Assembly: GCA_009103225.1 (NCBI GenBank)
Contig: RHPI01002402.1
Location: 1,042,366 to 1,106,365 of the forward strand
Length of the DNA stretch: 64,000 nt
Direction of reading: 5' to 3'
Source: Chlorokybus atmophyticus
Taxonomy: Eukaryota > Plantae > Mesostigma and Chlorokybus algae
Position 1 is the stretch's first letter, and each line of letters starts with the position of its first letter. Below are positions 1-64,000 of this stretch, piece after piece. The translations under genes and the position numbers were made by a program. The notes beneath the pieces were generated by a model. That model saw only the letters and a program-made list of their open reading frames with translations, searched no databases and had not been told where the DNA came from.

Positions 1-2023
1 CTCCCTTGCTGATGTTGGAGTGGGGGGGGGGAGCNCCACCGACCTTGCTGTGGTGCAGCGCATTAAGGACATTGAGCCTAGCTTGAAACGTCAGCTGATT
101 GTATCCACCTTCCTCATGACCCCCGTCATCTTCTTGATCTCGCACTACGCGCTGCCTGCTGAGTTCACCATGAAGATTACTGGTGCTGCCGACAAAGTTG
201 TCAAGAACTGGCACGTGTTCTGGTGTGTGACATCAGGCCTTTGGGCGGGACTTCTCATCGGTTACGTCACGGAGTACTTCACTTCCAATGCATACACTCC
301 AGTGCAGGATGTTGCGGATTCATGCCGCACAGGAGCCGCAACCAACATCATTTGTGAGTGCCTGTTGCCTGTTGCATTGGATAATCAAGGGGTCTTGCTT
401 AGTGGTGCAGCTGGTCGTCAAGTCTGTATTGAGTATGGCCAGTCACTAACGCGTGGTGGTTATGAACTAATCAGTCAAGACTACTGCTGACTGCCTGCAT
501 GGTTTGCACGCAGTTGGCCTTGCGCTTGGCTACAAGTCGGTGATTATTCCAGTATTCGCCATCGCAGCGGCTATTTTCACCAGCTTCAGCTTTGCTGGCA
601 TGTATGGCATTGCATGCGCCGCTTTGGGCATGTTGTCTACACTGGCTACTGGACTGGCTATCGATGCGTATGGCCCGATCAGTGACAACGCTGGTGGCAT
701 TGCTGAGATGGCTGGCATGGGTGAGGCAGTCCGTGACCGTACGGATGCCCTTGATGCTGCTGGTAACACAACTGCAGCCATTGGCAAGGTACGCAAGCTC
801 TTTTCACCTATTGGCCACAATTGAAGATGCGCTGTCTTGTAATCTGGTTACTGTTGTCGATGGGGAAGGGGGTTCACCAAAGAATGTTTTCTTTGCTTGC
901 TTTACAGTCGCATGGTCAGGTCAGGTCGTCGCATCAAGCTGGTGCAGTTTTCTCAGTCGAGTATATTGTCATGTCTTGGCGTATTGGTAGTTGCTGGCTA
1001 AGCAGTCACTCCCCACCTTGCCCTGCACAGACAACGCAAAGATATGCAGAATCGTCACATGGGTGTGCACACTTATGCAGAACTTCGACTGTGACGGTTT
1101 TGCTGCTGTCGATCAGGCAGGGTGCAATGTGGTCTGAGTTTGTTTGCGCTTCCATGCAGGGCTTTGCCATTGGCTCAGCTGCTTTGGTGTCCCTTGCGCT
1201 GTTTGGTGCCTATGTCACACGCGCTGGCATCAGCACTGTTGATCTGCTCAAGCCCTTGGAGTTCTGCGGCTTGTTGGTCGGAGCTATGCTACCGTATTGG
1301 TTCTCGGCAATGACAATGAAGAGTGTCGGCAAGGCTGCCTTGGCCATGGTTGAGGAGGTCCGTCGCCAGTTCGCTGAGATCCCCGGCCTTATGGAGGGCA
1401 CTGCCCGCCCTGACTACAAGCGATGCGTGAAGATCTCCACCGATGCCTCAATCAAGGAAATGATTCCTCCAGGCGCTCTGGTCATGCTGACACCGGTGGT
1501 TGTTGGCATCCTGTTCGGGCCTGACGCCCTTGCTGGTGTCCTTGCTGGTGCCTTGGTGTCGGGAGTGCAGGTACATGTGCTGTCATTCAGGTTTTAACAG
1601 GTCTATCAAAAGGATCCTTGTTTGCTGCAACTAACCTTGATACGTCTCCCCAGATGGCCATTTCGTCCTCCAACACTGGTGGTGCCTGGGATAATGCCAA
1701 GAAGTACATTGAAGTGAGTACATATGTCTTTGCAACAGTGATGCAGTTTGGGCTAACGGCGTTTTGTGTTTGGCCTTTGCAACAAAATAAGCTGACATAA
1801 TCTCAAAAATCTCCAGGCTGGAGCGTCTGAGGCGGCGAGGGCACTGGGTGGCAAGGGATCCGATGCCCACAAAGCTGCTGTCACTGGTGACACTGTTGGC
1901 GACCCCTTGAAGGACACCTCAGGGCCAGCTTTGAACATTTTGATCAAGCTGATGGCTGTGGAGTCCCTGGTCTTCGCTCCTTTCTTCAAGACGCATGGCG
2001 GCATCATCTTTAAGCTTTTCTAG
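1..2023 (+). CDS. AVP1: Membrane-bound H+-translocating pyrophosphatase (V-PPase), 5'-partial, spliced
   Basis: Signature motifs [31 protein letters not shown]|[21 protein letters not shown] and [21 protein letters not shown]. Exons are about <1-352, 514-789, 1160-1570, 1654-1713 and 1817-2023 with GT-AG junctions; stop TAG at 2021-2023. Confidence 0.97.
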
Positions 2024-4083
2024 GTGTCAGCCACAAATGCCGCGGTCCCGTAATATGAGCACATTCTTTTGTAGAGGCTTGCACCTGTGAGCTCGACTAG
2101 CTCGTTAAAAACAGGCTGTAGTTTTGAACTATCTGCAGACCTGTTTGATATCATCTGCATTTAGGCCTTCCCGTAGTTCGCATAGTTTCGCAACATAGTA
2201 TCAAGTCCCTGAGCTTGTCTTACACCAAGGTGCATACATCCTTAATTGCACATGCTTTCAGGTACTTTAGAACAGTGGTACTCTTCTGTAAACAGGCTGC
2301 GCATCAAGCGCAGCGGTTGTTCTGTGTTCCATGTGTTGCCAAAACTTCGTACCTCACTTCTCGTTTGTCTGCCTCAGTGTTCTATATGCCAAACATCATG
2401 CGCTTGTTGCTTGCGAATCGTAGATGATGATGTTCCTATACATGCAAGATGCATCACATGCTTGGCCTGCTACTGTGCCTTTCCGTTGCTGCTCAGCTAG
2501 GACAGCCCATGCGGGCAGGTGATGGACTTGGAATGCATGCATGACTAATGGCGTGAAGTAGCGGCAGTGATAGCATTTAACTAATGAATTGCTCCATTTG
2601 TGCGTCTCGCACTATGCCACACATACAACGACTTACGCCCTATGCAAGCACACATGGCAGTCCACTGCAGTCCCACATGCACAACCATTCACCCACCCAG
2701 AGCTGCATTCACTCATCAAAAACTACTGGCATCAAGGAAATGCAAGCAACATGTGCAACATTCACTAGAGGGCTTACCCAGGGCAGAAATTGCTAGTAGG
2801 GCAGAAATTGCCAGTACAGCAACATCGTCATCCCTAGGGGCCTAATGCAACTTGCTAAGTGCAATTGAGATGACAATGGCATCGATGACACACAGCCATC
2901 GTAAGCGGGTGGCTGTGCCTGCAAGCAGTATAAGTGCCTGACCCGGTGGTTGGACATGTGAAACCAGGGTGTCTATGAGCATAGCGGTTGCATGAGCACA
3001 ACTATTATGACTGCTGCATAGATAACATGCGACACAATGCAATGACAAGGCACTACAATGACTGCTGACTGCAAACTGCATGGGTGCAATAGCACCTTCA
3101 ATTATTGTACACTTTCGTCTTCTTCAATAACGCATGCACAACAATGAACAACCACAACCACTACCCCCTTTGATTGATTACAAACTTTAGGGATACACAA
3201 AGCGTGCAATGCTATAAGTGCCTGGCTGTAGGTCAGAATGGTTAGGGTTTGGCAAGGTGATTTCGTACTGACAACATTGCTTAGCACCATATTTGCTTAC
3301 AAGCATGAAGCATGCTTCACAGCGTCCCAGCAATGCTACGCTCTAAGCAATTGCGTGCATAGAAAAAGATTAGTGCAATGCATTGTGGTTCCTTGCTGCA
3401 GCACGAAATGATGCGTCATTCGCAAATCTTTCTGCTGTCAAGGAGCTTGAACCCCTTATCTTTGTGACTTACTTACGCAACGCTGAAAAAGTCAAATCAA
3501 TTCTACCCACAAAAGCACGTGCAGCGGATCGACCGAGTAGCAGCACAGCTACTACCGAGCAGATCAGCTGGAACTTTCAACAGCATAACTGATGCATACA
3601 TGGTAAAAGTAGAGTAGGTGGTAGAGTGTTGGAGGCGCGCAATCGCATGATGTAGCCCGGTGGTTTTGTATAGTGAGTGAGGTAAGTGTGATGCATGCTG
3701 TGTGACATCATGATGTGATGGGTTGAATATGCATGCGCATACACAGTCCGCATTGTTTGTACATGCACGGAGCGCCGAGCCATGACATCTGCAACAGCGT
3801 ATGAGCACAGTATGTTGACAAAAATCAGAAAATCTGCAGTGCAGCTAGCGCCGAGCCTACTACTTACTTTCTAGAAGCCGCTGACGGCACTAACTAGCAT
3901 GTACAACAAGTTGCACCAATTGGTGCAGCAACACCATAGAAGGGTGCTCCAGTGGCTACGCATACGTAAACCTAAAACGACGTATAGACAGAATATAACT
4001 ACAGTAGTATTCACAGAAAGCGAGCTGGATGGATGGGATTCTCTAGACGTATGATGCTGCGTATATGTGGAAGCAACGCTGCA

Positions 4084-7000
4084 TCAAGAAATCGTGTTTT
4101 GCGGAGCAGCAGCAGCCGCATTCAGCCTTTGCAGAGCCGCCGTACATGCCACATGCCGTGCGCGCACGGTGGAAGCATATTTGCGAAGTCGCTGTCTGTC
4201 CGCAGCCGTCAGCTTCAAGGGATTGGATGCGGATGTCAGTGCGGGCGCTTCAACCAAACAGAAGTAAAACAAAGCCTCGGACTGTGCATACTGAGCAGCA
4301 GCCTCTGCATAGTTCTCAATGACCTCCTCCACCTGCCGTAACATGGACAAATTGATCGTCAATATTGATCTGCAAACGGCATTCGCCAAAGGCCTGCCTG
4401 CGGTGCCAGATGCCTTGAAAGCAGAATATCGAGGCAATGAGGTGACAAATTCAATTGGCATGCAAACACTTAAGTACTGCTTACTGCTCCAATGCGCCCA
4501 TAGCGCAAGGCTGCCTGATAGACTAGCTCGACAGCATCTGGCGTCCTCCACTGGCGCTCCACTGTTTGCACACGAAAATCATGTTAGAACACGTGCATGC
4601 TTCTTGAGGTATAGTTCGCTGTCAGAGGCTGCCATGGGCAAGCAGTTCTTGGTGTGATGTTGTAAGGCATGGGACCCTTACCAGTGCCAAGGGAATTCAC
4701 AAGACCATCTGTCTGCTGGACAGCCAGCATGAAGTCCTTCTCTACAGCAGCGCTACCGGCAGCTGCATCATGAACAGTCGAGATTAAATCTCGGGGATCC
4801 CTCCAGGCTTGTGCAACCATCAATGATGTGTGGAGGACCTCCAGGCGCAGCACGTGCAGCGCGAGGGCTGCCAGTTTCTGCCCAGCTTCCAACTGCCAAA
4901 ACAATCTGGTTAGCGCCCGGCCTTGGTACGTCACAACAGGCGGCACGCGCAGGTCCACACCTTGTGATCTGCTAGCTCTAGAATCAGCTTGGCACAGCGC
5001 TGAAGAGAGGTCAGGCGTACAGATGGCACATCAGACGGTTGTTGGGGCTCATCCATGTCTTTGCGCTGTGCTGCCTGGTGCATGTACGACGGCTGCAGAA
5101 CAAGCCACATGTTTGGTCGTACCTGACAGCAACCACGACCCAACCCTTAGTTACAACATAAATGCTTGGCACACCTGTGGCATGCTATGTGGCCTTGGAC
5201 GATGTGGGGAGGTGCTGTGGTGCACCAGAGGAGATGTGGGTGTTGCGCTGCGACGAGCGGCAGAGGTGCCCTGAGGAGACATTGTCCTTGGGGGTGGCGT
5301 GGGTGTCCTCACTGGGGCGCTCCGAGAGTGCGAAAGAGGTGAAGCTGGTCGACTGTCGCTGAAGCCAGGCTTAGGTACAACCACGTACTCACGCTCGATG
5401 CACTCAAACGAGTCCAACTCTGGGAGCACAGCCATCTCGTAAGCCGTAATTCAAACCAATGACACACAGCCAGAAAGCAACTCACCGCCACGCGCAGAGC
5501 CTGAGCGCCAGCCGCCAGCGCTGTCCACGGCTGTTGTGACTGATGTTGTCTTAGCCTCCGACAGGTCTCTGGCGGAAGGCACCTTCACTGGTGGTCGAAC
5601 ACTGACTTGCGGGCTGCATACAGCATGACTTCAGCTAGTTGTAAGGGATGGTGGCAAGTCAATCGCAAGTGACCAGCAATGCATGCACTAAGCCAGCCCC
5701 CTCAAAAGCAGACTGGTGAATGAGTAGTCCAGTGACAGCAAACGCAGCAAGGCCTTGTTCGTTGGACAGCTGACACAGGAACCTGCAAGCCATGCTGGTT
5801 ACGACATTACCTGCTGGGCAAATTTTGTGCCCTGGTGTGTGGCTGCGCCTTTGGATCGTTGCTGCTTTTTATCGGAGGCACTGAAGGGAATGGCGGCTCA
5901 TCATCCATTGCGAAGGGCATTACAGGTGACCCATCGTCCCCAGAAACTGCTCTGCCACCATCAACATCTCCTTCATTATGGGCGGGCTCAGCTGTGCCAA
6001 GCCGACTGTCTCGCGGCAGTATCACAGTCGAGTCTGTCATCAGAGTTGGCCTGTAGAACAACAGATGTTGAAGCTTACGAGACTTCCACAACAGCTGCTG
6101 CAAAGCTTGCTGCTCTTGAGACTTACTTCATTCCCAAGAAGGGGTGCCTAAAGAACTCCTCAAAAGACAGACGTTCCACTGCATACATCCCGGGCACAAG
6201 GTCAGCACAGTATCGAATTAACTTGCTGACGGCACACTTGTGCATCAATACAAGAAGACTGCTAGGCAGGTCAACCAAATGTACCTGGATTGCGTCGCAG
6301 CAGCAGCCGGCACATGCTGATGCACGCCTCTGAAAGCCCATGTGAGACCGCTTGCGGAATATGGGGCTCATTCCTCTCAATGTTGCGAAGTAGCTGCAAC
6401 CAACACAGCGTGAAGTAGAGCACTCAGCGAATTTGGTCGCCCACGTGTATGCCTGTGTTCCGCTAAGTAAAGAGCGCAGCCTACCTGTACATGATTGGCG
6501 CCACTGAAAGGTGGGCGACCCGTGACCAGTTCAAACAATATGACACCTACACTCCACAAGTCCGCCTGCCAGCCGGACCAGGTTTCAATAAGACATGCAG
6601 CACAAGGATGGTGCTGGAACTGGATAGCGAATGCCCGCACCTTGGCATCATATTTCTGAAACTGCAATATCTCAGGGGCCATGTACAACGGTGAGCCACA
6701 CAGAGTCTCTGCCAGTCCTTGCGGCTGCAAAGACCTGACAAGCACCAGTTGAGTCATCAGCTCTGTAAGAACAACAGCAGGGGGTGCTACTGAAGTGGCA
6801 TGCCATCATCAAAACGGACCTTGCAAAACCAAAATCCGCAATTTTTAATGTGGCACTATGGCTGTTTTCCGATAGCAATAGATTCTGCAAGTCACATAGG
6901 GTTGTCAGCCAGGTAGAAGGAGCTGCCACAATGGCCAAACTCTGCATGACGCAGGCTAGGTTGTGCCCACACAATGCACGTACAACAGCGTGATCTCTGC

Positions 7001-8280
7001 AATTACCTGGGGTTTTAGATCGCGATGAATCAGGTGGTTGGCACGTAGTACCTCGAGCCCTTTGGCTATGTAGCAACATGCATTGGTCAGCGATGCCACT
7101 GTTTGACAGACAAGGTCAAGGCAAGTTTGTCACGAAGATCACCTAGTTGCTGCAGAAAGTGCCGCGCAGTTGACTCTGGTACTTGCTTATTGCGCTGGAT
7201 GAACTTGGACATGTCCCCACCAGCACAGTACTCAAGGATCAGAAAGATTCGTCCCGGACCCTGCACATTGGGTTGAAGTGGAGGTCAAGCATACGAAAAC
7301 ACAATATTGGTAGCAATGCAATTCTTCAGCATTGATAGATGTAGATGGAAGCAAGCTATGGACTTCGTGACGTTGATCGAAGGTCGTCATGGCACATGCA
7401 CACCACTGAAGGAATGCAACTGTGATTGGTCAAGTGCTGGATACAGCAAACAAACAACAAGCAACAGTACGAGCCTGGAGTCCGACTGAAGGAAACAGTA
7501 CAACCGTAGCCAGCAAGTATTGGACAATAGAGACACAACTGTACTCCAGAAGACCATGCATCCTTTGAGCAGAGATGGGCAGCGTATTATACGTGCCCAT
7601 CCACTCTTACAACGAGTTCATGATGAGACCAACAGTCAAGGACATAATCTAGTGCGCAATGAACGAATGTGAACTAGCGAACATAGCTGTCCAGCTGTAG
7701 CTACATTGACTGCAACCTGCTACTAGCGGAGCGAGAAAGCTACTTCAATTTTCCCCTACTGCGAGCACACCCTCCCATGCTGTTCAACAATGTTGGCTGG
7801 TGGGATGTTCCACTGCACCGACTTAAAACCACTCTGTGTGGCTCTGTCTCGCTGTAATGTGCCTATGACGACATAACACTCTGCACCGGCAGCAAGGCAG
7901 GCACCAACCTTGTAGATGTCCAGCAGGCGGATGATGTTGGGGTGCTGAGTGCGGCGGAGGATATCTATTTCGCTTTCTAGACTCTGCTGCAGTTTTCGGT
8001 TCAGCTTTTCCAGCTGCATCTCTTTGACGGCAACCACTTGGCCTGAGACCCTGTGCCTTCCTCGCCATACAGTGGCAAAGGAGCCGGCGCCAATCTGCCC
8101 CTCGACGATCCAATCGCCTACCACGCGCTGCGCCGTTGGCATCGCCCCCGCCGGCGACGGCGACGACAGCAGCGCCGCCGCTGCTGCAGGCACCGCTCCC
8201 GCTGCTGCCATTATCGCTGGTGCCGTGGTGGTGGTGGTGGTGGTGGTGGTAGGCCCCAATCCAGCCACGGCCACGGCCAT
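4084..8280 (-). CDS. ATG1: ATG1/ULK serine-threonine kinase, multi-exon
   Basis: Kinase motifs [66 protein letters not shown] and [12 protein letters not shown]. The C-terminal exons at 4084-4958 ([14 protein letters not shown]...DRQRLRKY) resemble the plant ATG1 C-terminal region. ATG at 8280 is followed by a poly-Thr (CAC)n tract. Confidence 0.9.
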
Positions 8281-8768
8281 CCACCGTCCTCACCTGCCTG
8301 TGATGGCCTCCTCTTCACGCCCCATGCACTCGCACAACCCGGCCAGGGGCCCCAGCCCAACAACCCGGGGCACAGCCCGGTTTGGCGGGCCAAGCCCGCC
8401 CCAGGCCGCTGCCACGTCCTCGACCAGTTGCTCCTGCTCCAAGGCCGCACACCCACTACCACACCCACTACCACGCTTTGAGCCCTTCTACCCAACGCCA
8501 AAACCCCGGCAACGCATGCAAGCAGTCAATTCAAGCAAGCCACACACTTGTGCAGCTACACCTCTGCCCCCGGTGCTGCCCCCGCCGCCGCAGCTTTCCC
8601 GCCCGCGCCTCCTGCAATGGGCAATTCAGCAGCCTACAGCTAGCATGGAAGGCATATGCAGCAGCGGGCAGTCTGGCGTGGCAGTGACCGACCGCTGCTT
8701 CCAGCGCGGGTGTGCACACAGCTCTGTGCGCTGCGCCGGCTTGTGCGCGCACGGGAGTTTCTCCTCAG

Positions 8769-8789
8769 CCAATGACAACCGATCACGTG
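8769..8789 (+). promoter_or_regulatory. ERSE-like element CCAAT-N10-CACG(TG) upstream of ATG1
   Basis: CCAAT at 8769-8773, a 10-nt spacer, then CACGTG at 8784-8789, about 490 bp upstream of the ATG1 start. Confidence 0.35.
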
Positions 8790-9821
8790 TATGGCCCCTC
8801 AATCGCAGTGAGGCTCAATCGCAGTGAGGCCCACACATCCAGTGACAAGCATGAGCACTGCGTTTTCAATCTCTCAATGAGTTACAAACTTACTGGTACA
8901 TTGAAGGGCAGGTGCTGTATTCTTTCTAATGTTTACAAGTGCTTTTAAAATATATAGGTTGCGTGTTGGTGAATGAGTTGCATTTCATTTTTATTATTTA
9001 TGTATTTGATCATTGACATGCGAATGTGCTTGTTATCATCGCGCAACAAATGAAACAAATGTGCAGTCGCATGGCTACCCCGCCCCCCCCCCCCACCCCT
9101 CCACCTCTACCTCCCCTCCCTGGCATTTAACTTTACCATAAATATTTTTTGCAGCTCATTTGCATGGTGTACAATTGATCAACTCGTTGTTTCTTCACTG
9201 TCAATAGGTGCATATTTGAAATCCTCAGATTAGTCATTGTTAACATGCTAATATGAGCAACAACGGAAAAATAATTCAAAAGGTAATAGCATATTGCAAT
9301 CGAAGAAATCGCATGAATGAAACTTCCATGATGGTATCAAAATACATTTCCATAATAAGTATAAGGTGTCCACCCAATTTAGCTGCTCTGCGTGTTTGCC
9401 CTAAGTTTCACATTATATTCGACATCATCCTTGGTATTCAATTACCATCTCGACATCAAAGTCAAGTTCAATGGTTGGTCACAATTGTTAATATTGCCAA
9501 GGTGAAACACATTGTCACACGTGTCCAATCATGAGCTTCACAGATGTGATGTTAATCGTGAAACAAAAGTATGCAACAACGCTACACCAACTGGGTGTAG
9601 CTTGAAGTCAACAAGCTCCTTTACTTCCTGTCTTGACATTTGTAAGCCAACATCGGTTGCAACCGGCAATGGTGCCATATGCAAGTTGTATAGGATGTGG
9701 CCGTCGGACGAGTTATCAAGCACAGAGCAACAAAACAAGGAGTGGTAGGCATATTGTCGAGCTAACACAATGCACAACCTTTTTCACGCTTTTGCAAAGA
9801 TGTGCAACACTATGCCACTAC

Positions 9822-12800
9822 TCAGTCTTGGGCACTCTGATCTGGTATGTCCGCAAACGCAGCATATTCACCACCCATAGCACGCAAGATGCGTTGCCAT
9901 GCATTTGGTTGCCCAATGATAGATTCTGTGGTTGAAGGCCATGGGAAGAGCAACTGAGGCGGCACTCTTGCCATAAGCCACACGCCCGCACTGCGAAGCA
10001 CAATGCCGGTCGTGTCATTGTCAGTTGAGGGCAACAGAGGTGCACGCATGTGCAGGCTACATGCAACAAGCCTTGCTTACCGCAGCTCTTGTTCCAGTTG
10101 CTGCGGAAGCCATTTGCACTCGCCAGCAAAAAAGTGCTGTGGCAAATGGGCATTAAGCAACCCGCATAACGGTTTGTCATGCCACAGGCTTGTAGTACAG
10201 GTATGCATCATGTGCAATCATACTACTGCCATAATCAGCATCTAGACACTGAAGAGGGGGGGAGGNNNNNNNNNNNNNNNNNNNNNNNNNNNNNNNNNNN
10301 NNNNNNNNNNNNNNNNNNNNNNNNNNNNNNNNNNNNNNNNNNNNNNNNNNNNNNNNNNNNNNNNNNNNNNNNNNNNNNNNNNNNNNNNNNNNNNNNNNNN
10401 NNNNNNNNNNNNNNNNNNNNNNNNNNNNNNNNNNNNNNNNNNNNNNNNNNNNNNNNNNNNNNNNNNNNNNNNNNNNNNNNNNNNNNNNNNNNNNNNNNNN
10501 NNNNNNNNNNNNNNNNNNNNNNNNNNNNNNGGGGGTCATATAAATCTACCACAATGTGAAGTGGGCATCTGGACACACTTACTAGATCATTTGGCTTCAA
10601 CTTCCCTTTATCCAACAAAGGCAGCGCTCTTTTGAGGTGGCCACCCATGAACACATCCGGGCCCGATGCGCACGCAGACTTGTCCACAGCTCGCGTGTAC
10701 AGCGGCTGGGTACTCGCCGTCAACACCTCCAGGCCACCAAGGTCTTGCGCCGCGTGCAGCATCTGCAGCAAGCGTGCAGTTAGAGCACTACCGCTATTTG
10801 CCAGACAATTTCTTTCAACGCCACAGCATGGTATCGTTACCGAGCGCAATACAATATGCAAACGGGTTTGAGCTTACCTGCAGAGTGGGAATTGGACCGC
10901 CTCGCAAAAGTATGTTGCTGGCAAAAGGCCTCAGGGACCTGTTGGGGACAAAGCCATCAGCGGAACAACCGCGCCGAGAACAGCGGAACAACCACGTATT
11001 GCATGGCACTGAAAACGGACCTTTCTTCTTGTGTGAGCTGGTCTGGACTTCCCCAACCAGAACCAGAAGTGCTGGCTTGGGCGCTGCTTGTGCTCGTAGG
11101 TCCACTGCAACAAGCCAGTAACTTCGAGATGTGAGTGTGCTTGATGGTGAATTAAATGCAGCCCAAAACAGACATGAGGAGTGCCCTCAAACGCACCGCT
11201 CACTCCAAACTGCCGACACATCATCGTCATCTTCATCGTCATCCTCATCCTCGTCCTCATCATTGGACAAGGCTTCTCTGTGACTTTCTTCTCCCGCGGT
11301 GGCCTTGGCGGCATACACGTTGATGATGCTCTGGAGCTGGGCTTGTGAAGGCTGGTTGATAATTAGCCCAACTGCGCCACCCATGAAATCGTACTCACAC
11401 TACCAAGCAACATCATGAGTCACTTCGCGTACATGCACAGACTCAGGCACATAACAACGGACGCGAAGAAGAGGTTGACCATACCAACAAGACTACACAG
11501 CGCTTGAAAGAGCCGCCATGCAAGGGGTGCGCGAGCAACACCAACCCAGCAATAGGTGCGGCTGCAGGTTGGATGTCCTGCCATGGCTGGACACGTTGCA
11601 ATTAGTGCCAGGCTTAAGGTTCGAACTGAGCGGCCGTCCTAGAGAGATCTACTTATGCACGAGTTGCACACGTTTACAGAAGACACGTACGTCGTACTTG
11701 GTGCTTGTGATTGGAGGGTCAGGAGGCTGGTAGGAACTCTTTAAGCCCAAAGCAGCAGCTGCAGAGAGATGCCCTCGCATGTGACGCAAAGCCTTCAAGC
11801 CCAGCTGAAGAGCAAACTGGCTATGTGCTGCCTGCCAAGACATCCCAAAAGTCGAACACTAGTGGTGAGCATGCAGCACTTATCTACGCACGAGTATCGC
11901 CACCGTCAGTTTAGTGGTGCTGACCTTCATAGTGTCAACCGTAGTAAACGTCCTCATCTTTGAATACAAAGCCAGCACATGATCCTGCATGGTGCACAAC
12001 AGCGATTACTTGACTGGCTGGGTTTGGTCTACCTGGAGGACGAGCGGCCAAGCCATAACCGAGGATTGGTCATTGAATGGACAGTCTCTTGTGACAAGCT
12101 GCCCACGCAAGAGTAACAAGCACAGTATCAGCATGCAGGAAGCACTGAGTGACCACCTCTTGGTTTGCTTGCTCGTGAAGCTTCTCGCGCACGAGTTCTG
12201 AGAATGACCTTGGGGTGGGCAGAGTCGGCACGTAATGAAGCGCGCAAGGAGTGAACTCTTTCAAGGCCAGGACTAGAAATAGCACCATGTCCGCGTTGTC
12301 TAACGCGCGTTCCCGCTCGCTGTGCGTCTTGTCCTGCACCACAATGCCTGCCGCCTGCAGCTCCTCCATTAACTGGTGCGGCCTCAGAAACGCCTGTGGG
12401 TACAGACACACAAGTAGCGCATACGTAGTTAATGTCCAAATTAAACACAAGATTAGTCAGTACATTGTCCAAGGATAACACTGACTACATTGAGACTAAC
12501 CTTGTACGCAGGCTGGGCATCATACATGCGCGCTCTGCACGGAGATTGCGATCAGTAACCAAATTTAAGCCTAGGAAACGACAATACCCATGGCGCATGT
12601 GCACAATGGGCACCGTAGTGGGACGGTTGTAACTGCAATGATGTAGGTGAACTCAAAAAGTGATACACATGCACAACCAAACACACCTGCTATGAACGTA
12701 GGCAAGTCTTTTACGGCAAGCACCTTTGTTTCTTTTGTTGTTGGCAACATGTGCAGCATGTATTCCCCATCTAACATGCAGAATGCACCATCTAACATGC

Positions 12801-12917
12801 AGAATGCAGCCTGCATGCATGTGGACATGCGTGCTGGTCAGGATGTAAACCATACGTGCGCAGGATGCTGCGGCATGTCAGCCGAGCAAGCGCCTTGCTG
12901 GCTGTTGGTGAGGACAT
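9822..12917 (-). CDS. DUF179/UPF0301 (YqgE/AlgH-like) domain protein, multi-exon, spans the gap
   Basis: Exon peptides GGSFKRCVVL, GGAVGLIINQP, LRGGPI, HFFAGECKWLPQQLEQEL and AWQRILRAMGGEYAAF fit the DUF179 pattern. The putative start MSSPTASKALARLTCRSILR at 12917 is less certain. Confidence 0.7.
10266..10530. other. Assembly gap (265 N) flanked by G-runs, inside an intron
   Basis: Run of n's bordered by gagggggggagg and gggggtc. Confidence 0.99.
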
Positions 12918-13040
12918 GTGGGCGCAGTAGCCAGCCCAGAGCAGCACAACAGAAGCAGCAGTGATTGTCTAATTGCTCTGTGGAGGCCGCAACCCTCTCA
13001 ACAGCAACCTCCTACAAGGCAGTGCCGGCGCTCATCGACA

Positions 13041-15754
13041 ATGAAGTTCCAAGCAAAAGCTACACAGATTACTAGCTTCGCTACGCTGTGTAAGTTTCGC
13101 CTTGAAGGCCAGGCTGAGCTTGTGCTGCGAGCTGCTTTGCCTGCTCAATCTGCTTAGCATGCTAGCAGAACAGCTGTACGCAAGCTCTCCGTGCTTGATG
13201 GCCGCTCTAACAACGCCCAAGCCCGCAGCCGTGCCAGCTGGCTACTCTCCATGCAACGCCGCCCGCATGCTCTGCGCGTTTTACCCAGCGCCACTGTGCA
13301 TGTGGCTGAAGAGCATAGCAATGTTGATGCCGGTGGTGGCGGCGTCGTCGACGGCGGTATTGTTCATAGCGGTGCCGGCATGGAGCGGCAGGTTGCAGTC
13401 TGCGCTGCCAATGCCAGCTTCTCTACGGCGACGGCGCGAGCTAGGCGCGAGCTTGACAGACAGCTGGTAAGTTGGGTGGTTTGCCCAAGGCCTGTTTGTA
13501 ATTGGTCGCGGAGATGGTCATACCTGGTCATACCTGCTGAATTGGACAAGCTGCGCAGTCGTGTTTATCAGATAAACATCAACAAGATGCTCACCTCAAT
13601 ACGTGCGTGCTTGTTCAGTGTTGATCATGCAGTGTGCTTAAGCTTGATTCCCTGACTTCTGTTTCTGGAATTGTCATACAGTCGCCAGCTTTATCAGCCG
13701 TTGATCCAGGCGCTAAGGCTGGTGCGCTTTTTGTTCTTTTTGGCGTGTTGCTCTTGACCAAGATTTACTACTTGCATTGAGCCATCACATCTAGTCACAG
13801 ATGTCGTAGAAAGTCTGCTCAAGGAGGACCAATATGCAGACTGGTGCGGTTTGCATTTTCAGCTCGGAAGCTAAGCTGTCTACTTGATGCGAACAACCCA
13901 GCGCCTGCTGCACCCATTGCATCGCGTCACATGTTGAGAGCTTGTTGTGCACAAAAACTACACTATTGGTCCTCATTGACTGAAGTACTGCAGTTGACCA
14001 CTTGTGGAATGCATTATATGCAGGTCGTGTGCAAGGTTCTTTCCTCTGCACGCGTCAACCAGCGCATGCGCTGGCAAAGACTTCAGAGGTCCAAGAAAGC
14101 CTAGCAGTACAAGGTCATCATCATCGCAAAGGTTTCCCAATCCCCTTCAACGGCTCTTTGACAATAAGGTGAGCAACAGTGACAGAACATGTCCACCGTC
14201 CAGTGATCTCAGTTGCGCATGTATGTTCGCACCGCAACATGTAATGGTTGCTGGCCACCTATCTGTGACTGTCAACTTGCAGATTATTGCAGCCAGCCTA
14301 GACTCACGACCTTGCCTGCGGTCTCAATGCCTATGGTCTCATCATGTTGCCTGTATGTTCAGGACGAGCTGATTGAAGTGTCGGGATGGTTTGCTCTAGG
14401 ATCCTCCCTGGTAAGCATCGCACTAGCTCCTTGTGTACGTCTTGTTGTACAGCGCAGCTGGGCAATGGTATCCTTGCAGCTCTGGTTGCTACTGCGGGCA
14501 CCTTGTCAGCAATATTCAGCCAACTTTAGCACATGTTCAATAGCAGCATTCACATGTCTTGTGGCATTATGTTGCAGGTTGTGCTAGCCCGCGTTACCTT
14601 CTTCAACCCCACATGCGTACCGTCCTCCAGCATGTTCCCCACATTGCAGGTGATTGCCGCAGCAGATTACCGCAACATCTTGCTTAGGTTACCACAGTCA
14701 CTGTTGTCGACCCATACCACCAGCATGCCAGTGCGCCTCAAACTGATGTTTTTGCACAACTGATTTCAACAGCGCGGTGACTGCGTGCTCGTGGACACCT
14801 TTTCGTACCGCGTTGGCTTCCAGCCGATTCCTGGGGATGTGGTGCGTGCAGCTCGAGATGTCGTGCTCAGAGATGTGTTGCACATCCAAGAATGGCAATG
14901 GCATAATGCTGGACTCTACATGTATATAAGCCAACATTGTAACGGCAACCAGCGCAGGTTGTGTTTGAACTACCAATTGGGCTTGAAGCAGCAAGTACGG
15001 TTGCAAGCCTTGCGGTTGCAGATGGCACGCATGCTAACATAGAACTTTATGCTCAACCTTTATCGGTGGTTTGTAGTGTTACAGGACATGACGGAGAATG
15101 ATGAGCCGGTTCAGTACGTGAAGCGTGTTGTCGCCATGGCTGGAGACACTGTTGAGGTGTGATGTTAAGCAAAGCGGTCCCATGCTTGGCATAGCATACA
15201 TGGTTCATGCTCAGGTTGACGTGAAATGCAAACCCTATGTTTGTTCCCTGTTTGCCAGGTACGAGATGGTAAAGTCGTTGTCAACGGCGAGCCCAGGCTG
15301 GAGGAGGCCTTGCGGGTGTCACCTGATGCTGCTGATGTCTTGAAAGTTAGTACCAGCTTCATGCAGCAGAGAGCATGCAGGCACTGGCATGTGCTTGCAG
15401 GCAACTAAGCTGAGCTGGATGCTCCTTGCAGGCCAAGTACTCAGTAGCTCAAGTTGAAGTGCCGCCCAATTCCCTGTTCGTGCTGGTATGCAACAGATAA
15501 ATAACACATGGTCGTCCAGTGTCTCTCCTTTGGGTTGCACATGCTTCATGTCCGTAGCATGCAACCCACTGTGCGATGCGCGCAGCTACCTGTAAGTATC
15601 TCCTGTGTTGAACCTGCATACAATGACCATGCAGGGCGACAACAGAAATCGAAGCATTGACTCACATGTGTGGAGCTTCCTCCCAAAGCAAAATGTTGTC
15701 GGGCGCTGCTGGTGGCGCTTTGCACCTGGAGATCGAGTTGGGCCCATCCAATAA
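13041..15754 (+). CDS. Type I signal peptidase (thylakoid/organellar processing peptidase-like), multi-exon; 5' end uncertain
   Basis: VPSSSMFPTLQ (catalytic Ser), LVDTFSYR...PGDV, YVKRVVAMAGDTVE|VRDGKVVVNG (catalytic Lys) and GDNRNRSIDSHVWSFLPKQNVVGR. Stop TAA at 15752-15754. Confidence 0.88.
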
Positions 15755-16899
15755 TGGCATTGCATGGCAGGCAACCGAGGCTGCCTAGCACACGATAGAT
15801 CTGTTCTGGAATATTGTGCGGGTGCGTAGTAGTTCCGCTGCTCCACGTGCATTGCAAGGATCTTATGTTGATGTGCAATGTTTGGCACTGCGAGTGCATG
15901 CTTAGCTTGCACTCACTCGCTTGAAGATAATGGTTGCTTTGAAGGCACAAAATATGTGTATGACACATACGTTAGTGTAGTGAAAGAGGGGCCCCCAAGC
16001 ATAGACACAAGCGCAAGCAAGCAAGCTAAAGCATTGCCACACATGCACAACCATTAGCAACCTAGGTATACAACTAGGAGGCTGGTCTTATGTGAAATGC
16101 CAGACGAGGGCAGGCAGGGTAGGGGGAGGACGGAGCTGGAGCTATTTGCAGAGGAGGAGAGGATTGCAAGGGAGAGGTTAGGCCCACGGCAATGACCACA
16201 AGCAGGACGCCGACAGTGCTGATGCGGACACAACCAGCCCCAGCGCCGCACCTCACCACCACAGATCTTTATACCCCTTGTTACAAGACTCACCATAACA
16301 CATAGCCTTCTGGTCTTTTGTACACATTCATTGCAATTGCTATGATGCATTACGTAGCTCGGTGTGCAAGGTACCCTCTCTAGTGCAAACAGTACTCACC
16401 GATCCTAATACGGACTGGCGGCGGGTATCACACCCAGTGAACAATAGATACCTTGTACCATTTTTGGAACTTCAAATCGTTGGGTGCAATGCAAGTAGTG
16501 GTGTGTAGAGGGTAGAGGATGCCCACCTGCCCACAAGCGCAAAAGAATTAAGGAGTTGTATATAGGCTCAATGAGGTTATATGGGGTATAAGTCATAGTT
16601 TAACCGTGCATTTCAGGCCATGCTCAAAAGTAAGACATACACCACAGGCAAGGCAGGCAAAGCAAGCAAAGACACTTTCATTAAGGCCCATTTCTATTAT
16701 CATTGACATACAAGCGTCCGCTGTCAGTGCTGGTACCATACCTACCGGCTCAATAATACACAATCAACACACAACCCAAAACGCACACCCCGTCATGCTA
16801 AGCAAGCGCGGCGTCTGTCTTAAAAATCGGAGGGCCTTGCGCCACAAGACCCCATCCCAGCACCGCAGCTACCGCCAAAGCTCCTCGCTTCGCTAAATC

Positions 16900-18240
16900 G
16901 CTATGACCTACGCCCGCTGCAAAGCGCATGCTACACGCTGACAGCAAATGCGGATGAAGCCCTCTAGACGCCGTGGCTCCACCCCGCACTGTGGCAATGT
17001 GGCGCGTATACAAACGCAGCACATGCTGGAAGAATCAGCTCCCAGCGCCGCGGACGGTCCGCTACGTTTCCATCGCAAGCGGGTAGAAGGCGTTTCCTGG
17101 CCGGTGGTCATCATACTTGCAACGCTTCGCCGCTTCCGCCACACAGATGGCCGCACCGGCGCGATCCCCACACGCCATGACGTCCAGCAACAATTTCCGT
17201 CGCTTCCAGGCTTGGATGCCACGAGATCCAACCGTCTGCCCTGCACCTTTGGGCATGAAACCACACTACTCGCGGCTGACCACAAACCTTGCCTCCGTCA
17301 GCAGGGGGAACATCTCGTCACGCATCGCGTCGTGTGTGGCGGTACGTGCTCGGCCAACGCCGCATCGAAGCAAGTGAGTGCCCTTTAGCTCCAGCGTAGT
17401 CCCGCACACACAGTGCGTCACGCCCGCCAACAACGGGTGTGGTAGCCTCAAGCGTACGTGCAACGCCGTCTGCAAATATCGCAGGACAATCTTGTCGCCG
17501 GCGTTCATGGCAGTCTTGTCAGCCACGCACCAGCACCCAACCCCGCGGCAGACGGCCGCCATGACACGTCCTTCACCGGGGCGCCACTGTTGTGGATAGT
17601 AATCATGGCAACGTCCACCGTCTCCCTCAAGTCCTGCTGCTGAAAATGTGCCATGGTGCGCGCCAATGCCGAGAGCGGCGATTTCAGGCGACGCGACGCC
17701 GGCGGCAACGAAGCATCAGCCGCATGCAAGTCCTGCTGAAACAAGAGTGCGCCGGTGTTGACGCCCTCAATGGCCGCAACCGTCTCACTATCCATTTGCG
17801 AAAAGATGACGACGACGCTCCCCAATCGCCCACACACGCTGCGCCGCGGCGGGCGCATGAGCAGTCATACAGCGCAGACCCACACAGCCGGTCGCAACAG
17901 GCAGCGATGCCGGCACCGTGATGCGGGTTCCGGTAGTGGGCCCCCTGCTCTCCGTACTTGGCAATACCGGCTGTCGCAACAAGTGTTTATTATGTATAGT
18001 GGAAGCTTCCTGCGTTGATGTGGTGAGTTGTTGGAAACGCAATTGCATTCCTCATGTTGGCTGGCGGGCGTCGTGGTACGTTTGGCGAGTTTCGGCAGCA
18101 CTCGCAAGGAGGGCATTCTGCTGCACGCTGAAGGGTGTCACATCCATTTACACAATGTCGTACGCGACGTCATAGTCATAATCATGCGCGACGCGTCGAA
18201 CACGGCCATCAAGAGCAGCAGTCTATACAATTGCCAACCA
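16900..18240 (-). mobile_element. Decayed non-LTR retrotransposon 3' part (RT end + CCHC + restriction-like endonuclease; CRE/R2/NeSL-type)
   Basis: Frameshifted pieces include LPVATGCVGLR and GAGAWLT, then CVCG...THLLRCG...HDAMRD, RRLDLV, LLLDV, AEAAKRCKY, FYPLAMET and RVACALQRA. These are the motif order of early-branching RLE-type LINEs. Confidence 0.75.
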
Positions 18241-19340
18241 TTCAGATACAGAGTAATGGAGTAAACGAGGCAGTTAGGATTGTATCAACCATTGTCAACG
18301 AGTGATTACACTGATGCTACAAGCTGTCATTGCAGTAGTGACTCGTTACTACACCATGGACTCTGCAAGTCACATTTTCACCCCTCCCCGTCAATCAGGA
18401 TTCCTGACAAAAGATGGACAGCGGATAGCGCTCAAACATAGCTAGGACACGAGCAAGCTCTTTGCAAGTGATTGACAGACGTCTCATGTCCCTCAAATCA
18501 AACCATGGCTGCTGTGATGAAAGTCGCTGCATGCAAAGCCGACGTGTAATGCGCATGGAACAGCATCAAAGCAATCTAGGAGCGGTGTACTCAAGCACAA
18601 GTGTTCTGCGGATTCCAGCAGCTGAGGTGACAAACTTATGGCAATTGATGCACACAACTACCTTGAAACCGTCAAAGCTTACACTACAGCACTGCAATCT
18701 AACTTGTACCCATCAACACCTCTGGTCTCGCACTGGCTTGCTGGAGCGTCACAGCCTTTGGGCCACCACCTGCTGCTTTCAAGCTGGCTGCTGCTGCGTC
18801 TTCTGTTAAGATGGTTGTTGACTGCTTTGAGCCGGTACACTGCATCTGCTACCTAACTGAGTTGACTGACCGGAGTTCTGCAAAGGCGAGCTCAAGCACC
18901 ACCATGTGCTGATAGCTCTTGGCACTGAACATGTTGGCGCAACTCTTCAACTCTCCCTCGCGCATCTCTGTCCTGACCCTCTGAGCAACGCAACTGTCCT
19001 GTGCGTTGGGAACCCAAGGCCACTGCTGAGTGCTGCGCAAACAAGGCTTGTAGCTGTGGGGAGAATGCTGCGAGCACTACAACACCAATAAACATGATTG
19101 CAGCATGTGCAATCATGGTCAAGGATGCTGCCAGCCTTGCAGGCCGCGTGTACAGCATGCTGCATGTGGACGCAGTACGGCAGGAAGCGTCACCATCATC
19201 TTGTGGACTTGATGTGCACTCCAGCAGCTACGCTGTCGGCGTGCAACAGGACAGATGCCCTGATGCGCCTCGGGAGGTCAGCGACTCCGCAGATGGACCA
19301 CCTGCATCTGCGGCACATGCAGTAAGCTGTCCATTGCAGG

Positions 19341-22300
19341 TTACATACTACCATATAGACAGTGCAGACAAGGCGAACAGCAAAGGCTTACCATGTTTTC
19401 ACAAGGCTCCACAAGGCGGCAACTTACTTCTGAATGACCGCCCAGCGTTTCTGATTTATATAGGACAGTGTGAGATTGCATTGCCATAGCAAAGCTGGCA
19501 ACAGGAACTATAGCATCTGTACCTACTCCTACCTCTCCAGCAGCAAGTGCTGCCGCGACAGTCTGAGGCTTGTGCTGGTGTCCAACCTTCCCTCGCCTAC
19601 CGCGTGAGCTGGAAGGCCCTCCTGCAACGAACCTTTGGCATCCAAACAAGGCGAATTGCATAGCCCTACAAATGCAGGCAGCATGACGACCAAAAGTTGC
19701 TGGCAGATCAAAGCACGCCGGGCATCAGGTTGCAAGTATTTACCCGCATCAGAGTTGTTGGAAGACCGTGGACTCCCGCTCTGGCTACCACCTTCAGACT
19801 TTTGAAATGCTTCTGGTATGCCAGCCTCAACTGTTTGGCTCTGCTCCTTCGCTGATGGCTTGGGTTTTGTAAGGATGGTCTTTACTTGCATCGCACCATT
19901 GGATGCTGGAGTTGCTGAAACAGAAGCTGCCGCAGCTGCCACTGCAGAGAGGAGAGGTGCGATTGGTGCAGAGTCTGGGCGTCGCCTTGGGGTCCACACT
20001 TGCCGGTCAGGTCTATCCTTATTACGAAGTGGGCGTCCCCCTTCTGTCATATAAGTAGTTGACACCATAGTCAATCGGTCAGGTTGGCCATGACTCAAAC
20101 TTGCTCATGCAGAGCTGCAGGCTTAGGATCATCTTATCGTGATGGGTTGGGGCACAATATGGGAAACTTTACCATGCACAGACAACAGTGCACCTTGTTC
20201 ACCAGGTGCAGAAGTGGGGCGTGTGTCCCTTGGACTGGCAGCATGTGCAACTCGAGTCTGAGATTGCTGCTTGGCCTGAGGAGGGGAAGCGGGAGGGGGA
20301 AGCGGAGGAGAAGGTGCAACCTGTGGTGCAGGTTGGCCACGCTGCAAAAGCATGCGCTGGGGAGGCTCCTGTATACAGCAATATGTGTGTGCAGGTGTGT
20401 CAATGCCAATGTCTCGATCACAGTGCAGCAGCATAACCCACCTGCGATGCTGAAACTGTGGGGCTTTTAGTGAGGATTGAAACTGCACCAGGCTGCAAGG
20501 GTACATGCGCTTGAGGCCTGCCAACAATGGGTATCAAATCAGGTTACAAGGCCCGAGGATGGCTGAGCAGTTGCTATAACTGCAAGAGCGCACCCCTTAG
20601 CAGAAGTTGGCCTGGGTGGTTTTGACGGCTTGCCACCGGTACTTTTATCTGATGTCGCCTCACCCTGCGGACAGCCAGTTGTTACACAGAGCTGTTCACG
20701 CAATTGGCGAACTCCCCATGCCCGTCGCCGTTCTGCGAAACATGTGGCTAGCAACATGTTTCGCACAAATCCCAACGATGCATCAGCTAACTAGCTGCAA
20801 AAAATCATTGCCAATGCCTCCAGCTGACCTCATCTGGAGTTCCAAAGCAAGCCCCATGCCTTACCTCAAATTTTGGTGCTCGCTCGGAGACACTGGCTAC
20901 CAAGGCCTTGGGCTTGGGCTTCGCGCTCTAGTAACACAACTCAGATTGAGCGCACACGCACAAACCGCAGTTACATCACACTTGGCAGTGTAAATACCTC
21001 GCCTCTGTCCTTAGGTTTCTCAACTCTCGATTTGACAGTGATAGGAGTGTCTTTGCCTGCCAACTTCACAACCTTGGCAGCGGATGCGTTACCCCTTTGT
21101 TGCTGCACGTGTAGCATACGCGGTTCAATTGAAACATATCGCACAGATATGCCCAGAGATTTCCATACACATACATGTATGGAGTGCAATACAACAATGT
21201 ATCCAATTACCCGTGAGGCATCACGATTGGCTCTCTTATTGCGCAGGTAAGTGATCAATGGTGTCAGCACCTCTGGTTCTGTGCCACCAGCAGCTGCCAC
21301 AAACACGAGTGTCAGCACCTCAACATGACATGCTGTTTTGCACACAACTTGCATCACGATGCCATATCTGAACAACTTGCAAGATGTATGCAGCCCACAC
21401 ACCTAACAATGCAGCGCGCTCAGCATCCCTCTTTTCCAACTGCACTTCAGCTGAAGGAAGCATATCCACCTTTGCAGATAGCGAGCTTTCAAAAGCCTGG
21501 TACTCGGAATCTGCAACAGCACATTGTTTTGATACTATCATAGTGATGGCGAAACACCGTGCATCTAGTCCTCGCAGCAAACCAACACAAACTAGAAAGC
21601 AACTTGTATGTAGGCACCTTTCTCATATGTGCCTTCGCGAGGGTCTCTGCGAGGCCTGGAGCGAGGCACCTTCTGAAAGGGTGCGTACTCAACTTCGGCA
21701 CGAAACTGCGCACCTACGACACACAACCATTCGCAACAGTTGACAAGCAAGTGCTGCAAACGGTGTTGAAGCAAGCCTTGCGGATGTAGCAGCCACCTTT
21801 TGTGTTGACAAACAGGTGGCCGTGGAACTCAGCATGGAAATTGAGCACATCTTCAGGCTTCTTGAAATTGAAGTATGCTCTTGACAACACTTGGCGCTTC
21901 TGACTGCGTTAGGGCAAGCAAAGACTCAGTGAGCTACACATGCGCAGCTGAATTTGCAATACCAACGCAGCTTTGCGCAACAGCACAACTTGCAACATGA
22001 TCGTGCAAACCCATGCGTCATCAGCAACATCCATTCTTGCATGCTCGTTTGCACATGCTTGCCGCCCTTGGGCCGTGAGCAAACAGGCCAACCCAAACTC
22101 ACTGATGCTGGTTATGAAGCGACTGTCTCATTGTCTAATTCTGGTCTTAAGCTGATCCAGACTTTGTGTTTGAAACTGTCAAACTCACCCTGCTTTGCCT
22201 TGGTAAAGGTACACCCACGTGTAGCGCCCGGTGAATTTCTTGTTGACGACGTCCAGCAGAGCCTCCTCCGTCAGGGTCGGGGGCAGGTGCCGCACTATGA

Positions 22301-22343
22301 CCTTGGTGTGCGGAGGAGGAGGCGGAGGGGGCGGCTCCGGCAT
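19341..22343 (-). CDS. UPF3: UPF3/Smg4 nonsense-mediated decay factor, multi-exon; 3' end uncertain
   Basis: TKVIVRHLPPTLTEE, SRAYFNFKKPEDVLNFHAEFHGHLFVNTKG, AEVEYAPFQKVP, TPLITYLR and RNKDRPDRQVWTPR. ATG at 22343. Confidence 0.9.
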
Positions 22344-22559
22344 GGTTTGACATATAGACCCAACAAGGAGACAGCGGCGAGGCGAAGCCGACAAACACAA
22401 AGGAGCGACAAAGGTCTCACCCTACACCCTAATCTCAGCACAGATCGCTGCTACTGCTGCTGCTCCAAGAGCCTGCAACGTCGGCCTGCTCGAAGGCAAG
22501 CTTCAACTAACCTGATCAAACCAGCAAGCAATCGCTCCGCCAGGCGCTCAGGCACAGGC

Positions 22560-23690
22560 GGTCTTTACCGCCTACGACCGCGACTTTCCACACCCCGCCC
22601 AGCTGCTCTCCGCCTCCGCCACCGCCTCCGCCAGCCCTGAGGCTGTGGATGAGCCTCAGCGTGTGGAACGTACCGCTCATGTGAGCCAACCGGCCAGCAT
22701 TGATGTGTTGCCACGCAGTCTTGCGGCGGCGCTTAGACGGCGGCGGGCGTGGAGCACGAGGAGGATCAGGACCAGGAGCACAAGCAGAATGTGTTGAGCA
22801 AAACACTACACATGTGAGTTGGTTGCAGCATCAGTTGCTGCATGCATGCCAGAATTGCTTTACTCTTGTTGGCTTGAGAGCTTGTGTGAGCTTGTATGTG
22901 CACGGACTGCATGTATGAAAGATGACTTATACTCTATGCACATGCACGCGGAAATACTAGAGCAGCAAAATCTGGATCTGCACCGCTTGACATCAGTCTC
23001 AGGAGATGTTGCTGACAAACGGTTAGTCGTGCACCCAAAGGGCATGATATTACACACAGAGGCATACGTCTTCTGGACAATTGGTTCAGCACATGCAACG
23101 ACCTTGTGTAAGAGGGTGCCATCCTGAATGAAGAACCGTGTTGTCGTGACAGGGGTGCATGTGTCTGTGAGCGCAAGAGCTTCGCATTGACAGTGCCCAT
23201 GTGAAGGGTGCCACCGCGAAAGGGCGTGAGCTCCCCGATGGTGAACTCAGTGCGGCTCCGCCAGATCAGCCTCGGGGCTGCAGCGTACGATACTTGTGTA
23301 GTTGGTGTTGGCTGCTGTTCATGCATCATATCATGTGGTTTTTCACTCACACCCTATGGGTTATCGGATACTCAACTGTGGAAGCTGGGATGTCTTCAAT
23401 ATCAATTTGCTGTGTGGGGTCAGATTGAGGCCCAGGACTGCCTGAGTTTCCCATGCGATAAGTGAGACTGAACAACCATTTGCCTTTGCATGCAGGCTGG
23501 CGGTGTGTTGGTTTACTGCAAAGGACATCAGCCGCAGCATTCATGCTAACAACGTGCCCGCTTCGGAGCAGCAGACGGCGGCGCTCATACAGCAAATCAA
23601 AAACTCTGAGCAGACGGGCGCCATGCACACCCTGAAGCACATGGGGAATGATGCCACCAAAGGCTGACTGCATGCTGCAGACACAACCTC
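22560..23690 (+). CDS. Possible small spliced hypothetical gene, with a SNARE-like helix fragment
   Basis: Several exon-like blocks bounded by AG/GT (AAGVEHEEDQDQEHKQNVLSKTLH; EQQNLDLHRLTSVSGDVADKR; RIDSAHVKGATAKGRE). No clean start or complete model was found. Confidence 0.25.
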
Positions 23691-24548
23691 TGTACCAACT
23701 GATTGCAGCTCGGTATCGGCGTGAAACCGAAGAAGCCCGCGTGTTGCTGCATGATAACTATCCTGTGGCACCAGAAATTCACTTTAAGCAAAGCAATTGG
23801 CCACATGTGTAGTCTGCTTTTTGTGCACCGCTTAGTGGTTGTTGTTGGTGGTGGTGGTGTGCACATTTGTGTGAAAACCGGTCAAGCATCCGGCTATGCA
23901 GCAGTGCTCCCACTCACATGTGTTGCTGCAATCCAGTGCTCGCATACTTGTACAGAGGATACAACCCACACAACCCATGAGTATTACAATTGTGTGGAAT
24001 CTAGACCATGCGGACATATGCAGTCTAAGGCCACCACCTGGAACACATCTGACGGTGCTGTCATTGTTGAGCATTCTCATGTGCACTGGATGTGTTCTAC
24101 ATGCCATGTTGCCGGTTGGCTCATAGTCAAGGTTGTGGCTACCAGTTACTGATGTTGACGGTCTGTCACTATCAGTATGGTTACAGAGATGGTGACTTGC
24201 ATACAAAGGTCTAAGACACTACTGGCTTGTTTTGTATGGAGCTCCACTGCTACAGCATTGAGTACTCGTGCACTGAGACAGTAACCTCGCGAATGAGAGA
24301 TAGTTGTGTACCAAGAACCCTGGTGGAGGCAAACTCACAAGAGTTGTACATTGCATGCACAACAAACCACTGCAAAACGAATACATTACCAAAGCACTCA
24401 CTAGTAAGCACAAATGTACATTCGGTCATATGCCAGCCTTGCTCACTAGCACATTGGCAAGGAATGGTACCACGCGCCTAACACTCGTGACGGGCGACAG
24501 GTACATGGGATCCCACAGTAAAGATGTACACGCGTCAAGTTTGCAACG

Positions 24549-26838
24549 CTAAGTGAAAGGCAGGAAGTTCACATGAAGAATAGTCCCGGCGATGATGAAA
24601 GTGAAGGCATACACGGCAATGGCTCGCTGTACAGGGAGCAACCACCTACTCCGTGTCTTGCAGAAGACTTGCTGCGCCAAAAACCAGTAGATGGGAGCAC
24701 AAGCTGACAAAAACCTCGTGGACACCTGCACCATGCAAACTGGCTTAACACACCAAACAATCTGCTTTGAATGCCCCTCAAACAGCACCAAACACAGTAC
24801 CTGAACATGAAGCACCGTTAGACAGACCGCCAGAAGGAAGGCAAGGTGATAAACTTGACACTGCACATCATCTGCGTAGTAGCCAGCAACAGCACTCCCA
24901 AGGGCCCTGCCAACGGCGTTGATTGCAGCCGTGTCTACATCCTTTCCGCGAGAGCCACCTGCAGACACACGAGGAAGTTGACTACTTTACAACACAAGAG
25001 CGTACAGGAATCAAACTTTATATATAATTGGCCTGGCACACAGGGCGCTATTGTCAACCCACCTCCTAGTGCATCGCCAGGAAGCTGCTTGTTTGACCAA
25101 AGGCCAAGCGAAGCTGCACGCAAGGGATCACGTCGCCAGTAACTAATGACTGCGGCTGCGGAAATTACAAGAATAGGAAGCGCCAGCACAAAGTTGGGAA
25201 CCTGCTTGACTTCATAGTAACGAAACAGGCCTACGTTCCTGCCAGCAATGCTGACTGTCACAAGTTGTGAATGACATGACAGATGGCCAAAATGCACAAA
25301 TAAGGCAGCACGTGCATTGCTTACCAGTACTCTTTCTGAACAAACCCATAAATGTATGGGAGTTTCTGCTGACACCAGGGCCGTTGCAAACCTTCTGAGC
25401 TGCAAAAGGCGCTTGACCCAAAGTATTGAAACAATATAACTGGTGCGGCTGTCAATGAACACAGCGCAAGCGTGTGCACGGCACCCCGCAATGCCTGTAC
25501 AACAAGTTCTGCTGTCACGTAGGTTGCATCCCAGCCGAGTTGCCTAACTGCAACTGCAGTGGCATGCAAATTTTGCACATTCAAGGCAGGGCAGCATGTA
25601 CCTGCGGAAGAGTAACGACCTGCAAGGCTTGCAAAAAGTCGAACAAAAAGTAACCGCAATGTAGAACACCATTTGAGCGTGTAGCTGATGTCAGTGCAAA
25701 GAACCCAGCTGCAGGCCAGCGCCTGCGCTTTGCAAGACACAGCAACCCCAGAAAAGCGCACGCTGCGTAGACACTCTCCGAGTACCTGCACATGCATACG
25801 TCGATCACACAGGGTACCTGGAGCAACTTAACACATTTTGCGCAACTTGCAGCGCAAGCATGCACTCACAGCTGTCTTGTACATAGCTGCAGCTGCTGAC
25901 GGCCACTCACTCACAGCGTGCTGTGAAAAACTGAGGCAGGGTTGAAACTGTACAAAACTGCAGCTTTCTGCGCCACTCTCACATCCTTCAACAGCTCAAC
26001 ACCGAGTCTGTCAAATGAACTTTGTTTTCGCTGAGCAAATCAGCAGACTGCAACGGCCTCGCATGCAACTTGCATCATGCACGCTGCATTGACGGCTGCT
26101 TCCATGTGTTCAAATAAGTGCTGGTTGTGACCACATGCAAGCAAGTGCGCACCTGAACAGGGACACTGCGGCCATAATAAATGCGCCATTGGATAAGAGG
26201 AGGCCAGCAATGACGATACGGTCATGTAAGGACAGAACTTGGCGGAAGGGCCACAGCACTGTACGCCACACATGCACACTCAGCAGCTAGTCTCACGGTA
26301 AACTGCGCAAACTGCTCCGCAGCATTACGCGCACTTGCATGCGACTACTTGATATAATTGACAGCAGCTTAAGATAATGACGCTGACGCAGCAAGACAGA
26401 CACATACTCCGCATCGTGGCAAACATCCTGTGTGGTGCTGAATTGCTTGCCTACTGAAGCAGTGAAACGCATGACCGCCGGCATGAGAGGAAAGAACGCG
26501 AACATCTGCTCATACTCGTAGCCACAACGCGCAATGCGGGCAAAGTGCACGCCGTCCCACTTGACAAGAGAGGGTAGCACGCCGCGTGCATGCCCAACGT
26601 CAAGCTCATGCCCATGGTCATACAAGCCCTCGGCCTTATCCCCCACAAGACAAGGCGGCACGACGGCAGCGGAGCTGTCGTAATCCTGCACCAGCCAGTC
26701 GCCGGCGAACACCAGGAGCAGCACGAGCAGCCTGGACAGCGTTGCTACGCGGACGACCTGCCACGTGGCTGCCCGAACAAGCCCCTTCTCCCGGGCGACA
26801 TCCTCCTCCACCGCCGCCACCTCCGCGGCCGCCGCCAT
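24549..26838 (-). CDS. PIGV: GPI mannosyltransferase 2 (PIG-V/GPI18)
   Basis: LVKWDGVHFARIARCGYEYEQMFAFFPL, YSESVYA, SATRSNGVLHCGY, NVGLFRYYEVKQVPNFVLALP, TRFLSACAPIYWF and LHVNFLPFT*. Confidence 0.93.
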
Positions 26839-27369
26839 GCTGGCAGCACGGCACAAGTTGCGTTGCTGCTGGTTATAGTCATCATTTGTTTGGTACAAGT
26901 GTACCAAGTACAGGCTCGCACGCTGCATATGCCGGGCGGTTCTCGCACCCGGGCATCCGATGCCTTTGCAACTTTTCGAAGTCAGCTGGTTACGAGCTGG
27001 ATGCTGAGCTAGCCGTGTCGCGTTGTACTTGCCGCCGCCGCCGCCGCCGCCGCTTGGTGCGGCTACGTGCCAGCACCGACGTCGCTGCAGGAGAGGACAA
27101 CAAGGAGGACGGGATGCAGAAGGAGTAGCAAGGGCGGTGCTATCCTCAGAGGCGGTGAGCAGGGTTGGTTGGAAGGCGGCGGTGGGACAAGCAGCAGCAG
27201 CTTGCTGCTGGAGATTTTGTGTGTCAAGGGTGCTGGCGAAGGGTGTTGTTGGACTGCTGTAATAGTGGACACAGTACGCGAAACCCTGACTTCGTGTTGG
27301 GGCTGTTGCACTGACACGGACCCTCTGGTTGATTCACCGGGGCGGACGCCGCTGGCTGGCGGCTTGCAT

Positions 27370-29796
27370 ATGGAGGCAGGCCGTTCGGGGGCTTCTGCAG
27401 CGGACAATTCGGAAACGTCAGCTGCAGAGGCAGCAGCCTCCAGTCGTGAAGACCGCCTGTCCGCTGATTCTGTCAGCGGAGAGGCCGCTCAGGTGCGATG
27501 CTCCGCTATTTTGCGATTGCACTAGCTTGGGACGATCTCAGCCCCTTTTGCATGCACGTAGTTCTGCCGTAGCTGCAGGCTGTCAGAAGTTTCCTGTGAC
27601 AGGTCGCATGCGTTATACGTAGCAACACCCGCATGCAACAATATGTGCATGTCAGCACACCGGTTGTGCCTGCTGTGACACGCTACGCTTGCAGTGTGGG
27701 TGTTGCTTTGGAACACATCATATCGGGCTGCTTGCCGGTTGCTTTAGCACCAATACCGTGCATTGCATCCGTCAGTGCCAACCAAGGTGCCTCCGCATGC
27801 AATGCCAGAATACGCTGCAACCATGCAGAGACACTGAGAAAATGCACGCTGATGCGAAGCTTGCCAGTAGTACAACTGCAAGCTGCAACTTGTGTTTTCT
27901 GTTCAATGACTGATAGTCATTGAACCTCAGGCTTCGACTTCCTCCAGTGACCAGCAAGGTTCAGAGCAACCTGGCCCTGAAGATGACGGTGGCGCTGATG
28001 AGGATGAAGGATTTGAAGGATTAATACTGGAAGAGTTTGTCCATGGTGCGCAAGATGGGGACGAAGATGGCGATGATGACGAGTATGAAGATGCCGATGA
28101 AGACGCAGGTGATGAGGAAGATGAAGATGACTTTCACGATGCAGAACATCAGCCCCAGGAGCCCACGTCACCTGAAGAGATCGCGCTACAGCGGGGCAAA
28201 ATGCAGCACGGGTAAGTTGTGTTAAAAAAAGGCCACAGGTGGTGACGACAACATTGAACTTGTTGAATTGGGAGTGGCTAGTACAACTGTGACATCGCAT
28301 ACACCGCAGGTGCACACATTATCGCAGGAGATGCCGCATACGAGCGCCATGCTGTGATGAAGTATTCTCTTGCAGGCATTGCCACAATGAGTTGAAGGTA
28401 ACATCTGTGGGTTTCAGCGTTGCGACATGCAGTGCTGCTTTAAGCAGTTTTTGCACTTGGACAGACACTGGATCTGATTCCCAGTCTGCTTGATGACAGA
28501 ATGCAGGAGAGAAGGACCCAGCCATGCGGCACGAGATGGATCGAAAAGCTGTCACATTTGTTGTTTGCTGCTTGTGCGAGACAGAGCAGGAGGTCGCGCA
28601 AGTTTGCAGCAACTGCGGCGTTCGTATGGGTGAATACTTTTGCGCGGAGTGCAAATTCTATGATGATGAGGTACGACATGGTACGCTGTATCTCAGCTGA
28701 AGTAGTGCAGCTTGCAAGTCTTGTGTCGTGTTACCAGCAATGTTTATCGGTCTGTGTAGTCTTCAACAGTTGTTTGCCAGCAAGTGTTGGTGCGAGCATG
28801 GAGCACGCGTGGAGACTGTGTGATGTAATTGTAGTACTAGCAGCTCATTGTTTCTCCTTGTCCTTGACCAGGTGCGCAAAAAGCAGTTCCACTGCAACAA
28901 GTGTGGGATTTGCAGAGTCGGTGGCCAAGCCAATTTTTTCCACTGTGACACCTGTGGTGGGTTATAGTTATTTATGGTCTTCATGTCGTTTGTGGTGTTG
29001 TCTGCTCACCTTCTGCCTCGCAGGCTGTTGCTACACCATGCAATTACAAGCCCGGCATGTCTGCGTAGAAAAATCAATGCACCACAACTGTCCGGTCTGC
29101 TTTGAGGTGGGTTTGTGCTCAAAAGAGTGGAATGTCATTGCGCCGAATTCTTCAGTGCTTGGTTCTGAACGTGACAACGGTGTACTTGCAGTACCTTTTT
29201 GATTCAATTCGACCTACCGCAGTTCTGCCCTGCGGTCACACAATCCATCAAGAGTGCCAAGTCCAGTTGCAACAGCACCATCAGTACGTGCCAGCCATAC
29301 TACGTGTGGCTCTGCGCAAGTTGTGTCAGCACAAGTGTGCGTTGCATGTGGCAAGCAGTTGCTTATAGCAGTGTCTATATGCAGGTATACTTGCCCAATC
29401 TGCTCCAAGTCCACACAAGATATGTCAGCCACATGGCGGCACATGGACCTGCAGGTACCAATAATGGGCATTGAGCAAGCTTGTTGATGCATGCATATGT
29501 CATTATCCTGTGCACCACTGACTTTTTGTGCTGTGGTGCTGCTTAACAGGTTGCAGCAGTTCAGATGCCTGAAGAGTATCGCGACAAAAAGGTATGTTGT
29601 GTGCAACTTCTGGCATGCTGCTGTTTCCACAGAGTGAGCAAGTAGTAGAGTGAGCAAGTAGATGTAACCTACTGTGACATCTGTGCAGGTCAGTGTGCTA
29701 TGCAACGATTGTGGCAAGATCGGGGAAACAAATTTTCACGTCATGGGCTTGAAGTGCCATGGCTGCAACTCGTACAACACACGGCAGATTAAATAA
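27370..29796 (+). CDS. RCHY1: CHY zinc finger / RING-H2 E3 ligase (RCHY1/PIRH2, MIEL1-like) with acidic N-terminus
   Basis: HG|[78 protein letters not shown] and LCNDCG...[20 protein letters not shown]. Confidence 0.93.
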
Positions 29797-29979
29797 GTGG
29801 AAACTAGGAGGTGCATGTGTGATAGACGTAGCACATTTTGGATTGCTTAGCTGGTCTTGTTTGGCATGCTCTGCCACTGGTTGTGCCAACACCCCGCAAC
29901 CATCTCAACGCCGTCTTGCTGGATAGTGTAGTGAGGGATGTGTGCGCCAAGCTGCCCTGGTCAAACGATTGAGAGCTGC

Positions 29980-31740
29980 TACACAACCTCCTGGTGCACA
30001 TAGCAGACATTGGAGCAGCGCGAGGCACACTCTTGAAAAACTTGTGCTCGCGTGCAAGGCAAACAATAGTGCACATAATAAGGCAAGTAAATAATGATGG
30101 TGGGGGCTCAAGCAGAGTTCACAACGCAGACTCGCATACATCAAGACTCATACTACCCACCTAGCACTGAGACCGGCAAGTAGCATGCATGGTGGAGGCA
30201 AGTAGGGGAGGCAGCAATTGGGAACAAGCACCACCTGCAGTGCAACGGCCACAAGAAAGAGGTAAGTGACAGGTAAGTGAGTGCGGAGAGCAGTGCTAGT
30301 AGTGCCTGCATGTACATACAGTGTGACATATGTCAGGGGCTGATTTGAATGTAATGAACTGCTTGCCAACATGTTACATTATGCTGGCGTTACAATTGCC
30401 CATTCGCTACGGACACTTGACCTATTAACCTATCGGGTCTTCAGCTGCTAGCATGCTGAGTGGACTACGGACAAGTCAGACTGCTGGTAGGACCGTGCAA
30501 CATATTAAAGACGTAACGGCAGCGAGGAGACAGCGGCGGGGGCCAAGCAGTTGTTGCGCGTTGTCGTCATCGTCATGCTTGCTGATGTGCTTGAAGACCT
30601 CCCGGGCTGACCTCTACCTCTCTTGCTTGCTGCTTCCCATGTCATATCTTGCTGCTTCCCATATCAGTCACAAAGTGCAAACGGTAAGTACTCTAGCGAA
30701 TGAAACAAATGCACTGTGATACCAATACACCCAGCTTAGCCTGTTTTGCAACATCTGCATGTGGGTGAGGTGCTTGTCATCGTGGGATGGCAGCGAAGTG
30801 CTGCTCATCCAGCTTGCAGTACACGCAAGAGCATATACCTATATCCTGGGTCTGGAACAAGGTCATATCCAAGAAGTGCACGCCAGAACCAATTGCAGAC
30901 TGTGTTAGTCAGAGTGTCATGCGGTAAATACCTCCACCCACAACATCAGCAGTAGAGTACATGACTGATGCAAAATCTGGCACACCCAGCATCAAAAGAT
31001 CATGTGATGCCGGCCCAAGCTAGATATGCTTATATACCACACTTGTGACGACAATGTAACTTGCAATGCAATTGTGTATAACACTCTTGCTATGACACAA
31101 CACTCGCACATCACCTTACACACAAATCACTCTCAACTTGTGCAATGCTTATGTCTTTACACTTGTGTGTTGCACTCTTGGCACATCACAAGACTAAAGA
31201 CTCACACTAGCTTACAACAAGTCACTCTCAACTTGTGCAAGACTACTGGTGTGTTACAACAATAATAGCAATTCACAACAAGTAGCCTCCTTAGTCTGGC
31301 ACCCCCTTCAATGATCTTCCCAAACAGCCCACTTGTAGAGCCTTCCCTAGGATGCACACGCACCTGCACAAGCGCTTAAATGCCTCAAGCTTGCATCTTT
31401 GACTAGTGAACGCTTGCTCACTGATATACAAGCCTTGGTCAGATTTGATTTTGACTTGTAACCATTGTTGACTCACTCTTTGACTCTGGCAAGGGAGTTA
31501 TAACTCTATGGTGCCACGTTTGGACCACACACGCAATGGCGTGTGGCGATCAACCTACCTCTCATGCCCTCACATGGGCATTGTAACGAAACCACCCACT
31601 TACTTGCTGGGCGGCTTGGCAAACTTATGCACAAGCACAAGGACTTACTACTGGAAGCCCTACCAGCGTCACTGGTGCAGTACCTTGCAAAGGAAGTCAC
31701 AGCACTGCACCAAGGAAGGAGAGGATGACACCAACCTCTC
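29980..31740 (-). mobile_element. Heavily decayed Ty3/gypsy integrase + PHD-finger relic
   Basis: Stop-riddled remnants VLVLVHKFAK, KIKSDQG, NCCLPYLPP and SLRCELCLSP parallel the better-preserved copy at 37.25-37.7 kb. Confidence 0.45.
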
Positions 31741-32134
31741 TACTCAGCTCCCACACACTCACACACTCAAGCACACCTCACACACATGTGCAAAGCTGCC
31801 ACGGACATCACACCCCACATGGGATGAGAGGGAGAGCCCCTTGAACAACTAAACTAGGCACCCCACACACAAGAGTCGAGTATGCACATGCTGAGCTGCC
31901 TCAACACATGTTGAGGCCGTTCATATACCCTCTCTTTGCTGCTCTCCAACCCCGAACATCCAAGTCCAAGGCTACATGCCTTGTCATGGCTGCGTTGACC
32001 AGAAGTCATGTCTAGGGCTGCCACATCAGCCCTTGGACCTCTTTCAATGCCCAAGACTGATCACACATCAGCCTCGGACATCACACACATCATCCTTAGA
32101 CGTTGTGAACGTCCTTGGCTGGTCACATCAGCCT

Positions 32135-32330
32135 AAGACATCATACTCATGCATACATATGCATCCTTATGCATACATATGCGCGCATATGCACACATAT
32201 GCGCATGCATGCATATACATGCATACATCTAGTACATACCTCTCATGCACGCATATGCACTCATATGCGTACATGTGCACACATATGCAAACACATGCAT
32301 ACACATGCGGACATATGCACACATATGTCT
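32135..32330. repeat. Low-complexity (GCATACATAT/GCACACATAT)-type repeat
   Basis: Repeated gcatacatatgc/gcacacatatgc units. Confidence 0.8.
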
Positions 32331-32779
32331 TTGTACATCGCATGATGTCTCATCGTCTATGATCAGCCCTGTGCTTGCCATCATGCCTTGTGTAGTTCAT
32401 CATGCTCAAGGCTGCACAGGCTCTAGAGCAGACCTACATGAGAGCACACCCACAAGCACTACACACGCTTGCGTAGTGTGGGTCCCCACTTGGTCTCATC
32501 TTACTTACCACATAAGTAAGGGACAGAGAATGACTTTTGCCTGCCCTGTGGGCGTGACAGGCATGTGCTTGGCTGAGAATGCCTCGTCATTGGCTTACCT
32601 CCATTGCACATAGCTTATGCGAGTTGCAACTCCCAACCCATGTGCCCATACTTGATGTGCTCAGCCTACACACACACACCAAGCTGTACCTCAAGCTTCC
32701 CGCTTGAGACAGCTAAGCTCAAGCCCACAATATGTGCAACATTGCACACGTCTGATTTGGGGCCTTTCTGACCGTCAGA

Positions 32780-32893
32780 TCTTACGCCCTATCTATCGGG
32801 CCTGTTCAAACCGTTGGATCTGTTGGCAGTCTCGTGTGACTGTCGTATGACGCGTGACTGCCGTCTGGCGGATAGCTATAACCCTAACTGTTG

Positions 32894-32927
<34 letters not shown>

Positions 32928-33211
32928 AGCGGTCGCTGTCGCTATCGCTGTCGCTATAGCTATCACTGCAGCTGGCGACTTCGACGTTATCACTATTGTA
33001 AGGAATAGCAAGCTGTTATGCTTATAAAGTAATATACCAACGATAAATTGGCAACCTCATGCGCTTGCTAAAGGCACAATTACTAGCCTTGATACTATAA
33101 CATGCGCATGCACGCTCTTGCAACCATTGTTGCTCATTTGCATAAACATCCCAAGTAATTTTAACTTTATAACAAGTACTGATTAAAGACACTCGTTACA
33201 TTCCTCCCCAC
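32780..33211 (-). mobile_element. Probable LTR start with adjacent polypurine tract
   Basis: On the minus strand GTGGGGAGGAA (PPT) is followed by TGTAAC at 33200, the same arrangement as at 44140. The far end of the LTR is uncertain. Confidence 0.5.
32889..32966 (+). repeat. (TGTCGC)n hexamer microsatellite
   Basis: Five perfect TGTCGC copies at 32895-32924 plus degenerate copies. Confidence 0.95.
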
Positions 33212-33299
33212 CTACTCTTTGACATCCTCGTCAACTAATTGAACTGCTACGGGACATAGGGTTGATCATGCCTTATAATAGCAACTTCATGGGTCCGAA

Positions 33300-36200
33300 G
33301 AGAGGTTGGCTTGGGGGTTGCATCATAGTACCCGATGTCATCCGGAACGCACACTCACCGGTGGAAGTGCGAAGTGTATAGCACTGCATACTGTGCGAAG
33401 TATGCGTGTATGCGTATGTCGTCATGGAAGTCCACCATGCGAGATATTGCGTTGCGCAACACTCGCAGGTCGCATAGACGCTTGGCGGATGTACCCGCCA
33501 TGGTCTTGGCGACAGCGTACACATCTTCCCAAAGCAGCATGCAGTCCTTGTACTCCACAGGACCTAATTTCTAGAGTAGTCCGTCAAACTGCTGCAACCC
33601 GCGCATCACTGAAGGAAATGTTAAAGCACGAATTTGGTGCAGGGAGTGTATCTCATCAATCCACTAGCTCCATGTCGTGTCTGCCCGTCCCGTTATGTCC
33701 TCCAACTCCGGCACGTCCGTAATGTCAAGGAGCGAGTCCTCTTCCCATATCGGTTCCGAACTTAGAAACTCACGAAGTTGCAGCCCCCCAAGTTCGCACA
33801 TTATCATCTGCACAGCGGCCATCAAGGTGCGAGATGGTGCACTGCCAGCATTACGAGAGACACACAAGACGCACACACACGCACACACACGCACACACGC
33901 GCACACACACACACTACAATCACGAGTCAGAGCATGCACAGAACTAAGCAGACTCACGCATGCAGATGAGCATACACACGCACAGATGATTGCCTAACAG
34001 ATGCCAGAGCACAGCACAGCAGCACACACATGCAGCCCCGCCAACAGCATTCGCAGCCCACGCCACACAGCCTAACCAACGACTTCCAACAAGACAGCAC
34101 CAACATCGTCCATTCCACATGCGTGCATCGCCTAACAGACAACCACACAGATACGACACAGCATGCAACACCAGGTAGGCCTCGCAGTCACACAGTGTGC
34201 CTTCCCAGCAGCCACATGCACGCTACCTTCACAATTCAGCCACAGGAATGCACACAAGCAGCCAACATGACTCACCCGGCTCTCGCTTAGCACCGGCATA
34301 GCGTGCAGCGGCTGTTGTCCAGGTGGTCCAGGTGTGCGCCGCCCTTTTTGCCGCCCTGCTTGCTGTGAGTGCAAGGAGATTGTGCCTCATTCAAGCCGGC
34401 ATCTGCCAACCCTAGCAGCAAACCTTGACAACCTATCAAACCCGTCAAATCACAGGCTGCAGACGGCAGCTATTGCGGGTGTTGGCGATCGGCACATAAC
34501 CATCCGCCGCCTCTTTGCGGAAGCAGCGATGGAAGGTGACATGGAGGTGAACCAGCAGGTAAGGCACAACACACACAGCCTCGGTGTTCTGCACGCAGGC
34601 TGTTAACAGAGTGCCAGCCCAGTTGGGACGTTGTTTGCTGTTTGCTTGTTGTTTTTTGTTCGTGGCACACAATCGGGCGGTGTATCTTGTTCTAACACAG
34701 GGTGCGGTCTTGGTGGGCCAGGTAGCTGACTCACAATCGATGAACCACGCGGTGAGTTGAGGCGCATGTGCATGCCTTCTGTCTCTATCGAAAGGTGGCA
34801 CAGTGTTTGCGTTAACATCCTAGTTTTTTTAGGCAATCACCACAGTTGCTATGGGCAGTTTTGTCACGATGTTGCATCACTCTCTTGCATGATAACAGGT
34901 GGACGCAGATGTGGTCCAGCCACCTGCCCCACCCAACTTGACTAACAACATTTGTTCGGACTCTCATGCATGCTGCTGCTGTCCTCCACATTGATTGAAA
35001 TTGCCATGGTGCACTTGCAATGCATGTGCCATGTCCAAATCCGCTGTAAGTCACAAGTAGTTGCCATGCAGGCGTTGCCTCTCCAAGCCACCACCAACGT
35101 CAATGCGGGTCTTCCAGAGGACGGTGCATGAAGGGTCCTAGACGACACTACACGCATGAACAGTCACAATACCTCCGACATGGTATGCACAACTCTTGTC
35201 AATTGCATATGTGTGGATCCCTGTTGATGCATATACAACAGCAGTGGCGCATATGCACCACTGCTTATGCACGGAGGCATACGCGCACGCAGTGGTGGTT
35301 GCACAGGCAGTACAGATAACACCCTACCCCAGGAGCTCCAAGTCAAGAGAGTGCGCCTGGGGAGACCAGTCCGCATTACTGGCAGACCTTCCTTGAACAA
35401 CCGGCCGAGGGGAAGACACTGAAGGAAGCGGCGGATGCAGCCGCGCTCGATGCTGACACCATACTCCAAGGCCACACTGTTGCACAACAATCCTTTGGCA
35501 TCAACGACACGCCGCCTGCGAACATTGGCGAGGGAGGGGTTGTGGAGCCGCCTCACCCAGCTGCCGATGTAGCGACGCAGCCGGATGCGGACACAACACT
35601 CGCCACACATCTGCAGCAAGCACAAGAAAAGCAGCACCGTCTACAACGCAAAGAGGACAGGTGCATTGATGACGTCAACAACCTGAAAAAGATGCTCAAG
35701 AAGGCACAGGCAGACCTGAAGACTGTCGGGCCGTCAAAAAAAGGAGAGGCTCAACACAAAAAAGACCCAATCAAGCCCAAAATCAAGGGAGTCCACGAGT
35801 CCCTAATGGCTGCCAGAAAAGCCCAACGCCAGGTGCAAATACCATGATGCACTTTACTTGAGACAGGATGTGCCAATCTAATCTTCGGCTTCAGAGCTGT
35901 CCGAGCTGTCAGAGACTGCCATGCTGCAGTCCGCATCATCAAAAGTGGCGCTGTCGATCTCCGCCTGCTTGTCCCACGCTTTGTTGAACTTGGCCTAGAG
36001 CTTTTTCAAGTAGAGGCGCATGCGCTTCATGTTGTTTTGGTATCTGGACTTGCGGATACTGAGTTCCACTTTTTGTGCAAGCAATGCTACCAGACTTGTG
36101 CATAGATTGCCTACATTGCAGAGCTCTAATGCATTGACCTCATTGATGGCCATCTTGTAGCTGCCTCCCTCTTCGTCGCACTCCTTCAGCTGCTCTTTGT

Positions 36201-36900
36201 TTTGATCCTTCAGCGCTCTCACCTGTTCATACAAGCGGTAACCAAGCAATGTTGTCGGCACATTTAAGAGTCAATGCCTGATGATGCTTACCTCCCTGGC
36301 CAGCTTGGCAATTTTCTTGTTCTGGGCTGTCACCTACTGAGTTAGGCGATAACCTGCAACCTGCAAAGCCAAGCACGGAGTTGGTGCATATATTGACGCA
36401 CAAATTCACGCAATACTTGTCCCTGTGTTGTACATTGCATGTGTCGCTTGTTACAAGCAAAACCCGTGTGTGCTTGTACAAGTGCATGCACGCCAGCATG
36501 CAACAGACAGCAAGCACGATGCCTTAGATTAGATTGGCTTGAGGCAACATTGACACACAAATGCACGTAGCATTAGCGCACACACCCCGGATGTGGTGCG
36601 CATTACAAACTCACATTTCTTCTGCCACTTAATCAGCATCGCCTGTAAGTCAACATCACCAGGCCCTGCCGCCGCCGCCTTCGCCGCCGCTGACGTACTG
36701 CCTCCTTGCATAATAGCACCAGCGGCAAGTGCACCCCTACCCTTGCCCTCCACAACCAATAATACCTGGCCGCCCCTATGCCCCCGCCTAACAACAACCA
36801 CATTGCCGGTACACGCCACAACAACTACATTAGGGCCGCCCCTACGCCTCTGCCTAACAACAAACACCCTAAGCGGGACCACCTTTCAGCCGTCTGGCAT
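33300..36900. pseudogene. Cluster of spliced, partly broken hypothetical genes (coiled-coil), probably transposon cargo
   Basis: Minus-strand exons with GT-AG ends: GDVDLQAMLIKWQKK | VTAQNKKIAKLARE | LYEQVRALKDQNKEQLKE..., with an internal TAG at 35995. A convergent plus ORF lies at 35542-35847, and minus exons at 33355-33957. No family was recognised. Confidence 0.4.
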
Positions 36901-37249
36901 CGAACCTCTCACGCCTGAGCATGATGAGACGTAGACAACAAATGACACCTACCACAGCTGTTCACAACCTATACATGACGACAGGCTTGACACCTTTCAC
37001 CTTCAACATGTCACCCTAACTACGCCGAGTGAGCCGCCACTCAATCAAACCGACATGAGCACAATTATATGTCGTTGATATTACGTTATGAGAAAAAGGT
37101 ATGTTAGGCCTTGGTAGTGTACTCAGAAGTCTGACTAACATGATCAGATCTCATGATCAACTCTCGGCGTTCATGACGATGTCTGTGATTTTTGTAACAC
37201 AATTGAAAATTGTTCGGACGTTGATACCAGTCGCAACTTGCAAGTGGTG

Positions 37250-38826
37250 CAACACCACGACACGTTGCGCTATGCCAGGGTGAGGAGTGGCTTCAATAAG
37301 CCAAGGCTGTAGAAGTTTCAGCCAGGTGACTTTGTCTACCTGCAGAGAAAGACCAAGGGCACGATGGATACGAGTGCGAGTCGACCATCCTTCGTGTGAA
37401 GAAGCTCCTCAACAACGGTGTGTTGTTGTTGGAGGGAGTTGATGCCAGGACCACCAAGGAGCACATGAAGAGCTGCGCTCCTTGCCATCCGCCAAACGTG
37501 GATGACAGTGTGGATCCGGCTCTGGCAATACCAGATGTGGGCCACCGATATGAGCGGTGTGGCCGAGCAGAGGGCTGGGACACCATGCTACTATGCGACA
37601 GGTGTGTTGCCGGTTGGCACATGGAGTGCCTTCGTCCACCACTTGAGGAGATCCCTGATGGAGCATGGTACTGTCCGGCGTGTACGAGGACTACGCGATG
37701 AGCGTGTGAGTCAGCTGAAGGCGCACGAAGGCGCTCAGCTGCAGGGGGTGGTTACACGCATCTTTCATGTGTGTGTCTACCATGTGATGGGAGACAGTGC
37801 ATGAGACAGCATGACATGGTCTCATGGTGTACAACTGCATGCGGACATGCATGACAAGGTGGCTTACGACGCGTTCGAGCCACGATGAGGGAAGGCACGA
37901 CAGCTGTCATGCGGGGGCATGTAGTGTCATGTGCATGGTGCCCTCGGAGCTGGCGGCATGGATGGACCTTGGAATTTCGGCTCTTATAGCCAATTCACAG
38001 GGTTATGTGTTAGGGTTTCGTTGGGAACTCATGTTTGGGTCCTCATGGACGTAAGGGAGGTGTGTTCGAGGCGTATCTACAGTCAGATACCAAGCTGACG
38101 GCATATTTGAGTCATTATAATATCCCGCGCAGCTGTTTTTGAGTTGTGACTTCAAGAAGCCATAACTTACCGTTGGAGTGGCGGTTTGGCCGTGGGTTGG
38201 CATCAAAAGATGCGTCTTGAAGTGTACTTGAAGAAGATGAGCTTGGACAAGCCTTTCCTAACCGTCTATGGTTACTTATCAACGCCATCATGACTGTTAC
38301 TATGCTGGTGCAGACTGACAGTTAGGGTAGTTGGAAAGTTGGTTGGGCTTGGGGTGAAACGGTGTTATATAAGGCTTTGCTAGCTTGTTTCCTACTTTGG
38401 TTGGATGCAAGTTGGCCTACCGAAGTGCAAGCAATACCTTTGGGAAGAGGTTCTTGGCTGAGCGGATGTTTGTGCACATGCTTGCATGTATGGTGTGTGC
38501 ATGTGTTGCTGTGCGTTGCTGTGCATGAAGGGGAGTGTGTCACTGTTGCGACTTGATGCACTGTATGGGCTGCCTTCACATGTACGTTGAGTGAGGATTG
38601 AGTTTGGACTGATCTACATGAGGGAACGGCTGATTGCAAGTCAAGTTGTGGTCATCTTGCCTACCTTTTGCAAGGGGACCCGCATCTTTCATGTGTGTGT
38701 CTTCCCTGTGATGAGAGACAGTGCATGAGACATCATGACATGGTCTTATGGTGTACAATAGCATGCGGACATGCATGACAAGGTGGCTTACGACGAGGTC
38801 GAGCCACGATGAGGGAAGGCACGACA
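37250..38826 (+). mobile_element. 3' end of a Ty3/gypsy element: integrase C-terminus fused to a PHD finger, then LTR-like sequence
   Basis: DTLRYARVRSG...FQPGDFVYL...RVKKLLNNGVLLLEG...SCAPCH, then the PHD MLLCDRCVAGWHMECLRPPLEEIPDGAWYCPAC. A 146-bp block repeats at 37757-37902 and 38681-38826. Confidence 0.75.
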
Positions 38827-41147
38827 CTGAACAACCTTGTGAGAGGAGTGGCTTTGGATGAATATCCAAGTATGAATTGTTGGAAGTAGTTTGCTAGGCC
38901 TAAGAATGACCGTGCATCGGACACAGTTTTAGGTGTTGGCCAATCGCTCACATCCGCCACCTTTCGTGGGTCGGGTTTAAGTTCGTCATTGCCAACAATA
39001 TGGCCTTGAAATAAAATTCTTTTTTGAAAAAGTTACACTTCTCTAAGGAAGCATAAAATTTGTGCTTTCTTCGTATGTCAAACAATAATTGCAAGTGTTC
39101 CTTATGCTCTTCTTCACTGTTGCTATGAATCAATACGTCATTAAAGTACACTAATACAAAGTTGATATATTCCGACAATATATGATTCATAACCGATTGA
39201 AAAGTGGCCGGTGCATCCTCAATCCAACGCGTTCGGATGAGCACGTTAGAGCCCTTAAGGCAACACTTTGTATTGATAGTGCCCATTATGTGTACGGAAT
39301 GCGATTTTAGGCACATCTTCTTTGGATATCTTAATTTGATGATAAGCGGTCGTAAGGTTTGTGGAGTCAAAGCACTTTGCATGCTTCAACCGATTAAACA
39401 AGTCATCCTGTCTTGGGATTGGGTACATGTTCTGATCGTTATGTTGTTTAATGGCCCATAATGAACGCACATGCGTAGACCTCTATTGTTAGGCTTATGA
39501 ACAAACAAGATTGGTGCGGCGTATGGAGAAACGAGGTTTTATTAGCCTTTTGGCTAACACCCTGTGACTTGCTTTACCATCTCCGTGAACTCAATCGGAC
39601 TAAGCCTGTACAAAGGCCTAGTTGGAGGAACCGTGTTCTCTTTAAGTGGGATGGTGTACCACACATCTCTCACCGGAGGTAGGGGTGGCAACTCATCCAT
39701 AAAGACATCAATGTTCTTCATCACAAGAGAGTCTTGTGGTCCCTTCTTCTCAAGTTCCTCTTAGGTGGCTACCAATATGAATGCCATGAAACCCATAACT
39801 TCGGGTTCATTCTTTGCTGTGTCCTTTGGTTGAAGGGCATTGATTAAACTCGGTACTTGAGTTCGCTTAGGTAGCTTACTTGCTGAAGGGTTCAACACAT
39901 ACCAGTGTGCTCCCCTATGCACTACACAAGTGCGCTTAGCAACATCCAATTGCATTTGCACTTTGATGTGCCAATCTTCACCCAAGATCACTGGTATTCC
40001 TTGTATACTCATAGATATAATATGGAACAAAACTTTGGCTTTATAGTTTCCAAGTTGAGTAGTAGGCAACTCTATTTGCCCTTGACTCGACACTTGTAAA
40101 CCGTTCACGGTTTGGAAGCTACATGTTGTATTTAGTTCTACCTTAGCCATTGCTTCTTGTACCAACATTGCGTCAATGTTGATACACATGATGGAGTAAG
40201 AACAATTGCTCGTGAGTGAGGGAAGTCATGCTTGTGGTCTAAATACTTTTGAACGCTAGACTTTAACATAGAAGTTTGTGCATAAACTAGAATGCGAGAA
40301 TGAGCTTCATTTAATTGAGTCACCATCGGTAGCTTAAAGCACTCAAAGTCTAATGACACTTCACATTCAAGAGGAAGTGTAGAACTTATCGCGTGGTGCA
40401 TATCGCGTGGTGCATAGGCATGCGTGTGTTGTACTTGGTTATGTGTTTCATTAGACTCCACCAACTGCCTGCCATAGTACATGGCACACACCCACCCACC
40501 ACTGCATCGCCATGTACACGCTTGAATACTGCCATGTAACGACAAGGTATCTAGCTAATATACATTCCGACTTCTACTACAGTGTATACTACACCACTTG
40601 GGCTTTTCGTACACTTCTACACTACTTTTATAGTGCCACTTCGCCACTGCCAGCCAAAGCATGCCAAGTACAGCTTGAATGGTTTTACTTGCCACCCAGT
40701 ATGTTTGCTCAGGTAGTGGCACACATCTCGACCCGCATTAGTCGACATCGACAGGTACATCTGCTGCAGCAGGTCGAAGTTCTGCTCCGCAGATAGCTCT
40801 TGCACATTGCCGGGCTGCTGCAGCAGCAACAACACCATCATATCGAGGACGGCGAGGGGCAACAACGTACTACGGATGGCCATATCGTGTATGGGTTCCA
40901 ACCACGGCCAATCCCCAGAGGTCTGTTTAGACCGCATTCTCCGCGTTTGCTCCCACTTATTGCAAACTTTCGTCACCCACCTCGAGGCATGCCGCATGCG
41001 GTGATGCAGTGCGTCTTGGGCGTACTGTAGGGTGATCAACTCCTTTGCACTACGAGTCAGCCCCTCAAAGCGTCTGCGCGGCGGTGCTTTGAGCTTAGGC
41101 AGCTCGTGCCGCACCGGCTGTCTCTCTGGACGATGCAAAGCAGCCAC
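38827..41147 (-). mobile_element. Decayed Ty3/gypsy element (gag, extra domain, protease, RT, RT-RNaseH connection)
   Basis: Fragments include IPVILGEDW (protease region), YPIPRQDDLFNRL, YHQIKI...FRTHNGHYQYKVLP, VLVYFNDVLIHS and RSFLGLANYF. Many frameshifts and stops. Confidence 0.88.
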
Positions 41148-41205
41148 TTGACGCTGTAAACCCGCCTGTGCCTACTCAAGACACACAGTCAGCCCCAGTG
41201 AGGCT

Positions 41206-43527
41206 TCAAGGCGCTGTGCTTCTTCTAATGTTGTAACGATGCCTCACCTTTCCTTTTTTGGTCCTGTCAGCATCCTTTGTTCCAACAACCTTCTTCTTTT
41301 TTTTTTGGTCACCCTGCACATCCTGGCAGGCGCTCTCCGTGGCACTGTCACTCAGAGGAGGTAAGGCGTTATCTTCTTGCTCCACAGCCTTGCGCTTGTT
41401 GGTTGCCTCCCGTTCCTCCACGACCTCATGTTGCTTCATGAGGTCGAGCATGAAGCCTTTGTCTTTCAGCGCAGCTTTCAGGACACCTCGATCAATCTCT
41501 TTACCAACAAGACAGGCTGGGATCAATGTGGCAAGCTTAGAGGGAGAGGGCGAGCTACAGTTGCTTCTTAATGGAGATGCCTCCGGATGGTCAGAGTGCG
41601 CTGGCAAGTGAGTCTCCGCGGCAGGAAGGGAGGGTGCGGAATGGGGATTGCGAGCATGTGGCTGTGGTTGAGGGGAGGCAGGATGTGCAGAACACTCGGC
41701 TACTTCTTGCCTAGCACACGAAGGCGAGGCCTGAGGCGTTGGCGCAGCACTCTGGGTCACAGCCGGTGGTAGCGGGGAATTGGCAACGCCATTCCGCCAC
41801 TTTCCGATCAGGTGTGTTACCTCCGGTGGCACTTCATGCATAGGCCACGACCACTGTTCGGTGCTTGCAGGCTTGAGGAGCCAAAGTGTGCTTCTGGCTC
41901 ATCAGGAGCAGTGTTGCCCACCACCAGGACTGAGTTGGGGGCTTCTTTATTTCCAACCTAAACTGCGCTGCCGGGCCGTGGCACTCACTCCCCATGCTCG
42001 CGCTGAACGGTCACGTAGCCAATCAACAAGCCCAGCTTGTTGGCAAACATGGTCATCACACACTGCAGGTGCTCGACGTACACATCTTTTCTCCGCACGA
42101 TCTGTCGCACCTTGGCCATGGCTAGGTCAATGTTGCAGTTGACATCAGCCAACATGGTCGCAGGCAGTTTGTCGTAATACTGCGCCATCTCTCCCGCGGC
42201 ACCAGTGGCTCCGCAGAAGTTTAGGATTCTGCTCGCCACGCCTGCATCGACAGCCTTGGCGGTGATTTTGCGGAGAGTGTGCCCCCTGCCGTCGTCGTCC
42301 ATGGTGTCCAGCATGGCCCAAAATGTGCTCGAGCTGGGGCACTTGTGATCATCCAGGACACTTTGCGCTATGGATGGCCTGGCGCGAAATACATAATGGT
42401 AGAAGCAATTACCATCCGTTGGCGCATTGAAGTGGTCCCATGAGGCGAGCTGGCCACCTAGCATGACTAATGGATGTACGCGGGTTGCGGCCAGCTCCTC
42501 TGATGACTCGCTGGCAGGTGGTGACCCCTGCTGCATGCGCATACAGCACCTACATGGTGTGTCCAACTGTGGACGGCAAGAGTCACAGTGACTGATAAAC
42601 TACCTGAGTTTGGGGCAGACTGCCGGCTTCAACTTGCAGCGGGTGGGGTAAGGTAGGTGCAGAAGCCACATCGGTTGTTGCATTGTGCTGTGGTCTCGCC
42701 GGTGGCGGCAAGAAGGATTGTTGCCCCGCAATCACCGGTGCTGCTCGTGGAGGAGATGGCAGTGCACGAAGGACTGGTGCCGCGGAAGGTGGTTGCGCTC
42801 TGGCTGGGAGGGGAGCAGGAGCTGCAGGTGAGACCACTTGTGCATGCAGCAAGGGGGGCTGTATACAGGACCCAGGATAAGATGGCTCATTATGTTGCAA
42901 AGGACGAATATAAGCTTATGCAGTGCCTGACGCATTGTTACCAAGGCATGAGCATAAAAGACAGCGACTTACCTCAATGGCCCATGGGCTGCATGGAGCA
43001 GGGGAAGCCATGGGGGTTGACAAGGTGGTATTGGCTGCACTCTCCCCGCCACCCTCGATGGCAGACTCGTCACGGAGCTCGTGAGCCATGGGCACATCAT
43101 GCGCCACTGCCCCAATGGACATGTCGGGATTCAACAGGCCAACATGCATGTTAAACTGATGCCGCATTGCCGCCGCGCCCATCAGCAAGTGGGATTGAAG
43201 GACCAGTTGATGGGATTGAATCCAGGCTTGCATAGGAGCTCCAACAGAACCTAGTGCACTGTGGTGCTGTCAACCAATCACATGTGGGTTAGCTGCATGC
43301 TTGCGACACTGCAATTGCAACAGTCAACTGCGTCACACCGTCATCAGTTGGTTGCTTCGAACAGTCACCTGCGGCATTGCTGGTTGATGCACGAATGACT
43401 GCATGGACTGCGTCATTGCTGGTTGATGCACTATTGGTTGAATGCCGGACGAATGGCCACGCGCTCCTGTGCTCAAACCCAACCTACTTCGTTCGGCACG
43501 CGCGCGCGACTTCGCACGCTCACGCAC
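41206..43527 (-). CDS. OTU-like cysteine protease (deubiquitinase-type) domain gene, spliced, possibly broken
   Basis: APTDGNCFYHY (OTU Asp/Cys motif) near 42400, a downstream EAHF His motif near 41890, a Pro-rich N-terminal region and a basic C-terminus (QKKKKK). Confidence 0.55.
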
Positions 43528-43994
43528 ATCCTAGCATGCAAAGGTAGGCATGCATTGGAGCCGACATTGCAATCAACATGCACAGCGAGATTGGCAACAA
43601 CATACCGCCGCCCAGCTCTGTCTATCAGCTCTTGCTTCCGCAATGTCGGCTTGACTGTAGGGTGGGTATGGGTGAATAGTGGAGGCTTGCAGCCACGCTA
43701 CATATATCACATGGACTGCGCTCAGAAACAAATTGCTCTTGCAAGGAAATGCATGTGACTGTTGAGCGTACCTCTGCATTCCTTTGTACTTGTTCCCACA
43801 TTGTCAGGAGAGAGGGTGTGCCCCTCCTCCCTTTAATCCCCTACCCCAACACCACCACCAGCCTCGCCGCCGCCGCCGCCACTGCCGGGGCAGTTGCCAG
43901 AGCAAAAGATGCTCTGGCTATGGCGGCCGCTGCGTTAGCAGCGCCGCCATGCAGCTGATATCCACATGAGACTCATGTCTCATGTCGATATCAG

Positions 43995-46900
43995 TGTTAT
44001 AGTTAAGTAACACTACATTAGGGCCTTAACACTAGGTTAACGGCCCTAATAAGGCTTAATAGGCTGTATAATCCCGTTGGGACCCTTATTTAATCCTAAA
44101 TAAGGGCGGGGAACCTCTATGGAGGTAGCACACCGTTACATTCCCCCCCACTTAGGTTTCAATGTCCTCATTGAAGGGTTAGCAAAGCCCCATCACGAGT
44201 CACAAAACGAAAGCAGTGAGAGAACCAGGGCCGAAGCGGTAAAGATGTCTGCCAGCACCCTTTTACCGTTCGCGTGTGGACACAGTACTCCAGTACCCCC
44301 GAAGAACCTCTTGGCAGTTGGTAAGATTCCTTTCGGGCTCCCATGTATTGTGTTCAACACCATACCCTTTCCATTTCACCAAGTAGGACGGCGCGCGTCC
44401 GCGTCGAGGCTTACGGTGACTTAGGATTGCTTCCACCTCATACTCAAATGTATTGTCACCATCCACTGCGACTGGGGGTGGAGGAGGTTGAACCCGACCG
44501 TCTGATCGGTACGGTTTCAGTACACTCACATGAAACACATTGTGAATTCGTATCGACATTGGTAAATCCAAACGATACGCGTGAGTGCCGACCCGATCAA
44601 TCACTTTGAAAGGGCCTATCCAGCGAGGGAAAAACTTGCGGGTACCCACTCCCTTGATGGATACGTTTTTGGTACTTAAAAGCACCGAACAGCCCACATC
44701 GTAGGTGGCCTCTCTACGATGCGCATCAGCTTGGGCTTTTTGTCTGTCTTGCGCTGCGCGCAGACAGTCTTTTGCCAACGCTAACCTATCCTGCATGGCC
44801 GAAGCCATCTCGCGCGCTGCAGGTACGCGAGTCACGTCAGTAGCGGGCAACTTAATGTTCGCAGGACTTAGTGGATGCACTCCGTAATTCAAGAAGAACG
44901 GAGTCTCCTGCACACTCTCTTGCCATGCATTATTGATCGCAAATTCAGCCATTGGGAGATAAATATCCCAATCACTCTGATTCGGGCTCACATAATGCCG
45001 GATGGTTTCCTCAATCACTTGATTGGCGCGTTCTGTTTGACCATCCGTCTGTGGATGGTAAGCAGTGCTCATGTTCTGCTGAATGTGTAAGAAGCTGCAT
45101 AGCGACTTCCAAAACTGAGCCACAAATCGCGGATCGCGATCTGACACGAAGTTGCGGGGCAAGCCATGCAACTTGAACACAGACGCGACAAAAACCATCG
45201 CCAACTCACGGGAGCCTATCTCCGTGCGACAAGGGACAATGTGGACCATTTTTGTTAAACGATCCACGAAAACTGCAACCGCAGTGTGACCTAATGCTGT
45301 CTCTGGGAGCTCGGTTATTAAGTCCATACTCACACTTTCCCATTTGCCATCAGGAACAGGCAAAGGTCGCAGCAACCCAGCGGGTTTCTGACGTAACGGC
45401 TTGTCACGCTGACATTTGTCACAGGTGTCAACATAACGCTTTACGTCAACAGGCAACGATGGCCACCAGTACAGCTGTTACGCTGCCCTGGTAGTCTTGC
45501 GATTTCCAAAGTGCCCAGCGTACGGTGGGTCGTGTACATCAGCTATGCATTGCATGCGTAGCCCAGCATGGTCAGGTATCACCAAGCTAGCACCCATATA
45601 ATACAAGTTGTCTCGTGCTTCAAGCTGTTGTATATTCTCTTGCCGTGAGAACCATGGGTCTAAGGAATACCCATGCAAAACAGATTGCACAAATGCATCA
45701 TTAGCGGGCAATGTAACTTGCGTCGCAAGCAATTGCGCACGCATAACTGCCAATAATGACGGACAGCGACTTAAAGGATCTGCCACATTAGTTCTGCCAG
45801 GCCGATATACCCATTCAAAAGTAAATCGCGACAGAAACTCATTCCAGCGAGCTTGCCTACGTGACAAGGTCAGCTGCGTTGAGAAGTATACTAATGGGTT
45901 GTGATCAGTCACCACTGTGAACTGAACTCCCTCTAAGTAACATCGCCAAGTTTCGAGAGCATGTACGACACCAAGCAACTCTTGCTCAGTAGTAGTGTAG
46001 TTTACCTCCGCTGGGATAAACTTCCTACTTTCATAAGCACATGGTCTGCCGTCTTGCAGTAGTACTGCACCACACCCAAGGGTGGAAGCATCACTGACCA
46101 CAGTGAAATGTTTATCCCAATTTGGCAATGCCAATACTGGAGCTGAAGTTAATGCTAACTTCACTTGTTGCATAGCAGCTTCTTGGTCTGACGTCCAAGA
46201 AAATGGCGCGTCCTTTCGCAACAATTTAGTCAAGGGCATTACAACTGTAGAATAACCCATCATAAATTTGCGAAAATAATTTGCCAATCCCAAAAATGAT
46301 CTCAGTTGATGAATATTTTTGGGTTGAGGCCAATTCTTGACAACTTGCACCTTGCGAGGGTCAGGCTTTACACCCGCACCACTCACAACATGTCCCAAGA
46401 ATGGTAACTCCGATTTGCAAAAGTCACATTTTGCAAGGCTGGCAAATAAATGATGCTTCCGCAACAAAGTAAACACCGCTTCTAAGTGTTGCTTATGTTC
46501 CTCTTTGGTTTTACTAAAGACAATAATGTCATCCAAGTAAACCATAACATACTTGCCAAGTATATTACCGAAAATTTTATTCATTTCCTTCTGAAACACA
46601 GCAGGCGCATTCGTCAATCCAAAGGGTAGCACTTTGTATTGATAATGGCCCGAAGGTGTTCTGAAAGCTGTCTTATAGACATCAGCGGAATGAATTCGGA
46701 TCTGATGATATCCACTTGTCAGGTCTAATGTACTGAAGTATGCATTACCTGATAGTTTATCAAACACGTCATCAATCCGTGGCAACGGGTATCGATTTTT
46801 CACCGTGATTTTGTTTAAAGCACGATAGTCCACACACATGCGCAATTTTCCATTCTTTTTCATCACAAATAGGATGGGTGCGCCAAAGGGTGAAGAACTT

Positions 46901-48330
46901 GGTTCAATCAATCCTTTTTCCAATAACTCCTTGATTTGTGTTTCCATTTCCCCCCTTTCTCTAGGGCTTAGCCTATATATTGGCCGAAAAGGAGGATCAC
47001 TATCAGGAATTAATGGTATAGTGTGTCCGACACCTCGGTCAGGAGGCAAGCCCGGCAACTCATCTGAGAACACATCTTGATATTCCTCAATGAGGTCTGC
47101 CACACCTTCAGTACTACCCGGCGCAATGTCATCTGATGAAGACAAATGTACCAGAAAAGCCGGTGTGTTTTTGCGCAACGCACGTTTCACCTGTAGTGCC
47201 GTGAGTAACGCAGGGTCGGGTTGCTTGAATTCCAAGCTATGCGACCCTTTCACAGACAATGTAATCCGCTTACCGCCTTTCTTTACTGTGCACAAGCGTG
47301 CACCCGTATCCAATGTCATTGTGACATTATTTTGCCATTCTTGGCCTAGTACCACATCAACACCAGATATGTTGATTGCTACTACTATAAAGGCAAGATT
47401 GGCATAATAATTACCAATTTTAACCTTCAATTTTACTTCTCCCGTCACTGGCAATGTACCCCCAGCACCGGCAGCCGAAAATGCTGAGGGTTTGCGCATG
47501 ATTTTATTGCGCGCAACCCATTGCTCGTCCACGAAGTTGTGTGTCGCACCAGTGTCAATCAAAAACGAGCTATTCACACCTTGCATTGTGCCACTGAATG
47601 TCCACAACAAAGGTACCACTCGTCCTTGAAAGGTAGCCAAGAATCCGTGGCTAATGCGGGGGTTGATTAATATTGCTGATAATCGAATTGTCCCAGTCTC
47701 GCGCTTGGTGAATTGTTTTAAAACAGTACCCCCTCGAGTATACTTCAACCATGGGCCATGATATTTTGGCACCATTGCTACCACACTCAGGGATCTGTGT
47801 TTACATTGCAATTCACTCAATGTGTGCAACACGTCGGTAAGCATGTTAAATTTCACATGTACCAGTACACAAGTATTTACTTCCACTGTTGCAACATCAA
47901 ACAGTGGTAACTTGTGATGTGTTTGCCATGCATGCGTCATTACATGCATTTGAGACAGATTATCAAACCAGTTAACTGCTTGTATCTCAAGCAACTGACT
48001 ATCAACCTTTGCTACATCAGCCACAGCGTAATCCTATTCAACCTGCGATATACACACTTACATTGCTAAGCCATGTACGTGTGTATATTTTAATAATATT
48101 GTAGTTATACAATCCTACTCGAACTATGCATATTGTGTATACCGCTATAGTTACATGTGAAGTACACTTTTACACTGATATACACTGTTGTAATTCCTCT
48201 CCTACACTACATGTGTAGTAGTGTGTATACTATACATGTATGCACATAGTTTGTGTATATACGAATGAGTCTGCTTCAACAGCACACTACTCCACTTCTA
48301 TTCCCTACTCGAGTACACTGTTCAACCATC
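43995..48330 (-). mobile_element. Ty3/gypsy chromovirus LTR retrotransposon; 3' LTR present, 5' LTR and gag missing or decayed
   Basis: The pol gene lies upstream of a PPT (GGGGGGGAA) and an LTR beginning TGTAAC at 44140, with a probable end ...TAACA at 43995. No second copy of this LTR occurs in the window. Confidence 0.92.
44263..48024 (-). pseudogene. pol: Chromovirus pol: protease-RT-RNaseH-integrase-chromodomain, broken by one in-frame stop
   Basis: LIDTGATHNF, RMCVDYRALN, VYLDDIIVFS, VSDAS, DHNPL, HxxxxxxH...CDKCQ, RWIGPFKV and the chromodomain EYEVEAIL...YLVKWKGY...NTWEPERNL. The two ORFs are in the same frame, separated only by TAA at 45478-45480. Confidence 0.96.
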
Positions 48331-48555
48331 CTGAAAGGATAAATTAATATATGTTCCGCGTGTTGTGCAAGGAGTTTAAATTGGCTTTTTCTTTCCTTTG
48401 CAAAGTGACAATCTATTTCATTTGCACAGGGCACTCATTTGCATGGGTCACTGTATTCATATGTACACTTAATGGTTATCATGTGTGCGGGTTTTGTGAA
48501 AGGTTTGGCGGTGTGGTTTAGGGGAAGGGTTAAGGCTGGAGCTAGGGGCAGGCAA

Positions 48556-48590
48556 TTAGGGTTAGGGTTAGGGTTAGGGTTAGCGTAGGG
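48556..48590 (+). repeat. Interstitial telomere-like (TTAGGG)n tract
   Basis: Four perfect TTAGGG copies at 48556-48579 with degenerate G-rich flanks. Confidence 0.8.
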
Positions 48591-48751
48591 GCTGGCACAA
48601 TTGTTTGCACGGGTATTATTTGCATGCAAATGCGTACACGAAAGACAACATGACGAGGTTGCAATTGGAGTAGCTGGGTTGCATTGAGATGCTCGCATGT
48701 AAACTAACATTAAGTGATGCTAAGGGTTAGTCCGTGCTATGTAAAACCTCT

Positions 48752-49382
48752 CTACAAGTACATTTGGTGTCTTCGCCAGTCAAGCGGAGGCTGCAAACCA
48801 GCTGGGCGTCGTACGTAGCGCTTCACGCCCCTACGGATCACCTCCGAGCAACGAGTGACGCGCCGCATCACCGCATACTCGACCTGGCTCCGCACCACGG
48901 TGGAGTTCTTTAAACTGTGTGCGAACTCCGGCGCACTCTCCAGCACTTCAACCAAGGCCTCCTTCAGCACATCGTGTTCAAGACACGCGCATACACAGCG
49001 TCGTTCATCGTTTCGTCCCACATGGTGTTGTCCCCGTCTCGCAGCTCAACTACATCACCACTGACCGGATGCACCGGGCCATTCACACCTGCAAATGGCA
49101 ACCTCACCGCCGTGCGATGCACGTCGTATGCGAGGCGCACAGTATCCGGCGCACTCCCAAAAGGGCACCGGTAACAGCATTGCCTTGCGTAGCACATCTC
49201 GGGCAAAAATACAACGTAGTGTTGTGGTCCTTGTCGACAGGGGTCGCCGCCATGTCACCGACAACGATACTAGGCAAGTCACCATGGAGTATGGAGTACA
49301 CCCTCAGGCGCAAAATGCATCTACAGTACACATGCTCGTGCACCAGGATGCCAGACAATTGCGATGGCCACCTCACGTTCAC
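48752..49382 (-). pseudogene. Frameshifted, apparently intronless hypothetical ORF
   Basis: Three overlapping minus ORFs in different frames read as one protein-like text (HEHVYCRCIL...YFCPRC; VRLPFAGVNG...; HDVLKEALVEVLES...). Confidence 0.35.
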
Positions 49383-49665
49383 TGACGCGATACACCACGT
49401 CCTTTTGCTTCCTGCAAACGCACAATGTCAGTTGGACTAATGCAATATACCATTATAATCACAAACCGTCCGCACCTTACTGTTACTGGGCAAAATGCAC
49501 GCATACCATTGCTTAAACTGCAAATTGCCACCCGTTGCAATATGTTTTCCCTGCCGGCCGACTAAATATTGGCAACGGCCGTGCACCTGAAGACACTGAT
49601 TTAGACTGTCGTGGCTCAGGCCACCTGTAATCTTGATACAGGGACCTAATTATAACTTCCGTTAC

Positions 49666-50030
49666 TATCAGGCCCTTTTTGTTACAATTTAGTCTTTAAC
49701 AGTTGACTATGCCTAACTAACAGGCGCCTGTTAGTTACCTGTCAGGCCTTAACAGGTGACTTTATTTAATTAACAGGCACCTGTTAGTCACACACCAGGC
49801 CTCAACAAATGACTTTGTGTAATTTACAGGCAACTGTTAGTTACACATCAGGCCTTCTTAGGTGACTACGACTAATCAACGGGCACCTGTAAGTTACACA
49901 TCAGTCTTACTTAAGTGACTCAGCCTATGTGACAGGCACCTGCAGGTTACACACCAGTCCAGCGCAGGCGACTAAGCCTAATTCACAAGCACCAACTAGG
50001 TAATTATCGACAAAATAAGGCATTCTTTAA
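49666..50030 (+). repeat. Degenerate 53-bp tandem array (about 7 units), repeated at ~60670-61035
   Basis: Core ACAGGCACCTGTTAGTTACAC. Unit starts at 49719, 49772, 49825, 49878, 49931 and 49984 give an exact 53-bp period. Confidence 0.92.
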
Positions 50031-50353
50031 CAACTAAAGGTGACTAATGCCTAACTGTCGTCATATGTAATTGCATAGCTTGACTACACGCGATTGTCAC
50101 TGACTTCCAGCATTGTTATGTGCCTGTGCTGTGTACATGTACCTGAAATGTGTACAGTGTCTCTCAGTCACTTGCCAAGGCTTGTAGTTCGATTATGTGA
50201 CTCGAATGCAGTTCTGTTATATATCATAGGGATGCAAGTATTGATGTGCACGAGCATAATGACGATTGACTGAGCTGGTTTAAGATGCACAACACTCAGT
50301 CACAAGAGCCTTGTAGCTATGTACACTACCAGCTAAACGGACTACCAACTGCG

Positions 50354-52181
50354 CTACAGCTCCTCTCCATCATCGCTTTGCTCGTCATTACGGAACACAG
50401 CACCACGCGCTGGGGCCTGTGGAGGAGACGCCGGAGCTTGCTCTTCCTCCTCAAACGGTTGTGCCAGCCAATCAAATGCCACTTCTGCCTCAGCGAGCGG
50501 GTCACGAGCTGCTGTCTCTTGCGGCCGGCGCCGATTGGGATCTTTCAGGTATTCGACACAAGATGCAGTGCGGCGTTTCACAAGGGTGAATGGCTGGAGG
50601 GCTGCGTACCGTTGCCTCATCTCCCGCTTCATTGACATGATCATGGTGTTGATTTCGCTGAGGTACTCTTCATGTGTGTCTATGCTGGCAGCTAGGAGAG
50701 GGTCTCCATCCTTGCCCTTTAGGATGCGCTCCACCTGCGTAGTTTACAGGCATGTCTTAGTGGCATCGAAAGCCACTATTCACTGCAACGCGTCTGCAAG
50801 CCTGTAGTTTGGGGCTACAGCGTTCCTGAATTGCTAATGCTGGAGTTAAGAGTGCTCACCGTAAGCAATAGGTATGCGAGGTGGTTGACTGTCAGCTGCC
50901 GGCGACCAGGTGTAGTGACGGCGTAAGACCAGCATTGCACGATCATTTGCCAGATTATGGGATTGCCCCATTCATGGATGTATCTCCTCCGCTCCGGGTC
51001 TGCAGTGTCGGTCACCTCAAATCTCCGCCATGACTTGTCTGCGACAGTCATACCGACAAGGCATTGGTCAAAAAATAGATAGTTCAAGTTGAGCCTGCAC
51101 AAGGCTAGAATAGTGCCTGTGACTTACTTTGGAGCGCGTTGCGCATCTGGGCTTTTTGGGTCTCGGGGTCCATTAGGGCGTCGATGTGCCTGATTGAATC
51201 GGTTACAATAGGCGAGATGAGTACGTGTGTATGGAGGCTGAGTAAGAAGGCAGTGTTGCATAGCAGACATGGTGGTGAGGGACCCAACTCACTTGCGCTT
51301 GTTGCTGTTAAACAGTGTCCACTTGTACTCCTTCTCAAGGACATGCTTGATCTTGGTGACGTTCTCAGACCGGACCTGCGTAGCTTTCTTCAGGGCGACA
51401 CTCCAGTGGAAGGGGCACTCCTTGGGAGTCCAGTACACCTCATAGAACTTGGCCGCATCGGCCTCGTCGTCATGGTCGAAGCCAACTACCTGTCACGGGC
51501 AGGTTGGTCAGTGTCACGGTGCAGTGCGGTCATGAAGCATTCACAGCACCTGACACATGACGTTACGAATAGTGTCCTCCTTGGGATAAACGTGGCTCTC
51601 TACCCAGTGGCCGTTTATGATTTCAACGACGGCATCTCGCAAATGCTGTCCACAGAAGAACAATCCGTTACACACATACACACAGTGTCACAGTGTCACA
51701 CAGTGCTTACCTCGTTGCCAATCTTCCACTTGCTTGGGGAAGGGTTGCTGACGGCCGAGGTTGCCACGTCACGGCCAAATGCGTTTGGGTTGGGGGTTCC
51801 AATCGACCCTCTGCAAGCACAACCACATGAGTCATGCTGCCAGCCATGAAAGATGCAACCCTCACAGTTGCAAAAGAAGAACAACGTGCACAGTGTATCC
51901 AGAACGCATGCAGTGAGTCACTGTGCTAGTCATGATAGAAGCAAGCATCCAAGTTAGAAGTTGAGCAAGAAGCAACGTGCACAGTGCATCAAGAACGCAT
52001 GCAGTCTAGCTTGCCCTTGCGACTGCGGTGTCAGGTGGAGTTGTTGTGATGTGCTGGGCGTTAGCGCGGGGTCTTGCTGCGATTGGTTGGCGACGGTTGC
52101 CTGGTTGAACACTGGGGGCAATGTGGACAACTGGCGCCGACCTCCACGACGAGGTGCACTTACGGATGGACCACGAGGCAT
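50354..52181 (-). CDS. Gene X copy 1: 7-exon hypothetical protein
   Basis: Phase-consistent exons from MPRGPSVS... through GSIGTPNP..., HLRDAVVEIING..., VVGFDHDD...NSNKR, HIDALMDP..., KSWRRFEV...HLAYLLLT and VERILKGK...DDGEEL*. The first intron needs a GC donor. Confidence 0.75.
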
Positions 52182-52359
52182 CTCTCCAACTGATAGTCGG
52201 GTGCCGCCTGTTTAGCTGTTAGTGGCGCTGCCGCCTCCAACGCTGCCGCCGCCGGTTGGCCCGCCCGAATGTACGAGGCGCGAAAACGAAAATGAGGCGG
52301 TTTTGAACGTCTAGAGTCCCGCATTAGAGTCGCACTTGTAGTGCGTCCTTTCTCCTATG

Positions 52360-52525
52360 GTTGATGGTACGACTTATGCGTTCGTGCCATCCATGCTTCG
52401 TACAACCATTGGTAACAATGGTTGTGTCGTAACATATATGATACGACAGAGGCATCTCTCGTCCAACCCCAGCGATTGCCGTACAATGGCTCTGTCGTAC
52501 CATCCATGGTACGACAGAGGCATTG
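52360..52525. promoter_or_regulatory. Palindromic TCGTACCAT motif cluster upstream of gene X (also at ~63365-63530)
   Basis: 14-bp inverted repeat CTCTGTCGTACCAT-cc-ATGGTACGACAGAG at 52490-52519, a 10-bp inverted repeat at 52402-52425 and ATGGTACGA at 52364. Confidence 0.6.
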
Positions 52526-52599
52526 CTCGATCAGTCCAAATGGGAGTTAGCGTGCACTCACCCAAACACGCTTCATTGATGGCCGGATGATGGCACGCG

Positions 52600-53960
52600 T
52601 AACAACACCTCGCGTAGTGTGTTACCAACCTTGCACTGGAGTCGTACGTTGCCAACTCCCTCAGCCACCAGTACTTCACCACCGAAGCCCGCCACCTTGA
52701 TTGTGGACGTCAGCTTCCTGTAGCCCTCCATCACCTCCTTGTTTGGTGTGAGATGACGATCGCAGCCAGAGTCCACCACCCAGAAAGCTGTGCCCGCCCT
52801 CGAACTGGATGCAGTGAAGGCGACATGTTTCTCCTTGTGTTGGTGCTCGTTGCCGCTGTTGTTTCTTCCTACAGTCCTTCACAATGTGCCCCTTCCAACC
52901 ACACAAGTGGCATGTGAGGTCTTTGTGACGAGGATTGCCTGGCTTGTTGCCCTTGTACTTCTCTTCATGGTTGCTCTTCTTTGCGTGCTTGCCGGTGTAG
53001 AAGGCGACGGCATCCGCTTGCTCGTCCTTCTTCACAACCCTCTGCTCCACGGTGAGCAGCTTCGGTAGCACATCGTCCAACGTCAACTCCGATGATGACG
53101 TCTCCAGCAGGGTTGCGACGACCTCGTACTCTGCTGGTAGCCCTGCAACAATGGCCAGCACTACCTCCGTCTCCCCCATGTTGTGGCCGACGTTGATGAG
53201 GTCCGCCCACAGCTCTCTCGCGCGCGCAACATACTTTGTGATGGGTTCCGCTGCCTCCTTCCTGAGTGCGCTGAGCTGCTTGCGTAGATGCAACTTTCTG
53301 GCATTGTTCTTGGCTCTGAAAACGGCTGATAGCTTTTCCCAAGCTTGTCTACCATCTTCACATGCAGTGAGCATGGGAAAGTGATGCGGTTTGCTGTTCA
53401 ACACAAGCAAAGAGTGTGCTTCTGCTGAATGCTCTGACCACACAGTGTTCGCTCCTGGTGTTGGTGGTGGTGCCTTCGGATCAACGTACTTCCACACCTT
53501 CTTGTGGATGAGCAAGGCCTTCATCTCCACGCACCATGTGTTGTAGTTGTCGGTGTCCAGCTTTGCAATCTGCCCCTTGTCGTAGGTCGCCTCCATCTCT
53601 GTCGTGCCTGCCTTTTCTTGCAGTTGACACCCAAGGCTCTGCTACCAACAAGCTACCGTAGTGTAGAACTACTATGCACACAAGCTAGTCTCACACTCCT
53701 CAAGCGTAGTGTGGGCCCATAACCTGTTGAAGGACTAGCATGCACATGTAGTTGAGGCAAGCATAGATACACAAAGACAGAGCTACCGCCACCAGAGCAT
53801 ACACAAGTCACATCACATTCATCTATTACAAGTTGTCCGCTGGTTCTTATACCAGCCAGTTACACACACGTCTACGTTTGCAAGCACTGCGTAAGCTATA
53901 CTCAGCTTTTTGACACACTTTAAGCTGCGTTGTCTTTCTTACAACCAGAGCTTTCCAACA
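52600..53960 (-). mobile_element. Truncated Ty1/copia element: 5' LTR, PBS, gag and protease only
   Basis: LTR TGTTGG...TCAACA at 53960-53725 (236 bp) and PBS GGTTATGGGCCCAC (copia-type half-tRNA-iMet primer site) at 53724-53711. The gag ORF 53596-52676 has LDTDNYNTW...MKALL and CHLCGWKGHIVKDC; the protease motif WVVDSGC follows after a frameshift. The element ends abruptly at ~52600. Confidence 0.93.
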
Positions 53961-54136
53961 AGCTCTCACACGCCTAATATGAGTAAGTATACGCGGAGAT
54001 ATAAAGCAATTAGTAAGGCTCCTGTCTGGAGTCCGGAGTCTGGTCCGACGACGCCATCTTGCTAAGTCCGGACCTAGTGCTCGTCCTTACGACCTTCTAC
54101 TCCGGTGTGGAGGGTCGATGCTGATCGTATGTAGGA

Positions 54137-55259
54137 ATGACTCTCAACGGCCCGCTGGATGGGGAATGGTATGCGGGCGTTGTGGAATCATTCAAGCAAG
54201 CGTCAGGTCAGCATCGCTTCGTGGCGTGCGAGATTGAGGACGCATCATATATGCATGGTGCAATGGAAAATGTCTTTACAGGGCAGCACCGTATAGTATT
54301 CGATGACGGTGATTGACCACAAACCATCAACTTCAAAGGGCACAACGTATTCGCGTACACATCAGTTGACGGGGCACGCCATGTTCTGCGCGCCGGAGGG
54401 GAGAACGTCAATCGCAAAGTAAGCCCGGACGGCATCATTGTTGGTCCCTGGCCAGCACCACGGCCAGCCTTGACCACATACACGCCATTTGACAACCAAG
54501 CTGGGATGCACACGCAAATCAAGGGCACTCGACCTATTCTGCGGCGGTGGCGGTGCCAGTGTCGGTCTATACCACGCAGGCTTTGACGTGACGGGGATGG
54601 ACATAAGTCCCTCCTCTGAGTACCCGCTGCCCTTCATACCCCGCAATGTATGCACCCTGAGTGCAGGAGAGCTGAGCGAGTACGAGCTCATTTGGGCCAG
54701 TCCACCATGCCGGGCCTATTCAGGTGCTATCCCAGCACCTCAACGGGCGGCACATGGCACATCCTGGAGACACCAGGATATGATACCGCTCGTCCGACGT
54801 CTGCTGCTTGCAAGCCAGGTCAAGTTTGTGATTGAGAATGTGCCAGGAGCAGCTTCCTCATTCAAACCCAATCTGTCCCTTTGTGGCACGATGTTTGGCC
54901 TATCAACTTTCCGACACCGTCTGTTTAAGACACAGCCAGTGGTAGCTACCCCATCAGCACGCTGCTCGCACGCGGGCAAGGCAGTTGGACTGCTATCGCC
55001 GCACCTGTCCGCTAGCGCGAAGAAGACAATCGTGACATCAAACGCGCCACAGCAGATGTACCCGGTCTATGGCCTTCCAAGCACCAGGGGCGGCATTGCT
55101 GCGTGGCAAACAGCGCTGGGAGTGCCATGGATGACCTCGGCCGTTTCCATAGCGAATGCAGTTCCTCCCGCAATGGCGGAGTGCATAGGGCGTCTCATGC
55201 TTGAAACAATGGATATGCGCTGTGACTACCCTCCTGTGTCATGGAACTATGAGGCTTGA
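54137..55259 (+). CDS. C5-cytosine DNA methyltransferase, predicted spliced to an upstream Tudor domain (Tudor exon has an in-frame TGA)
   Basis: MTase motifs I DLFCGGGGA, IV WASPPC, VI ENV, VIII RHRLF and X ANAVPPAMAECIG lie in an open frame at 54501-55259. Upstream exons 54137-54206 and 54282-54418 encode PLDGEWYAGVVESF...GQHRIVFDDGD* and join by GT-AG introns 54207-54281 and 54419-54500 in the correct phase. Confidence 0.88.
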
Positions 55260-55462
55260 GTGTGGTGCACTGTATTGATGCTTAATGCCACACGGCGGAC
55301 TGATTGTTGAATGTTGCATGGATCATTCGATTGTGGTGACAGTTGTGCAGTGACAGCTGCCCGGTATTGTACACGTCCACATGCAAAAGTCTTAGCATAC
55401 GATTAGCAATGCCTAACTGACTGATATGCTCCAAACTCAGAGTAGTGAGACAAGTACATGTG

Positions 55463-58400
55463 TCACGTGGAAGTGCAGTGAACGTTCACCCAATACTTGC
55501 CCTCTTGTACACGGGCGCTGTCCTTGTCAAACATGGGGAGCAGCTGGACAATGCCTTTTACTTGCTCCAGAGTCACGACATCGAGATGTGGACCGCCTCG
55601 ACGCTTTTCCCATTCCAGAGCGATGCACTTTGTGTCGCTCGTCACATCCAGCTTCGTGTACCAGCGGACAAACACGACCTCCTTCCACACGCGCTCGCCG
55701 CTACCACCCCACACCACCACGCGCAGAAAAAGGAGTGCCTGAGCCCACCACGTCACGTTCACACCGTCCTCATCACCTTCCAACTCAAGTGTAGAGAACC
55801 AAGGCCGCCCATGGAACATCCCAGTTGCGCGCGCCATGCTGACTCCTGATGTCATGTACACCGCTGCGCCTCCGTTCACCACGCGAACAGCACGCCACCC
55901 GTCGGCCAACTCCAGTTGTTCCCTCCTCAACCAGCTGTCCAGGGTGGCAGGCAGCTTGTCGGCAAATGGAGTCTTCAAGGCGACTTGGCGGCTACGCGCA
56001 GATCCGCTCCAGTACGGGCTGGACTCCCTCCTTGTCAGCACATCCATCCGTAGCAACTTGTCCGTCTTCTCCATGACATTACAGCACTGCTGCCGCGCCT
56101 GCGCCATGACCGAGCGCATCTCGGGATCCACGACCATGCCATCCTCTCTCACATATTCCGCACAGCTCCATGCCTTCAGGATACGTGCCTGGTAGTCCCG
56201 GATGTTGCCACCACGCGCCCACTGTTTGATATTTTGGGCGTGCGTCTGCTCCATGCGGTTGGCGCTGAACCAATCTGGGTGTCCACTGCTGACAATTGCC
56301 GGCCCAAAATGAGTGAGCTGATGCATCTTCTCGATCTTCCAACCTGACTTCTGTGCAGAATATGACGACAGTAGCGGATGCAACACTGCAGCTTTGAAGG
56401 CAGCCAGCTCGTTGTCGGCTGTGGTCAGGGTCTCTCTTGTGTGTTAATGCGCCTTCAGCAACTTTTTACTCCACTGGGCAAGCGATGCGGCAGCAATGGT
56501 GAGGAAATCGTCGCCCTCACTGTCGAGCAGCAAACCGTCTGCGAGGACCGGCAGCAGCTGCAGCACCGCCACTTTCTCCACCACCTAAAAGGAGTGGTCG
56601 GACAGGAAGAAATGTACTGTGCTTGTGGGTGCCTTGAAGTGCGAAACCCGCAGAGTCGCCTTGCATGCATTCAGCCTGTGCACATCTGCTCGTGAGCACG
56701 TGTTGTTGGCTTTTGTGTTCAACACAAAAGCAACACCAAAGACGTGCCTGGCCTGCAGAATCTGTCTCGTGGATGGACGCATTCGTTCCTTCGCGGCGTC
56801 GTACACAGCAGCAAGCAGGTGGTCAATGATGCCTCCCAGCACATGCATTGCGTCAGGGGCAAGACGAGAGTAGCAGTCAGCTCCCGGCACCCGCGACTGT
56901 CGCCAACCCCACAGTGCATTCTGTTGCCAAACCACATTGCCTGGTTTCACGGAAAGCCATTCATCCTCACGAATGCCGGTAATTTGACCATTACCTCCTC
57001 GACATGCATGGAGTGCTGCTCTTTGAAAGCCTTGGCTGTCTGGCGTGCATTCCTAACACCGCTATGCAGGTCCGCCCGCAGCTGACGTATTGCTGGTGTG
57101 TAGAAGGCCTCGGTTCTCAATTCCCGATCCTCATCCATCTCCAACAGATCTGATTTGATGACGAGACAAACATTGCAAGGATGTCGTGTTTGGTTGCCCG
57201 ACACAGTGCATGCGAGTGTGGCAGTCCTTTACAACACGACAAACTCAGATGTTTTACTGACAACATCCTCCATGCACTGTTTGCTGGCAGGCTGCATCCG
57301 GTTACAACCATTCATGCCCACTACCTGCAAATCGCTGATGTAGTTGGCAAGCGCGGGAAACACACGACGCTCGATGCCATTCGGGTCGATGAGCTGCAGA
57401 CCTTCCCAACTCGCCCGCTTCACATCCCTTAACACTACATTCAAAGCGTCATGGAAAATCTCACGTTTTCGAATGGGGGACGATTCCTTGCCCTGCGCCC
57501 AGGTGGGATGCCCGGCCACCGCGTGAACCACCGGCAGAAGCGCTATCATAACAACCCCCATGTTGCTAGCATACATGTCCCAACTGTAGTTGGCAAGCGA
57601 TGCCATCAGAGGGTAGCCAGAGCGCTTGCCCGCGCTGTCCAGCGTGGTCTTGTCACTGTACAGAATGGCAGGCGCCAAGTAGGACACTTCCCCCACCTCT
57701 CCTCAAATCCACCTCCACATCCTTCCACCAATCGCCCGTGGAAGGATGGCCAAAGCTGTGCTCGTCACCAGTGTACTGGAGATTGAAGCCATTGGCGGCA
57801 TGTGGATTGCCATACAACCGCGCGAGCCATACCTGCTCCGACCAAGAGCATTACTTACTATGCTGGCCTCAGAATAGATACTGCATCGATACTGCATTAG
57901 GTACTGCATTTCACAGACCTTGGCCGGCATATATGTGACGCAGATGTCCTGATCCTCAGGGTCTCCAGGCTTGCGCAGGTCAGCCGTCACGTAGTTCTGA
58001 TACGGCAGCACACTCGCATGTGCATATGTGACATGGCCCTGATGGTTGAAGCACATGCACCGCACACCGTGAACACACCTCAGATTGAGAGAAAGCAATC
58101 GTGGTCCGAAGGTAGCTGGCCGCATGCACACCGGTCTCCCAGTGGAGCACTTCCGTCAGGAAGTGTGCATTTCGGATGCACTTGATGATCCGCCCCATGT
58201 CGGAGGCCGACAGGCCTTGGCCGTTGTTGCACTGCACGAATGCCACTGCAAGAGCATGCTCCGAGCCATACCACCTGGATTCCGACGCGTGCGAAGGGAC
58301 GCCTCCACTTCCATGTTGGCGTGCCACAGGTTTCTCAGGCACACGCACACATCGAAAGCCCTCGTTCACTTCCTCCTCCTCCTGTTGCTGCTGTGCGTGT

Positions 58401-58603
58401 GTCTCCTGGAGGAATCCTTCAGCATCAAGCATGTGAGCATCCTGGATCGAACTCCCCGGTTCAACATGACCCGCATCGTACCGTAATGGACGCTGGCCGA
58501 CGTACAGCTTGATCTGCTTGCACACCCTGCTGCTAATAATGTGCATGTAGACCGAGCTGCGTGTGGCGAAGCGCATGTGGCAATACGGACAAAGGACTCC
58601 CAT
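55463..58603 (-). mobile_element. Plavaka-type (CACTA-related) DDE transposase gene with N-terminal zinc finger; spliced, with a frameshift and stops
   Basis: CPYC...H...C, HPSTGDWWKDVE, PAILYSDKTTLD...GYPLMASLAN, IFHDALNVVL, RRVFPALANYISD, HPCNVC, PDAMHVL, KMHQLTHF...MEQTH and a C-terminal ARATGMFHGRPWF...VRWY...VQLLPMF. There is a frameshift near 57700. Confidence 0.82.
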
Positions 58604-58670
58604 ATCTCACTACTAACGTCGACACAGGTGTCGCCAATGTAACCTGCATCATATCCAGCAACACGCACAC

Positions 58671-58702
<32 letters not shown>

Positions 58703-58759
58703 GCCACCGCTACCGCTACCCTTGCATGCCAGAGGCGGGAAACTTGGCCGCCAGTCACT

Positions 58760-58960
58760 GGCTCCGTCGTACCATTATAATGGTACGATCGAGCCATTGA
58801 ACGTCCAGGGTGAGTCTGGATATATATATATATATATATATATATTCTGATTGAACCGTTTCAATGGTACGAAGATGCCTTTGCCAAAAGGTATAGGCAT
58901 TGTACAAAGGTACCATTGAAATGGTACCTTTGTACAATGGCAATGGCAGTTCGTACCATT
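58760..58960. promoter_or_regulatory. Palindromic TCGTACCAT motif cluster between the divergent transposase and gene Y
   Basis: Perfect 22-bp palindrome at 58767-58788, a 16-bp inverted repeat at 58901-58936, extra half-sites at 58864 and 58951, and a (TA)n tract at ~58821-58845. Confidence 0.6.
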
Positions 58961-59120
58961 GACAACTCTGGCAATGTCAGTCCCCCTGCGCATGAAAACA
59001 CCATTGATAGCTCCGCCAAGCTATGCCCTTACAGGGGCGTGATGCCGAGGGTATGTGGCGTTTGGAAGATCGTTGGCGGCGCTGCCAGGGGCGTAGTGGG
59101 CATTGTGGTCGAGGTCCGGG

Positions 59121-59940
59121 ATGAATTCCATGTTCGCACAGGGCGGGCAGGGTGCCGGAGGGGTGTCCTCGGTGTCAAACCCCACCAAGACTACCAAGGG
59201 CACATCCAATGACAACAGTGACTCGGGCGATATCTTACAGGGCTCCCCCTCCGAGTGGGCAAAGGCACACCACAATACTGCCTCTAAGAAAATCCGACCC
59301 ACCAGCAGCTGCGACCACGGCGACATGATTGAAGGGACCAAACAAGACTGGCATAACCAAGGTGGGTTACGATGCACTGTCAATGCCACATGCTAGGGTT
59401 CTTTTATCTTGCACATGCACAGCCTCAAGTATCTTGCACTTGACATACATTGTCAATACGACATGCACACCCTCATGCACAACCTCCAGTGTCATGCACA
59501 TGAACAGCATAACCAATCTCGCAAATGCACAGCCTATTTATACTTGCGGGAGCTCACAAGTCGCAAAATAGAAGCTGCGGAGTACCACGAACGGGTAATC
59601 CATGACCTAGTTTAATGTTTACAGCGGTAATTAAGCAGTATGCTTGCAGATTGCCATGTTGGTCAGAGTGAACCAAGAGCAGCGCGGCAGGCTGACTGTC
59701 TGCCTGGCGGAGTGCAACAAAGCGGAAGACGAGGTAAGCGTGTGTATGCTGATGGGCTAGTCCTCTGGCAGCACGCCACTCTTACAGCATTACCAAATGC
59801 AGGTGGTCACTCTCAAAGCGACCATCAAGCGCATGCGCGTGCACGGCGAGGCGCTGACATTCAAGCTGAAGGACGAAGTAGCCGCTGTACTGTCAGCGAG
59901 CGAGGCAGCGGATGAAGATGACTCCGGCGTTGAAGCATAA
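59121..59940 (+). CDS. Gene Y: intact 4-exon hypothetical protein of about 174 aa
   Basis: Exons 59121-59361, 59533-59594, 59650-59733 and 59803-59940 all have GT-AG ends and consistent phase, giving MNSMFAQGG...AYLYLRELTSRK...IAMLVRVNQEQ...VVTLKATIKRM...SGVEA*. Confidence 0.75.
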
Positions 59941-60538
59941 GACTCGTCGGAGGAGGAACAGGAGGAGGGGGTTTGAGGAGGAGTTCTGAGGCAGGCACCA
60001 TGGGTTGACAAGCTGCGCATGAGTCCAACAGCTAGACTCAATGTTATAGGGTAGTTTCATGCGCAAGTCGGCTGCTCAGTTGTACGTGGACATACTCTCA
60101 CCACTGCCCGTACATTGTATATATTGTGGGCTTTTAGGTGCAAGACCAAACAATCAGTCCAAGGTTTGTACAAGCTGCATGGCATGTTAGTGTTGGCTTA
60201 CGGCAAGAATTGCCAGCTTTTGTCAAACGGCAAGGGTCACATATTAACAGCAGTGTAACGGCGAAAAAACTGCCGGCTATTGCTGTCAGCTGTCCGTAAC
60301 TACCGGCTAACGGCCGTCTGTGCACATCGACCAAAGGGTAACTGGTTGACAACTCTTGGCCGGTTAGTGCCACTGACAACCACTTTCGGCCCGCGGCCGT
60401 CTGCGTCAGTCCACTTAAGCCAACGGCAAACCCAACAGTCCAAAAGTAATATTTCAGGCAGCAACAGGCAGGCTCAGGCACCAGTCAGTCCCTCAGTCCT
60501 TAGTCACCGTGTAAAATTTGCGACGCCCCCAAGCACAA

Positions 60539-63500
60539 CGTCGCAATATGTTTTCCCTGCCGGCCGACTAAATATTGGCAACGGCCGTGCACCTGAGGAC
60601 GCTAATTTAGACTGTCGTGGCTCAGGCCGCCTGTAATCTTGATACAGGGACCTAATAGTAACTTTCGTTACTGTAAGGCCCTTTTTGTTACAATTAGTCT
60701 TTAACAGTTGACTATGTCTAACTAACAGGCGCCTGTTAGTTACCTATCAGGCCTTAACAGGTGACTTGAAATAACTAACAGGCACCTGTTAGTCACACAT
60801 CAGGCCTTAACAAATGACTTTGTGTAATTTACAGGCAACTGTTAGTTACAAATCAGGCCTTATTAGGTGACTACAACTAATCAACGGGCACCTGTAAGTT
60901 ACACATCAGTCTTACCTAGGTGACTCAGCCTATGTGACAGGCACCTGCAGGTTACACACCAGTCCAGCGCAGGCGACTAAGCCTAATTCACAAGCACCAA
61001 CTAGGTAATTATCGACAAAATAAGGCATTCTTTAACAACTGAAGGTGACCAATGCCTAACTGTCGTCATATGTATTTGCATAGCTTGACTACACGCGACT
61101 GTCACTGACTTCCAGCATTGTTATGTGCCTGTGCTGTGTACATGTACCTGAAATGTGTACAGTGTCTCTCAGTCACTTGCCAAGGCTTGTAGTTCGATTA
61201 TGTGACTCGAATGCAGTTCTGTTGTATATCATAGGGATGCAAGTATTGATGTGCATGAGCATAATGACGATTGACTGAGCTGGTTTAAGATGCACAACAC
61301 TCAGTCACAAGAGCCTTGTAGCTATGTACACTACCAGCTAAACGGACTACCAACTGCGCTACAGCTCCTCTCCATCATCGCTGGTCTCGTCATTACGGAA
61401 TAAAGCACCACGCGCTGGGGCCTGTGGAGGAGACGCCGGAGCTGACTCTTCCTCCTCAAACGGTTGTGCCAGCCAATCAAATGCCGCTTCTGCCTCAGCG
61501 AGTGGGTCACGAGCTGCTGTCTCTTGCGGCCGGCGCCGATTGGGATCTTTCAGGTATTCGACACAAGATGCAGTGCGGCGTTTCACAAGGGTGAATGGCT
61601 GGAGGGCTGCGTACCGTTGCCTCATCTCCCGCTTCATTGACATGATCATGGTGTTGATTTCGCTGAGGTACTCTTCATGTGTGTCTATGCTGGCAGCTAG
61701 GAGAGGGTCTCCATCCTTGCCCTTTAGGATGCGCTCCACCTGCGTAGTTTACAGGCATGTCTTAGTGGCATCGAAAGCCACTATTCACTGCAACGCGTCT
61801 GCAAGCCTGTAGTTTGGGGCTACAGCATTCCTGAATTGCTAATGATGGAGTTCAGAGTGCTCACCGTAAGCAACAGGTATGCGAGGTGGTTGACTGTCAG
61901 CTGCCGGCGACCAGGTGTAGTGACGGCGTAAGACCAGCATTGCACGATCATTTGCCAGATTATGGGATTGCCCCATTCATGGATGTATCTCCTCCGCTCC
62001 GGGTCTGCAGTGTCGGTCACCTCAAATCTCCGCCATGACTTGTCTGCGACAGTCATACCGACAAGGCATTAGTCACGAAATAGATAGTTCAAGTTGAGCC
62101 TGCACCAGGCTAGAATAGTGCCTGTGACTTACTTTGGAGCGCGTTGCGCATCTGGGCTTTTTGGGTCTCGGGGTCCATTAGGGCGTCGATGTGCCTGATT
62201 GAATCGGTTACAATAGGCGAGATGAGTACGTGTGTATGGAGGCTGAGTAAGAAGGCAGTGTTGCATAGCAGACATGGTGGTGAGGGACCCAACTCACTTG
62301 CGCTTGTTGCTGTTAAACAGTGTCCACTTGTACTCCTTCTCAAGGACATGCTTGATCTTGGTGACGTTCTCAGACCGGACCTGCGTAGCTTTCTTCAGGG
62401 CGACACTCCAGTGGAAGGGGCACTCCTTGGGAGTCCAGTACACCTCATAGAACTTGGCCGCATCGGCCTCGTCGTCATGGTCGAAGCCAACTACCTGTCA
62501 CGGGCAGGTTGGTCAGTGTCACGGTGCAGTGCGGTCATGAAGCATTCACAGCACCTGACACATGACGTTACGAATAGTGTCCTCCTTGGGATAAACGTGG
62601 CTCTCTACCCAGTGGCCGTTTATGATTTCAACGACGGCATCTCGCAAATGCTGTCCACAGAAGAACAATCCGTTACACACATACACACAGTGTCACAGTG
62701 TCACACAGTGCTTACCTCGTTGCCAATCTTCCACTTGCTTGGGGAAGGGTTGCTGACGGCCGAGGTTGCCACGTCACGGCCAAATGCGTTTGGGTTGGGG
62801 GTTCCAATCGACCCTCTGCAAGCACAACCACATGAGTCATGCTGCCAGCCATGAAAGATGCAACCCTCACAGTTGCAAAAGAAGAACAACGTGCACAGTG
62901 TATCCAGAACGCATGCAGTGAGTCACTGTGCTAGTCATGATAGAAGCAAGCATCCAAGTTAGAAGTTGAGCAAGAAGCAACGTGCACAGTGCATCAAGAA
63001 CGCATGCAGTCTAGCTTGCCCTTGCGACTGCGGTGTCAGGTGGAGTTGTTGTGATGTGCTGGGCGTTAGCGCGGGGTCTTGCTGCGATTGGTTGGCGACG
63101 GTTGCCTGGTTGAACACTGGGGGCAATGTGGACAACTGGCGCCGACCTCCACGACGAGGTGCACTTACGGATGGACCACGAGGCATCTCTCCAACTGATA
63201 GTCGGGTGCCGCCTGTTTAGCTGTAAGTGGCGCTGCCGCCTCCAACGCTGCCGCCGCCGGTTGGCCCGCCCGAATGTATGAGGCGCGAAAACGAAAATGA
63301 GGCGGTTTTGAACGTCTAGAGTCCCGCACTAGAGTCGCACTTGTAGTGCGTCCTTGCTCCTATGGTTGATGGTACGACTTATGCATTCGTGCCATGCATG
63401 CTTCGTACAACCATTGTTACCAATGGTTGTGTCGTAACATTTATGGTACGACAGAGGCATCTCTCGTCCAACCCCAGCGATTGCCGTACAATGGCTTTGT

Positions 63501-63602
63501 CGTACCATCCATGGTACGACATAGGCATTGCTCGATCAGCCTCAATGGGAGTTAGCATGCACTCACCCAAACACGCTTCATTGATGGCCGGATGATGGCA
63601 CG
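60539..63602 (+). repeat. ~3.07 kb direct repeat, copy 2
   Basis: Near-identical to 49533-52598; visible differences are mostly transitions. Confidence 0.98.
61359..63186 (-). CDS. Gene X copy 2: 7-exon hypothetical protein
   Basis: Same exon structure as copy 1, and the reading frame appears open. Confidence 0.75.
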
Positions 63603-63685
63603 CAGGGGCACCAGGACAATGACGGGTCGAATGTCAGGCTTGATGGGCCTGGGTTCGACTAGGAGGCGGAGGACCAGGAGTCGGA

Positions 63686-63716
<31 letters not shown>

Positions 63717-64000
63717 TGGCACATCTTGCGAGAAGTTGTGGTCGTAAGAGTTCAAGCAGCGAAGCCAGCTACTACCGGTCGCCACGTCATGGATCATGGC
63801 AGGCGTCAGCAATGGGGCTGTCCAACATGCATCACCAACATTGGACAAACCAGCAGGCAAGCCATTAAAGACCATCGTCACACAGAGAGCTGCTTGGTGG
63901 CTCGCTTTCTGCAAAAGGGAGTGGATCAGGAGCTGCAGTCCTTGGAGCCCCTTGTCAGAACCATGCGGGACCAGTTGCGGCTGTGGGAACAAGCACAAAG
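63590..64000 (+). CDS. Gene Z: partial zinc-finger-like reading frame running off the window
   Basis: The frame is open from 63663 to 64000: EAEDQESE-(A)10-WHILREV...WGCPTCITNIGQTSRQAIKDHRHTESC...; there is a TAG at 63660. It is not in the ORF track, and no clear start was found. Confidence 0.5.

Follow-up and report, generated by a model that had tools for sequence, protein, structure and literature searches.

Transposable elements that carry cytosine methyltransferases (MTases) have been described mainly among retrotransposons; Plavaka DNA transposons are known for erasers of the TET/JBP type. DNMTs are carried by retrotransposons (PMC5890265) such as SymbioLINE-Dnmt, SymbioDIRS-Dnmt3 and the streptophyte Gypsy/Copia-DNMT3 elements (PMC5890265; bioRxiv 2026.05.21.726589), and the EpiLTRs combine a chromodomain, DAM and a DNMT on one element (bioRxiv 2026.05.21.726589). 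DNMT retrotransposons were proposed to methylate their own copies, and DNMT-bearing DNA transposons in marine viruses are also mentioned (PMC5890265). A further source reports TET/JBP-carrying Plavaka transposons of fungi and defines Plavaka (CMCT clade) by C(2)C and H(3-4)H motifs lying after the second D and before the E (PMC12730594). A foreign enzyme joined to a chromatin reader is exemplified by the bdelloid N4CMT, i.e., a chromodomain with a bacterial amino-MTase (PMC8885841), and fusions of readers with transposable elements are given as common (bioRxiv 2021.11.30.470311). The green-algal ChloroDNMT often bears a PWWP domain, Table S1 of the same source lists six orphan DNMTs in Klebsormidium and none in the other five of its six charophyte rows (PMC12344493), and the Tudor domains of plant PDS5 and MSH6 prefer H3K4me1, which is bound via a three-ring cage (bioRxiv 2022.05.28.493846).

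Here we present the analysis of a locus in a stretch of 64,000 nucleotides from Chlorokybus atmophyticus (the window), in which a compact C5 MTase domain faces a Plavaka-type transposase gene and follows a Tudor-like region in the same direction. The coordinates of the features are summarized in Table 1.

Table 1. Features of the locus and its surroundings, in positions of the window.
Feature	Position	Strand	Remarks
Host pyrophosphatase exon	1160-1570		One 100% match (P0126), then 78-85%, mostly land plants plus a charophyte
Copia gag	52676..53641	-	Retrotran_gag_2 (E 3.5e-32), DUF4219 and zf-CCHC (Pfam); element that interrupts the gene
Copia 5' LTR	53725..54149	-	TGTTG start beside a primer-site-like motif; depth jump; contigs diverge
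Tudor-like region	54152..54355	+	Sequence pattern; uninterrupted copies have the first strand, which the LTR insertion removed here
Multicopy block, minimum extent	54152..59700	.	MTase, transposase and right flank; spanning contig, similar depth
75-nt tandem duplication	54206..54280	+	First copy is the proposed 'intron 1' (GT 54207, AG 54281); self-match at a lag of 25 aa
Premature TGA	54314..54316	+	X1, X2 and X3 read C at 54314, each at full depth
Linker	54356..54500	+	Includes the proposed 'intron 2' (54419-54500); extra base 54496 in the window copy
C5 cytosine MTase domain	54501..55259	+	252 codons; C-terminal DYPP tail
Plavaka-type transposase gene	55463..58606	-	PF18759; convergent with the MTase; broken in the window copy

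The stop-to-stop frame at 54474-55259 (+) comprises 261 codons and contains motif I without a preceding ATG, as had been stated in a preliminary description of this DNA. In an alignment with 20 homologues, motifs I, IV (SPPC), VI (ENV), VIII (RHRLF) and X follow each other in standard order, the SAM-binding loop, the Pro-Cys, ENV and RxR residues and the C-terminal PP motif are all kept, and the catalytic cysteine is invariant; the motif names are those which we take to apply. Of the full set of catalytic motifs claimed earlier, a canonical motif IX is not recognisable in this alignment. Regarding profile matches, Pfam DNA_methylase (PF00145) yielded 21.2 bits (E 2e-4), i.e., a score just below the gathering cut-off of 22, as also holds for close homologues such as P0001, whereas PHROG 363 matched with an E-value of 2.9e-22 over residues 13-240, which correspond to the whole domain. 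Matches below E 0.05 were not found with phmmer among solved structures, and NCBIfam yielded weak TehB matches and nothing else. A C5-MTase fold is predicted: the model (pLDDT 81.7, pTM 0.84), which had been proposed as a check, has M.HhaI as its best structural match (Z 17.4, rmsd 4.0, 225 aligned residues), and C5 enzymes account for all 50 best rows listed in this comparison. The first row of a Foldseek search against the PDB was a carboxymethyltransferase of the same fold, so that the C5 chemistry of the protein is an assignment by inference; among the viral Foldseek rows a Pithovirus protein came first. RFTS, BAH, chromo, PWWP and UBA domains gave no Pfam match in the three window frames scanned, in keeping with the described absence of the accessory domains of MET1, CMT, DNMT3 and DRM, and the identity of the window MTase is 11-20% to DNMT structures versus 34-47% to phage-type enzymes. 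The window frame is accordingly read as encoding a real compact C5 MTase of the phage family, of predicted fold and presumed activity. Its branch in the trees described below measures 1.16-1.32 changes per column, which together with the retained catalytic residues suggests long purifying selection.

The homologue search matched 773 of 2048 candidates, and most of the best 120 listed were 205-290 residues long. Phage records matching the window MTase numbered 319 (283 over at least 80% of the query), all with less than 60% identity. These homologues, the PHROG 363 match and the fold match to M.HhaI support the foreign, phage- or prokaryote-type origin that had been proposed. The highest HMMER scores (180-212 bits) were obtained for P0001-P0005, which, like P0247, P0248, P0250 and P0255, contain an MBD (PF01429) inside the target-recognition region and are unnamed in their sources; within this group, five PF01429 matches lie above and two just below the Pfam cut-off. 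A profile search, which contributed several of the MBD-bearing proteins, yielded 6369 matches at E<=0.001, of which the best 150 were listed and 21 inspected. The window MTase shows an alignment gap at the place of the MBD insert, has about 20 residues there and gives no PF01429 match. A C-terminal tail of the DYPP type occurs in eight of 269 homologues, all of the MBD-insert group, and in the window protein. P0255 is an MBD-bearing gene model, presumably from another green alga to judge by its label. A second group (P0006-P0009, P0011, P0062, P0102, P0120 and further matches) carries a longer, degenerate MBD-like insert that aligns with the MBD insert; these relatives lie on contigs of up to 245 kb, and a viral origin of the group is suspected. 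Among the matches listed in scans of contigs from viruses, metagenomes and genomes, the members were short and of prokaryote type to judge by match span, and in 242 of the contig loci there was no match to either type of insert (MBD or long), to the tail or to the transposase.

Trees were computed from 70 rows (quick) and 30 rows (careful) chosen from 123 proteins, with P0121-P0123 trimmed to the domain and P0121 and P0123 left out of the careful tree. The window MTase grouped with the two insert groups with a support of 98 (70 rows) and 99/97 (30 rows, insert columns included). With the 197 core columns only, however, support fell to 61.7/82, and the identities of the window MTase to the three groups overlap on these columns; the kinship with the insert groups is therefore suggestive.

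Some relatives are of interest in their own right. The phage-type C5 MTases with an MBD insert may be DNA-read, DNA-write enzymes. P0123 is a diverged MTase of this family situated inside a Gypsy-like pol, between RNase H and integrase, and its bacterial source label looks doubtful. P0121 and P0122 are Pithovirus-type proteins in which the MTase domain has as its fusion partner either a second C5 MTase or a 2OG-Fe(II) oxygenase domain.

Five of seven sequencing runs contain part of the stretch. Contigs of runs X1, X2 and X3 (two samples in two studies, X1 and X2 being one sample) were compared with the window over 53700-59700 and 54130-54620, using the best-supported 40 of 178 and 40 of 51 variant rows, respectively. 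The ATG at 54137, previously taken as the start of the gene, belongs to the Copia LTR, which spans 53725-54149: contig depth in X2 and X3 is 940-1370 within the LTR versus 100-340 beyond it, contigs depart from the window sequence at 54138-54148 into a different flank, with a purine tract after 54148, and uninterrupted copies continue upstream of 54152 with a different sequence of 251 nt or more. The motif near the TGTTG start of the LTR is one which we take to resemble a primer site; the remainder of the Copia element is absent to the left of about 52600. The in-frame TGA at 54314 is CGA in all three DNA runs that cover the site (two samples, two studies), which bears out the earlier guess at its origin. 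An extra base at 54496 of the window copy is absent in X1 (7.22 of 7.22 depth) and X2 (96.4 of 96.4); in X3 the gap is seen in 2.5 of 133.6 depth, with a depth of only 2.5 reaching 54503, so that the other X3 contigs seem not to bridge the position. The second putative intron thus measures 81 nt in X1 and X2 at full depth and in the X3 contig reaching 54503, and the reported length of 82 looks private to the window copy. The transposase gene of the window copy lacks 2 nt at 57696 relative to the majority. Because the LTR replaces the 5' end and the stop and the extra base follow, the window copy of the MTase gene is dead, as is consistent with the loss in its transposase. The 18 C-to-T changes of the window copy (6 CpG, 5 CpT, 4 CpC, 3 CpA) favour no context, and no target motif emerged from the 32 places at which majority and window differ in the best-supported rows listed.

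In the uninterrupted copies, a loose end of 30 nt upstream of 54152 (X1, X2, X3, X5) is in frame, ends in the residues VMVHW and supplies the Trp strand missing from the window copy; it has no match elsewhere in the window at up to three mismatches. Once this end is counted and the 75-nt duplicate is skipped, a W-P-x-D...W-Y-x-G-x-V...H-x-I-x-F-D-D-G-D pattern is seen by eye, which we take to be a Tudor pattern of the PDS5/MSH6 type with three cage aromatics; skipping the duplicate also restores what we assume to be single-Tudor spacing. Translation of the duplicate would break up the barrel, and might thereby keep the aromatic cage from forming. Pfam Tudor families gave no match at E<=0.1 in 54125-54313 and 54317-54499, which are incomplete, unspliced pieces lacking the first strand. 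Likewise, none of 37 homologues scanned had a Tudor match, most of them probably being single-ORF gene calls, and a search for longer proteins yielded three matches, none Tudor-like by its listed Pfam domains. Of the Tudor-MTase fusion put forward initially, the in-frame linkage and the guessed Trp strand are thus found in the uninterrupted copies, whereas Pfam does not recognise the reader in the incomplete pieces; that the N-terminal part would work as a Tudor is what we infer from its residue pattern.

The fusion had been attributed to splicing, with a gain of two introns after transfer, which could be read as a sign of domestication. Taking out the two GT..AG segments, of 75 nt (54207-54281) and 82 nt (54419-54500), does join the parts into 322 codons in phase, with one stop (54314), but in the majority form, as given by the best-supported rows, the frame, about 369 codons long when counted from 54152, stays open as far as the MTase stop under any splice choice, so that the fusion holds and the two introns are unneeded. 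Without the extra base the length of each segment is divisible by three, and neither contains a stop in the majority; indels of other copies measure 6 nt (54443), 3 nt (54541) and about 3 nt (loose end after 54214); and the second acceptor, AAG, has no pyrimidine tract before it, whereas its donor, GTAAGC at 54419, is canonical and the majority acceptor at 54281 reads TTTGCAG. The best self-match of the region, at a lag of 25 residues, was equalled in one of 300 shuffles, and the identity between the 75-nt duplicates by codon position (11/16/6 of 25) favours coding in the past; part of this bias, however, is also what a comparison between a neutral and a constrained copy would give. The location of GT and AG at the borders of the 75-nt duplicate, the spacing restored by removing the 75 nt, the intron that the adjacent transposase seems to contain and the distribution of variants (seven places in the 75 nt versus none in 54282-54385 except the stop, among the best 40 of 51 rows with uneven cover) speak for splicing. 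The host pyrophosphatase gene has gaps of 163-368 nt. In a junction homology test the retained form was exceeded by 18% of random 11-mers and the spliced form by 78%. No spliced form was seen. Four short contigs of X5 (an RNA run by guess) lie here, one of which passes the first donor by 16 nt without a joint; they were set aside as evidence. An alternative acceptor at 54517 was rejected, because it does not agree in phase with the GTAAGC donor and its use would delete residues that align with homologues. We think it probable that each of the two segments is coding and the protein made without splicing; the 75-nt segment is probably coding and possibly spliced, and joining of Tudor and MTase by two introns gained after transfer is unlikely.

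The transposase gene ends 204 nt from the MTase stop on the opposite strand and matches PF18759 with 69.8 bits (cut-off 26.3); it encodes an N-terminal C2H2 finger and a DDE core, probably with a stop-containing intron at about 57229-57324, and C(2)C and H(3)H motifs were read by eye. One X1 contig (54152-56422) crosses the Tudor-like part, the MTase and the 3' part of the transposase. Depth in X2 bins is mostly 96-230 along the block, with minor-variant contigs at 2.5-6 and a dip at skipped repeats (58524-58925), which suggests many near-identical copies, contig depth itself being no copy number. Since the MTase faces the transposase, one contig spans both and both share a similarly elevated depth, the MTase gene is most likely the cargo of a multicopy Plavaka DNA transposon and not a stand-alone host gene. 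Plavaka termini (TGT..ACA or CATCA..TGATG with a target duplication of 2-3 bp) were not found in convincing form in 59700-60560, the left end being absent from the window, so that linkage and depth are the grounds for co-mobility. If the gene were instead part of an endogenous segment of a giant virus, or a host gene after domestication, with an unrelated transposase beside it, this would agree with the Pithovirus protein as best viral structural match, with the long-insert relatives on large contigs and with the green-algal gene model that we take P0255 to be; given the shared depth and contig, flanks made up of Copia, Gypsy and other repeats, and no viral hallmark family in the 15 window frames scanned, we regard it as highly improbable. 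The gene might instead be a passive, decaying passenger, composed of an MTase piece from a virus and a Tudor piece from the host that were picked up by the transposon, came to be in frame by chance and serve no role. Apart from the window copy, one diverged copy has changes of glycines in motif I (54544, 54552), so that some copies do decay; moreover, orphan DNMTs that derive from viruses often are silent (PMC12344493) and the activity of Symbiodinium retrotransposons needs no encoded DNMT (PMC5890265). Yet no listed majority difference closes the long open frame, the majority brings back residues like those of the homologues ahead of motif I (54507, 54517, 54519) and the catalytic motifs are intact despite the long branch, which makes such a passenger quite unlikely.

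Several further observations concern the surroundings. GCC and TA microsatellites and short palindromes are found upstream of the transposase (58659-58940), and a small, probably spliced gene with an acidic C-terminus, recognised by eye at about 59640-59980 (+) on the right side of the multicopy block, is a possible second cargo. An element of 3,066 bp, with palindromic sub-repeats of about 52 bp and no notable Pfam match, is present in two copies (49533-52598 and 60539-63603, 97.9%) that bracket the block of Copia, MTase and Plavaka. A chromoviral Gypsy pol with integrase and chromodomain is located at 44263-48033 (-). The matches of the pyrophosphatase exon (Table 1) put the host among the streptophyte green algae.

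The account that we prefer, with moderate confidence, is that of a broken copy of a gene, likely the cargo of a Plavaka transposon, which unites a likely Tudor reader and a phage-type C5 MTase in one open frame. An intact element would make a single Tudor-like/MTase protein from one open frame, the Tudor-like part would bind methylated histone tails, and the docked MTase, presumed to be active, would methylate cytosines in its vicinity, likely those in and around copies of the element itself; the choice of the element's own chromatin as target is a tentative step. Doubtful, but worth stating, is the broader interpretation that a eukaryotic cut-and-paste transposon has an enzyme of its own which reads histones and writes on DNA, and which stems from a lineage of phage-type C5 MTases, algal or viral and so far undescribed, that was twice wired to chromatin readers (an MBD insert in the relatives, replaced by an N-terminal Tudor here). 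A DNA transposon whose phage-derived writer is fused to a reader would offer foreign MTases a ready route into plant-lineage chromatin, and an enzyme of 250 residues with MBD-bearing relatives would be small enough to test how a reader redirects a prokaryotic MTase.

In a literature search that covered few subscription papers, no report was found of a Tudor-fused C5 MTase in Plavaka or another eukaryotic DNA transposon or of an MBD-insert MTase, nor of the DNA target of PHROG 363-type phage enzymes; transposon-borne DNMTs and reader-fused foreign MTases being already known, the locus is a variant whose combination was not found reported. The closest enzymes are the PHROG 363 MTases of phages and prophages (e.g., Gordonia phage Yakult gp45, mycobacteriophage genes labelled 'DNA methyltransferase' and the N-terminal domain of a Pithovirus LCPAC201 protein), which share the short target-recognition region and a Cys/His motif with the window MTase and are 34-38% identical to it across some 90% of the domain in the 25 rows listed; the window protein differs from them in its eukaryotic transposon context, its N-terminal Tudor-like part, an extra helix and the C-terminal tail. 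In the MBD-insert group the reader is inside the target-recognition region, whereas the Tudor-like part stands in front of the MTase. The DNMT retrotransposons and EpiLTRs likewise carry a cytosine MTase, the latter with a histone reader on the same element, whereas here the vehicle is a cut-and-paste DNA transposon, the MTase is phage-type and not DNMT3/DNMT4-like, and the reader lies in the MTase's own frame. ChloroDNMT is also a green-algal MTase with a Royal-family reader, but the window protein gives no PWWP match; in the terms of PMC12344493 this protein would be one of the 'orphan' DNMTs. The bdelloid N4CMT has the same histone-read, DNA-write architecture on a foreign enzyme; it is a domesticated host gene that writes 4mC, in contrast to the predicted C5 enzyme with a Tudor-like part on a multicopy element. 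In Amoebidium cargo repeats are flanked by Plavaka, which is again a Plavaka with cargo, and compared with the TET/JBP-carrying Plavaka transposons, whose cargo is an oxidase, the cargo described here would be a writer.
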